DNA from: Piromyces finnis finn
Taxonomy: Eukaryota > Fungi > Neocallimastigomycota
DNA length: 64,000 nucleotides
NCBI GenBank assembly: GCA_002104945.1
Contig: MCFH01000012.1
Location: 248,001-312,000 of the forward strand
Direction: 5' to 3'
Below are positions 1-64,000 of the stretch, in pieces. Under the pieces are notes generated by a model that was not told where the DNA came from, ran no database searches, and saw nothing but the letters and a program-made list of their open reading frames with translations. Each line of letters begins with the position of its first letter. Within the stretch, counting starts at the first letter, position 1. The translations under genes and the position numbers were made by a program.

Positions 1-588
1 ATAAAATAAAATATGTTTTTTAAGAATTTTTTAATAACACTAACCTAATTAAAACTAAGCTAACGTAAGAACTAACTATAAAGCGTTAGTATTGTAAAAG
101 GTTTATTATAATATTAGTTAATAGGTTATTAAATTAGTTAATTAAGTTAGTTATTACCTCTCTATACGAGTTAATAACTAAATAAAGTTTTATAAAAAAT
201 AATAAAAGAAGGAAAATAAATATTATAACACTAAAATAAATATAAACACTTATATAAATATTTTATGAAATAACTTTTACTTAAATAATTATATTTTAAT
301 TATATCTTTTATTTATTAATTATAATTATCTACATTAATTATTATTATAGTTATTAATTTACTTTAATACTAACGCTAAAGTATTTAACGTTAGTTTTGA
401 CTATACTATTTAACTATATGAGTTTATTTTCTTTACCACTTGATTGGGTAAAGCAAATAAACTTCCTATTTAATTAATAACCATTAATATATGGTTATGC
501 ATATATTTGGCCAATAAATGGTGACCAGAATATATGGTTTCAATTGAAATATTTGTGGGCAAACTTATGGCCACAAATATTTCTTACA
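1..588 (-). mobile_element. LTR-like repeat family C (runs off the left edge of the window), inserted into the 5' LTR of element 1
   Basis: 1-545 is the reverse complement of ~30072-30609. On the minus strand it starts TGTAAG at 588 followed by a 13-bp hairpin (546-558/571-583). The other copy ends TTTACA at 30640. Confidence 0.75.
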
Positions 589-1012
589 ATCATAGAAATA
601 AAGAAATTGTCTTAGTGGTTAGTAACTAAGACTTTGGTCCGAATGTCTTGAGTTCGAGACTTCTAAATTACTTTTTTTTATTTTATTTTTATTTTAATTT
701 TTTATTTTGATTTTTTATCAACTCGAAATTCTTTGATTGGTTAAGAAATTTAAGTTGTAAAAAATCTTTTAGATTAATTTTAAAAATTTTTATATAAATA
801 CGAGTGGATTTTTCTAAATTTAAAAAAAAATTGAGTTTTTATTAATTAATAAATTATTGTTAAACACTAACCTATTAAGTTAAAATTTGTGTGTTTTTAA
901 TAATAATTTTAAATATTAATAATTAACAGTAAGATAAAAGTGTTTTATATTTACTAAGTTATTTTAGTAAATTGTTATAAATTTTTTATTGTTAAGAACA
1001 CATTTCTTTACA
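589..1012 (+). repeat. 5' LTR of element 1 (first ~8 bp displaced by LTR-C insertion)
   Basis: Near-identical to 13935-14354 and ends TTTACA. TATA-like TATATAAATA at 791-800. Confidence 0.85.
601..662 (+). promoter_or_regulatory. tRNA-like module (Pol III A-box/B-box) inside the element-1 LTR
   Basis: TAGTGGTTAG (613-622) and GAGTTCGAGAC (650-660) are spaced as in tRNA D and T loops (38 nt from AGTGG to GTTCG). Copies at ~13958-14010 and, diverged, ~42052-42105. No acceptor stem is seen. Confidence 0.55.
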
Positions 1013-1022
1013 ATAAAAACTC
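1013..1022 (+). promoter_or_regulatory. Self-priming (Tf1-type) primer binding site of element 1
   Basis: ATAAAAACTC immediately after the LTR is the exact complement of GAGTTTTTAT (833-842) inside the LTR, ~35 nt downstream of the TATA-like box. There is no TGG tRNA-type PBS. Confidence 0.7.
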
Positions 1023-1799
1023 CTTTATAATAATAGACTTAATACCTTAGTGTTAAAGAATTAGTTATAGATAAAACTTATGTTTTATTATTGAAGCTTT
1101 TCTTTTAAAACATATTAAAAAAAAATATATATATATATAATTAAAATATAAAATAATAAAATAGTTAAAATTTATTATAAAAACAAAACAGAGTATAGCT
1201 AGTAACAACACTTGAGTTGTGGAGGAGGCGCTCAAAGTTATTTTATAAAAATAAAAACTATAATTATTTTATAAATTTTAAATTATTTTTTATTTTTTTT
1301 TGGAACGAAGTTTTTAATAAAACACTTTATTTTTCAAGTTTTCTTGAAAATTAGATTTATTTAATAATATTTTAAAAATATTATATAATAAACTAATATT
1401 GACTTCCTACGCGTCAAAAGTTAGACTTTGATACCATAATACTTTTGCGTTTAGGTATAGTTGAAACACGGGGAAACTAATTTGTTCAATTCTTTCATAC
1501 TAACAAGAGTTAGCTATTATAAAGAATTAAACAATATTACTTCCTATTATCGAAAGATATTAACATTCGACTTTACCTACTTTATCGTAAAAGAGCTAAA
1601 GGAACTCTTAGATATTAATTTATAACAAATTATATATTTGGTGGTCTAACACTATATAATTTGGCATATATTTTTAAATTATTTTAGTTAATAAATATAA
1701 TTGAAGAAAACTTTTTTAATAAAACATCTTTATCTTTTTCTTTTACTTTTAATTCGTTCCATTAAAAAAAAAATATTTTTTATTGGAGGCTTTGTTTAA

Positions 1800-2055
1800 T
1801 TTAATATTGATAATTGAAATATTCTTTTCTTATCAATTTTGAGTTAAACAAATTATATTTCAGCAATAGACAGGCCTTATTGATTTATCAACAGGGGCAT
1901 ATTAGGGGTAATAGTAAGAACCTGAAGCGCGTGACGGAACTTAGATCGCGTGAATAGGGCGACGGAAACATCTATTATCGGACGAAAGACCCTTAATCAA
2001 TAGTCTATTAAATATAATTTGGTCGGTAACTCAATTTGATAATAACAATATTAAA
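1800..2055 (+). ncRNA. Candidate structured RNA motif, copy A (5' leader of element 1)
   Basis: Homologous to 55842-56091 while the flanks are unrelated. Several helices are kept by compensatory or consistent substitutions (see findings). Confidence 0.65.
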
Positions 2056-2143
2056 TTTTCTTTCTTTAATTTTCTTAAAAATATTATTTTCTTTGTATTC
2101 TAATTATAACTTAAATCAATTCAAAATTCATAATTCCAAGACA

Positions 2144-2174
<31 letters not shown>

Positions 2175-2277
2175 CAAGTATAATCTCAAGTTTAAGTGGT
2201 AGTCTAAGCTTCCTAAATCAATTAACAATAATCAAAAGTCAAAGTCAAATAATCTAAGCTTCTAATAATAAGTCAAA

Positions 2278-5200
2278 ATGGATGAAATTAATCAAAACAT
2301 CTTTGACAATGCTGCTCTGAAGGATGGATTTGCTGGGGATAAAAGATTTCTAAAAGGATTCCTGGCCAAGATAGAATTAGTATTTCTTCTTTACCCTGAG
2401 AGATACCAAAATGATGAAACGAAAATTTTATACATTATCTCTCGCTTGTATGGAAATGCCTTGAATTGGGCAGCTACCTTAATCGAAAATCATGATCAAT
2501 GCCTCCTAAACTACGATGCTTTTGTCAGTAGATTAAAAACCTTCTATGGGAACAATGATGAAGTTTTCTTTGCTAACCAAATGCTTAAGAGGGTTAGACA
2601 GAAGAATGTCGGCCGTGCCAACGATTACATCATGGAATTTAATAAATATGCAGATGTTTCCTCTTGGAATGAAGAAGCCAAGATGGATGCTTTTTTGGCA
2701 GGTTTGGTCGACCAAGTTGCTTCACGTATTATTGAGATGTTTCCCGGACCAAAGAATCTTTCTTCTATGCAAACTATTGCTTCTAGGATTGATTCAAGAC
2801 TCGCCGTTAACAAAAAATTCTTTGGTCATAGCAATTCTGAAAACTATAAATCTAGAAGAAATAATAATTTCCCGAAGAAAAGCAATAATAATTCTAATAA
2901 AAATAAGTTTCATGGACCTTTAAGCAAAGCTGAAAAGGACAGAAGAAGAAAAAATAACTTATGTATGTACTGTGGCTCTTCCGATCATTCACTTGATAAT
3001 TGTCCTTTAAAGCAAAAGAAGGATAAATCTTCGAATACTTCCTTTATGTCCATTCCAACTAAACCAATTCGTCCAAGTCAAAGAACTATTGAAAATTCAG
3101 ACTTTGCAAACTTCAAAATTTCCTTTGAAAATTCCGTCCAAATTCTTATTGATTCAGGTTCAAAACTTAATCTAATTGATCGTGCTTATTGTGAAGAGAA
3201 CTCCATCCCTTATTACGATCATTGTGATCTTCCAAAAATTATTGGCATTGGTGGTAATCAGGCAATTTTCGGTATAACTCCACCTCTCAATCTCAAATAT
3301 AAAGATCACGTTTGCAAAACTAACTTCTACGTCACAAACCTCCCAAGGTATTGTTGTATACTTGGTCTTGACTGGTTGATACTTCATAATCCAAGCATCG
3401 ATTTTTCAACAAAGGATATAACTTTCAATTCTAACTATTGTTATTCTCATTGTGTTTCTATTTCTGGTGATTCATTACACTCTTATTCTACATTTACTTC
3501 TAATGAAACTGCTTTTCCTATATTTTCAGTACAATCTCGTAATTCAATTGACCCTTCCTTGAATAATTCTAATACTCAAACAGCACTTCCTATTTTCGTT
3601 TCTTCTAATGAAGAACCCAAGAAATCCGTTAATTCTTTTGTTTCAATCTCGAATACTAGTGCTGATTCTATTAATTCTATATCCAATGACACCAATGTAG
3701 ATCAAAATCCCGACACTCTTAAATCTTCTACAAAATCTGTATTCCTACCTAAAGAACTTGATGAATTTCAAGATGTTTTTAATGAAATATCAGCTAATAA
3801 GCTACCTCCTCACCGTCCGTATGATTGCGAGATTAAACTAAAAGAAAATTCCAAACTTTTTTATGGCCCAATTTATCCTCTAACTGAAACTGAGTCTAAC
3901 GCTTTAGAGGAATATATCAAAGAAAACCTTAGTAAGGGCTTTATCAGAAAGTCTAAATCACCTGCCGGTGCTCCTGTTCTATTCGTCCCTAAGAAAAATG
4001 GTCAACTTCGGATGTGTGTTGACTATCGGCAATTAAATTCAATCACTATACGAGACTCTTATCCGCTTCCATTAATTCAAGATATGTTAGAACACCTCGG
4101 AAAAGGAAAAATATTTTCTAAATTGGATCTTCGTTCAGCTTATAACTTAGTCAGAATTAAAAGCGGTGACGAATACAAAACTGCTTTCACCTGTAAGCTG
4201 GGTCATTTCGAATATTGTGTCATGCCTTTTGGGTTGAAAAATGCTCCTGCGGTTTTTCAACATTTCATCAATGACGTTCTAGAAGAAGTTCTCGGAAAAT
4301 TTGCTTTCTCTTATATTGATGATATAATCATTTTTTCCCAAGATTACGAAAGCCATGTAAAACATGTTAAAACCGTCTTAAAACTCTTAAGATCTGCTGG
4401 CCTCTATGCAAAGCTCGAAAAATGTGAATTTTTCGTTCCGTTTATTGATTTTTTAGGTCATAGAATTTCCGCCGATGGTATCCATATGGATCCTAACAAA
4501 GTTTCTTCTATTTTAAATTGGCCTACACCCTCCAATGTTAAAGAAGTTCAATCTTTTCTTGGTCTCGCTAATTATTATAGACGATTTATTCCAAACTTCG
4601 CAAAAATTGCTCATCCATTACATAAACTCTTAAAGAAGAATGTTAAATTTTTATGGACCAATGAAGCACAAGTCGCTTTTGACACTCTTAAGTCACTATT
4701 TGTCTCTGCTCCTGTTCTTATTTTTCCTAATCGAGATCTACCATTTATTGTCGAGACCGACTCAAGTAATTTTGCTATAGGAGCAATCCTCTCTCAAGTT
4801 TCTCCTAGTGATAATATGACTCATCCGGTTGCTTTCTTTTCTCGTTCACTTACTGGTCCTGAACGAAATTATCCTATTTACGACAAAGAACTCCTCGCTA
4901 TTGTCGCAGCTCTGGAAACTTGGCGTCACCTTCTCAAAGGTTCTACTTCTACTTTTAAAATATACTCGGATCATAGAAATCTCCTTTACCAAAAGAAACC
5001 AGAAAAGATGTCTCAACGTCTTGTCCGCTGGGCTCTATTTCTTTCTGAATTTAACTTTGTTATTATTTACCGTTCTGGCTCTTCTAACGGTAAACCTGAT
5101 GCTCTTTCCCGTCGCTCTGATTATGCCGCTAATTCAAATCCTTCATCCGATATTCCTTTCAATGTTTTACGTCCTGAAAATTTTTGTGCTATTGTAACTT

Positions 5201-6633
5201 CAGTGTCTACCATAAGTGATTCTTTCCTCTCCGAATACAATAACGATGAACTCTATAATAAAATTTGTGATTACCTCGATTGTAGGAAGCCTCCAATTCC
5301 TCACCCCCAAATCGACAAATTTTCTCTAAGTAATAGCTTTCTCCTTTTTGCTGATCGCATTTACGTTCCTTCCAAATGCCGCCTCTCTATTCTTAAACTT
5401 TGTCATGATTCTCCTTCCGCTGGTCACTTTGGCATTAAAAGAACTATTTCTCTTATTTCTAGAGATTTTTGGTGGCCTTCACTTACAACCGATGTTAAAA
5501 ACTACGTTCGCTCTTGTGAAACCTGTTGCCGTTCAAAAAATTCCCATCATAAACCTTACGGTCTCCTTAACCCCCTTGAAATAGCCGATCGACCTTGGTC
5601 TTCTATTTCAATGGATTTTGTTACTGATCTTCCTTCTTCATCTGGTTACACTTGTATTCTGGTAACTATCGATCGTCTTACTAAAATGATTCATCTTATC
5701 CCATTTAAAGGTATTCCTTCTGCATCAGAAACAGCTTCCGCTTTCATTGATAATATATTTCGTCTTCATGGGTTACCTTCTTCTATTATAACTGATAGAG
5801 GTTCTCAATTTACCTCCAAATTTTTCCAATCTATTTGTTCTTCCCTTTTTATTGATCTTAAGTTTTCTTCTCCATTCCATCATCAATCAAATGGTCAGAC
5901 GGAGAGGGTAAACTCCGTTATTGAATAATACTTAAGATGCTTCTCAAACTATAAAGGGTCCGATTGGAAAAATTTTCTTAGTCTTGCTGAATTCAGTTAT
6001 AATAATTCAGTTCAAGAATCATCAAAAATTTCACCATTCTTTGCAAACTACGGTTTCCATCCAAGACATTCACCAATTATTCCAGACCAATCAAATGTTC
6101 CAAGAGCAGAAGAATATACAAAAGATTTTAAGTCCTTGATTAATACTCTTAAAGAAAACTTAAAAGCTGCTATCGAGTCCCAAAAGAAGTATGCTGATAA
6201 ACTCAGGAAAGACGCACCAAAATTCATTGTTGGAGATATGGTTTGGTTAGATAGTTCTTTAATTATACACAAAGGAAACAAAAAATTCAAACCAAGAAAA
6301 CTCGGTCCATTTAAAATTTCAAAGAAAATCTCTGATGTTTCATTTAAACTTAACCTTCCGAAGTCAATAAAAATACATCCTGTTGTCCACGTCTCCAATC
6401 TCGAACCATATTTCAAGGATAAATTCGAAAGATCACAACATCCACCGCCACCCATCATTGTTGACAACGAAGAAGAGTATGAAGTTGAAGAAATTCTAGA
6501 TAAAAGGAAACATTACGGAAAAACTCAATATTTGATAAAATGGAAAGGATACTCTATCAACGAGGCTTCATGGGAACCTGAAGAAAATCTCAATTGTGAA
6601 GAATTACTCAAGAAATTTAATGAAAACAAATGA
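2278..6633 (+). pseudogene. Ty3/Gypsy gag-pol (Gag, CCHC, protease, RT, RNase H, integrase, chromodomain) with one premature stop at 5926-5928
   Basis: CMYCGSSDHSLDNC; LIDSGS; YIDDIII; VETDSSNF; HDSPSAGH..CETC; after the TAA (IE*YLRC) the same frame continues to [12 protein letters not shown]...YLIKWKGY...SWEPEENL. Confidence 0.93.
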
Positions 6634-6780
6634 AATATCAAACCTTTAATTTATATTTATAATTGATTTTAATTTTTTTTTTGTAAATGAAAAAGAGAAG
6701 AGAGATTAAAAAATTAAATTATTTCTTAATTTTAGTTTAAGTATATTAAAATATATTTTCATGTAATTAAAATCTTATAA

Positions 6781-6813
<33 letters not shown>

Positions 6814-7707
6814 CACTCAATTAAATATTTAATAAATTAGTCTAGTTCTTTTCGATTCGTCTGGTATCCGAATCCTCGAGGAGTGTAAAATATTGTATTA
6901 GTTAAATGTATTAGTTAAATAATGTATTTAATACGTATGTAGAACAATGTATAATGTATTGAATTAATGTACCGTAAATTTTACAAAAATTTACATCACA
7001 ATACATTAACATAAATTTATGTAAATTTAATTTTATGATAAGATAAAGTTTTGATGATAAAATAAAATTTTAAAATTAAATAATTTTTAACCAATAAATA
7101 TTTGAGATAAGAAAAAATTTTTTTTTATAAACTAAGCCTCAAAATTAGAAATAAATAAATTAAATATATGTTTGAAATATAATCAACCATATAGTAAATA
7201 AATCAAAACTTTATTTTAAGTTTAGAAAATTCTTTAGTAAATAAATTGAATTTAAATAGTTTAATACAAATAATTTCTTTTAATAAATGTATAAATGTAA
7301 ACAATGTAAAATTATAATATTAAAACATGTATATTAGAATTAATTCAATTTATTTAAAAAGTATAAATAAAGAAAATTTCTCAACTATTGAAACGATAGT
7401 TGGAAAATAGTAATTAATTACAATTGTATAATTAGTATTAATAATATTAGATTATTAATAAAGTTTATAATAAAACATTTCTATTTAATTAAAAACTGAT
7501 TACCTAGCGAAGGCTCTGGTTAAATAACCTTCGTGGTAAAGTAATCAGCAGTTGTCATAGTTTCAAGGATAAATTTATTATTTAAATAAATAAAAAAGTA
7601 TTAAAAAATAAATTGGAATTTTTTTTGTTTTGTATTGTTGTTTTGTTAGCACAGACCTAAATCCAATAATTTAATTTAAAGGTTAGATTTAAATTAAATA
7701 TTTTACA

Positions 7708-7718
7708 ATTTTCCAACT
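7708..7718 (+). promoter_or_regulatory. Self-priming PBS of element 2
   Basis: ATTTTCCAACT directly after the LTR is the perfect 11-nt complement of AGTTGGAAAAT (7398-7408), ~35 nt downstream of TATAAAT. Confidence 0.8.
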
Positions 7719-7828
7719 TTTTAGAATAGTGGATTTACCTTTGTGTGGGAAATAAAAAAAAAAAAAAAAAAAAAAATTTAAATAGTGAGAATTTAATATT
7801 AGAATTAAATTCGGGGATATATATATGG

Positions 7829-7867
<39 letters not shown>

Positions 7868-7974
7868 GATTTTAGAATAGAAAGGAATTTGTAGGATTTG
7901 GATAATCGAGGATTAAAATTTTGGAAATAAGGAATAGTTTAGATTGTATTGTTTGGTGGATAATATATTTTAGT

Positions 7975-10900
7975 ATGAACGGGGAATATAGGTATATCGA
8001 CAACTGTAATGGTAATGGAGTAGCTGGAATCAGTGACGACGATTCTGAGGCTAGCTCCATGGAAATAGAACATGAGGATGGCGAAATCGTCAACGCCAGG
8101 GATAACCTCATACCAAGACCACCGAAGTTTTATGGAAAAAGGAATGAGTTAGCAAGTTTCTTTGCTAAACTCGAAAAATATTTCAAGTATAATCTAAGAC
8201 AGAATGCTACCGAAGCTTACAAGATTGATGTACTTAGTTGCTATTTAGAAGGACCCGCCGCCGAATGGTATGCCGACTTGGAGAAAGAAGAAAGCCCTTT
8301 AATAAAATCTTATGAAGACCTTAAAGCCGCAATGCAAGCAAGGTACCGAACGTGCACGAGTTCTGATGTGGCTAATAGAAGATTAACGAAGCTCAACTAC
8401 AAGCAATTCAAAAGTGTGATGGATTACTGCGACTGTTTCGAAAAAACCTCTAGGGACTCGTCTTTTGACGATGAAGCCAAGATACATTTCTTTGTAGAAG
8501 GATTGCCGCCGTCTGTTCAGGAGAAGACAAAACTAGTATATCCTAAGATAAGAAAGCTGTATGATCTAATCAATACTGTAGCTGCCAATATTGAGGAAGA
8601 CTGGAGAATCTACGGAAAGGACCCAATGAATATAGATGGAGAAAGAGGAAGAAGATATAACCGGAATCTAGGAAAGCGACTCTACCAAGGGAATTATGGG
8701 ATGAAATTCAACAACTACCGAGACTTTCATCACGAGGAAAAAGTACAAAAGACCAAGAAATACTTCATTTGTAAATCAACAGGACATTTGAAGAAGGATT
8801 GCCCAATGCTCAAAGATAAATTGGCAAACCGCCCAAAAGCATTCATGATCAAGGAAAACAGAAAACAGCACTTGTTGAATGTTTTCGATGTTGTACTTCA
8901 TGTCAATCGAGGAATCTCACTAAATGCGTTAGTTGACTCAGGATCCGACTTGGAATTCATGGATTGGAAAACGGTCAATAAATATAGAATACCAATCCAA
9001 AGAATGATGAAAGACAAGTTTGTGGAAGGACTGGGAGGAAATGGATTACTGAAGTATGAAACAATCCCGTTGATCATGTCTATCGGCAATCACAAGGAGT
9101 CTATTCAATTTTATATTACGACTCTACCTTCAGACGTATCACTTATTTTAGGAAATAAATGGCTAAGAAAACATGATCCGATTATCAGTTTTAAGAATCA
9201 AAAATTAGAGTTTAAGTCTGAATTTTGTAAGACGAATTGTTGCGCTACTGATGAAGAAATAAATGAAAGAATTGAACAAAATAAATTAAAAGAAGAGGAA
9301 GATAAAAGAAAGAGATTAGAGTTAGCTGAAGAAATTATTAATAATTATAAGAATAGTTTAGTTATTAGAGATAGTAAACTTAAAAATAAAGAAAATGTAT
9401 TAGTAATAGAAAAGAAAAAGAAAAAGTCATGTATAAATAAAAAATGTAAAACATCAAAATTAAATAAAATTCTTCATCAAAAATACTTAGTATGTTGTGC
9501 GATTACAAGTGATAATGATGGTACACCTGAAGTCCCAAATGAATACAAAGAATTTAAAAATGTATTTGATGAAATTGAGTGTAATGAGTTACCTCCTCAT
9601 CGAATATATGACTGTAAGATTAAATTAAAGGATGATAATGAATTATTTTATGGACCATTATATCCTCTAACCGAGGAAGAGAGGGAAACGTTAAAGGAAT
9701 ATTTAAAAGAAAATCTAGAAAAAGGATTCATAAGACCCTCAACTTCACCTGCTGGAGCACCTGTACTGTTCGTTAGGAAAAAGGATGGAACTTTAAGATT
9801 GTGTGTTGACTACCGAAGACTCAATGAAAACACAATTAGGGATTCATATCCGTTACCTCTTATATCCGAATTATTCGATAGGTTAAGAGAAGCTAAAATT
9901 TTTACTAAACTTGATCTCAAGTCTGCTTATAATCTAGTCCGAATAAATAAAGGCGATGAATATAAAACTGCATTTAGGACAAGATTCGGTCACTTTGAAT
10001 ATCTTGTCATGCCGTTCGGATTAAAAAACGCTCCTGCAACCTTCCAACATTTTATCAATGATGTCCTCGGGGAATATTTGGATGAATTCGCGTTTTCTTA
10101 TATTGATGATATTCTTATCTATTCAAAAGACTTAGAAGAACACCGAACTCACGTAAAGAAAGTCCTTAAAAAATTACAAGAAAATGGGTTATATGTAAAA
10201 TTAAGCAAATGCGAATTTGAAACGAATAAAACGTCATTTTTAGGTCACATAATTTCGGACAAGGGCATCTCCATGGATCCAAAGAAGGTAGAAGCAATTA
10301 TGAATTGGCCAATTCCAAAGACTGTAAAGGAAGTTCAATCATTTTTGGGTTTATGCAATTACTATAGAAGATTCATTCCGAACTTTGCAGAAATAGAGAA
10401 ACCTTTGCACAATCTAACAAAGAAAAATGTAGTTTTTGACTGGACTATAATTTGTAATAATGCTTTTGAGAAGTTAAAGCAGTGCTTCACTGAAGAACCA
10501 ATTTTAGTACATGCCGATCCAGAATTACCTTATATAGTGGAAACTGATGCTAGTGATTTTGCAATTGGTGCAGTATTATCTCAAAGATTAAACAATAAGG
10601 AACTACATCCAATTTGTTATTTTTCAAGAGGACTTACTAAGTCAGAAAAGAACTATCCGATCTACGATAAAGAATTATTAGCGGTTATATGTGCACTTAA
10701 AGAATGGAGACATTATTTGGAAGGAGCTAAGCATCAATTCACTGTGTTTACAGATCACAAGAATCTTACCTTTCCAAGAAAGCCTGAATTATTATCTCAA
10801 AGACAAATTCGATGGAATTTGTTCTTAACTCGTTACGACTTCAAACTCCAATACAGACCAGGAAAAGAGGGAGGAAAACCGGATTCATTTTCAAGAAGAC

Positions 10901-12459
10901 CTGACTTTCAAAAAGAGGAAATTAAAGATGAAGAAACATTTTCATGCTTAACTATAAAAGAAATTAAGGAAAACTTATGTTGTATTGCAATCCAAGGAAA
11001 TCTTAAAGAAGAATTAACCAAAGAAGTTAAAGAAGATACAGAAATACAAGAATTAACAAAAATTCTACAAGGGAATTCTATTGCAAGCAGAAAGTATAAA
11101 AAGCTTATGAAGAACTTTAAATTAAATGAAGAAGGTATTCTTTTGTATAAAGGATTAATTTTCGTACCAACTAAAATGAGAGAAAACATAATTTCAATTC
11201 ATCATGATAATCCAGTTCATGGCCATTTTGGTATTATCAAAACCAAAGAATTAATAACAAGAAATTTCATTTGGTTAAACATGACTCAAGATATAGTAAA
11301 GTATATAGCTTCTTGCAAGACTTGTGGTGCAGCTAAAGACAATCGCCATAAACCTTATGGATTATTGCAACCTCTACCTACTCCTAGTAGACCTTGGTCC
11401 TCGGTATCGATGGATTTCATAACTGATTTACCAAGATCTCATCAGAAAACGGTTATAATGGTTGTGGTTGACAGACTAACAAAAATGGCTCACTTTATTC
11501 CATTCAGAATGATTCCAACTGCTCAAATTGCAGCAGATGTCTTCTTTAGAGAAATTTTCCGATTACATGGATTGCCAGACGAAATTATATCTGATAGAGG
11601 AACGCAATTCACTTCTGAATTTTGGCAACGTTTATGTTGCCTATTAAATATCAAACATAATGTTTCAAGTGCTCACCATCCACAATCCGATGGTCAAACT
11701 GAACGAGTTAATAGCATTCTAGAACAATTCTTAAGATGTTATATCAATAAAAGAAAAGACAACTGGATGAATCTCTTACCTTATGCGGAATTTGCATACA
11801 ATAATACACTACAACAATCGATTAACCAAACACCTTTCTTTGCTAACTATGGTCAAAATCCAAGATTTGATTTAGAAATTCCAGCTGATAGTGGTAATAG
11901 AAGTGCTAACCGTCACGCCTCTCAAATGCAAAACAACATTAAATTTTTAAAGAAAAATTTAGAAAAAGCTAAACAAAGATATAAGAAGTATGCCGATTGT
12001 ATTAGACTTATTGGACCTAAGTTAAAGGTTGGTGATTTAGTTTGGTTAAAGCGTCCTGATTTACTTCCTAAAGGACCTCCTAAATTAACTGATAAAAAAT
12101 TTGGACCTTTTGAAATCATCGAAAAGACTGGACCAGTTTCTTATAAGTTAAGATTACCTGAGTCTTTTAGATGTCATCCTGTTTTCCATATCTCGAATTT
12201 AGAACCTTTTGTAGTGAGAGTAAATAGTGATAATTTGCAACATTCTATCAAGATACCTAATATCGCTACTGATTCATCTGTAGAAAGAATTCCATTGAAA
12301 ATAGTTAGTGAAAAAATTGTCAATGGAATCAAGTATTATTTCATGGTTTGGAAAGATCATCTTCCTTCAGAAAGTTCTTGGCTTAGAGAAGATGAAATTG
12401 AGGACCCTCAAATGATTCAAGAATTTCTTAAACACAAGTCGCTCAGGGGCTCGACTTAA
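7975..12459 (+). CDS. Single-ORF Ty3/Gypsy Gag-Pol polyprotein with degenerate C-terminal chromodomain
   Basis: Uninterrupted ORF, first ATG at 7975. ALVDSGS; YIDDILI; VETDASDFAIG; HHDNPVHGH..CKTC; integrase core; YYFMVWKD...SSWLREDEI. The first Cys of the zinc knuckle reads Tyr (KYFICKSTGHLKKDC). Confidence 0.95.
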   Translation: MNGEYRYIDNCNGNGVAGISDDDSEASSMEIEHEDGEIVNARDNLIPRPPKFYGKRNELASFFAKLEKYFKYNLRQNATEAYKIDVLSCYLEGPAAEWYADLEKEESPLIKSYEDLKAAMQARYRTCTSSDVANRRLTKLNYKQFKSVMDYCDCFEKTSRDSSFDDEAKIHFFVEGLPPSVQEKTKLVYPKIRKLYDLINTVAANIEEDWRIYGKDPMNIDGERGRRYNRNLGKRLYQGNYGMKFNNYRDFHHEEKVQKTKKYFICKSTGHLKKDCPMLKDKLANRPKAFMIKENRKQHLLNVFDVVLHVNRGISLNALVDSGSDLEFMDWKTVNKYRIPIQRMMKDKFVEGLGGNGLLKYETIPLIMSIGNHKESIQFYITTLPSDVSLILGNKWLRKHDPIISFKNQKLEFKSEFCKTNCCATDEEINERIEQNKLKEEEDKRKRLELAEEIINNYKNSLVIRDSKLKNKENVLVIEKKKKKSCINKKCKTSKLNKILHQKYLVCCAITSDNDGTPEVPNEYKEFKNVFDEIECNELPPHRIYDCKIKLKDDNELFYGPLYPLTEEERETLKEYLKENLEKGFIRPSTSPAGAPVLFVRKKDGTLRLCVDYRRLNENTIRDSYPLPLISELFDRLREAKIFTKLDLKSAYNLVRINKGDEYKTAFRTRFGHFEYLVMPFGLKNAPATFQHFINDVLGEYLDEFAFSYIDDILIYSKDLEEHRTHVKKVLKKLQENGLYVKLSKCEFETNKTSFLGHIISDKGISMDPKKVEAIMNWPIPKTVKEVQSFLGLCNYYRRFIPNFAEIEKPLHNLTKKNVVFDWTIICNNAFEKLKQCFTEEPILVHADPELPYIVETDASDFAIGAVLSQRLNNKELHPICYFSRGLTKSEKNYPIYDKELLAVICALKEWRHYLEGAKHQFTVFTDHKNLTFPRKPELLSQRQIRWNLFLTRYDFKLQYRPGKEGGKPDSFSRRPDFQKEEIKDEETFSCLTIKEIKENLCCIAIQGNLKEELTKEVKEDTEIQELTKILQGNSIASRKYKKLMKNFKLNEEGILLYKGLIFVPTKMRENIISIHHDNPVHGHFGIIKTKELITRNFIWLNMTQDIVKYIASCKTCGAAKDNRHKPYGLLQPLPTPSRPWSSVSMDFITDLPRSHQKTVIMVVVDRLTKMAHFIPFRMIPTAQIAADVFFREIFRLHGLPDEIISDRGTQFTSEFWQRLCCLLNIKHNVSSAHHPQSDGQTERVNSILEQFLRCYINKRKDNWMNLLPYAEFAYNNTLQQSINQTPFFANYGQNPRFDLEIPADSGNRSANRHASQMQNNIKFLKKNLEKAKQRYKKYADCIRLIGPKLKVGDLVWLKRPDLLPKGPPKLTDKKFGPFEIIEKTGPVSYKLRLPESFRCHPVFHISNLEPFVVRVNSDNLQHSIKIPNIATDSSVERIPLKIVSEKIVNGIKYYFMVWKDHLPSESSWLREDEIEDPQMIQEFLKHKSLRGST

Positions 12460-13317
12460 GAAGAGGGGAATGTAAAATATTGTATTAGTTAAATGTATTA
12501 GTTAAATAATGTATTTAATACGTATGTAGAACAATGTATAATGTATTGAATTAATGTACCGTAAATTTTACAAAAATTTACATCACAATACATTAACATA
12601 AATTTATGTAAATTTAATTTTATGATAAGATAAAGTTTTGATGATAAAATAAAATTTTAAAATTAAATAATTTTTAACCAATAAATATTTGAGATAAGAA
12701 AAAATTTTTTTTTATAAACTAAGCCTCAAAATTAGAAATAAATAAATTAAATATATGTTTGAAATATAATCAACCATATAGTAAATAAATCAAAACTTTA
12801 TTTTAAGTTTAGAAAATTCTTTAGTAAATAAATTGAATTTAAATAGTTTAATACAAATAATTTCTTTTAATAAATGTATAAATGTAAACAATGTAAAATT
12901 ATAATATTAAAACATGTATATTAGAATTAATTCAATTTATTTAAAAAGTATAAATAAAGAAAATTTCTCAACTATTGAAACGATAGTTGGAAAATAGTAA
13001 TTAATTACAATTGTATAATTAGTATTAATAATATTAGATTATTAATAAAGTTTATAATAAAACATTTCTATTTAATTAAAAACTGATTACCTAGCGAAGG
13101 CTCTGGTTAAATAACCTTCGTGGTAAAGTAATCAGCAGTTGTCATAGTTTCAAGGATAAATTTATTATTTAAATAAATAAAAAAGTATTAAAAAATAAAT
13201 TGGAATTTTTTTTGTTTTGTATTGTTGTTTTGTTAGCACAGACCTAAATCCAATAATTTAATTTAAAGGTTAGATTTAAATTAAATATTTTACAAGGAGG
13301 GCCATGTAACGAATCAT

Positions 13318-13934
13318 TGTCAAAAAGCGATTTTTTATTAAAGAAAAGTGTGGTAAGCACACTAGTTATATTAATTAATAAATATAATACGCTTTCCTAT
13401 TGAAGGCGTAAAGCTAATAATATTTATATAAAGAAATTTAAATAATATTTTTATTTTAGCAATAACTTAATATCAGCATATATTAAGTTATTAAAAATAT
13501 TAAAATTTTTAAAGTTTTAGGTTTTATAGGAGTTTATAAATTTTATTAACTTTAAGTTAAAAAATTACTAACGCTAAAGCTTCGTAATTTTTGTCAATTT
13601 TTGTTCTTTTTATACATGAACAATTTTAATTATTACATTTTTTAATTTTAATTAATTATTGTCTAATTATAAAATATTTAATTTTTATAAATTAATAATT
13701 AATATAATTATTGTAAATAGTTAATAAATTTAAAATAAAATTTTTAATAATAAAATTTTAATAATTTTAAAAATTTAATAATTTCAAATATTAGAAATTT
13801 TATACTTTGAAATTTTTTAATAAAAATTTAAAAAATAAATTTTTTCAAATTTTCAAATTTTCAAATTTTAAAAAAATTTTTAATTTTTTCCATGTGTCCA
13901 AATTTTTTAAATTTTTATATATGTTATTGTGACA
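13318..13934. mobile_element. Solo LTR family A inserted into the 3' LTR of element 1
   Basis: TGTCA...TGACA termini. TSD ATCAT at 13313-13317 and 13935-13939. Homologous copies at 26260-26852 (inverted) and 30889-31486. Confidence 0.9.
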
Positions 13935-14534
13935 ATCATAGAAATAAAGAAATTGTCTTAGTGGTTAGTAAATAAGATTTTGGTCCGAATGTCTTGAGTT
14001 CGAGACTTCTAAATTACTTTTTTTATTTTTATTTTAATTTTTTTTATTTTAATTTTTTATCAACTCGAAATTCTTTGATTGGTTAAGAAATTTAAGTTGT
14101 AAAAAATCTTTTAGATTAATTTTAAAAATTTTTATATAAATACGAGTGGATTTTTCTAAATTTAAAAAAAAATTGAGTTTTTATTAATTAATAAATTATT
14201 GTTAAACACTAACCTATTAAGTTAAAATTTGTATGTTTTTAATAATAATTTTAAATATTAATAATTAACAGTAAGATAAAAGTGTTTTATATTTACTAAG
14301 TTATTTTAGTAAATTGTTATAAATTTTTTATTGTTAAGAACACATTTCTTTACATAAATATCTAATTTTTCTCTCTTGGATAATTAGTAACCATAATATA
14401 TAAATTTAATATAACTATATCTAATTTTTATGGATTATTAGGAACATCTTTTAAAATAAAATAATTCTATCACTATTTATACAAAATTATTATTTTAAAG
14501 TATAATTATAAACAAATATAAACTATTTAATTTA

Positions 14535-14565
<31 letters not shown>

Positions 14566-14639
14566 TTTACATTTATAATTCTTAATTTAATAATTTTATA
14601 CAAGTTAATTATTTTAATTTTCAACTATCAGTGTTTTAA

Positions 14640-14907
<268 letters not shown>

Positions 14908-15528
14908 AATTCATAATTTATAAATTTAATTATTTATCATGTGTGATAAGGAATAATGATATAATGTTTTTATTATTAAAATAGCTTAACCATTTATCAT
15001 TATTATCATATTTAAGTTAACTAAGTTTTTAATTAATAAATTAATATTATTTATCTAAGTGTAAATATTTTAATTAAATTTTATTTTTATTAAATTGAAC
15101 TAATATTATATTCTAAATTAAACTTATTTTTAAATTATTAAACTATATTATTTTATAAATTAAACAACTTATTAATTATTTTTATTGTTTAGTTATTAAA
15201 ATATCTTTTATTTATTAAGATTTTAATGTATTTTTTTGTTTATTTCCGAAATTAATAATTAAAAGTATTGATAATTGATATTAAACTTTAAATGTATAAA
15301 TTTATATAAAATAAAAAGAGAAGTTCTAATAAAAAAACGATATACCAGAAAAATAAAAATAAGTATTAAAATTCAAATATTTATTATTCCCTATTATTTA
15401 ACAGAACCTTACCATGTGTGATACAAGATGCCTAGAAAAATATAATATTTTAAATATTTTATGAATAATATCTAATCCTTTTATAAATTGTATATTAATT
15501 ACTAGTGTTAATAATAATTAAACTATAT

Positions 15529-16252
15529 TGTAAAGATATAAAGTATATCTTTAAATTATTTAATAATTAATTAATAATTATTGAATAATAATTTTGATAT
15601 TTTAATGAAAAATTGTTTATAAAATTTATTGTATAAATTTTATGGAATAATTAAATAAAAATTAATTTTAAAATATCAAAGTTACAAATGAAATTTGGAT
15701 AAATGTTTAAATTAATGGATAATTAAATTTAAATATTTTAAATATTCAAATTAAATCTTAAAAAGTTTTTATTTAATTAAAATTAGTTTAATAACTTTAG
15801 CGTAGTTTTAAATTAGCATTTTTTAATAGCAAATATATAATAAATAGTATTATTAATATTTAATTAATATATAGGTAATACATGGACTGTATTCAATTTA
15901 CAGTTTACTCAAATTGAATCAAAAGTGTATTTAATTAGTTTTAGTTTAGTTTTATTATTTTATTATTTAATTAAATTAGTATTAAATTAGTTTTGTTTAT
16001 TTTATATTGAATATATGTATAATTAAATAGAATAGTATATTAAAATATAATTTACGAAAAATATAAATGCATGTAAAATTTCTTGATTAAAACGATGTAA
16101 TTGTTATTGACTATTATTTAGTTAATAACTAAATAAAATTAATAAAAGAGATATTTTTAAATAGATTTTGTTTTTCTTGTTTCTTTTTATTTATTTCGCG
16201 TTTTATGTTTTATTGTAAAATTTTATAATCTGTTTTTTTATAAACTTTTACA
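15529..16252 (+). mobile_element. Solo LTR family D
   Basis: TGTAAAGAT...TTTTACA with TSD TATAT. Homologous to other copies in the window. Confidence 0.9.
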
Positions 16253-16919
16253 TATATTAGTATAAATTATTATAACGCAAATGTTACACATATATTAGAA
16301 TAATTAATTACACAAGAAATGAAAAGATATAAAAATAGTGAAAAAGAACAAGATATAAAAAAAGAGAAGGAATTTTTCATTTATAAATAATATTTGATAT
16401 TTTAGTTTTAAGTATAAGTTCTATTTTATTTTATTTTAGTTACAGTTTATTTTAGTTTAGTTTTAGGTCACTAATTACGTATTTAGTATTTATTATATTT
16501 AATTCAGTTTAAAATATTAATTATAAAAGAAAAGAATAATTATTGTTTATTTTTATTATTTCAAAAAGTTATATTTTATTATTAATAAGAATTTTATCAA
16601 CATATTTTTATATTTACATTTTATATTTAAGTATTTATATTTATTAAACAATAACTTTCGATTCTACTAGTATTGAATGTTATTAATGTTATAATAATAA
16701 TAATAATTAAATAAAGAAACTTTAAACCAAAATCTATTTAATTATATTATTATAAAATTTATTATTTTTAGTATTTGTTTTTATTATTTATTTTTATTAT
16801 TATAAAATAGAAATAAATACAATATTATCTAATATATTATTCAACTCTCATTCCCTTTGCTAACGTTCACAATTATATTTTATTTATGGTGTTTTTGAAA
16901 TATATTGCATCATAAAATT

Positions 16920-16936
16920 CGGTGGAGAATCCGGGC
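16920..16936 (+). promoter_or_regulatory. tRNA-Ala-type primer binding site of element 4
   Basis: CGGTGGAGAATCCGGGC resembles TGGTGGAGAATGCGGGC, the complement of a eukaryotic tRNA-Ala 3' end (recalled, not searched). It lies upstream of gag. Confidence 0.6.
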
Positions 16937-17173
16937 GTAGCAATATTGAATAATATGAAACAATAATAGTATTATTTCTATTCTAGCTATATTTTTTATT
17001 TTTATTTTATTATTTTTAATTAAAATAAACTCTTTTATATAAATAAAACTTTCTACTATAAAACTATTAAATACACAAATATTATTATATATATATTATA
17101 AAAAAAATTATTATAAAAAATAATAACATAAGAAATTATTATTAAAATTTAATAAAGTAAATAATAAAACAAG

Positions 17174-20100
17174 ATGGTGGATGCTTCCAAAGTTAAAAGA
17201 GATCTTCCCTACCTATGCGACTATGGAAAGGATATAGACTCATGGATGGAAGACTTCATAAGCGTAATGGAAATCCATGATATCCAAGAACCTGAAAGAA
17301 TCTTCGTATGGCTAAAAGTAGCAGTGGAAGCTGATATAAAGAATGTGTTAAAATCTCTTTGTACTACTCGTAATAATATTAAGCGATATCCTAATTATAG
17401 AGAAGTACAATCAGCTATAGAAGAGTATTTAGAAATTAAACCGGGTGATAAATGCTCTGTTTTAAAAATGTTAAAAATTAAAGGGAATGAAACTATCAAA
17501 AGTTTCAATTACAAATATCTAACTTAATTTCACCGTTTAGACAAGGATTTCCAAAAGATAATTTCTGTTGATGACTATTTATGTTCTATTAGGAAAAGAG
17601 TCTATCTACATTCTCAAGTTATTTTGGCTGAATGTGAAACGTTATCAGAAGCATTCAAAGTAGCCGAAAAAGCTGAAAAAGCTGAAAAAGCTGAACGAAG
17701 AACTATTGAAAATAATGAAGCTGGTAATATTTCTATGGTTTTTCAAAATGAAAGTTCTAATCGAAATATTTTATTGGACCATCCACTATATAAAGGATTA
17801 GTTAATAATGATTATAATAATAATAATTATAGTGGACTTTACTCAAATGCTAGACATGGAGTACCCCCGAGCCATTCAAATTTTGGAACCCAAAGAAATT
17901 ATGAAAATGTATATTTCAACAATAGTAATCTTAGGAGTATTAAATGTTACTATTGCAGACAAATGGGACATAAAGCTAGTAAATGTCCAAATAAAAGAGA
18001 AAGGAATAATAGAAATAATTTCAATCATTCTAATCAATTTAATAGTCAAAGAAATTCTTATAACAGATATGAAAATTCATATAATAGTTATGATAACAAT
18101 AATTACAACAATAGTTATTTAAATGGATTTAATACCAATAATAATAATAGCAGCCAAGATGTTAGCAGAGGATTTAATAAAAACAATTATATGGATTATT
18201 ATGATAAAAATAACTATGATAATAGGAATAATAATTATTATATGTACACTAGTAATAATTATAATGAAAATAACGGAAACAATTATAAAAAGGATAATTT
18301 TAATCCAGGTGAAAATTATAATAATGATGGAAGAAACAATATTAATAACTATAATAAATATAATAATAACATTGGAAACAATAACATCAGTCTCAATAAT
18401 TTTAACAATAATATTGGATACAATCGCAACGGTTTCAACAGTTATAATAATACATTTACTAATGTCAGTAATGTCAATGAAAGTAATATGAGGAATATCT
18501 TTAATGATAATAATAATAGGGACAATATTAATAATAATCATCCTAGTCAATTAAATAATCAATACTATAATAACATAAAGCTTCTGAAATATTCTTGGAC
18601 TCTTGTGCTAGTGTGAACCTAATTACTACCGCTGCGTTAAAAAAATTTAATATTTGTAAATTACCAGTTGGTAGAGTATCAGAAAAAATATTTCAAGTTT
18701 ATTCAAATAATTCCAGATTCTGATATTTATGAATTAAAAATTACCATTGGAAATTATTCATTTACTGATTATTTTAGAGAAGTTGAAAAGGATGATATCT
18801 TTGATGTTCTTATTGGTATTGCTACATTAAAAAGAAATAATTTTATTTTAAACTTAGTTGATGATTCTTTATTACATGTTAACAATGATAATGAATGTAT
18901 TAAATTAACACCTTTACTTTATGATGTAAATTTTAATAATTCAAATAATATTAATAAAGATGATAATAAAAACTATATAGAGTGCGAGTTGAATAAGTTT
19001 AATAATGTGTGTTCTAATAATAATGTCTCTGATAAAATTTCTAATTTAAGAGTTTCTGATTTTGTAGATAACTGTGAAAAAAATATATCTTATGTTCCTA
19101 ATAATATTACTACTAAAAATATTTATATATCTGATAATAATACTTTATTTGAAAATTCCTGTTCTAGTCCACTTCCTGTTTTTATATCAATTGTTAAAGA
19201 AGACACTACTTCTAATATTTCTAATAATGGTGATAATAATAAGAAGCAACTTATTATAAATGAAATAATAGATGAAATACCTATTTCTAGTAGGAATAAT
19301 ATAAAACAACTATTTTCTGAGTATAGCGATGTAGTGGCAATAAAGACAGATGATTTAGGTCATTCTAAATTAATGCCACATAGAATAAATTTAGTTCCTG
19401 GAACCCAACCTATTAAACAACGTGCTTATAGATTATCTAAAGTGCAAGCTGATGCATTAAAAAATGAATTAATTAAGCTTATTGATAATAAATTAATTGT
19501 TCCTTCTAGTTCGTCATGGTCATCTCCAGTAGTTTTAGTACCTAAGAAAAATAATCAAATAAGAATGTGTGTTGACTATAGAAAGGTTAATAATTGTACT
19601 ATAAAAGATGCATATTCACTTCCTTTGATTGATGATATTTTATACTATGTGGGTAATGCTACTATTTTATCTACTATTGATTTATTCTCTGGTTATCATC
19701 AAATACCTATGTATCCTGATGATAGAGACATAACTTGCTTCACTACCATATATGGTAATTTTAATTTCCAAGTTATGCCTTTTGGAATTTGTAATGCACC
19801 GGCCACTTTTCAACGTGAAATGAATCGTATATTTTTTGATTTAATTGGTGTATGTGTATTTGTTTATATAGATGATCTTGTTATTTATTCTAATTCATTG
19901 GAGCAACATTATGAAGACATTAAAAAGGTTTTTAAAATTCTACATAATAACGGTTTAAAAATTAATGTAGAGAAATGTCATTTTTTTAAAGAAGAAGTGG
20001 AACTACTTGGTCACACTCTTTCTACTAAAGGTATTAAACCTATTGATTCTAAAGTTCAAGTTATTATGAATTGGTTACCTCCGAAGAATATTAAACAACT

Positions 20101-21681
20101 ACGTTCATTTTTAGGTGCTATTGGTTATTATAGAAAGTTCATTTCTAACTTTGCTCAAATTGCTAAACCTCTATATGATTTAACTAAGAAGAATGTTATA
20201 TTTAAATGGGATGATATTTCTAATAATGCTTTTGAAGCACTTAAAAATAAATTAGTCATCGCACCTATTCTTACCCCTCCAGATTTCAGTAAACAATTTA
20301 TAATACGTACGGATGCATCTAAATCAGGAATAGGTGGTGTACTTATTCAATTAGATGATGACGGTTTTGAAAAACCTCTCTATTTTGAAAGCAGAACATT
20401 ATCTAATTCAGAATTAAATTATAGTATTACTGAACTTGAAGGGTTAGCTGCTTTTTACTGTGTGTGTAAATTTAAATCATTTATAACTGGCAACAACCTT
20501 GAAACACTTTTGTATACTGATCATAAACCCTTGGTCTATATTTTTAATAGCAAAGAACCCTCATCAAGTCGTCATGTTAAATGGATAACAGAGTTCAGCA
20601 TTTTGAAGGTTAAAGTCTTATATGAAGAGGGGAGGAAGAATGTTATAGCTGATTCTTTATCAAGACTTCAAAGTAAATCAGAAAATGAAAATAATATTAA
20701 TAATAATAATATAAATGATAAAATGGAAGAAAATATAATTAAAAATACGAAAGAAGAATGTTCATTATTTATAAATGATAATATAATATATAATAATAAT
20801 AATATAAATAATGATTTATTTAATAATATTAATATTCCAGATAATAAGCTTGGAATAAGAAAGGAAAATGAAGATAAAAATAAGAATTCAATGTCTTTAA
20901 ATAACACTAATGAAAATAAGATAAATGATGATATATTAATTAATGATAAAAATTACGTTAATAATTATAATATTAATTATGATAAAAATAACAAACTGAA
21001 TGATATGGTATTAATTGAAAATTATAATGATAATTGTAAAATAGATTTTGATTATATAAATAATGGAAATGATAATAATATAGGAAGTGATAATAATAGT
21101 GATATTTGTAAAGACAATAATAATGTTATGATAAATATTAATGAGAATAATAGCAAAAGAAATATGAATGATAATTATCTATATACAAATACAAATAATA
21201 ATAGAAGCATGCTAAACAATTTTATTGAAGATTTATAACTAAAAGATATGTATATATTGATGGAGTTCAATATTATAAACAAAATGATTTATTAAGAAAA
21301 GTTATTACAAATAGTGATGAAAAATGGAAACTAATTAATGAAGCTCATTCTATTGGTCATGAAGGAACATACAAGACATATCACAGACTAAAAAGAGATT
21401 ATTTTTGGAAAGGTATGACAAAGAATATTAAATTATTTATTAAATGTTGTCATAAATGTCAAACATGTAAACCACAACCATCTAATATGTATCCGGAAGA
21501 TTTAGCAACTCCTCCAGGTTTACCATTTAGTAGAGTTGGTCTAGATTTAATAGGTCCGTTATATACTACTGCTAGAGGAAATAAATATATAATTGTATTG
21601 TTAGATTATTTAACCAAATGGGTTGAAGCAGAACCCTTAATAAAAACTGAATCTGAGGATGTAATAAGATTCCTTACTAAT
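17174..21681 (+). pseudogene. Decayed Ty3/Gypsy element 4 gag-pol, integrase truncated by viral DNA
   Basis: Gag with CYYCRQMGHKASKC and an Asn-rich tail; frameshifted protease FLDSCASVN (~18590-18620); RT YIDDLVI; RNase H RTDASKSG; integrase AHSIGHEG..CHKC, VGLDLIGP, ending at EDVIRFLTN. Confidence 0.9.
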
Positions 21682-22519
21682 GGAACATGTCGATTACAGT
21701 AACTCTACGTTCCCATTGTGTTCTTGGTTCATCATCTACATTTCTGTAGATTCTGTTGAACTTTTGAACACTAGTAATAATTATACATAAATAATTATTT
21801 AACATTGAAGAACCTTTAATGTTCAACCAATGTTTATTATAATCAATAAAATTAATAAATTCAGATGGCTTCATGTGACTATCTCTAAAATCATCATAGA
21901 TAGCCACTTTAGCCTTATCTGAACAACCCAAATAAAAACCATTAACATACTTCACAAAATCAGTACCGGTGTCTAAAGCTTCTTCCCATTCCTCAGCTAA
22001 GTCCAAGGCCTTGTTGGTTTTTCCAATACCGGAAGGTCCTTGGATCCAAAAAACTTTAACGTTCTTTCTATAATCCCTAGCTTTGGTTACTGTATAACCC
22101 CTTTTAATATTTTTATAAGTGTTATACAGGATAGCTGGGATTTCATCAGGTTCTAAGGATTTTAAGTACCCAACTGTAAAGTCACCACCTTTAGTCAATG
22201 GTTCACCATGTTCTTCAATAAGTAGAGCGGTTACTCCTTCGTCTTTATGCTTTTGATCCTCGGCTTTGCAATAGGCGATATTCTGTTGAGCGCTTCCATA
22301 ATACTTCTCGAAATGAGCGCCATGTAACTTTCTAGTTGATAAGCGTTTACAATTTGTATATTGAACGAACACATGATAATGTTTTTGAGCTTGGCCCACG
22401 TGTTCAGTAACTAACAGATATTGTAAACCTGTTAATTTTTTTAAGTACTGAATAATATCAGCGTAATATTCCAAACTTGCTGGATTAATAGTTAAGATAA
22501 AATTTCTTCCGGTGCTCAT
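21682..22519 (-). pseudogene. rep: CRESS Rep copy 1, C-terminally truncated at the integration junction
   Basis: RCR motif I FILTIN, motif II HYH, motif III YCKAE; SF3 helicase GPSGIGKT, IYDDF, ITS. Ends at VIDMF where copy 2 continues. Confidence 0.93.
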
Positions 22520-22551
22520 AGTTAATTTTTTTAAAAAATTCAACATAATAA

Positions 22552-22582
22552 AGCTCTCCAGTATAGTATTACCTGGAGAGCT
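22552..22582 (+). other. Rolling-circle origin stem-loop 1
   Basis: 10-bp stem AGCTCTCCAG/CTGGAGAGCT with loop TATAGTATTAC; nonamer TAGTATTAC at 22564-22572. Confidence 0.95.
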
Positions 22583-22681
22583 AACGTTGAGTATTTATAT
22601 AAATTGAAAATTAATTAAACTTTAATTTACGGATTTACTATAAATAGCCGAACCACCCCTAAATTTTTTAAACCAATCAAA

Positions 22682-23920
22682 ATGCCCCAACGACAACAAG
22701 TTGTACGGAGAGCGAGAAATTATCCTATTCAACAAATAGGAAGACAGGCGTTATGGAAAGTACCAATAGTAGCACGTAACGTATTACGAAGAGCAATGAG
22801 AAATAGAATGGTGCGTAATAAAGCAAGACAATTGGCTCAAAATTTAGGACGTAAAGCGAGAGATAGGATTGTACGAAGAAATCGTAGAATTGGCAATAGA
22901 CAATTCGAATCAGTTAAAGGAAATGCTGCTGGTACAACTCATACTACAACACGTATGATAGTACGTAGAACACCACGTGAACAACGATTTTTACGCAAAT
23001 TGTTTAAAACAAACCCTACTAAAAACCAATATGTAAACAGATTTGGTTTTTCTTGGATGAGTGCTGGAGCAGCCTCAAAAACTATTTGGTATAGTGTTTG
23101 TCATTTAAAGTTCAATAATTTATGTACTTATTTACAAGGTCGTAAAATCTTACTGACACAGAGTATAGAAGGGGTTTCTGCTACAATAGGCAGTGATAAA
23201 GCTGTGGGAAATTCCCCATCAGCTGGTATTTACGTTGGTAAATGTACATTCCATTACGAATTGTACAACCCAACCAATTATTTAATGACTGTATACATTT
23301 ACGATTTAATTTGTAAATGTGATACACCACATCAGATAGCATATTCTGATGCTGAAAATAATGATAATAGTGCTCCTGAAGCTTGTATGCAAAAGGATTC
23401 AAAATACATGACCGATGGAGGTTCTGCCCCAACATGGCATATTGCAGACCCTACACTCGAAATGGGTACATATTGGAATACTGTTGGTATGAAACCAACA
23501 GACTATCATTTATTTAATACAATTTGGAAAGTTTAAGGTATGAAAAAAATCATTTTACCACCTGGATCAGCACACCATCACGTGGTTATATACAATCCAA
23601 AAAAGAAGATAACCAATGCTAGTTTATTATACCCTAGAGAAACTAGACATACTAGTAATAAAATGGGTATTGGTGGCATTACACAAGCAACTTTATTTGG
23701 TTTTGAAGGTCAAATCGCAACTGAAGACAATCAACGTAGTGATGGTACAATTGTAGGTACATTACCTGGTAAATTATTGGTTAAATGTATTAAAAAAGTA
23801 AATATATGGGATCTTCCATTTAACCATCAATCAGTAACATCCGAGGACGATTTAGTAGCATCATGGACTAAACCAACTATATTCACTGATTTAGTAGAAG
23901 TCAATGCAATGTCTACATAA
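22682..23920 (+). CDS. cap: CRESS capsid protein (~412 codons) with one in-frame TAA at 23534-23536
   Basis: Arg-rich N-terminus, ambisense position next to the origin. ORFs 22682-23536 and 23540-23920 are in the same frame (IWKV*GMKKIILPPG). Confidence 0.85.
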
Positions 23921-24230
23921 GAAAACGTGACATACAACTAAGTTAACGTGTTTGGTCTCGGTGAGCCGCAGGCTCTAGACCCTGGCCGTTGACTATCACA
24001 TGTTTATATCTCATGGCGATCACGTGATGAGTCACACCCTCCCACTTATCCATAGCCAAGTGGTTCTGAGAGAATTGTTTCCTACTCTGGACGGACGGCT
24101 TTGGGGGAGTAGGAGGAACAGATTTTTTTATTTTTATTTTTATTTATTTAAAAAATGTATACAACACAAAAGTTAAATGTACATAAAACAATTATATAAT
24201 TAAATAAAGTATGATTTATTTATTAAAAAA

Positions 24231-25187
24231 TTAATTAACAATTACATTTGTATCATCTACATTGTCGTGTATTTCATAATTTTCTAATCTATTGAAATCG
24301 GTTCTGTAACCAACTGGAAGACCACCTATACTAACTCTTTCAGGAGGGAACATATCGATTACTTCAACCCTACGTTCCCATTGTGTTCTAGGTTCATCAT
24401 CTACATTTCTGTAGATTTTGCTAAACTTTTGAACACTTGTAATAATCACACATAAATAATCATTCAACATGGCTGAACCTTTGATGTTCATCCAATGTTT
24501 ATTATAGTCGATTAAATTAATAAACTCAGATGGCTTCATGTGACTATCTCTAAAATCGTCATAGATAGCCACACGAGCCATTTTAGTTACCCCAAGATAG
24601 AACCCACCGATAAACTTGATAAAATCAGTACCGCAGTTAAGAGACTCTTCCCACTCTTCTGCAATGTCAATAGCTTTGTTTGTTTTTCCTATGCCAGATG
24701 GCCCTTGAATCCAGTAGACTTTGACATTTTTTCTAAAATCCCTAGCCCTTACAACAGTATGATCCATCTTGATGTGCTTGTAGGTGTTGTAAAGGATAGC
24801 AGGGATTTCATCCGGAGAATCAAGATCCTTAAGCCTACCAACAGTAAAGTCACCCCCCTTGGTGACTGGCTCCCCTTCTTCTTCGATAACTAAGGCGGTA
24901 ACACCATCAGCCTGGTGTTTTTCGTCTTCAGCTTTACAGTACGCAATATTTTGTTGCGCACTGCCAAAGCACTTTTCAACATGGGCACCCTTGAGTTTTC
25001 TAATTGACAACCTCTTACAATTGGAATATTGCACGAACACGTGATAATGACGTTGGGCTTGACCCACGTGTTCAGTAACCAATAGATATTGGAGTCCTGT
25101 TAATCTTCTCAAGTATTGAAGTATATCTTCATAATACTCCAAGGCAGCTGGGTTGAGTGTTAAAATAAAATTACGACCTGTAGCCAT
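24231..25187 (-). CDS. rep: CRESS Rep copy 2, full length (318 aa)
   Basis: ATG at 25187. Intact motifs FILTLN, HYH, YCKAE, GPSGIGKT, IYDDF, ITS, WERR. About 80% aa identity to copy 1 (manual count ~55 differences in ~280 aa). Confidence 0.95.
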   Translation of the reverse strand: MATGRNFILTLNPAALEYYEDILQYLRRLTGLQYLLVTEHVGQAQRHYHVFVQYSNCKRLSIRKLKGAHVEKCFGSAQQNIAYCKAEDEKHQADGVTALVIEEEGEPVTKGGDFTVGRLKDLDSPDEIPAILYNTYKHIKMDHTVVRARDFRKNVKVYWIQGPSGIGKTNKAIDIAEEWEESLNCGTDFIKFIGGFYLGVTKMARVAIYDDFRDSHMKPSEFINLIDYNKHWMNIKGSAMLNDYLCVIITSVQKFSKIYRNVDDEPRTQWERRVEVIDMFPPERVSIGGLPVGYRTDFNRLENYEIHDNVDDTNVIVN

Positions 25188-25221
25188 ACCTAAAATTTTT
25201 TTAAAAAAATTCAACATAAGA

Positions 25222-25254
25222 TTAGCTCTCTGTATAGTATTACCAGAGAGCTAA
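25222..25254 (+). other. Rolling-circle origin stem-loop 2
   Basis: 11-bp stem TTAGCTCTCTG/CAGAGAGCTAA with the same loop; nonamer at 25235-25243. Confidence 0.95.
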
Positions 25255-25425
25255 CGTTGAGTATTTATATAAATTAAAAATTAATAACGACACTTAGATT
25301 TTTTTTCAAAAATTGAGAATTTCCATTTTTTGAAAATTCTCAAAATTTTTCTAAGTGTCGTGGAAGTGTCCATGTCCAAATTATTATGACGTGCCAATGT
25401 CCATAATTTTTTGGGTTGTCCGGGA

Positions 25426-26230
25426 TGGAAAAATGTTAGAATTAAAAGAAATACTGATCTTCATCTATCTTTAATTTCACAAGGTAAATTTAATTCATAT
25501 AGTTTTGAAAATTACGATACAAACTACTATTACCCTAAATCATCAGGAAAGGGAGTTGATATTTATATTTTAGATTCTGATTTTAATTTTAATCAATCTG
25601 AGTATTTTAATAGCAATGAAAGAGAGACTAAATGTTTGGGTATTTTTCGTAATGGCACACTTGTTAAATCCGAAGATTGTTCCATGCCTAATGACCCACA
25701 TGGAGAATTAGTTGCTGATGCCGTTGGAGGTATTAAACATGGTGTTGCTGAAAGGGCTAATATTTATGGTATGGCTATTGAATTCGATGGTGAAGATGGA
25801 ACAACAATCAATAGATCAAATTTTATAAAAACTCTTGAGTATGTTAGAAAAAATATACCAATGAAAAAAAATAAATCTATATTAAGTATTTCTTTAGGCG
25901 AATATTTTTCTGTTGAAAGGGATGCAGAAACCATCAATTTTATTAAAGAAAATTTCGAAAACCTTAATGCAAAAGGTATTGTAGTTATTACTTCTTCAGG
26001 TAATAACGCAAATAATATAATTACTGAATATAAAAATGAAAAATATATAAGACTACCATGTGCCTTGGATAGTGTTATTTGTGTCGGTAGTATTGACAAT
26101 TACGGTTATTACAGTGATCCATACTTAACTCTTGGGGCGGCTATGGACATGAAATACATGAATCCAAATAATTATTCAAGAGCCCCTTTCTCGAATTATG
26201 GTGAAAAAGTCAATATTTTAGCACCAGGTC
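25426..26230 (+). pseudogene. Subtilisin-like (S8) serine protease fragment
   Basis: GKGVDIYILDS (catalytic Asp), PHGELVA (His), SSGN (oxyanion Asn), FSNYG..VNILAPG. Lacks signal/propeptide and the catalytic Ser region. Confidence 0.85.
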
Positions 26231-26259
26231 TTCGGCGATACGACCCTTAGGACGGGCAG

Positions 26260-26852
26260 TGTCACAATAACATATATAAAAAATTAAAAATTTTTTTAAA
26301 ATTTGAAAATTTGAAAATTTGAAAAAATTTATTTTTTAAATTTTTATTAAAAAATTTCAAATTATAAAATTTCTAATATTTGAAATTATTAAATTTTTTT
26401 TAAAATTATTAAAATTTTATTATTAAAAATTTTATTTTAAATTTATTAACTATTTACAATAATTATATTAATTGTTAATTTATAAAAATTAAATATTTTA
26501 TAATTAGACAATAATTAATTAATTTTAAAAAATGTAATAATTAAAATTGTTCATGTATAAAAAGAACAAAAATTGACAAAAATTACGAAGCATGAGCGTT
26601 AGTAATTTTTTAACTTAAAGTTAATAAAATTTATAAACTCCTATAAAACCTAAAACTTTAAAAATTTTAATATTTTTAATAACTTAATATATGCTGATAT
26701 TAAGTTATTGCTAAAATAAAAATATTATTTAATTTTCTTTATATAAATATTATTATCTTTACGCCTTCAATAGGAAAGCGTATTATATTTGTTAATTAAT
26801 ATAACTAGTGTGCTTACCACACTTTTCTTTAATAAAAAATCGCTTTTTGACA
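26260..26852. mobile_element. LTR family A copy (inverted relative to 13318-13934)
   Basis: Reverse complement of 13318-13934. No TSD. Preceded by purine-rich AGGACGGGCAG (PPT-like). Confidence 0.85.
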
Positions 26853-28342
26853 GATTCATGTTACGGTTCGAATAATATATCATAATTTTAAATAATAGTA
26901 ATATTTTTTGTGAAGATATTAACTGGATTTAAAACAAATTCAGATAATATCTATAATTAATTAAACATAATAATTATAATTAAATAATTTCAATAATTAT
27001 TTTAAAACACCTTTAAAAGTCACCTTTTAAATTTTGATTAAGTGAAAAGGTTATGATTTCAAAAATTTAATATCAATACACTATAACCCTTAACCAAAAA
27101 TAAACAAACACGAAACAAGGCGTAACTCGCCAAAAACGATCGCTACGACTGTAAGTGCTACGGCTGTGAAACCAGGTTTATTAGAAAGCTTATGGGAAAA
27201 GCTATATTTTGGTACAATCGCGGTCCTTCTAACTGGTCATTTAAGAAAGATATGGTAATTTGAAGATTTTAATAAGTAAATTAAAATCAATATGATATCA
27301 AGTATGGATCACAGACATTTCTTATGACTTGACGAAAATTAAAAAGATATCAATAGAAATTTTAATTATATTAATTTAATTAATGATAGTGACTGTTACT
27401 AAAAATAGAACTAAACCATTTAGGTGTAACAGTTAACATTTATAAATTAAATAATTCTAATTATTATAAAATAGGTTAATGGATCAAGTGTTTAAATGAT
27501 TAATCATATGTTTATTTTATTTTATGTCATGACAAAACAAACAAACAAACAAACAATCTTATTATGTTATTAATATATTACATGTAATACTTTATTTTTA
27601 TCAATTTAATAATCTGAACAAAGAATATAAAATAGAATGAATTGAATTCGATTTTAATCCTTTGTAAAGTTTATAGTTATAATCTTAATTATATAGTTAT
27701 TAAATATATTATCATTTATATTATTATTACTAAATAAATAAAATTTTATAAAAAAGTTATTCTAAAAAATAAATATAAATTTTTCATTTGGAAGTTTAAA
27801 GGGTTATTTTATATTTAAATTTAATTTCTTAAAAAACATATTTACTATATAATTAATAACATTCTGACCTGGACGCATAACCAAATCCCAAAACTTAACA
27901 TTTTTTTTTTTTATTTTATTTTTATTCAATTTTTAGTAATTTTTTTAAAAACTTGCGTACTTTTTGAAACTATCCATCATTTGGAATTTAATGATTTTGG
28001 ATAGCTAAAATTTTAAATTAATTCCATTCATAATATATGGATCATTCATTGTAACATATATTAATTAAATCATTAATATATATTATGAATCATCTATTAA
28101 TATTAGAACAGATAAATTTTTAATTTATATTTAATAAATTTTTAATTTGCTTTACATTTAGTATTTTTAATTTCATATATTAACTAATAGACTTATAGCA
28201 TATAATAAATTTATATTATCCTATTAATTATGTCCTTTTTTAGACAAAAAGATTAATTTTTATGTAAAGGTATCTTCTGTTATTTGTGTAACAATTACCT
28301 TTCTTAGTAATTAAATTATAGTTAAAATTCATTTAATATTTT

Positions 28343-29117
28343 TGTAAAAGTATAAAATTTAAAACAGATTTCATACTTAAAACAAAACAATTTTTATTAA
28401 CACAAAAATAAAAAATAAAACATTAAATTTTTATTTTAAAAATCATTTTATTTAAAACTCTTAAAAAGATTATTAACTATATAATAGTTAATAATTAAAA
28501 AATTGAAAATAACAATTATATCGATTTAATAAACAAAAATTACATGTATTTATATTTTTTCATAATTATATTCTAATATATTATTCTATTTAAATAAACA
28601 TATATTTAATATAAAATAAACAACACTAATCTAATTAAATAATAAAATAACAGAACTAAACTAAACTAATTCATTATACTTTTAATTCAATTTAAGTAAA
28701 CTCAAAATTGAATAAAGCCCATGTATTTTCTATAAATTAATTTAATATTATCAATACTATTCTTAATATATTTCCTATTGAAATATAAATAAATCTATTT
28801 TTAAAACTAAGTTAAAATTATTAAACTATTCTAAATTTAAATAAAAAAGTATAATCTATTCTAAAATTAAATAAAAAGTATTTAAAAAAATATTTTAATT
28901 ATTTAAAATATTTGAAATATTTAAATTTAATTAAAATTCTTTTATTCCTTAAACTTAAATATTTATCTTAATTTAAATTTAACGGAATTATTATAAAATA
29001 ATTTATTACATAAAATTTATTCAAAAATTTTATAATCAGTTTTACTAAATATTAATTTATTATTTAATAATTAATAATTAATTATTAAATAATCTAAAGA
29101 TATATATTATCTTTACA
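28343..29117 (-). mobile_element. Diverged solo LTR family D
   Basis: Reverse-complement similarity to 15529-16252, TGTA...TACA termini, TSD ATTTT. Confidence 0.75.
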
Positions 29118-29431
29118 ATTTTTAATTTAGGAATATTATATAATAAAGTTAATAAAATAAATCTTAATTATTAATAAAATATCATTGATTATTTTAATAA
29201 TAAAATTCAAGTAAACTTTTTCAAAGTATAAGTTATTATACTTAGGTATAGTAATAAAATATAATTACTTAATGTTGTTTAAAAATCGAGTTAAACAACA
29301 TTAAGGAATATAAATAGTTGATGGTTGAATTTCTATAATTCTGGCAAATTCAACTATTTAGGTTCATTTCTTAACATTCATTACAATATTTTTAACTTTG
29401 TTGTAGTCGGAAATAGTAGGTTGTTCAGATT

Positions 29432-30071
29432 TGTCAAGAATCTAAGTGGGTTTAAGTTTATAATTAAGTCTACTAGGTTAGGATAGGCTTAATTATATAG
29501 TAAAGTAAGTGTTAAGATAAGGAATAATAAATATAGTTTTTAAAGAATTATTTTATTCAGCTTTTTATTAATATATAAATAATAATTATTAATTTTTAAA
29601 TATTGAATTTACTATATAAAAAATGAGTATTAATAATCTCACAAAGAACTTCTTAAAATCGTTCTTTGTTCAACTTATTTATACTTTCATTTTTAATATA
29701 ATATTGATATTAATAAAGTATAATAATAATAATATTTTTAAGTTATACATGTATAGTAATATAAATATAAATATTAATAAAATATAATAATAATATAATA
29801 TAATTTTCTTTAAATATTGATATTAAAAAGTTGTTAAAAATAATATTAATAATTGTTTAAATGAATCTTATTTTACTAATTGGTTTGTTTAATATTAATT
29901 AATTGTTACACTATTTATCTCCGGATAATAAATAGCTTCCCAATTAATATTTATATTAAAAACTATTATTAGTAAAATATTATTAAATTAATATTTTAAT
30001 TAATTTAATTAATAATTTCAAAATTATGAAATTTCATGAAATGTCAAATTTCATGAATTGAGATTTTGACA
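29432..30071 (-). mobile_element. LTR family B copy
   Basis: Reverse complement of 39634-40283, TGTCAA...TTGACA. No TSD. Confidence 0.8.
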
Positions 30072-30640
30072 AACCATATATTCTGGTCACCATTTATTGG
30101 CCAGATATATGTATAACCATATATTAATGGTTATTAATTAAATAGGAAGTTTATTTGCTTTACCCAATCAAGTGGTAAAGAAAATAAACTAATATAGTTA
30201 AATAGTATAGTTAAAACTAACGTTAAATACTTTAGCGTTAGTATTAAAGTAAATTAATAGCTAAAATAATAATTAATGTATTATAATTATACTAAATAAA
30301 TAAAAGATATAATTAAAAACAATTATTTAAGTAAATTTATTTCATAATAATATTTATATATACTTATATTTATTTTTGTGTTATAATATTTATTTTCTTT
30401 CTTTTATTATTTTTTATAAAACTTTATTTAGTTATTAACTCGTATAGAGAGGTAATAACTAACTTAATTAACTAATTATATAACTTATTAACTAATTTTA
30501 TAAAAACACCTTTTACAATACTAACGCTTTATAGTTAGTTCTTACGTTAGTTTTAGTTTTAATTAGGTTAGTTTCATTAAAAGTTCTTAAAAAACCTATT
30601 TTATTTTATTGAAATTATTGTTTAATAATAATCATTTACA
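30072..30640 (+). mobile_element. LTR family C copy, 5' end replaced by LTR-B
   Basis: Reverse complement of 1-545; ends CATTTACA. Confidence 0.75.
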
Positions 30641-30888
30641 ATATTTTATATAATATTCAAATATTATATTTAAAAGAAGTAAATTTATTATTAAAAATAA
30701 ATATTTTATAATAGTTAGTAATAAAAAGTTAATTATTTTTAAATTTTAAAATTCATCATAACAATATTTTATATAATAAATTCTTTAAATTATTGAAAGA
30801 ATTTATTTTAGAATTAGAAATGAAAAATACAGGTAAGTCTCCTAACCCTCGAGGTGTCCATAAATTGGACACCAAAACATCATTCGTA

Positions 30889-31486
30889 TGTCAAAAAGCG
30901 ATTTTTTATTAAAGAAAAGTGTGGTAAGCACACTAGTTATATTAATTAACAAATATAATACGCTTTCCTATTGAAGGCGTAAAGATAATAATATTTATAT
31001 AAAGAAAATTAAATAATATTTTTATTTTAGCAATAACTTAATATCAGCATATATTAAGTTATTAAAAATATTAAAATTTTTAAAGTTTTTGGGTTTTATA
31101 GAAGTTTATAAATTTTATTAACTTTAAGTTAAAAAATTACTAACGCTCATGCTTCGTAATTTTTGTCAATTTTTGTTCTTTTTATACATGAACAATTTTA
31201 ATTATTACATTTTTTAATTTTAATTAATTATTGTCTAATTATAAAATATTTAATTTTTATAAATTAATAATTAATATAATTATTGTAAATAGTTAATAAA
31301 TTTAAAATAAAATTTTTAATAATAAAATTTTAATAATTTTAAAAAAAATTTAATAATTTCAAATATTAGAAATTTTATAATTTGAAATTTTTTAATAAAA
31401 ATTTAAAAAATAAATTTTTTCAAATTTTCAAATTTAAAAAAAATTTTTAATTTTTTCCATGTGTCCAAATTTTTTAAATTTTTATA
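30889..31486. mobile_element. LTR family A copy truncated by element 3
   Basis: Matches 13318 onward and stops ~15 bp short of the family end. Confidence 0.85.
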
Positions 31487-34400
31487 TGTAAAATATTGTA
31501 TTAATAGAATAATGTATTTAATACGTATTTAAAATAATGTATAATGTATTAAATTAATGTACCGTAAATTTTCATAAAATTTATATCACAATACATTAAC
31601 ATAAATTTATGTAAAATATAATTTTATGATAAGATAAAGTTTTTGATGATAAAATAAAATTTTAAATTAAATAATTTTTAACCAATAAATATTTTAGATA
31701 ATAAAAAATTTTTTTTATAAACTAAGCCTCAAAATTAGAAATAAATATATTGAATATATGTTTGAAATATAATCAACCATATAGTAAATAAATCAAAACT
31801 TTATTTTAAGTTTAGAAAATTCTTTAGTAAATAAATTGAATTTAAATAGTTTAATACAAATAATTTCTTTTAATAAATGTATAAATGTAAACAATTTAAA
31901 ATTATAATATTAAAACATGTATATTAGAATTTATTCAATTTATTTAAAAAGTATAAATAAAGAAAATTTTTCAACTATTGAAACGATAGTTGGAAAATCG
32001 TATAGGTTAATTTTGTTTAGATAAATTAACATTAGTTTATAATTAGTTTAGTTGTTTTTTTATAATAAATATTGATTACCTAGTGAGGGCTCTGGTAAAA
32101 TATCCTTCACGGTAAAGTAATCAACGGTTGTTTTAGTTTAGTTATTTTAAAATAATTTAATAAATAAAATAAAAAAAAAAAAATTAAAAATAATTTAAAG
32201 TTTAGTTTAGTCTATTGAGTGTATACAAACCTGAACTGTAGTATAGTTTATTTTACAATTTTCCAACTTATTAGAATAGAAAGTTCACCTTTGTATACGA
32301 ATAGTAATAGAAAATAATATAAAAAAAATTAATAATTAACTATAGTGAGAATTTAATAATAGAATTAAATTTGGGGATTGAATATTAAAAAAAAAAAAAA
32401 AAATTTTTTTGTTGTTAGAAATTAATTTTAGTTAATTTCGGGGTATTTTAAAACTATTTGGTATAGAATAATTTGTTGTTAAAATAGTTTAATAGTTAAT
32501 AATTAATAAATAGTAATAATATAAAAATACTAGTTTAGTTAATAATATATAATACATTATTTGGTTTTAGTTATTAATAAGAAAGTTTAAAATAAGTATA
32601 GAAAATAAAGTTGAGTAAATTAAATAATTGGGATATTAATTATTGGTTAATAATTTGTTGTTTATTAAGTAAAAGTAAAATGGATAGAAATAGTTATTTA
32701 AGAATAAACAACCGTGACGATGGAATAGCTGGAGTCAGTGACGCAGGCTCTGAGGCGAGTTCCATGATGGATATTGAGGATGAGACTAGTAAAAGCGTTA
32801 ACACCAGGGGAAAACTCATCCCAAAACCTCCAAGTTTTTCAGGAAAAAGAAGTGAACTTCTTTATTTCCTGGCAAGACTGGAGAAATATTTCAAGTATAA
32901 CTTAGAAGAAGATGCTACCGACGCCTACAAGCTGGATATCTTGGGATGCTACCTGGAAGGAACCGCCGCCGAATGGTTTGCCGACTTAGAACGAGAAGAA
33001 AGCCCCCTGTTGAACTCTTACGAAGATTTTATTGAGGCAATAAAGGCTCGCTACAAGACTTGCAACAGCGCCGACGTAGCTAACAGTCGGTTGGTGAAGA
33101 TAAAAGCAGGACAATTCAGAAACGTAATGGACTACTGTGAAGCTTTTGAGAAGATGGCCAGGGATTCGTCATTTAATGATGAAGCTAAGATCTACTTCTT
33201 TATGGAAGGACTACCAACATCCGTCAAGGACAAAGCAAGGCTACTATATCCAAAAATTAGAAAACTTACCGAATTGATCAATGTGGTTGCCGCTAATGCC
33301 GAAGTTGAATGGAAGATTTATGGAAAAGATCCCATGGAGGTTGACGGAAAGAAAGTTAGAAGATATAATAGACACTTAGGAACTAACAGATATGCTTCTT
33401 ATGGAACCAAGTATAATAACTATGTGGATCAAGAAGACTACCAAAATTCGACCAAACCAAGAAAATGCTTTTTCTGCAAAAGGACTGAACACTTGAAGAA
33501 AGATTGTCCTCAACTTAAGGACAAAATAATAAATCGACCAAAAGCATTTATGGCTACTACCGCTGGAAGAATGTTAAATGTTTAAGATATTCTGTTACAA
33601 GTTAATAGTGGTGTGTATCTTAAGGCTCTTGTGGATTCTGGCTCGGACTTGGACTTTTTGGATTGGAAGGCTGTTGATAAGTACAAGATTTCATTCCAAA
33701 GAATGTTTAAGGATAAGTATGTGGAAGGCATAAGTGGTAATGGATTCTTGAAGTATGAAACAATTCCTTTGATCATGAATATCAAGAATCATAAGGAATC
33801 CATTCAATTCTACCTTACCGATCTTCCTTCTGGTATTTCTGATATTTTGGGCAAGAATTGGTTAAGAAAACATGATCCTACAATTAGCTTTAAGGATCAA
33901 ACTCTAGAATTTAAGTCCAAATTATGTTCTTTAAATTGCTGTGCTACTCCAGGAGAAATGGAAAAAAGAAGCAAAGAAGAAGAATTGTCCAAGGAAGAAG
34001 AAAGAAGAAAAGAAAAGGAACTTGTACAAGAAATACTCAGCAACTATAAAAATAGTTTAAAAATTAGAGATAGTGAAATTAAAAATAAAGAAAATAGAAA
34101 AATTATAGATAAAACTAAAAGTACATGTATTAAAAAGAAATGTAATAAAAACTTAAAATTAAATAAAAGGAATGTTCAAAAGTATATTGTATGTAGTGTT
34201 ATTTCAAATGAAGGAAATAAAGGTGAAGATGTTGAAGAAAGTGTTGTAGAAATTCCTGATGTATATAAGGAATTTGAAAGTGTATTTGATGAAGTTGAGT
34301 GTAATGAACTACCTCCACATCGAATATACGATTGTAAAATAAGATTGAAAGATAAAGATAACTTATTTTATGGTCCGTTATACCCTTTGACAGAAGAAGA

Positions 34401-36137
34401 AAGGAATACGTTAAAGGAGTATATTTCCGAAAACTTAGAAAAAGGATTTATTAGACCGTCTACTTCACCTGCTGGAGCACCTGTGCTGTTCGTTAGGAAA
34501 AAGGATGGGACTTTAAGATTGTATGTTGACTACCGAAGACTCAATGAAAACACAATCAGGGATTCATATCCATTACCTCTCATATCTGAACTATTCGATA
34601 GGTTAAGAGAAGCAAAAGTCTTTACTAAACTTGATCTCAAGTCTGCTTATAATCTAGTTCGAATAAATGAGGGTGATGAATATAAAACTGCATTTAGGAC
34701 AAGATTTGGTCACTTTGAATATCTTGTCATGCCGTTTGGATTAAAGAACGCTCCTGCAACTTTCCAACATTTTATCAATGATGTTCTCGGAGAATATTTG
34801 GATGAATTCGCTTTTTCTTATATTGATGATATTCTTATCTATTCGAAAAACTTAGACGAACATCGAAAGCATGTAAAGAAGGTTCTTCAAAGATTAAAAG
34901 AAAACGGATTGTATGCAAAACTTAGTAAATGCGAATTTGAAACTTCAGAAACTACTTTCTTAGGGCATGTTATCTCAGATAAAGGAATCTCTATGGATCC
35001 AAAGAAGGTTAAAGCTATTATGGAATGGCCTGTACCAACATCTGTTAAAGAAGTGCAATCATTTATTGGATTATGTGATTATTATAGAAGATTTATTCCA
35101 AACTTTACTGGTATTGCTAAACCGTTACATAATCTAACAAAGAAAGATGTTAAATTTCATTGGTCAGAAGAATGTAATGAAGCTTTTTGTACTTTAAAGA
35201 AATTCTTTACCGAAGAACCAATTTTAATTCATGCCGATCCTGAATTACCTTTTGTGGTTGAGACAGACGTAAGTAATTTTGCAATCGGTGCTGTATTGTC
35301 TCAAAGGTTACAGAATAATAATGAGCTTCATCCAATTTGTTATTATTCAAGAGGATTGACTAAATCGGAAAAGAACTATCCAATCTATGATAAAGAACTT
35401 TTGGCTGTTATTGAAGCTTTGAAACAATGGAGACACTACTTAGAAGGAGCCAAGCATCAGTTTATGATCTATACGGATCATAAAAATCTTACCTTTCCTA
35501 GGAAGCCTGAACTATTGTCGCAAAGACAAATTCGCTGGAATTTGTTTTTGACCCGTTATGATTTCAAAATACAATATAGACCGGATAAAGAAGGTGGAAA
35601 ACCTGATGCTTTTTCAAGACGTCCTGATTATGAAGAAGATAAAAGTAATAAAGAAGACGAAGAAGCCTATTCTTGCTTGACAGTTAAAGAAATCGAAAAT
35701 ACTTTATTTCTTGTGTCTATTCAAGGGAATCTCAAAGAAGATTTAATTAAAGAAATTAAAGATGATGAAGAAATTAAGGAGTTAATAAATATTAGTTAAT
35801 AAATATTCTACAAGGAAAATCTACTGCAAGTAAGAAGTATAAGAAGTTAATGAAGAACTTTAAGTTAAGCGAAGAATGAATTCTTTTGTATAAAAGTTTA
35901 GTTTACGTACCAAAGAAAATGAGAGATACAATAATCTCAATGCATCATGACAATCCAATTCATGGTCATTTTGGTATTATTAAAACAAAAGAATTAATTA
36001 CAAGAAACTTTGTTTGGATAAACATGACTCAAGATATAGTTAAGTTTATTGATTCTTGTAAAGTTTGTGGAGCTGTTAAGGTTGATCGTCATAGACCTTA
36101 TGGACTTTTACAGCCACTACCAACTCCGGAAAGACCG
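31487..36137 (+). mobile_element. Truncated Ty3/Gypsy element 3 (relative of element 2): 5' LTR 31487-32257, gag-pol pseudogene ~32680-36137
   Basis: LTR homologous to the element-2 LTR. Self-priming PBS ATTTTCCAACT at 32258-32268, complementary to 31988-31998. Gag, CCHC, protease, RT, RNase H and integrase HHCC with stops/frameshifts; ends at PLPTPER. Confidence 0.9.
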
Positions 36138-36157
36138 CTACCACGGTCTTTCCGGAG

Positions 36158-37258
36158 TTTATCTAAATCTAACCCTATAACTTCTATATAATGTTCATTA
36201 CCTATAGCTTTCAATGTAACTTTAACAATATCTTTAGCTCTTGATAATACAACATTATTTAATACTTTGTTAATATCTTCATTATCTAAATTAACGAAAT
36301 GACTATCAAGTAAATAATATTTATCAAATTCTTCAAATTCAAAATTCTGTTCATTAAAATAATCTATTAGGAAATTACTTTCATTATCAAAATATTCATT
36401 AATACTGTTATTAATGCTGTTATTAATATCGTTATCAGAATTATAATTACTTTCTTCATTATTATTATCAGAATTATAATTATTTTCTTCATTATCATCA
36501 TTATTAATATGTTCATAAATTCCTGGTTTAAAAACACAAAGCATATCTGAATCAACTATATAATCAATTTTATGATCATCAAACCAATCAAGAATCTTTG
36601 AAGCTGGTTGAATAAATTCAATGTAAAGATCTTCAAGATTTAGAGATGATTCCCATGTAAACAATATATTATTGGTGTTTTCTAAATATTTAATTACAGA
36701 TTCGAAAATAGTTTTTGGATGAATTTTTAAATTAAATATAGAATGACGACAAAAATAAAAACGAAGTGTAAATCCATTATACACAACATTTAAAACATCA
36801 TTTAATATTCTGTATTCCATTTGATTTGCTATTTTCTTCTTAAATAAAATATCATAATTTGGTTTAAAATATGAATGAATTATACTATAATCCATTTTAT
36901 TATGGGTTAATTTATATAATTCTTTCAATTTATTATTATCATTTGTATTTAATTTGTGGAAATAACTTAATGCTGATTGTGTTACAGGTTCACCAACTGA
37001 TTGAGCTGCTAAAATACCAACATGAGTATTTTCTTTTATCATACGAGATTTGATTTTATCCACAATTATTTTAGCAAACTTATCACAATCAATTTCTTCT
37101 GCTTTGATTTTTTTCTTTAAATAATTTCTTACTTTATTATTTACTTGGTGAATATAAGGAGTCAATCTTTTATTTTCTTCAAAATTTTTAGAGATTTCGT
37201 TACATATATAATCAATATCCTCAACAGGAAAATATTGTATATTTTGAGATTCTTCCAT
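36158..37258 (-). pseudogene. Divergent RNA polymerase largest-subunit C-terminal half (A''/Rpb1 domain-5-like, trigger loop), 3'-truncated
   Basis: VGILAAQSVGEPVTQSALSYFH resembles the conserved VG..AAQSIGEP.TQMTLNTFH; EHYIEVIGLDL resembles E..L.T.G.NL. Has its own ATG ~80 codons upstream of the motif and no introns. Confidence 0.85.
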
Positions 37259-38289
37259 ACTTGAAATATTTATTTAAAATATATTTATATATTTATAAAA
37301 TATTTATAAAATATTTAGATGCAATATTTACTATAAATTTACAAAATATTTTTAAAGTATTATTAATTATCATTTTATAATTTAGTGTTTATTTTTATAT
37401 AATTATAAATTATACAATCTTTTTAAAAAGAATTTAAAAGAGAACATAATATTATTAAAAATTATTTTAATGTTTTAAAACTTTCAATACATATTTTATG
37501 ATTTCATACTAAATACATTTATTAATTAATATACATAATCTAAAAATAACCTTTATAAATTAATGATATTATAGCTATTTACATTAATACATATATATAT
37601 ATAGAATATTACTAGTAATATATATTATACATATTACAATGAATTATGCTTTTAATATAAATTTGTTAATTCTTTATAATAACGAAATTACATTATTGAA
37701 TTCCAATTTTAAAAATAATTATTTAAATAATAACAAAATATATAAATAAATATAAAATTTAAAAAAAAAATAATTTTATGCGATAGTACCTTATTAACTA
37801 AAAAATCATATAAATAGAATTATTTTTAAAAGATGAATAGATAGATTCATCTAAATTTCTTTTTAATAATAAATAAGATTTATTAAGAATAGTTGATTTT
37901 AATATTTCTATTTCTATGGATGCTTTACATGGATAATAATCTTCATTATTCCATATACTATAGATAATAACTTTTTTATTGTTTTCATTCATAATACTAT
38001 AATTATATGCAGTTATATTTTTAAATATTACATGTATTATAATTTTAATTAAATTAATAATAAAGTTTAAAATATTTGATACTGTTAAAAAAAGCAGTTA
38101 TATTTTTAATATTTTTACATAAAAAAGAAAATGATAGTAGTGTATTGTATAATTCATCATTATCTTTTATTATTGATTTATAGACTTACAAAAGGAAATT
38201 CCTTTTGATAGCTAAAAAAAAAACATAAGAATTATGTTTTATTTATAATGGTTTTTTATTAATTAATTTCTATTAAATAAAAATATTTG

Positions 38290-40750
38290 TTATTTATTAT
38301 AATTAATTTTTCTTATAATAATAACTCTTGAATTCTAAAGAATTTCAAGAGTGTTTATTTATATTTTTATTAAAAAATAAGGTTAAATAAATGAGTTCTA
38401 ATCTTAACAAATAAAATGTTTAGGAAAAGACTAGAAGAAAAACCTAAACAAGTTTTCAACCAATATTCTAATCATATTAGTCATCGTGTAAATTTTAAGT
38501 AAAACCAATTATTTGTAATAATAATCGGAAAAACCTTAAAATACCGATTTCCTAAAGTAAATCCGTGTTTAGATATAACAGGTAAACTAATTAGTAATAT
38601 ATAATTAAAGGGTAAAATTACGGATTCTTGTATATAAATATTATTTAAAAATCAAATGAACAAATTATTATTTAATTAAATAAATTATATAAATATATGA
38701 AATATATTTAACTAAATAAATTAAATAAAGTATATGAATGTATAATTTATACTTAACTATATAAATTAAATAAATAATTTAAGTGTATAAAATATTATTA
38801 ACTAAATTATAAAACTAATAATAAATATTAATTATTTAGATTGAAATAATTATTATTTCTTACACGACAATGATATAATTTGATAATAATCTTAATTTTG
38901 AATTTTACTTCAAAAAGTGATTATTATATTATATCTTTGATTATAACTATATAAGTTATATGGATTAGAATTTGAAATTATTTTTATAAAAATTAATAAA
39001 ATTGTTTTATTAAAACACTAAATTGTTTTATTAGAAACACTCGTTTTTCTAATATTTAATTATTTAAAAGTTTATTTATTTAATTATAAAAATGATTATT
39101 AAAATTAAAAAAATATTAACTAAACTATATAATATTTCTTTATTAATTATAATAATGATTAAAATAAGAATATTTACATGTATTTATATTTTCTTTTAAG
39201 TTTAAACTATTTACATTAAAATAATAAAATTAATAACTATTTACAATAAAAGTAATAAAAGTAATTAAAAATAACAATAAAAGAAACAATTAAAAGTTAA
39301 AGAATATAAAAAGTTGTTTATTTTACAATTAATTAAAGTAATAATTATTTTTAATATTTTAATAAAAGTGTTTAATTATATTATTTTATAACATGAATTA
39401 TTATATTTGTTTACTTTTAAAGTGTAATTTACTAACGAAGTTATTAAATATTTAATTTAACAATTAATTTAACAAGAGTTATATATTTTGATCTCGATTA
39501 ATTAAAGTTTATTATTTTCTTTCAATAATTAAAATATATGCAGTGTTAAGGATTAATTTTATTTTAGAATTTTGGTACAGTAATTAATTAAACTATAACT
39601 TATTTTAAGTTACTTTTAGGGTTAACTTAGAAATGTCAAAATCACAATTCATGAAATTTGACATTTCATGAAAATTCATAATTTTGAATTATTAGTTAAA
39701 TTAATTAAAAATTAAAATATTAATTTAATAGTATCTTACTAATAATAGTTTATTCAATATAAATATTAATTGGAAAGCTATTTATTATCCGGAGATAAAT
39801 AGTGTAACAATTAATTAATATTAAACAAACCAATTAGTAAAATAAGATTCATTTAAATAATTATTAATATTATTTTTAACAACTTATTAATATCGGTATT
39901 TAAAGAAAATTATATTATTATTATTATTATATTTTATTAATATTTATATTTATATTATTATACATGTATAACTTAAATTATATTATTATTATACTTTATT
40001 AATATCAACATTATATTAAAAATGAAGTATAAATAAGTTGAACAAAGAACAACTTTAAGAAGTTCTTTGTGAGATTATTATACTCATTTTTATATAGTAT
40101 ATTCAATATTTAAAATTGATAATTATCATTTATTTATATTATAAAAATTAAATAAAATAATTCTTAAAAAAAACTATATTTATTATTTTTTTATTTATAA
40201 AAATTTATTATTTACTATATAATTAAGCTTATCCTAACCTAGTAGACTTAATTATAACTCTAAATCCACTCAAACTCTTGACAAGAAATCAGGTTTAATA
40301 ATAATTTTATATTTATTAATTTCATTATTTATCAACATGTAAGAATAAATACTTATTATTTATTCTTAGTATTAAATATTATAAATAATTTATTTAGTTA
40401 ATAATCATTAATCCATTAAATTATATTAATATATTTATTTATTATTATATTTATTTGTTAAGTAAAACTACTAATTACATTAATAATATTATACAACTAT
40501 ATATTAGTATTAATAGGAAATCGGATATTAAGGTTTTACCCGTTATCAACGGTTTTACTTAATATTACGATGATTGGTATGATTAGAATATCAATTAAAT
40601 AACTTTTTAGGTTTTTCTTCTAGGCTTTTCCTAAAAAGATTTTTGTTAAGAAATTTTAATTTAATAAAATAAAACATATAAATAGTACTCTTGAGTTCGA
40701 TTTGAGAAATCAAGAGTTATTATTATAAGATTAATTATAATAAATAACTT
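38290..40750. repeat. Pair of diverged ~250-bp inverted repeats (~38290-38560 and ~40510-40750)
   Basis: For example TTTAGGAAAAGACTAGAAGAAAAACCTAAA versus the reverse complement of TTTAGGTTTTTCTTCTAGGCTTTTCCTAAA, and CTTATAATAATAACTCTTGA at both outer ends. Boundaries are approximate. Confidence 0.6.
39634..40283 (+). mobile_element. Solo LTR family B
   Basis: TGTCAA...TTGACA with TSD AGAAA. Confidence 0.9.
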
Positions 40751-42025
40751 TATACAAAATAATAAATAATAAAATAAATATTAAAAAACTATTAAATACA
40801 CAAAAATTCTGATACATTTGGTGTTTGTTTATTATAATTTCTTATAATAAACTCATTAAGTTAAGTTTCTAATTTTACTTTTATTTTTACATTTTAATAA
40901 TAATTTATATTATTAATTTGTGTCACGAATACTAGTGAAATCTACAATTTCAAGTGATCATGAAATTGTGAAATTACTTATAAAATTTTCAAAATCAATA
41001 ATATTTTATTTCCAAATAAATTATAAAATTATATTAAGAAATATTTAAAAAATTTAGAAAAGGTTAAGATATGACCTTAACCCTTAATAATTTTATAACA
41101 AATAACTTTAACCCTTATCGTCAAAATTAAATAAGGAAAAACACGCATATCTCCTTAACGAATGACGATTTTTGGAAAATTATGGCTAGGAGATTATGGG
41201 TTCGTTAGAAAGCCACGCTCGAGATAAACAACATATCTTAAAATCAGGTCAATATCTCTGCTGGTTCACGAGATATTCCAATTTAAAGATATTTTGTTAG
41301 TAATGATTAATTGTTTATTCAGAGAATGATCACCTCTGATGTATTGAACATAAATCATTCACCCAAAAGGATATAAATTATTGCTTTAATTAAATTAAAA
41401 TTATTTTCCGGAATTAATTAACTTTATTTTATAATAATTATTTCAATAACATATCTTATAATCTTTGAGTTAAAAGATTATAATTATTAATATTATTTCT
41501 TAATTCTAATATAATTCATTGAATATAATATTAATAATTATAATCTTTTAAGAAATGATTAATATTATAAATATATAAACAATAGCTACTCTTAATAATT
41601 AGTAATAAGTCTTAAGTTTAGCCTTAGTATTATAAAATATATTATGAATATAATCATGTATTAAAAAGTTATTTTATTATTAAATGTAAAATTACAATTA
41701 GTATAAATAGTTTAGAATAATTTTATGAATTAAATCTTTGTAAAGATTATTACCTTATTAATACTTAACAAGTATTACTATTAAATAATCTTATTATTAT
41801 ATATATTCTTTAAATAAAATAAAAAGAAATTATTTTAACCATAATACATAGTTTAATTATTCATTTATAAAACAATTAAGATTATTTTAATAAAACATTT
41901 TTCTAACCTAGTTATCTTTAATCTTTTATTTAATTTAATATTTTAATATTAAATTATAAGTTTAATAAAACTTTTACAATTTGAAGCTAATAATTATTAT
42001 TATAATAAATATAATATAATTATTA

Positions 42026-42450
42026 CACACTAGCTAGAAATAACTAAATTGTCTTAGTGATTAGTAGCTAAGACTGTGAGTCTGAATGACAATAATTCGA
42101 GACCTCATAGATACTATTTTAAAAATTATAATTTTATTTTATTTTTAAATTTTATTTTATATGAAGATTATTGATTGGCTAAGAATTTTAAGTTGAAAAA
42201 ATTTTATAAATTAATTTAAAAAATTTTAGTATAAATACGAGTGAATTTTCCCAAATATTTTAAAAAATCGAGATTTTATTAATAAATAATTATATTATTA
42301 AACACTAACTTATTAAGTTAAATTCTATGTATTTTTAATAATATTTTTATAAATTAATAATTTACAGGATATTTTAAAGTGTTAATATTACTAAGTTATT
42401 TAGTAAATATTATAATTTGTTTTTTATTGTTAAAGACACATTTCTTTACA
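42026..42450 (+). mobile_element. Diverged LTR of the element-1 family
   Basis: Colinear similarity to 589-1012, including the tRNA-like module and the ACACATTTCTTTACA end. Confidence 0.75.
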
Positions 42451-44142
42451 ATGAGTAATAGATATAGAATGTTAGACAACCGTATTGATGGAATAGCTGG
42501 AGTCAGTGACACAGTTTCTGAGGCGAGTTCCATGATGGATATTGAGGATGAGACTGGTAAAAGCGTTAACACCAGGGGAAGACTCATCCCAAAACCTCCA
42601 AGATTTTCAGGAAAAAGAAGTGAACTTCTTTACTTCCTGGCAAGATTGGAGTACTTCAAATATAACTTAGAAGAAGATGCTACTGACGCCTACAAGCTGG
42701 ATATCTTGGGATGCTACCTGGAAGGAACCGCCGCCGAATGGTTTGCCGACTTAGAGAAGAAAGCCCCCTATTGAATTCATATGAAGATTTTATTGAGGCA
42801 ATGAATGCTCGTTACAAAGCTTGCAACAGTGCCGATGTAACCAACAGTCGACTTGCAAAATTAAAGTCAAACCAATTCAAGAACGTCATGGACTACTGCG
42901 AAGAATTTGAAAAGATGGCTAGAGACTCGTCCTTTAATGATGAAGCGAAAATCCATTTCTTTATGGAAGGTTTACCAACTTCAGTCAAGGAAAAAACTAA
43001 GCTCTTTTACCCAAGAATTAGGAAGTTAACTGAGTTAATTAATGTCGTTGCTGCCAATGTAGAAGTAGAATGGAAAGTCTTTGGAAAGGATCCTATGGAT
43101 GTCGACGGAAAGAACCGAAAATATAACAGCGACTTAAGAATAAGGTACCTCTCTTATGGTGTAAAATATAGAAATTATGTAGACCAAGAAAGCCCTACCA
43201 TCTCATCTAAGCCTAGAAAATGTTTCTTCTGCAAAAAGATTGGACATATTGAGAAGGATTGTCCTCAACTTAAGGATAAGGCTATAAATAGACCAAAAGC
43301 GTTTATAGCTACTACTGCTGGAAGAAGAATGTTAAATAATTATGACATTCTATTACAAGTCAATAATGGTGTTAATCTTAAAGCTCTTGTGGATTCTGGT
43401 TTTGATTTATACTTTTTGGATTGGAAAGCTGTGGACAAGTACAAAATTCCATTCCAAAGGATGATGAAGGATAAGTTTGTTGAAGGTATAGGTGGTAATG
43501 GATTCTTGAAGTATGGAACAATTTCTTTAATCATGAACATCAAGAATCATAAAGAATCCATTCAATTCTACCTTACTGATCTTCCTTCTGGTATTTCTGT
43601 TATTCTTGGAAAGAACTGGTTGAGAAAGCATGATCCTACAATTAGCTTTAAGGATCAAACTTTTGAATTCAAATCCGAATTCTGTTCTTTGAATTGCTGT
43701 GCTACTCCAGAAGACATGAAAAGAAGAATCAAAGAAGAGGAATTGGCCAAAGAAGAAGAAAGAAGAAAGGAAAAGGAACTCGTACAGGAAATACTCAATA
43801 ATTATAAAAATAGTTTAAAAATTAGAGATAATAAAATTAAGAATAAGGAAAATAGAAAAATATTAGATATAAATAAAAATACATGTATTAAAAAGAAATG
43901 TAGTAAAAATTTAAAATTAAATAAAAAGAATGTTCAAAAGTATATTGTATGTAGTTTTCTTTCAAATGATGAAAATAGTGGTGAAGATGTTAAAGAAAGT
44001 GTTATAGAAATTCCAGATGTATATAAAGAATTTGAAAGTGTATTTGATGAAGTTGAGTGTAATGAACTACCTCAACATCAAATATACGATTGTAAAATAA
44101 GATTGAAAGATAAATACAACTTATTTTATGGTCCTTTATACC
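42451..44142 (+). pseudogene. Ty3/Gypsy gag-protease fragment (element 2/3 family)
   Basis: Close similarity to 32680-34380; CFFCKKIGHIEKDC; ALVDSG; cut by LTR-D. Confidence 0.88.
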
Positions 44143-44794
44143 TGTAAAGATTTAAAATATATCTTTAAATTATTTAATAATTAATTAATAATTATTAAAT
44201 AATAATTATGATATTTTAATAAAAATTAATTTTAAAATATCAAAGTTAGAAATGAAATTTGGATAAATATTCAAATTAAATCTTAAAAAGTTTTTATTTA
44301 ATTAAAATTAGTTTAATAACTTTAGCGTAGTTTTAAATTAGCATTTTTTAATAGCAAATATATAATAAATAGTATTATTAATATTTAATTAATATATAGT
44401 TAATACATGGACTATATTCAATTTGTAGTTTACTCAAATTGAATCAAAAGTGTATTGAATTAGTTTTAGCTTAGTTTTAATATTTTATTATTTAATTAAA
44501 TCAGTATTAAATTAGTTTTGTTTATTTTCTATTGAATATATGTATAATTAAATAAAATAGTATATTAAAATATATTTTACAAAAAATATAAATGCATGTA
44601 AAATTTCATAATTAAAACGATGTAATTGTTATTGACTATAATTTAGTTAACAACTAAATAAAACTAATAAAAGAGAAGTTTTAAAATATATTTCGTTATT
44701 TTTGTCTTTTTATATTTTTTTATTTTATTTTTTTGTGTTTTTGTTTTATTGAAAAATTTTATAATCTGTTTTAAATTTTTTTAAAACTTTTACA
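44143..44794 (+). mobile_element. LTR family D copy
   Basis: TGTAAAGAT...TTTTACA. No TSD. Confidence 0.8.
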
Positions 44795-47700
44795 AACTAT
44801 AACTATTTTTAGTAAAATACAATTGGCAATTCAAATTAAGTACTATTCAATTTGAATATGTGCCCATGTATTATTGATATATTAATCATTTAATAATTAT
44901 ATACTATATATCTATTTCTAATACAAAACAATACTATAACAAATAAATTAAATTTCTCAATTTAAACCCCTAGTTTAACATTAAAAATAAATTAATAATT
45001 TATTTTGTTTTAAACTTTAATTATAAATAAATTATGTCCCATTTTCTTTTTCTGTAATATAATTCGTGTAACTTAAACAATTATGTTTATGGCGTAAGTT
45101 ACATTAAAGATATCAATCTGTGGCGTTTGATATCTTTACACTCTTTTTATTATTATTACTATTTATCATTATTTTCATCGAGGTTAATCTCTGTAAAGAA
45201 AGGAATAATATTCTTTAAATGTATGTTCTTATCAGCTATTTCACCAGTTATAGGATCACATAACGTTACTGTGTTAAATTCCTTTTTTGCAATTTTCAAC
45301 GGTCCAGTGAAAAAGGGGTCCAATTTTCTTCTATTAAATACCTTAACTAAAATAAAATCACCAGATTTGTATTCTTTCCTCATTCTTCTAATCTGCTTTC
45401 TTCGTTCTTTCCATAATTTATTAGCAATTTCGATATTACAAATAGCTTCTTTAATCCATTTATTATGATAATGAATTTTCTTAGCCAGTATTCCTCCTCA
45501 GTTTCCATTTCTTTTCTCGATATTTAAAGACAATTCAAACCATTGTAAATCACGGCGGCCATATAATTATTCGAAACTACTATATTTAGTATTTTCATTT
45601 TTACAAGTACGTAATGTCCAAAGCGCATTATCCAATGTTTTATCCCATCTTTCTGAGCTTTCACTTAACAAACGGAGATGTTTTCCTATTTCCCTATTCC
45701 TATTTTTTACTTCTCCATTTGACGCTGGATGGTTATCATGTAGATCCAAAAAAGCTTTTATTTTGTCAGAAGTAAATTACAAACCATTGTCCGTAACTAA
45801 AATCTCAGGTTTCCATGTCTGTCAAATATTTTCTTTAGAAATTTTATCAAATCATCCGATTCTACGTTACTAGTGGTTCAACCTCAACCCATTTAGTTAG
45901 GTAGTCAACTAATAATATATTTATTATTGTTTTTGTAATAGGAAGTGGGCCAATTAAATCTAAACCAACTCTTGAAAACGGATATCCAGAAACAGTAGCT
46001 ATACATTCCGAGAATTTATTTAGTATTTGTGGTCGGCGGATTTTGCAACTATGACAATATCTAATAAAATTCTGAATATCTTGTTTCATATTTTTCCAAT
46101 AATAATATTTTTTAATCTATTGTAGATTTTATACATTCCTTCATGTCCTATTAAATGAGCTTTTAAAATTAATTTAAGTTGTAAATTAATATCCTCAATA
46201 ATTTTTCTTCTTAATATATCATTCCGTTTAAAATATTTAACGCCATTAATTGTAACTATTTTATTCTTTATAAAGTCACTAATAAAACTGTTAACATATT
46301 GATTATAATTTTCAATTAAATTATTGTTATCTATCAAAGCAATAAAGCAATGTTACTATAGGTTGCATTAATTACTTCATTAGTTTTATCATAATTATTA
46401 TTATTAGTGTTTAATCTAGATAAAGTGTCAGCCACGACATTCTTCCTCCCCTCTTCATATTGAACTTTCACATTAAAGATGCTTAATTCCGTGATTAATT
46501 TCAAATATCTGCTATTAATTGATTCTCTATTACTGAAATTCCAACCAAGGGCTTATGATCAGTGATAACAATCGTAGTGAATGAGATACTGTTAATAAAA
46601 GGTCTAAACTTACGAACACAATAGTATAGGTGCAATAGTAATCCGAGTTTTCAATTCATTAAATGCAGAGTTACAAGAATTAAAGAGAACATCTTTCTTC
46701 AAAAGTTCAAAAAGCAGTTTAGCCATCTTAGCAAAATTTTTAATAAATTTCTGATAATATTCAATGGCCCCTAGAAACGACTTTAGTTGAGTAACATTCT
46801 TTGTTGGTAGTCATTTAACTATAACCTTAAATGACTATAACCTTAATCTTATCTAGAATAGAAGAAATACCATGAGTTGAAAGCATATGTCCAAATAATT
46901 TTACTTCTAGTAAATTTTTTAATATAAATTTTTAAATTGTTATTATTTAGAATTTGAAAGATTTTAGATAAATGTTCGAGATGTGATTCATAGGAATCCG
47001 AAAATATAATTAATTCATCAATATATACGAACATACATTTACCAATCAGATCAAAAGGCATCACACGAAAGTTATAATTACCGAACATAGTTGTAAAGGT
47101 TGTTTTGTCTTTATCTTGAAGGTTCATCGGAATCTAATGATAGCCTGAAAAGATACCTTAAGTAATAAATATTTTAGCATTTTTACTTATAAAATGAATA
47201 TGAATCCTTAATAGTAACATTATTTAAACTTCCTATAATTCATACAAATTCGTCATTTATTATTTTAAGCTTGGTTATTTCTCTCTTTAGAGCCTCCATT
47301 TGGGATTTTGATAGCTTTTCGTTTAATCGAAAGTACATCAGGTTGAAGTTCGATTTTATGTTGTAATAATTTAGATTGCCCTAAATCATCTGTACTAATA
47401 GCAATTACTCTTATAAAATTAGAAAACAGTGTAGAAGCAGACTGTCACAATTCTTCTGTAATGGTATGATATTATTAGTCATTTCTATAAGGTATCAGTA
47501 ACTAAATTGATATCAAATATTTCTTTTTAGAGAAACTACTCCTATGAGAATATCAAATAAGTCGGTAAATATTTTATCCTGTAGAAACCTCAAGCTCATA
47601 AATTTCTGTAGTAATAGAAGAGTTGGAATAAGGTTGTAATATGGGATATCCTTCAAATAGTCGGTTTTTCAATTTTATATTTATTCAATGAAGAACGAGT

Positions 47701-48000
47701 GATAATGTTAACACTCGTACATGTATCTAAAAATATATATCTTCAATTCTACCTTCTATCTTTATAATTTTATTCTTACTAATAGCTGTTATTACATTAG
47801 TGATGATGTTCTTAGGCGTTAATTTAAGTGCTTTAATATATTCTGTCCTGAATTTTGAGAATAAATCCGAGTGATATACAAACTTAGTAATAACATCAGT
47901 TGAAGCCACCTCTTTTACCAAATCTTGAATACAATAGTTCTCAAATCCATCCATCAGGTTTATAAGTCGTTCTTTCTTTAATTTTTGGCTTTTTATATTT
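44795..48000 (-). mobile_element. Degenerate Ty3/Gypsy remnant with partial 3' LTR family E (44795-45140)
   Basis: Integrase pieces (VGLDLIGP, LVDYLTKWVE, NGEVKNRN), RT pieces (YIDEL) and a protease region. LTR-E starts TGTAAAGATATC at 45140 after a purine tract and matches 62509-62860. Confidence 0.75.
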
Positions 48001-48789
48001 TCAGAATTTTCTGTAATTAAATGATTTATAGTCTAACCTTTTCTTAATTATCTTTAATCCTTTCTGCTTTATTTTTTCTTTTTACATTTGTAATATTTTT
48101 TTCTGCAATGATGGAAGGGTCTAAGTTAATTTTATTATAAATATTATTTTCATATTTTATCTTGCTTCACACTGATTCTCCACAAATTTTGATACAAATT
48201 ATATATATATTACTCAAGTATTAATAAAAAAATGGATAATCAAGTTGGGAATTATAAAATAATATATTCTAATATGAATAACACAATAATAATGATAACC
48301 CAGTTTAAAATACAAAGTAAATAATTAGGTTTTGAGTTTCTGCTTTATTATATTAAATTTTTAGTTTTTTGTGCTATTTTTAATTACTCTTATTGCTTAT
48401 TATAAATAGTTATTAATTTATTATTTTATTGTAAATAGTTTAAATTTAAAAGAAAGTATAAATGCATATAAATATTCTTATTTCAATCATTATTATTATT
48501 AACAAGGAAAATATTAAATAGTTTAGTTAATATTATTATAATTTTAATAATCATTTTAATAATTTAATAAATGAAATTTTAAATATTTAAATATTAGAAA
48601 AACGAAAGTTTCTAATAAAACAATTCACTTTTTGAATAAAATTTCAAAATTAAGATTATTATAAAATTATATCAATGAACCTTCAAACCTGAGAATAAAA
48701 ACAAGGTAAATATAAAATTTTCTTTACATAAAATTTCATATAGAATAATAAAATATTCTATGAAATTAATTTAATCATATGACATGTAC

Positions 48790-49560
48790 TTACACCTAAT
48801 GGATTAAAAAAGATTCTTTTAAAGATCAAAGTATTGCTTTATGTAATGCTTCAAGAAATGTTAATAAGTTAAGATCATTTCTAGGTTTAGTTAGTTACTA
48901 CTGCAAATTTATTCAAAATTTTTCTATTAGAGAAAATACATGTCCTAGTACTTCTACTTTTTTATGAAAGAATTTGCAATTTTATAAATTAAGGGAAAGA
49001 TTATATTTTTATAATATTTCAAAGATTTGTTGTAAATGTCAGAGTTATTCTTCTAGTGATTTAAAATAGACAACAATATCATCAATATAAACAAAAAGAC
49101 ATTTATCAATTAGTGTCCTATTCATTTCTCTTTGGAAGGTCGTAAAAATATTAGCTAAACCAAACGGCAATACTTTAAAATTATAATTACCAAATTTAGT
49201 AATAAATGTTGTTTTCTCAATTCCATTTGGGTTCATAGGAATTTGGTGATAACCTGAATATAAATCTAAAGCAGAAAATATCTTTTGCACTATTTAAAGA
49301 AGAAATAATTCATTAATAAAAGGAAATGCATAAGAGTCCTAAATAGGTAATTTCATTAAGTCTTTTATAATCAATACACGTTCTTCATTTACCATTTTTC
49401 TTTTGTATAAGTAAAATGGGAAATGACTATGGAGAGTGAGAAGGAGTAATTAAACCTTTATTAAGTAATGAAAGAATTTCACTTTTTAAAATATTAGTAC
49501 GTTCTTTAGATAATTTATATGGTTTTTATATGGTTTTAAATTTATTGGTTTATTAGTAGT
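48790..49560 (-). pseudogene. Ty3/Gypsy RT remnant
   Basis: LDLYSGYHQIPM...FKVLPFGLAN...YIDDIVVY. Confidence 0.8.
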
Positions 49561-50799
49561 AGTAATTATAGAATGAGACTCTAAATCCGCAGTAGTTGAT
49601 TGAGACATTGATGTAGCCATACAATGCTATATACAACAATCTTGAATAATTGTTATTATCATTATTATAATAATTATTTTGAATATTATTGTTATAATAA
49701 TTATTTCTGTAATTACTATTATAACCCTTTTTCTTAATGATAATATTTCTAGCTTCTAAATTTTTTGGATCTGCTTATAATAAGTCTTTGTAAAGTTTCA
49801 AAAGGCATTAATGTAGTATGATATAAAATTTAACTTGACACATTTAAATTTGTTTTATTTATTAGTGTCAAGTTTTATATTAAATTTAGATACACTTTCA
49901 TTTTTCTTTATTGTAATAGTAGATAATTCTAATAGTCTAGAATCTTTGGTATGGAACCTTTATAATGACTTTTAAGGTTTTTGATGATTGTATCCTAATC
50001 ATCTGTTGTTTCTTTATTAAATACATTTACTATAATTGTTCTTGCTGTACCTGTAGTTAATAATATAAAGTATTCTAGCTTTTATTGTTTTGCTACCTTA
50101 TAAACATTGGCGTTACTTATGTAACGCCAATGTTTATAAGAAAATTCCCAATCACCAAATTCAAGCTTTATTAAACCCAAAATAGGTATTCTATTAAAAG
50201 TAATTCATTTAGTAGTGTTATTCATTATTACTTTTAATTTAATTTATTTAATTTATTTCAATATTTTATTTAAAAGTGTTAATTTTATTTATTTATAGTA
50301 ATTTAGTAAGTAAAATGATATTTTTTTATTTACAATTATTTTTACTCACAATAATACATTTTATTTACATGTATTTAGTATTATTTACAAAGATATTATA
50401 CTTTTATTAATAAAATATATTCTTATATAAAAGCAATTGGTTGTTATAGACGCTTATAGACACTTGTTTTAATTTTATTGTAATTAAGAATATTTTATTA
50501 TTCTATATGAAATGATTAAAAACAGTTCCTTTTAAAGTTCAAAAAGTGATTATTATATTATATTTTTGGATATAACTCATTAACATTTCTTAGTAAAATT
50601 CAAAATTAAAGATTATTATAAAATTATATCATTCGTATGTAAGAAATTACAATACATAAATGTATTTTAAATTAGTATAATGTATATAATTTTTATTGTA
50701 TTTAGAAAAATCGATTATTTGAATTTTCTCGAATCTATTCGATTTTATCTAATAATAGATGATATCACGTTAGAAAAAGGAAATAGATTATTTACTAGA

Positions 50800-51830
50800 A
50801 CAGATAATGGTGGTAATACCCTAACTACTATAGCAATAACTAAAAGTTTTAGTCATTTTCAACCATACAAAAAGAAGGTTGTTTTACTGAAGCTAAAAAG
50901 TCCAATAAGAATGTGGACATGGGTAACTTAATCAAGAAAATGAAAAATTTAACGATTAAAGCTTGTTTCTTCTGTATGGCCATTATCAACAAAATAGCCC
51001 AAAACTTTAAGCCATAATTGAAGGAAACAGGAAGCAAGAAGCGTTATTATGACAATCATTTAAATCATTAAGTGAGAGAAGAAGCACTTCAATCGTCAAT
51101 GAAATAGCTTCAATTCAGTATCATTTAATGTCAAGTGAAGAAACAACAAATCAGAGCGGACTGGTGGGAAGAAAATAATGATGAAGAAATTGAAAGTGAC
51201 CTTGAAGATGATACTAATATTAATGAAAAGTTCTTTGTATTTGCTAATAAAATAAAGTTAGATAAAATAAGCAAGGAACAAAATTCTAATAAAGAAAAAC
51301 GAATTTATAAAAGCTTGAAAAATGATTCTAGACCTATTCTTACACCTGCTCTGAGGAAACATAAAATACGAGAAATGGAAAATATACTTATAGATGTTTT
51401 CTTCTAAGAAAATGTATCCATCTATTATTACTCAACCAAATATTAGAGAACAAAAACTAAAAGAAAAAAAACTTCAGGATAAAGAGCGTGCTAGTAGAAG
51501 TGAATCAAAGGAAGAACAGAGTAAATTAGCAAGCCATGGATAAAGATCCTATCATTATCAACTACAATGAAGAAGAATCGCAATCTTTTAGGATAGATAG
51601 TAACAATGTTAAGATGGTAGAGAAAGATATCTCAAATAAATTAAACAAATCTACTTCTAATTCAATTTTAAATAAACTAATTAAAGAGAAAAGTAAAGAA
51701 AAACCTGTGGAATCAAAGGTTAAGAAAACTTCTAGAAATATCCAGATGATAGCAGATTCCGAAGAATATAATGTGATTAAACGTCTTAATGAAACAAAAT
51801 TTAATATTGCTATCGGTTAATTACTTAATG
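50800..51830 (+). pseudogene. Degenerate Ty3/Gypsy gag remnant
   Basis: Broken knuckle ACFFC and EYNVIKRLNETKFNIAIG, similar to the gag/protease linker at 63517-63798. Confidence 0.5.
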
Positions 51831-52307
51831 ATATAAAATATAAATTATAGTCATGGCGTATACTTAAATTATGATTATCACAAGAAATTATTGTACATAA
51901 ATAAATGTTATTTCTTATTTTATTAATGTTTCTATATTTATTTTATATATTATTATTAATTTTATTATATTTATATTATTACTTGTTCTAAATTAAGTAT
52001 TATGAATAAATAATCTTATTTTATAAATTTATCACTATATTATTAATAAAGAAATTAAATCAAATATCATATATAAATAAAATTTTAAAATAATAAATTC
52101 TATAATAAACAATAAATTTTTTAGTTTTAAAATAATTTATTTTTTTATCTTATTTTTTGAATTCATAAAAAACTTTATTAAAATTTTAATTAAATACTTT
52201 TTGTATTTAATAAAATAATTTTAATTATTAATGTTGATTATACTATTTATTATTACATTAAAAATTATATATATATATTAATATTAATATTAATATTATA
52301 ATTAAAT

Positions 52308-53055
52308 TATAAAGATATAAAATATATCTTTAAATTATTTAATAATTAATTAAAAATTATTGAATAGTAATTTTGATATTTTAATGAAAATTTATTTGTA
52401 AAATTTATTATAAAAATTTTATGGAATAAGTTAAAGATTAATTTTAAAATATCAAAGTTAGAAATGAAATTTGGATAAATATTTAAATTAATGGATGATT
52501 AAATTTAAATATTTTAAATATTCAAATTAAATCTTAAATAAAAACTTTTTAACTTTAGCGTAGTTTTAAAATAATTAAAATTAGTTTAATAACTATTTAA
52601 TTAAATAAAAATTTTTTAAGTTTTTTTTAAATAAGAAATATATTACAAATAGTATTATTAATATTTAATTAATATATAGGTAATACATTGACTGTATTCA
52701 ATTTGTAGTTTACTCAAATTGAATCAAAAGTGTATTGAATTAGTTTTAGCTTAGTTTTAATATTTTATTATTTAATTAAATCAGTATTAAATTAGTTTTG
52801 TTTATTTTCTATTGAATATATGTATAATTAAATAGAATAGTATATTAAAATATAATTTACAAAAAATATAAATACATGTAAAATTTCTTAATTAAAACAG
52901 TGTAATTGTTATTAACTATTATTTAGTTAATAACTAAATAAAATTAATAAAAGAGATATTTTTAAATAATTTATTTTTTTGTTTCTTTTTTGTTTATTTT
53001 ATGTTTATTGTTTTATTGTAAAAAAATATTGTTTTGATATATAAAACATTTTACA
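52308..53055 (+). mobile_element. Solo LTR family D
   Basis: TATAAAGAT (TGT mutated)...TTTTACA with TSD TAAAT. Confidence 0.85.
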
Positions 53056-53329
53056 TAAATGAAATATACATAAATAATATATAATATATTATTGAATTTG
53101 TTTAAATAATTTTTTTTAAAATTTTTAAATATATATAAAAGATTTGATTATAAATTCAATTTAATAAAATAAATAAATATTAATTTAAATACTAATAGAT
53201 GTATATATAATATATTTACTATTATTTTAATAAATTTATTAAGATTTTAAATATTAATATTTTATCAATATTTATTTATTAATGATCGGTATTGAATAAG
53301 TGTATTCTAAGAATTAATCATCTATATCA

Positions 53330-55300
53330 ATAGTATTTGATGAAAATGGATGATAATAGATTTTATTATTATTATAACCACGGACAATAAAATCTTTATT
53401 TACAAAAAGAGCTTGTCAAAAGCATGGGAGATATTGTCACAGATACAATAAAATCTTTATCTTCCATGCTTTTGACAAGCTCTCTTTGTAAATAACCTGT
53501 AAAGAGGTATTAAGTGAAGTGGAAATAATACCTGCACGACCTGATTTAGAATGGATAAATAATTCTTTGGCTGTAAGTCCTTCGAAGTATTCTCTTTTAA
53601 TAAAACATTCTTGTAATATAGCCTGAGTTCCTAACGATGCTAAAATTTGAATAAGATTATCACCTGATCCTTTTGATCCACTGTTGATAATATTGGTTAA
53701 ATTATTATCAAATACTTCTGCTAATTTTACTAATACATTATGACTATTTAAACATAATTCTTTTAATTTAACATCAACGTGCTTACCCGAAGTTAAAATA
53801 GACGAATCTACATTTGACAAGGTTATTGTCGATAAAGTATCGGGAATCTTTTCCAAAATACAATTAAATTTGTTTTCAAGTTCAGTATCTGAAATGGAAA
53901 TACTTATAATGTGAAATAAGTTATATTCATGAACCATACGTTGTACAGCACGTTACCATAATGAGAAATGGAATTTAACAATTCCGTTTGATTAGCGCCA
54001 TTGATAGTATGAAGTAGAATGCCATGATCTACTAAATATTCGTCATCCATTTTTAAAGTTAGTGATTTTGGAAGCAACAATGAAAGTAAGTGCTTATATG
54101 ATATTTTATTAGTATTTATTCGAGACTTGTAATATTTACAAAATGAATTCCATTTTTTCTTTGATATTTTCAATTTTTACATATATTTTCGAGAATGTGA
54201 GATTTAACAATATGTTCATCTTTTGTCCTATTGTATAAACCAGATAAAGTATCTTGAATAAATTTGATCATAAGTGAACCATCCTTAAATTAACAAAAAT
54301 TATTTTAATGTTTAATTTACTTGCTAACACCCTTTTAGACTCTTCACCTGGAAGCCAAAAAATATTCATTTCATCGCCATCAAAATCAGCTTGAAAACAT
54401 TAGCTATTAGTGGATTGATTTGAATTGTTCGGCTACTACTAGGAAATGATCGAATGGATAATATAGAAGTAGTGTAGATAGTTTATATCCATAAGGAATT
54501 AATTGATCTGTAAATTCTTTTGATATCAATACTTTATCCAAAGGTATATTTATATTTGGTACAATAACACTGCGAAGACAAAAATTTTGTCTTTTAGCTA
54601 AATATCCAAAGGTATATTAATATTTGGTACAATAACACTGCGAAGACAAAAATTTTGTCTTTTAGCTAAACACATACTTATAAATATTCCTGTCTTTCCT
54701 GATAATAATTGTTTAATGAAACTTTTATCTGAACTTTCGGTAGTAGCTTCAGTGGAACTCTGAATTCCAAGAAATTTTTTATATAAATTAAATACCTTTA
54801 ATGCATATCCATTACTGGCATTACCTTTACATGAATGATTTAACTCTAATAATCTTATATAAATGGATGCTATATTGTTATGAATTATAATGTTATTAGA
54901 ATCCATAATAGATAGTCTCATATTTATTGGTAGTACCGGTATGTTTTTACTAAATACATTTAGTAATTTATTCTTTAATTTCTTATTTTTACTGAAATCA
55001 GAAATACGGATTAATTCATGCATCTTTTTAACACTTATCCATTGATTTCCAAAGAAAAATGCATATTTCGATTGGGATTTATTTTCATTTCCTTTATTTA
55101 TATATTTATTCATACTATCATTTGGATAATTATTATTCGTATTATATTTGTGTAATGAAAAAGTAACACTTTTTCATTACACAAATACTTTTACTGATAA
55201 TTTGCAACAATCTAATTCATTTTTAATTATATTACTATATTTTTACAGGTAAGGCATAAGTGACAAAGTTCCTTACATAATGCATTTACAAATAGATAAT
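53330..55300 (-). pseudogene. Divergent, compact RNA polymerase largest-subunit N-terminal/catalytic part (A'-like), frameshifted
   Basis: IPVLPINMR; LSGKTGIF...LAKRQNFCLRSVIVPN; catalytic ADFDGDEMN at ~54364-54390 (a 1-nt insertion restores VFNADFDGD); SGSKGS; EGL..KELFIHSKSGRAGII..GYLQRELVKSMED (bridge helix). 68-bp tandem duplication at ~54535-54670. Confidence 0.88.
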
Positions 55301-55692
55301 TATTATATATCTTATCTATCTATATCTGATATGAAATATTAAATAAAACTCTAATTATTAATAAAATTATTTTATTAATAATTACATAAAATAAATTAAA
55401 ATAGTCATGTAATAACGTGACTAAAAGCAATTGAGGCGTAAATAAATTCACACGATAAAATAAATTTAATAAATATTTTTACACGTTTTATACTAGTTAT
55501 TATATATTTATTAATTAAACAAACAAAATATAGTTTATAATTATTAAAAGATATATAAATGTATTATTTCTTATAATTAATTCTTTGCTTCTTGTATTTC
55601 TATCCAAAATTTATATTTAATAAAATTAATTTTAAAAACATTAATACATAAAGTTTCTACCTAAAAAGGAAATAGAACCGAGTTATATCATT

Positions 55693-58496
55693 TGGTGGAG
55701 ATATCATTTAGAGGAGGAAGAAGTTATACAATTTTAATAAATTGTATTATTTATTTTTTTTACATAACATTTTTTTATTTCTGTTTATAGTTATTCATTA
55801 ACTATATTATAAAAAAAATAAAAAAAAATAAATTATTATTATTTAATATTGATAATTGAAGTTTCATTCTTATCAATATTGAATTTAACAAAATCGTGTC
55901 AGCATAAGCAAGACTTACAACTCTCAGAAGGGGTATAGTAAGGGTGGTTTTAAGATCCTGAAGCGTGTGACGAAACTTAGATCACGTGAATAGGATGACG
56001 GAAAAATAAAACATTGGCGGATGAAAGACCCTTAGGTGTGCAGCTTATTATACACATTTTGGTCGGAAATTCAGATAATAACAATATTAAATATTAAAAT
56101 TTGAAAATTTAAGAATACGTTAATAAACAAATAATTAACATACTATTAATTAATTAAAAAAAAAATTTTTTTAAAACCTTAATTATTAAGAAATTGGACT
56201 GCACAAAACTTATTGAAGCTCTTGTGAAAGAAGCCAAGGAAAGAAGAATGGCGGAACTAAATAACTCTATGTTACTACAATACTGCCTAATGACTCTTCA
56301 AGGTATCATCACCTTGACGGATGAAAATCATGACATTAATTTATGGCATGATCAATTCCAGTCTTGATGTCGTATACAAAAGATTACAGTATCTAGGGAC
56401 ATCTACTATTGGTGTCTTATGAGAGTACAAGGAATGGGTGCTGCAGCAATTAGGGATTTAGTACGTACCGACGCTGAGGGTACTACTGTTTATCCATCCC
56501 TTGAAGAAATGAAAGATGCCCTTTTAAGGAAATACAAATTAAAGAAGGACAAAGAAGACATTATCAACGAATTAAAATCTTTAAAAATTTCGTATCAGGA
56601 TAATGTCAAAGAATTCAATAAAAAATATATGAAACTATTCAATGAATTAGGCAAGAACCAACAAACCAGAGTTAAGGCCAATGACTACTTAGACTCCATA
56701 ATTAACCGCACGGACATATGGAGAAGTGTTAAATCGGAGTTTAAACAAAGAAGAATCTCCTTATCGGAAGCCATGGATGCCGTAGAATTCTATGATAAAA
56801 TGAATGAAGAATTAAAGTACAAAACAACTCCGCCCAATAACAACCAAAGAAATAATAGGTCAAATTTTAATTCTTCAAGTTACAATAATAACTTTAATAA
56901 TAATGGATTTAACAGGAATAACTATAATAATAACAATAACAATAATAATAATAACTTTAATGATAGAAATTCTAATCATAAGGTTATTGTTTGCAAATTT
57001 TGTTACGAGAGAGGCCACACGAAGTCGGAGTGTTCTGGATTCACTCAATTCCAATTTCTTAAGTATAAAGATGAACAAATGAGAAATAACTATAATAATT
57101 TTAGCTCAAATTATACTAACTTTAATAATTATCCAGCCAATAGTCAAAATAATTTTTAACCACTCTAGTAATTTTAACTCAAATAAATTTAATTCTAATA
57201 AATTTAATTGTAATAATAACTCTGGATTTAATAACCAAAACTCTAATAATCAAGGTTTTAATAATCAAAATCTTAATAATTCATATTCTAATAATTTAAA
57301 TTTCAATGGTCAAAATTATAATAATTTAGGTTCTACTAATTCAAATTTAATCAAAATTTTAATAATTCTAATTTTAGTAACAGTAACACCAACTTTATTC
57401 CTAATAATTTTGATAATTCTGGTTATAACAATTACTCCTATAGTAATAATCCCTTTAGTAATTCTGCTCCGCTCAGAAACTCCGCTACTAATTACCAAAA
57501 TTATCAAGATAGGAGTTTCAATAATCAGAACTTCTATGAAAATTCTGATATTTTCTCCGATAACGAAGATCATCAAAATGATTCAATGCATTTAAACTAA
57601 TGCAGGAGAGTAAATGCTCTCCCCTAAACCAAAATGCATACCAAGATATGGAAAACTTCTATGTGGATGCCATTAAAAGAAAAGGCACTTCCTTAGAACC
57701 TGGTACTGAAATAAGAAAAGCTAAAAGTAATACCAGGAATAAAACTTCTTTGCAAGGAATGCCAACTAATAGTTCTGAAGATTCTGAATCCGATATGAAG
57801 GAGGATACCTTAAATAGAAAAATTGTAAATCCACACTCCCGTAGTCATTTTCCCAGTAAAAACTCTTACGTGAACCAAAATAGTCCTAATAAGTTAACTA
57901 ATAACTTAATAATAATTCTAACTCTAAAAATTTATTTTCTAATAATTTAAATAATGATAATGTAAACAATAATAATGTAAATGAAATTAATGTAAATGAT
58001 AATAATGTATACAATAATGTAATTAATAATGAAATTATTAATAAAAATTTTAATATTTCAAAGTATATGGAAAAGACTTCTAAAGATTTTACTAAAACTA
58101 GTAGTTTAAAGAATAATAATCCTTCAAAAATTGTTAATAATAATAATTCTTCTAATATTACTAATAAAAATTATAATTCTATTTCTAATGAAATTCCTAA
58201 TAAAAATTTTTCTTCTAATAATTCTAATTCTAATTCTAACACTATTTCTATTAATAATATTAGTACCAATAATTCCATTAATACTAATTCTAAAATTCAT
58301 AATAATTTTAATATTAGTAATTCAAAACCAGTGCAAAATATTAATAATAAAGTTAGATTTAAGGATCCACCGGTATCACCTGATCACAATAATAAATCTG
58401 AAGATCACATGTCTTCTCCTAAAACTAGGAAAGATAGTCATACTATTTTAATTAATAAAAATAATATTGAACCATATAATATAGAGCAAGACTTAG
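55693..58496 (+). mobile_element. Ty3/Gypsy 5' half: tRNA-type PBS (TGGTGGAGAT 55693-55702), leader and gag pseudogene (~56241-58496)
   Basis: PBS after ...TTATATCA; gag with CKFCYERGHTKSEC and Asn-rich segments; EPYNIEQDL linker; cut by LTR-D. Confidence 0.75.
55842..56091 (+). ncRNA. Candidate structured RNA motif, copy B
   Basis: Homologous to 1800-2055 with compensatory changes; ~150 nt upstream of gag. Confidence 0.65.
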
Positions 58497-59411
58497 TGTG
58501 AAGATATAAAGTATATCTTTAAATTATTTAATAATTAATTAATAATTATTGAATAATAATTTTGATATTTTAATGAAAAAATTGTTTATAAAATTTATTG
58601 TATAAATTTTATGGAATAATTAAATAAAGATTAATTTTAAAATATCAAAATTACAAATGAAATTTGGATAAATATTTAAATTAATGGATAATTAAATTTA
58701 AATATTTTAAATATTCAAATTAAATCTTAAAAAGTTTTTATTTAATTAAAATTAGTTTAATAACTTTAGCGTAGTTTTAAATTAGCATTTTTAATTATAA
58801 ATATATAATAAATAGTATTATTAATATTTAATTAATATATAGGTAATACATGGACTGTATTCAATTTGCAGTTTACTCAAATTGAATCAAAAGTGTATTT
58901 AATTAGTTTTATCTGAATTATGATTTTCTTTATTTATATATAAATTTGTATACGTAGTGTTGTTCTTGTTGGCCACAGCTTTCTCTTTTACACCTTCTGT
59001 GTTCTTGTTGTTATTTATTGATTCTGAGGGGTCCCTTTTGTCGTAATTTTTAATGTTATATGAATCGGTGAAGGAGAAATACGGATCATTTATATTTTTA
59101 CTTTTATAAGTATAATATAATGAATTAGTTATAGTTTAGTTTTGTTATTTTATTATTTAGTTAGGTTAGTTTTGTTTATTTTATATTAAATATATGTTTA
59201 TTTAAATAGCATAATATATTAGAATATAATTATGAAAAAATATAAATACATGTAATTTTTATTTGTTAAATCAATGTAATTGTTATTTTAAATTTTGATA
59301 ATTAATAAAAGTAATAAGTTGTGATAAAAATATTCTTTTATTTTTTTTTGTTTTCATGTTTAGTTGTTTTATTGTTAAATATATAATCTGTTTTAAGATT
59401 AGTATTTTACA
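58497..59411 (+). mobile_element. Composite LTR-D pieces (58497-~58910 and ~59130-59411) with an unrelated insert
   Basis: The 5' and 3' parts match family D. No TSD. Confidence 0.65.
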
Positions 59412-61977
59412 TCCTTGTAGTAACATATACATCCAAATACTTTTAAGTATTTTAGATCGGCTTCCTCGTTGGTAAACACTTCGTCAAGAATTAAATTATT
59501 GTTTCCTTGATGTGGTATTTTGTTGTAAATATAGCAAGAATATTTAACAGCAAAACTCCAAAAGTCTTCAGATAATTTAGCCCAATATAAAAGTGTTTTA
59601 GCAGAATTTTGAATAGTTTGATTTATTCTTTCTACTTTTCCATTTAATTCATGTATGTAAGGAGGTGAGTTTATCTTCGATATACCATTTTCCTTACAAT
59701 ATTTTATAATTTTACTGCTGTTATACTCTTTAGCACCATCTGTCTTGAATGTTTTGACTTTATATTTGTCAAAAGTATTATTGACATTCTTTAGGAATTC
59801 AATAATAATGTCCGGTGCCTCAGATCTTGACTTGAGAGTATAAATCCAAAGTTTTCTTGAGTATTCATCCAGCATAGTCATAAAATATTTCTTATTGTTT
59901 ACGGATAAATTAAACGGGCCTGAAATATCAGAGTGAATAGTCTCTAGAACTCTTCCTGCCTTGGGTACGGTTTTGTTGTTGGGAGATTTCTTTATTTTTG
60001 ATATTTTGCAGTCTAGGCAAGGTGTTACTTTAATTTTATGTTGATTTAGATATTTCTTCAGATCCTTCTGGTAGAAATGGCCTAATCTCTTATACAATAT
60101 ACCTAAATCATCTTCAAAGTTTGCAATGAGTGGTCCATTTATCTTTTTATTAATGTTTATGAGTTTAATTTTGAATTGGTTTAATTCATTTGAATATTTT
60201 TGCATTATATTTTTATTTTCAGAGTCCTTGAAAATAAGTCTGACTTTCCCATCGTCAGTAATATCTATAATGCCTCTTATACCAACTTTAGCAAGTCCTA
60301 CATCATTAATTAAATTCTTGCTAACTTTATAGGAATACAAAACTTTTTCTAACTTGTAAGTTTTGTTTTTTACTTTAAACTCATATGAACCATAACCACT
60401 AAATTCACAGGTAGTTCCATTTGTACATCTAAGTTGGATGTGTTCTTCTGTGAAGTTTACTCAGATGTTCTTATTATTAACTATATGTTCGGCATTACCA
60501 GTATCATAGAACCATTCTATTTATATTTCTTCTGTTACCGTAGCTTTTATTCTTTGTTAATTTTTTTTCTCTAACAAAATCAACATCCATTGGATCATCA
60601 ATTTCGTCATCTTCATCTTGGTCATTGTTGATCCAATCCTCGAAGTAGGATTTGGCATTGATGTAACTTTTGACCTTCTCATACAGCTGATCAGAAGTTT
60701 CATCTAAAGTTAAGTTCAACTGGTTCTTGACACTTTGTGGAAGGGAATTGTACATATATTTCAATTTTTCCCTTTCACTTAAGGACATTTTTTGTTCAGA
60801 CATCTCAAAGAAGGTTTCCTTGATTTTATCTATGGTTTTATTGACTTTGTTTACATCTTCAGTATGTAATTTTCTTAACTTCTTTAGCCAGTATTCGATG
60901 TATGCATGTAAAAATTTTAAAATTTAAAACAGATTATAAAATTTTTTACAATAAAACAAAAACACTAAATAAAATAAAAAATTAAAAACAAAACAATATT
61001 TATTTATATCCTCTTTTATTTATTCTTATTTAGTTATTAACTAAACTATAGTCAATAACAATTACATCGTTTAACTATGAAATTTTACATGTATTTATAT
61101 TTTTTACAAATTATATTTTAATATACTATTCTATTTAATTATACATATATTCAATATAAAATAAACAAAACTAATTTAATACTAATTTAATTAAATAATA
61201 AAATAATAAAACTAAACTAAAACTAATTAAATACACTTTTGATTCAATTTGAGTAAACTACAAATTGAATACAGTCCATGTATTACCTATATATTAATTA
61301 AATATTAATAATACTATTTATTATATATTTACTATTAAAAAATACTAATTTAAAACTACGCTAAAGTTATTAAACTATTTTTAATTAAATAAGAACTTTT
61401 TAAGATTTAATTTGAATATTTAAAATATTTAAATTTAATTATCCATTAATTTAAATATTTATCCAAATTTCATTTCCAATTTTGATATTTTAAAATTAAT
61501 ATTTATTTAATTATTCCTTAAAATTTATATAATAAATTTTATAAATAATTTTTCATTAAAATATCAAAATTATTATTTAATAATTTAAAGATATATATTA
61601 TATCTTTACAATGCATTAGCGTTACCGTATTTTGTATTCAACTTCTTGAATACTTGGTAACAGCTAGTACCATGACCAATCTCTCTAAGGATCTTTTCAT
61701 CCACATTTTGAATGATCATAAGGTGTGCATCAGTATTTAGACTTTCAGCTGCTGATATTATCTTGGCCTTATAAATTGGCAAGTTTGCCAATTTATTGGC
61801 GACTACAACATTAATATTATTAAAGTTTCTGCTTGGACTTGCATCCTCCCCCATAGCTTTAGCGAGGATTTTGTAAACGGACGCGAGGATGTTATTAGTA
61901 CGGTAGTTAATAATAATTTTTACAATGGCCATAGTGTAGACATCTTTGAGATTAAAGTCTATGAAAAATTTCATCAA
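59412..61977 (-). pseudogene. Ty1/Copia gag-protease-integrase remnant
   Basis: Protease WFYDTGNAEH; integrase CLDCKISK, TIHSDISGP, LDEYSRKLW, KTDGAKEY, NGKVERINQT. Gag is split by LTR-D. Confidence 0.88.
60907..61610 (-). mobile_element. Solo LTR family D inserted in copia gag
   Basis: TGTA...TACA termini with TSD ATGCA. Confidence 0.92.
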
Positions 61978-62039
61978 TATTTGGAATTGAATATGAGTCC
62001 GGGACTGTCATACCACTTAATTTTCTATAATCACAACAC

Positions 62040-62400
62040 AAGCGCCATTTATCATTTTTCTTTGAGACTAAAACAGTAGGAGATGACCAAGAAGACTTCA
62101 AAGGTTTAATTAGTCCTTTATTTAAGAGTTTTGTTAATTCTTCCTTGAGAATATCTGACTTAACCTTATTCAGACCATAAAAACGACTCTTGAACGGAAC
62201 CAGGCTTTAATTCAATGTGATGCGGATTTAACTTAGATGGAGTTAATTCTTCTGTAGATGTAGCCACCACATCAATATATTCACTAAGAAGGTTAGTAAC
62301 ATTTTCTCTATAAGTTAGGTCTAAACCAGACAAAAATTCCTAATATAATCATATGGAGACAAGGACTTCACACCAACATTCATATTTGGTATAACCATAT
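62040..62400 (-). pseudogene. Ty3/Gypsy RT N-terminal remnant
   Basis: Reads ..LKPGSVQES..KELLNKGLIKPLKSSWSSP.. Confidence 0.6.
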
Positions 62401-62508
62401 CATTATCGGAAATCTCATCTTCCCATTTAAGAGAAAAACATTTTTTTAGTTGGACCTATATACTTAATAAAATAATTTATAATAGGAGATTCTTGATCCT
62501 CTAGTAAT

Positions 62509-62860
62509 TGTAAAGATATCAAACACCTCAACTTGATATCTTTAATGTAACTTAAGCCACAAGTATTATTGTTTAAGTTACACAAATTATATTACAGAAA
62601 AAGAAAATTAAACATAATTTATTTAGTAATAATTAAAGTTTAAAACAAAATAAATTATTAATTCATTTTTAATGTTTAACAAGTAAATTAAAATTCTCAA
62701 TTTAAATCCCTAGTTTTAGTATTGTTCTTTTCATAGAAATAGAGAAATAATATATAAATAATAAATGATTAATATATCAATAATACATGGGCACATATTA
62801 AAATTAAATAGTACTTAATTTGAATTGCCAATTGTATTTTACTAAAAATAGTTATAGTTT
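62509..62860 (+). mobile_element. LTR family E (right boundary uncertain)
   Basis: Reverse complement of 44796-45140; starts TGTAAAGATATC plus a hairpin. Confidence 0.7.
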
Positions 62861-63299
62861 AAATATTTATTAATAATTAAGATTTTAGTGTAGATTTTAA
62901 ATAATAATATATAAGAAATAAATAGTTATAATATAATATAAATGTATTTAGGAAAAATATAAATAGAAGATATTTTTCATCATTTTATCGATATAATTGT
63001 TATTAATAAAATTTTATTATAATAAAGATATTTCTAAAAACAATTTTTATTTATTTTTTTACTTTTGGTGTTATTGTAATAGAATAGATATCCTAATCTA
63101 TTCTTTTTGTGTCGACTTTACAGTAATGGAGAAATGTTCTCGAAGTTATTAATATCTTTAAACCTACATAACGATTTAGTATAAGGATGAATGAAAAATA
63201 CATTTTCAGTGGTAGACTTCAAGCCTAAAAGAATATCAAAATAGGTAGCTCTATATTTAATAACACAAAAAGCAGCTGAAAATTCATAATTATTTATTT

Positions 63300-63800
63300 T
63301 GACACTTAAACGGACTACGATTGCATAAGCTATATCACTATCACCAAGAGCCTCGTATATACGACCTCTACAGAAACTAACTTGTTTGTACTGATCTGAG
63401 ACACATTTAAGTAACTATATGTTACCAAATTTAAGTTACTTCCTGAATCAATTAATAATTTTCCATTAACACCATCAACAGAACAAGCGACCACGCCAAG
63501 GTTATCTTTAAAATTATTAGGAACCTTTTTTGTGTGTACTGTTCATATTATGAAGTATTGTTTCTTTATCAATAGAACTAATAAATTGAACTTTGTCTAA
63601 TTTTAAATTTTTAGATAGTTCATTTTTTAATTTTGGACAAATGTCTAGAACTTGACCAAATGTGATATTACATTTAGTATTTATCAAATCTTTACAGATA
63701 TCATATGGTTCCATATTATTAATCTTTGCTATCACCGTATGTCTGGTGTTATAATTTGACAATTCTTCCTGTTTTGCAATATTTGGTATATCTGACATAT
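63300..63800 (-). pseudogene. Ty3/Gypsy gag-linker and protease remnant
   Basis: EPYDICKDL..CNITFGQVL, then GKLLIDSGSNLNLV. Confidence 0.7.
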
Positions 63801-64000
63801 TCTTACAATCTATGATATGAAATTAATATGTCTAGCTACATATCAGCCATATTTAAAATAATTTTTATTATTTAAAATATTCAATTTCATATTTAAAAAT
63901 TTATATATAATATTTCATAATAATAATATAATAATTGATATATATTATAATACATTATGTATATATTAATTATAGAATTCATGTAAATATTTCATTTTAT

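Follow-up and report, generated by a model that had tools for sequence, protein, structure and literature searches.

The window analysed here, the whole 64,000-nt stretch of Piromyces finnis DNA, contains two copies of one sharply bounded element of about 250 nt, each placed in the 5' leader of a Ty3/gypsy retrotransposon. Its main features are as follows.

586..1017, + strand: 5' LTR of element A (3' LTR at 13932-14358, 97.2% identical)
1018..2277, + strand: 5' leader of element A, 1260 nt, with a single ATG
1438..1677, + strand: upstream leader block, with weaker similarity among families A, C and D
1764..1773, + strand: A-run, 26 nt ahead of the module; A10 in this copy, 10-24 across the other A copies
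1800..2055, + strand: leader RNA module, copy A; 256 nt, carried by chromovirus family A
2278..5928, + strand: gag-pol ORF of element A (Ty3 capsid, RT, RNase H, integrase)
6136-6633: chromodomain ORF of element A, after the gag-pol ORF
55693..55705, + strand: PBS-like TGGTGGAGATATC of element B, a motif also present after the family C 5' LTR
55842..56091, + strand: leader RNA module, copy B; 250 nt, carried by family B

Copy A is separated from the 5' LTR by 782 nt and from the gag ATG by 222 nt; copy B lies about 135 nt 3' of the PBS and about 157 nt 5' of the first ATG (56248). The two align end to end, with 78% identity between lineage representatives, and a scan of the window with the element HMM matches these copies and nothing else. 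Copy B carries a few pair-breaking changes relative to its relatives L032-L034. The edges of the module are sharp (TTTAATATTG...CAATATTAAA): the 3' edge is identical in all lineages and the 5' edge in B, C' and E. The first-pass annotation held that the copies align while their flanks do not, and this is right for A against B, whose flanks gave no alignment in our flank comparison, but too broad for A, C and D, which share weaker similarity about 250-400 nt upstream. The upstream block is best conserved at 1623-1672 (TTGGTGGTCTAACACTATATAATTTGGCATATATTTTT); over the shared upstream similarity A and C are 66% identical across 255 nt, and A and D 84% across 50 nt at equivalent positions. Leader relatedness was judged by flank-only comparisons, since permissive blastn of whole leaders returned AT-rich noise. 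For the C-family reference (L010/L055), an apparent end of homology 417 nt upstream proved to be another LTR element inserted there, and a clean copy was used.

Covariance-model matches put the module at about 51 copies in the Piromyces finnis genome. The loci whose flanks we read belong to four Ty3/gypsy lineages (A, B, C and C') and carry the module in the 5' leader on the sense strand, and one more match is a decayed A-like copy. Outside this genome, Anaeromyces robustus carries the module upstream of gag, and assembly GCA_016295295.1 has it in two families; a pattern scan of metagenomes matched seven stretches, with the module present in L049 only. Scans upstream of related gags, made with the full-element HMM and the core covariance model, were negative in two Neocallimastix species, Piromyces sp. 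E2, rumen metagenome contigs and a second Anaeromyces locus. The module is also missing upstream of closely related gags, including those of close relatives of family C. Where it is present it persists through retrotransposition: every examined retrotransposed copy retains it, and one carrier copy has LTRs that are 99.6% identical. Probable RNA contigs (low in depth, from runs whose RNA status is guessed, and of a kind that cannot show RNA ends) carry the module together with both flanks. We thus have a structured RNA of the sense strand that lies between PBS and gag and is retained by active copies, as is characteristic of the cis-acting leader RNAs of LTR retroelements. Our analysis shows it to be a self-contained domain of about 250 nt in the sense-strand genomic RNA or gag mRNA of Ty3/gypsy elements of Neocallimastigomycota.

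The families that share the module are otherwise distant from one another. A and C have pol sequences that are 33% identical and gags that are unrelated, while the module itself is 73-85% identical between lineages, and its tree, (E,(D,B)) against ((F,A),(C,C')), conflicts with gag type. The claim of a structured sense-strand RNA common to the gag leaders of such unlike retrotransposons is sound. A recent DNA-level swap of leaders is excluded because the lineages differ by 15-27% with many compensatory changes. The module behaves as a cassette, and these comparisons indicate that it has moved between retrotransposon families at least two times, presumably by template switching between co-packaged RNAs. 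One might instead imagine a mobile element at the DNA level, a MITE whose terminal inverted repeats are 10 bp long and which entered the leaders in independent insertions, and the sharp edges and the perfect 10-bp inverted repeat TTTAATATTG/CAATATTAAA do have that appearance. But no solitary copy occurs among the loci read, all of which lie in retrotransposon leaders on the gag strand, and the flanking bases show no target-site duplication. Pairing is moreover maintained via G-U pairs that would be mismatched on the other strand and in DNA, and the internal helices covary, which is not required of a MITE. These observations already contradict the MITE reading, to which we give almost no credence.

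The fold is a long irregular hairpin of ten helices with one three-way junction, in which the stacked helices H1-H5 lead to a junction bearing a side hairpin, Hx, and an apical arm, H7-H6-H8-H9. In copy A coordinates its parts are:

1800..1809 with 2046-2055, + strand: H1, 10-bp closing stem; 98.7% paired, nearly invariant, no two-sided change
1830..1836 with 2036-2042, + strand: H2, TTATCAA/TTGATAA; 99.6% paired, 4 pairs changed on both sides
1839..1846 with 2027-2034, + strand: H3; 4 pairs changed on both sides
1851..1858 with 2012-2019, + strand: H4; 5 pairs changed on both sides
1865..1871 with 2003-2009, + strand: H5, AATAGAC/GTCTATT; 2 pairs changed on both sides
1874..1898, + strand: Hx, side hairpin of the three-way junction, GCCTT...GGGGC; one-sided changes only, also in the MFE structure
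1903-1908 with 1990-1995, + strand: H7, stacked on H6; G-U/A-U/G-C, all one-sided
1909-1914 with 1972-1977, + strand: H6; 4 pairs changed on both sides
1921..1959, + strand: apical arm with H8, internal loop GAA/GAAUA, H9 and the 15-nt loop UGACGGAACUUAGAU
1921-1923/1957-1959, + strand: H8, from the covariation model
1927-1931/1947-1951, + strand: H9; 2 pairs changed on both sides
1978-1989, + strand: 12-nt bulge UCGGACGAAAGA, 3' side of H7/H6
2020..2026, + strand: unpaired invariant UGGUCGG, between H4 and H3 on the 3' strand

The covariation model comprises 65 pairs; 97% of its 1900 cells are paired and 21 pairs have changed on both sides. None of 500 shuffles reached this level, and partners slid by 1-3 columns gave 1-5. 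Most helices were also found independently by RNAalifold, and the minimum free energy structure of copy A (-65.2 kcal/mol, z -5.4) reproduces most of the model. Lineage F, discovered once the model was fixed, keeps 61 of the 65 pairs, and at 7 of these both bases differ from those in A. Individual helices vary as pairings do: H2 reads TTACTG/CAGTAA in family C, H5 reads ATAAGC/GCTTAT in family B (its outermost pair is exclusive to family A), and lineages E and F contribute further pair types to H4. There are only about seven independent lineages, so covariation at any single pair is weak, and for H1, Hx, H7 and H8 the evidence consists of one-sided changes (U-G/U-A and G-C/G-U in Hx) or invariance. 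The junction at H7/Hx is the least certain part of the model. RNAalifold offered an alternative partner for CCCUUA there, but the single compensatory event for it is contradicted by three single changes, and we prefer H7 plus Hx. An all-against-all search for column covariation indicative of pseudoknots returned hundreds of pairs driven by these few lineages, and we claim no tertiary pair. We assign the fold to the + strand because many of its G-U pairs would become A-C on the opposite strand. Helices are kept as pairings, and several unpaired stretches are kept as sequence (UAAUUGAA, GGAAC, AGAU, GAAUA, GAAAGA and UGGUCGG). GGAAC, AGAU and GAAUA are invariant in six lineages; lineage F has no internal loop there, and lineage E is missing the second GACGG motif. 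ACGGAA occurs twice in the conserved loops. Taken together, the module is a well-supported structured RNA, and a new one: a literature search found no description of it.

Several of the helices proposed at first sight are real. The closing stem is one, and TTGAGTTA/TAACTCAA, with TGAATTT/AAATTCA in the other copy, is another that covaries in our model. Others needed a shift. A hairpin does exist at CGCGUGA/UCGCGUG, but the register that is conserved, G-CGCG/CGCG-U, has two pairs with two-sided changes (one being G-C, A-U or U-A, the other C-G or U-A), and CCUG/UAGG marks a true pairing region one position out of register, CCU/RGG being the better fit (97.5% against 87% paired). Five helices, H2, H4, H5, H6 and Hx, had been overlooked.

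The first-pass annotation also proposed that the module holds a core like that of group I introns. Such a core might splice, cleave or cap by lariat formation, and a related possibility is an unrelated new self-processing RNA. The module resembles group I introns and GIR1 in size, in an A-rich internal loop adjoining a hairpin and in a possible 4-bp GACC/GGUC resembling P7, for which 97.5% of cells can pair. The large intricate fold with invariant unpaired nucleotides would also suit a ribozyme, and by reading there is a faint likeness to a tetraloop with its receptor in the GAAA-containing bulge and the CCUGAAG...AAUAGG loop. The defining P3-P7 pseudoknot is not conserved as pairing, however. 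P3 (UAAG/CUUA) is paired in 84% of cells, its first pair being broken in 15 of 29 sequences, and its 3' strand overlaps H7, which fits better (98.9% paired). Apparent support for P3 in copy L039 disappears once the alignment is read in the right register. P7, whose 3' strand GGUC falls within the invariant UGGUCGG, shows no two-sided change at all. The segment assigned to a P8 hairpin between P3' and P7' (A positions 204-220) consists of the 3' strands of H5 and H4, whose partners lie 130-170 nt upstream at A positions 52-72 and which have 7 two-sided pair changes; by geometric reasoning, a P7 spanning H4 and H5 would leave a 1-nt link for 15 bp. A P4-P6 domain with J4/5 fares no better, with the proposed P4 register being the 87% one given above and the J4/5 loop giving way to near-continuous pairing in lineage F. 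We found no P1, P2, P6, P9, P10 or splice sites in the module. Nor is there a sign of excision: the module stands in every reverse-transcribed copy examined, and no joint in the probable RNA contigs removes it.

Comparison with known RNA families points the same way. The Rfam group I model (RF00028) has no match in the window at its gathering score, and in 361-nt stretches around each copy neither it, GIR1 (RF01807) nor the small self-cleaving ribozymes match even at E<=10. Gathering and permissive scans gave chance matches only (Plastid-psbA-3, MESTIT1_3 and icaR, all with E>5). Among motifs considered by reading, CUGAAG...GAA lacks the A9 of a hammerhead, and neither a K-turn, a sarcin-ricin motif nor an 11-nt receptor fits. 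A group I ribozyme fold is not supported, and we consider a ribozyme of either kind very unlikely. IRES-like or packaging functions, which had been listed as alternatives, are more likely roles than a group-I-like core.

What, then, does the module do? Its surroundings offer some guidance. An A-run precedes it not only in A and B (55811-55828) but also in C, C', D and F, 13-45 nt upstream in these six lineages, where about 1% of positions would be the background. The leaders are also strikingly poor in ATG: leader A contains 1 where 10-21 are expected (minus-strand control 11) and leader C contains 3 where 23-32 are expected (minus-strand control 12), a depletion restricted to the sense strand. 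In A, C, D and F, gag starts at the first ATG 3' of the module, and in B it apparently does so too; this ATG is 98-495 nt away.

We think it likely that the module is a cis-acting leader element working through a partner common to all carrier families. That partner is most probably the host machinery, because the families sharing the module have unrelated capsid proteins and 33%-identical polymerases. The mechanism we favour, as a tentative preference, is that the module controls the translation of gag behind an AUG-poor leader of 1.2-1.5 kb. Ribosomes loaded on the AUG-depleted leader or at the adjacent A-run might be helped by the module to reach the gag AUG, and this could occur in several ways: ribosomes could bypass the module in a shunt-like manner, the module could recruit initiation factors as an IRES or enhancer does, or it could gate translation against packaging. 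At -65 kcal/mol the fold is stable enough to hinder plain scanning. A classical IRES is disfavoured because it would not need ATG depletion upstream of the module, and, with a distance to the gag ATG that varies from 98 to 495 nt, the module cannot serve to place the ribosome there. None of the viral IRES families in Rfam has a match in the window or in the 361-nt stretches, which lowers the case for membership in those families, not for working in an IRES-like way. Observations that sit less easily with translation control are that related families manage without the module, and that lineages F and E have each dispensed with a conserved piece of it, an internal loop and the second GACGG motif respectively.

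It is also possible, though we consider it less probable, that the module is a packaging and/or dimerisation signal, a rod that would offer unpaired purine-rich loops to the CCHC nucleocapsid of Gag and so select genomic RNA. The interval between PBS and gag is the classical location for such a signal, and a long irregular hairpin with invariant G/A-rich unpaired stretches is a suitable form. The Gag proteins that we read (A, B, C and D) all carry a CCHC knuckle, and so a common nucleocapsid-binding role is possible. By reading, the Hx loop contains a short palindrome in B (UUGCAA) and another in E (GUUAAC), but these are not kept across lineages. Specific packaging signals normally co-evolve with their own Gag, whereas this module has been exchanged between families whose Gags are, the knuckle aside, unrelated. 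Close relatives of family C do without it, and family C has a separate duplicated small hairpin closer to gag.

Another model, which we regard as rather improbable, is that a host factor binds the module and determines the fate of the RNA, by protecting it from 5'-3' decay or RNA silencing or by promoting the localisation of unspliced genomic RNA or its export from the nucleus, possibly together with the A-run. Exchange between families suggests independence from element-encoded proteins, the A-run association is recurrent, and the conserved unpaired motifs would suit a protein-binding platform. But ENE, xrRNA, CTE and other Rfam families gave no match, and by reading there is no pair of U-rich strands able to clamp the A-run: the covariation model contains a single pyrimidine-rich strand, UUCUUUUCUU (positions 23-32), with no opposing U strand.

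There is, lastly, a slim chance that the module is a new RNA machine spreading horizontally as a cassette, either a self-processing ribozyme of a new class or a direct engager of the ribosome. If this were true, the self-processing form would give a gag mRNA a new 5' end immediately 3' of the A-run. Whatever its mechanism, the module adds to Rfam a new RNA family, from a little-studied and extremely AT-rich fungal phylum, and is a natural marker of recombination among retrotransposon families. If translation control proves correct, it might also serve as a portable expression element for anaerobic fungi, where genetic tools are scarce.

Several known systems share part of this picture. The ENE-type triple-helix elements of plant and fungal transposon RNAs, which act with genomically encoded A-rich tracts, are likewise structured elements with a consistent neighbouring A-run. 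In our case, however, the run lies 5' rather than 3' and the module sits in the 5' leader rather than at the 3' end, without the two-U-strand internal loop or a match to their Rfam models. The ribosome-shunt hairpin of the cauliflower mosaic virus (CaMV) 35S leader also belongs to a reverse-transcribing element with a long leader, and is a large elongated hairpin with a strong base and the main ORF downstream. The CaMV leader contains many short ORFs, one of which must end just before the stem, whereas the leaders studied here are nearly AUG-free with no short ORF before the stem, and shunting would leave the conserved apical loops unexplained. The dimerisation and packaging domains of retroviruses and LTR retrotransposons (Psi/DIS, the 5' structures of Ty1 and Ty3 and, reportedly, the purine loop studied in MMTV) are alike in their location between PBS and gag, their irregular stem-loops, their unpaired purine-rich motifs and their CCHC Gags. 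As a rule, however, a structured leader RNA belongs to a single LTR retroelement and its Gag, while this module spans unrelated Gags and is missing in close relatives.

A further parallel is the modular exchange of viral IRESs and cap-independent translation elements (CITEs), as seen with HCV-like IRESs in flaviviruses and diverse picornaviruses and with plant-virus 3' CITEs. The differences are that the carriers here are fungal LTR retrotransposons rather than RNA viruses, that the upstream leader is AUG-depleted where typical IRES leaders are not, that no Rfam IRES family matches and that the role of the module is putative. The likeness is that of a discrete structured non-coding cassette with sharp edges, upstream of the first ORF, whose carriers have unrelated or distant proteins and whose phylogeny conflicts with that of the coding regions. 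To our knowledge such a pattern has not been described for retrotransposons. One covariation-supported fold of 250 nt, found across families with unrelated Gags in at least two fungal genera and with a tree that conflicts with the proteins, repeats what is seen for viral IRESs and translation enhancers, and it points to a function directed at the host.

The two stretches aligned in the first-pass annotation, window 1800-2055 (copy A) and 55842-56091 (copy B), are alignable end to end with exact edges (TTTAATATTG on the left, CAATATTAAA on the right), and an HMM built from genomic copies matched only these two within the window. In the strongly AT-rich P. finnis genome (56.46 Mb, 232 contigs), DNA searches with the module each listed at least 40 matches, a motif pattern search returned 46 places, 45 of them module copies, and a covariance model of the module core gave 51 matches, the lowest-scoring being a decayed A-like copy. 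The flanks that were read distinguish four retrotransposon contexts: A, B, C, which is the most abundant, and C', a sister family of C whose upstream flank differs.

Carriers of the module in P. finnis
Family A, window 586-1017 and 13932-14358: LTRs of a chromovirus
Family A, window 2278-5928: gag-pol ORF
Family A, window 6136-6633: chromodomain ORF
Family B, including window copy B: TGGTGGAGATATC primer-binding site about 135 nt 5' of the module; frameshifted gag with CCHC knuckle 3'
Family C, complete copy: LTRs of 718 nt, 99.6% identical; leader of 1544 nt, with the module 956 nt past the LTR and 337 nt ahead of the gag ATG; gag and pol as separate ORFs

Several further arrangements were seen around these carriers. 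A primer-binding-site-like TGGTGGAGATATC directly after the 5' LTR is common to families B and C (window 55693-55705; 5052-5071 of the reverse complement of joined loci L061 and L062). The leader of one family C copy (L010/L055, contig G000:C208) is split 417 nt 5' of the module by another LTR element, itself bounded by 608-nt repeats that are 100% identical. At a rearranged junction on contig G000:C156 (locus L058, 3620-4180), the first ~229 nt of a family C 3' LTR abut a C'-type module plus ~105 nt, followed by unrelated DNA, and there are three similar places within 13 kb of that contig. Element A holds a second, nested chromovirus in its 3' part (window 6880-12766; ORF 7921-12459, 1512 aa), and the LTR starts of this inner element are 100% identical over at least 300 nt. 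Beside retrotransposon debris, a 166-aa ORF at window 53437-53937 (-) weakly matches the Pfam family for RNA polymerase Rpb1 domain 4 (E 2e-6).

The module is a structured RNA of the sense strand, and one architecture was reached by eye, by RNAalifold and by single-copy MFE folding.

Helices of the module (copy A positions; window coordinate = position + 1799)
1-10 / 247-256: H1
31-37 / 237-243: H2
40-47 / 228-235: H3
52-59 / 213-220: H4
66-72 / 204-210: H5
75-79 / 95-99: Hx, a side hairpin
104-109 / 191-196: H7
110-115 / 173-178: H6, stacked on H7
122-124 / 158-160: H8
128-132 / 148-152: H9

Between H6 and H7 the 3' side carries a 12-nt bulge, UCGGAYGAAAGA. Across 30 distinct sequences, standard pairs fill 97.0% of 1900 cells and 21 of 65 pairs change on both sides, a number matched by none of 500 shuffles; when the 3' partners were slid by 1-3 columns as a control, 35-43% of cells paired and only 1-5 pairs were two-sided. 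The two-sided changes fall in H2, H3, H4, H5, H6 and H9; H1 is almost invariant, and in Hx, H7 and H8 the changes are one-sided throughout (G-U to A-U or G-C). Read on the opposite strand, the numerous G-U pairs would become A-C, which assigns the fold to the strand encoding gag. With no more than about seven independent lineages represented, a single pair is weak proof, and an all-against-all column scan showed that lineage effects readily mimic covariation. The strength of the support lies instead in runs of consistent adjacent pairs and in lineage F, which was found after the model had been fixed and keeps 61 of the 65 pairs, 7 of these two-sided relative to A. Copy A folds at -65.2 kcal/mol, where shuffles give -43.1 (z = -5.4), and six lineages share invariant unpaired stretches (UAAUUGAA, GGAAC, AGAU, GAAUA, GAAAGA and UGGUCGG).

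This fold is not the group-I-ribozyme-like core that had been proposed from the sequence. No group I, GIR1 or small-ribozyme model in Rfam 15 matched, either at gathering scores over the whole window or at E<=10 in 361-nt stretches round each copy. When the proposed pairs were scored on the same alignment, the one helix that covaried was H3, which the present model shares. For P3 (UAAG/CUUA), pairing reached 84% of cells, and 15 of 29 sequences, among them all of the abundant family C, break the first pair; P4 paired in 87% in the proposed register and in 97.5% one step over; and the P5 hairpin does exist, though in another register. P7 (GACC/GGUC) can always pair, without two-sided change, but forming it across H4/H5 would be sterically implausible in the modelled fold, as a single nucleotide on one side would bridge 15 base pairs. 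The stretch from P3' to P7', which would have to form P8, supplies the 3' side of H5 and H4 and covaries with partners 130-170 nt upstream, and the A-rich loop taken for J4/5 is replaced by near-continuous pairing in lineage F. No P1, P2, P9 or splice site was found in the module, which we do not place in group I or GIR1. As the first-pass annotation noted, an excised intron would vanish on retrotransposition, yet the module is present in every retrotransposed copy examined. It also lies within contigs from three probable RNA runs (a guessed status, at low depth), with B-type flank of at least 255 nt on each side in one of them; no joint removing the module was seen in these low-depth contigs, which speaks weakly against excision. 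A catalytic RNA of some kind seems very improbable to us, and nothing specific favours a ribozyme of a new kind. As there is no Rfam match and our literature search found no description of the module, we regard it as a new RNA family.

Outside P. finnis the module was found at three places. Related gag genes from Piromyces sp. E2 and two Neocallimastix species, at a second Anaeromyces locus and on rumen metagenome contigs had no copy in the 1-3 kb on their 5' side.

Module copies in other genomes
Anaeromyces robustus, locus L065: 470 nt 5' of a C-like gag
GCA_016295295.1, locus L049 (lineage D): 495 nt 5' of a C-like gag
GCA_016295295.1, locus L086 (lineage F): 98 nt 5' of an A-like gag

The distribution is cassette-like, and the module has been exchanged between families. 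Between A and C, polymerase identity is 33% and the Gag proteins have nothing in common but the zinc knuckle (C and D Gag are 55% identical); module identity is 73-85% between lineages and, among the matches listed, 93-100% within them. The 3' edge is identical in every lineage, and upstream B, C' and E have nothing in common beyond the closing stem. A second, weaker leader block is common to A, C and D at equivalent positions 120-360 nt 5' of the module (66-84% over 50-255 nt), is absent in B, C' and E, and includes TTGGTGG-N-TCTAACACTATATAATTTGGCCTATATTTTT (TATA-like).

Second leader block
Window 1438-1677: family A, best match 1623-1672
L055 ~9000-9260 (-): family C
L049 ~1850-2150: lineage D

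A maximum-likelihood tree of the module sets (E,(D,B)) against ((F,A),(C,C')), with support of 96/95 for the main split. Since C, C', D and E all carry a C-like Gag, the simplest reading is that the module is old in that group, that it would have passed once to A-type chromoviruses along with part of the upstream leader, and that a second single transfer would have brought it to family B. The passage to A-type elements would predate the split of the two genomes, because F groups with A. A recent leader swap had been named as an explanation that would undercut the structure. The sequences indicate that a swap did take place, at the DNA or RNA level, but not recently: copies have since diverged by 15-27% with their pairings kept, which favours a selected structure.

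The sense-strand leaders are very long and nearly ATG-free.

ATG counts in leaders
Leader A, 1260 nt: 1 observed; 10-21 expected; 11 in the minus-strand control
Leader C, 1544 nt: 3 observed; 23-32 expected; 12 in the minus-strand control

In lineage D, 2 ATG fall within the 1000 nt 5' of the module and the 495 nt on its 3' side are free of them, and lineage F has one in the 1009 nt ahead of gag. In A, C, D and F gag begins at the first ATG 3' of the module, and in B it apparently does so too. This pattern indicates that ribosomes scan these leaders, which disfavours a classical IRES. A hairpin of -65 kcal/mol in the scanning path would then require bypass, unwinding or regulated use. The bulge in B, C', D and E contains a four-codon upstream ORF, AUG AAA GAC YCU UAG (module A positions 182-196, window 1981-1995; copy B 56020-56034), with ACG for AUG in A and C. 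Between module and gag, family C carries a tandem duplication of a ~30-nt hairpin-like unit, GTGGTCGATAAAGGAATTTCGA(G/A)CTT (L055 8395-8480, -), which is single in C'.

A homopolymer A-run (10 to >100 nt) lies 13-45 nt 5' of the module in A, B, C, C', D and F, against a background of ~1% of window positions with such a run within 60 nt upstream. Its length varies between copies of one family (10-24 in A, 18-43 in C, >100 in F).

A-runs beside the module
Window 1764-1773: copy A
Window 55811-55828: copy B
L086:541-641: lineage F

A-runs are also frequent elsewhere in this genome's retrotransposon leaders (window 2147-2175; 7750-7865), so they are possibly a general leader feature; poly(A)-binding protein may land on them, or they may stem from slippage of reverse transcriptase.

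We infer that the module serves a partner common to all its carriers. Tentatively, it may control gag translation, which could occur by shunt-like bypass, by factor recruitment jointly with the A-run, or as a switch between translation and packaging. Nucleocapsid-mediated packaging or dimerisation is a less probable role, and another host-factor role, in stability, export or escape from silencing, is less probable still; the remaining probability goes to something we have not considered. A cis-acting leader RNA is a known kind of retroelement feature, whereas one common to unrelated retrotransposons across genera is unusual, and its spread resembles the modular exchange of viral IRESs.
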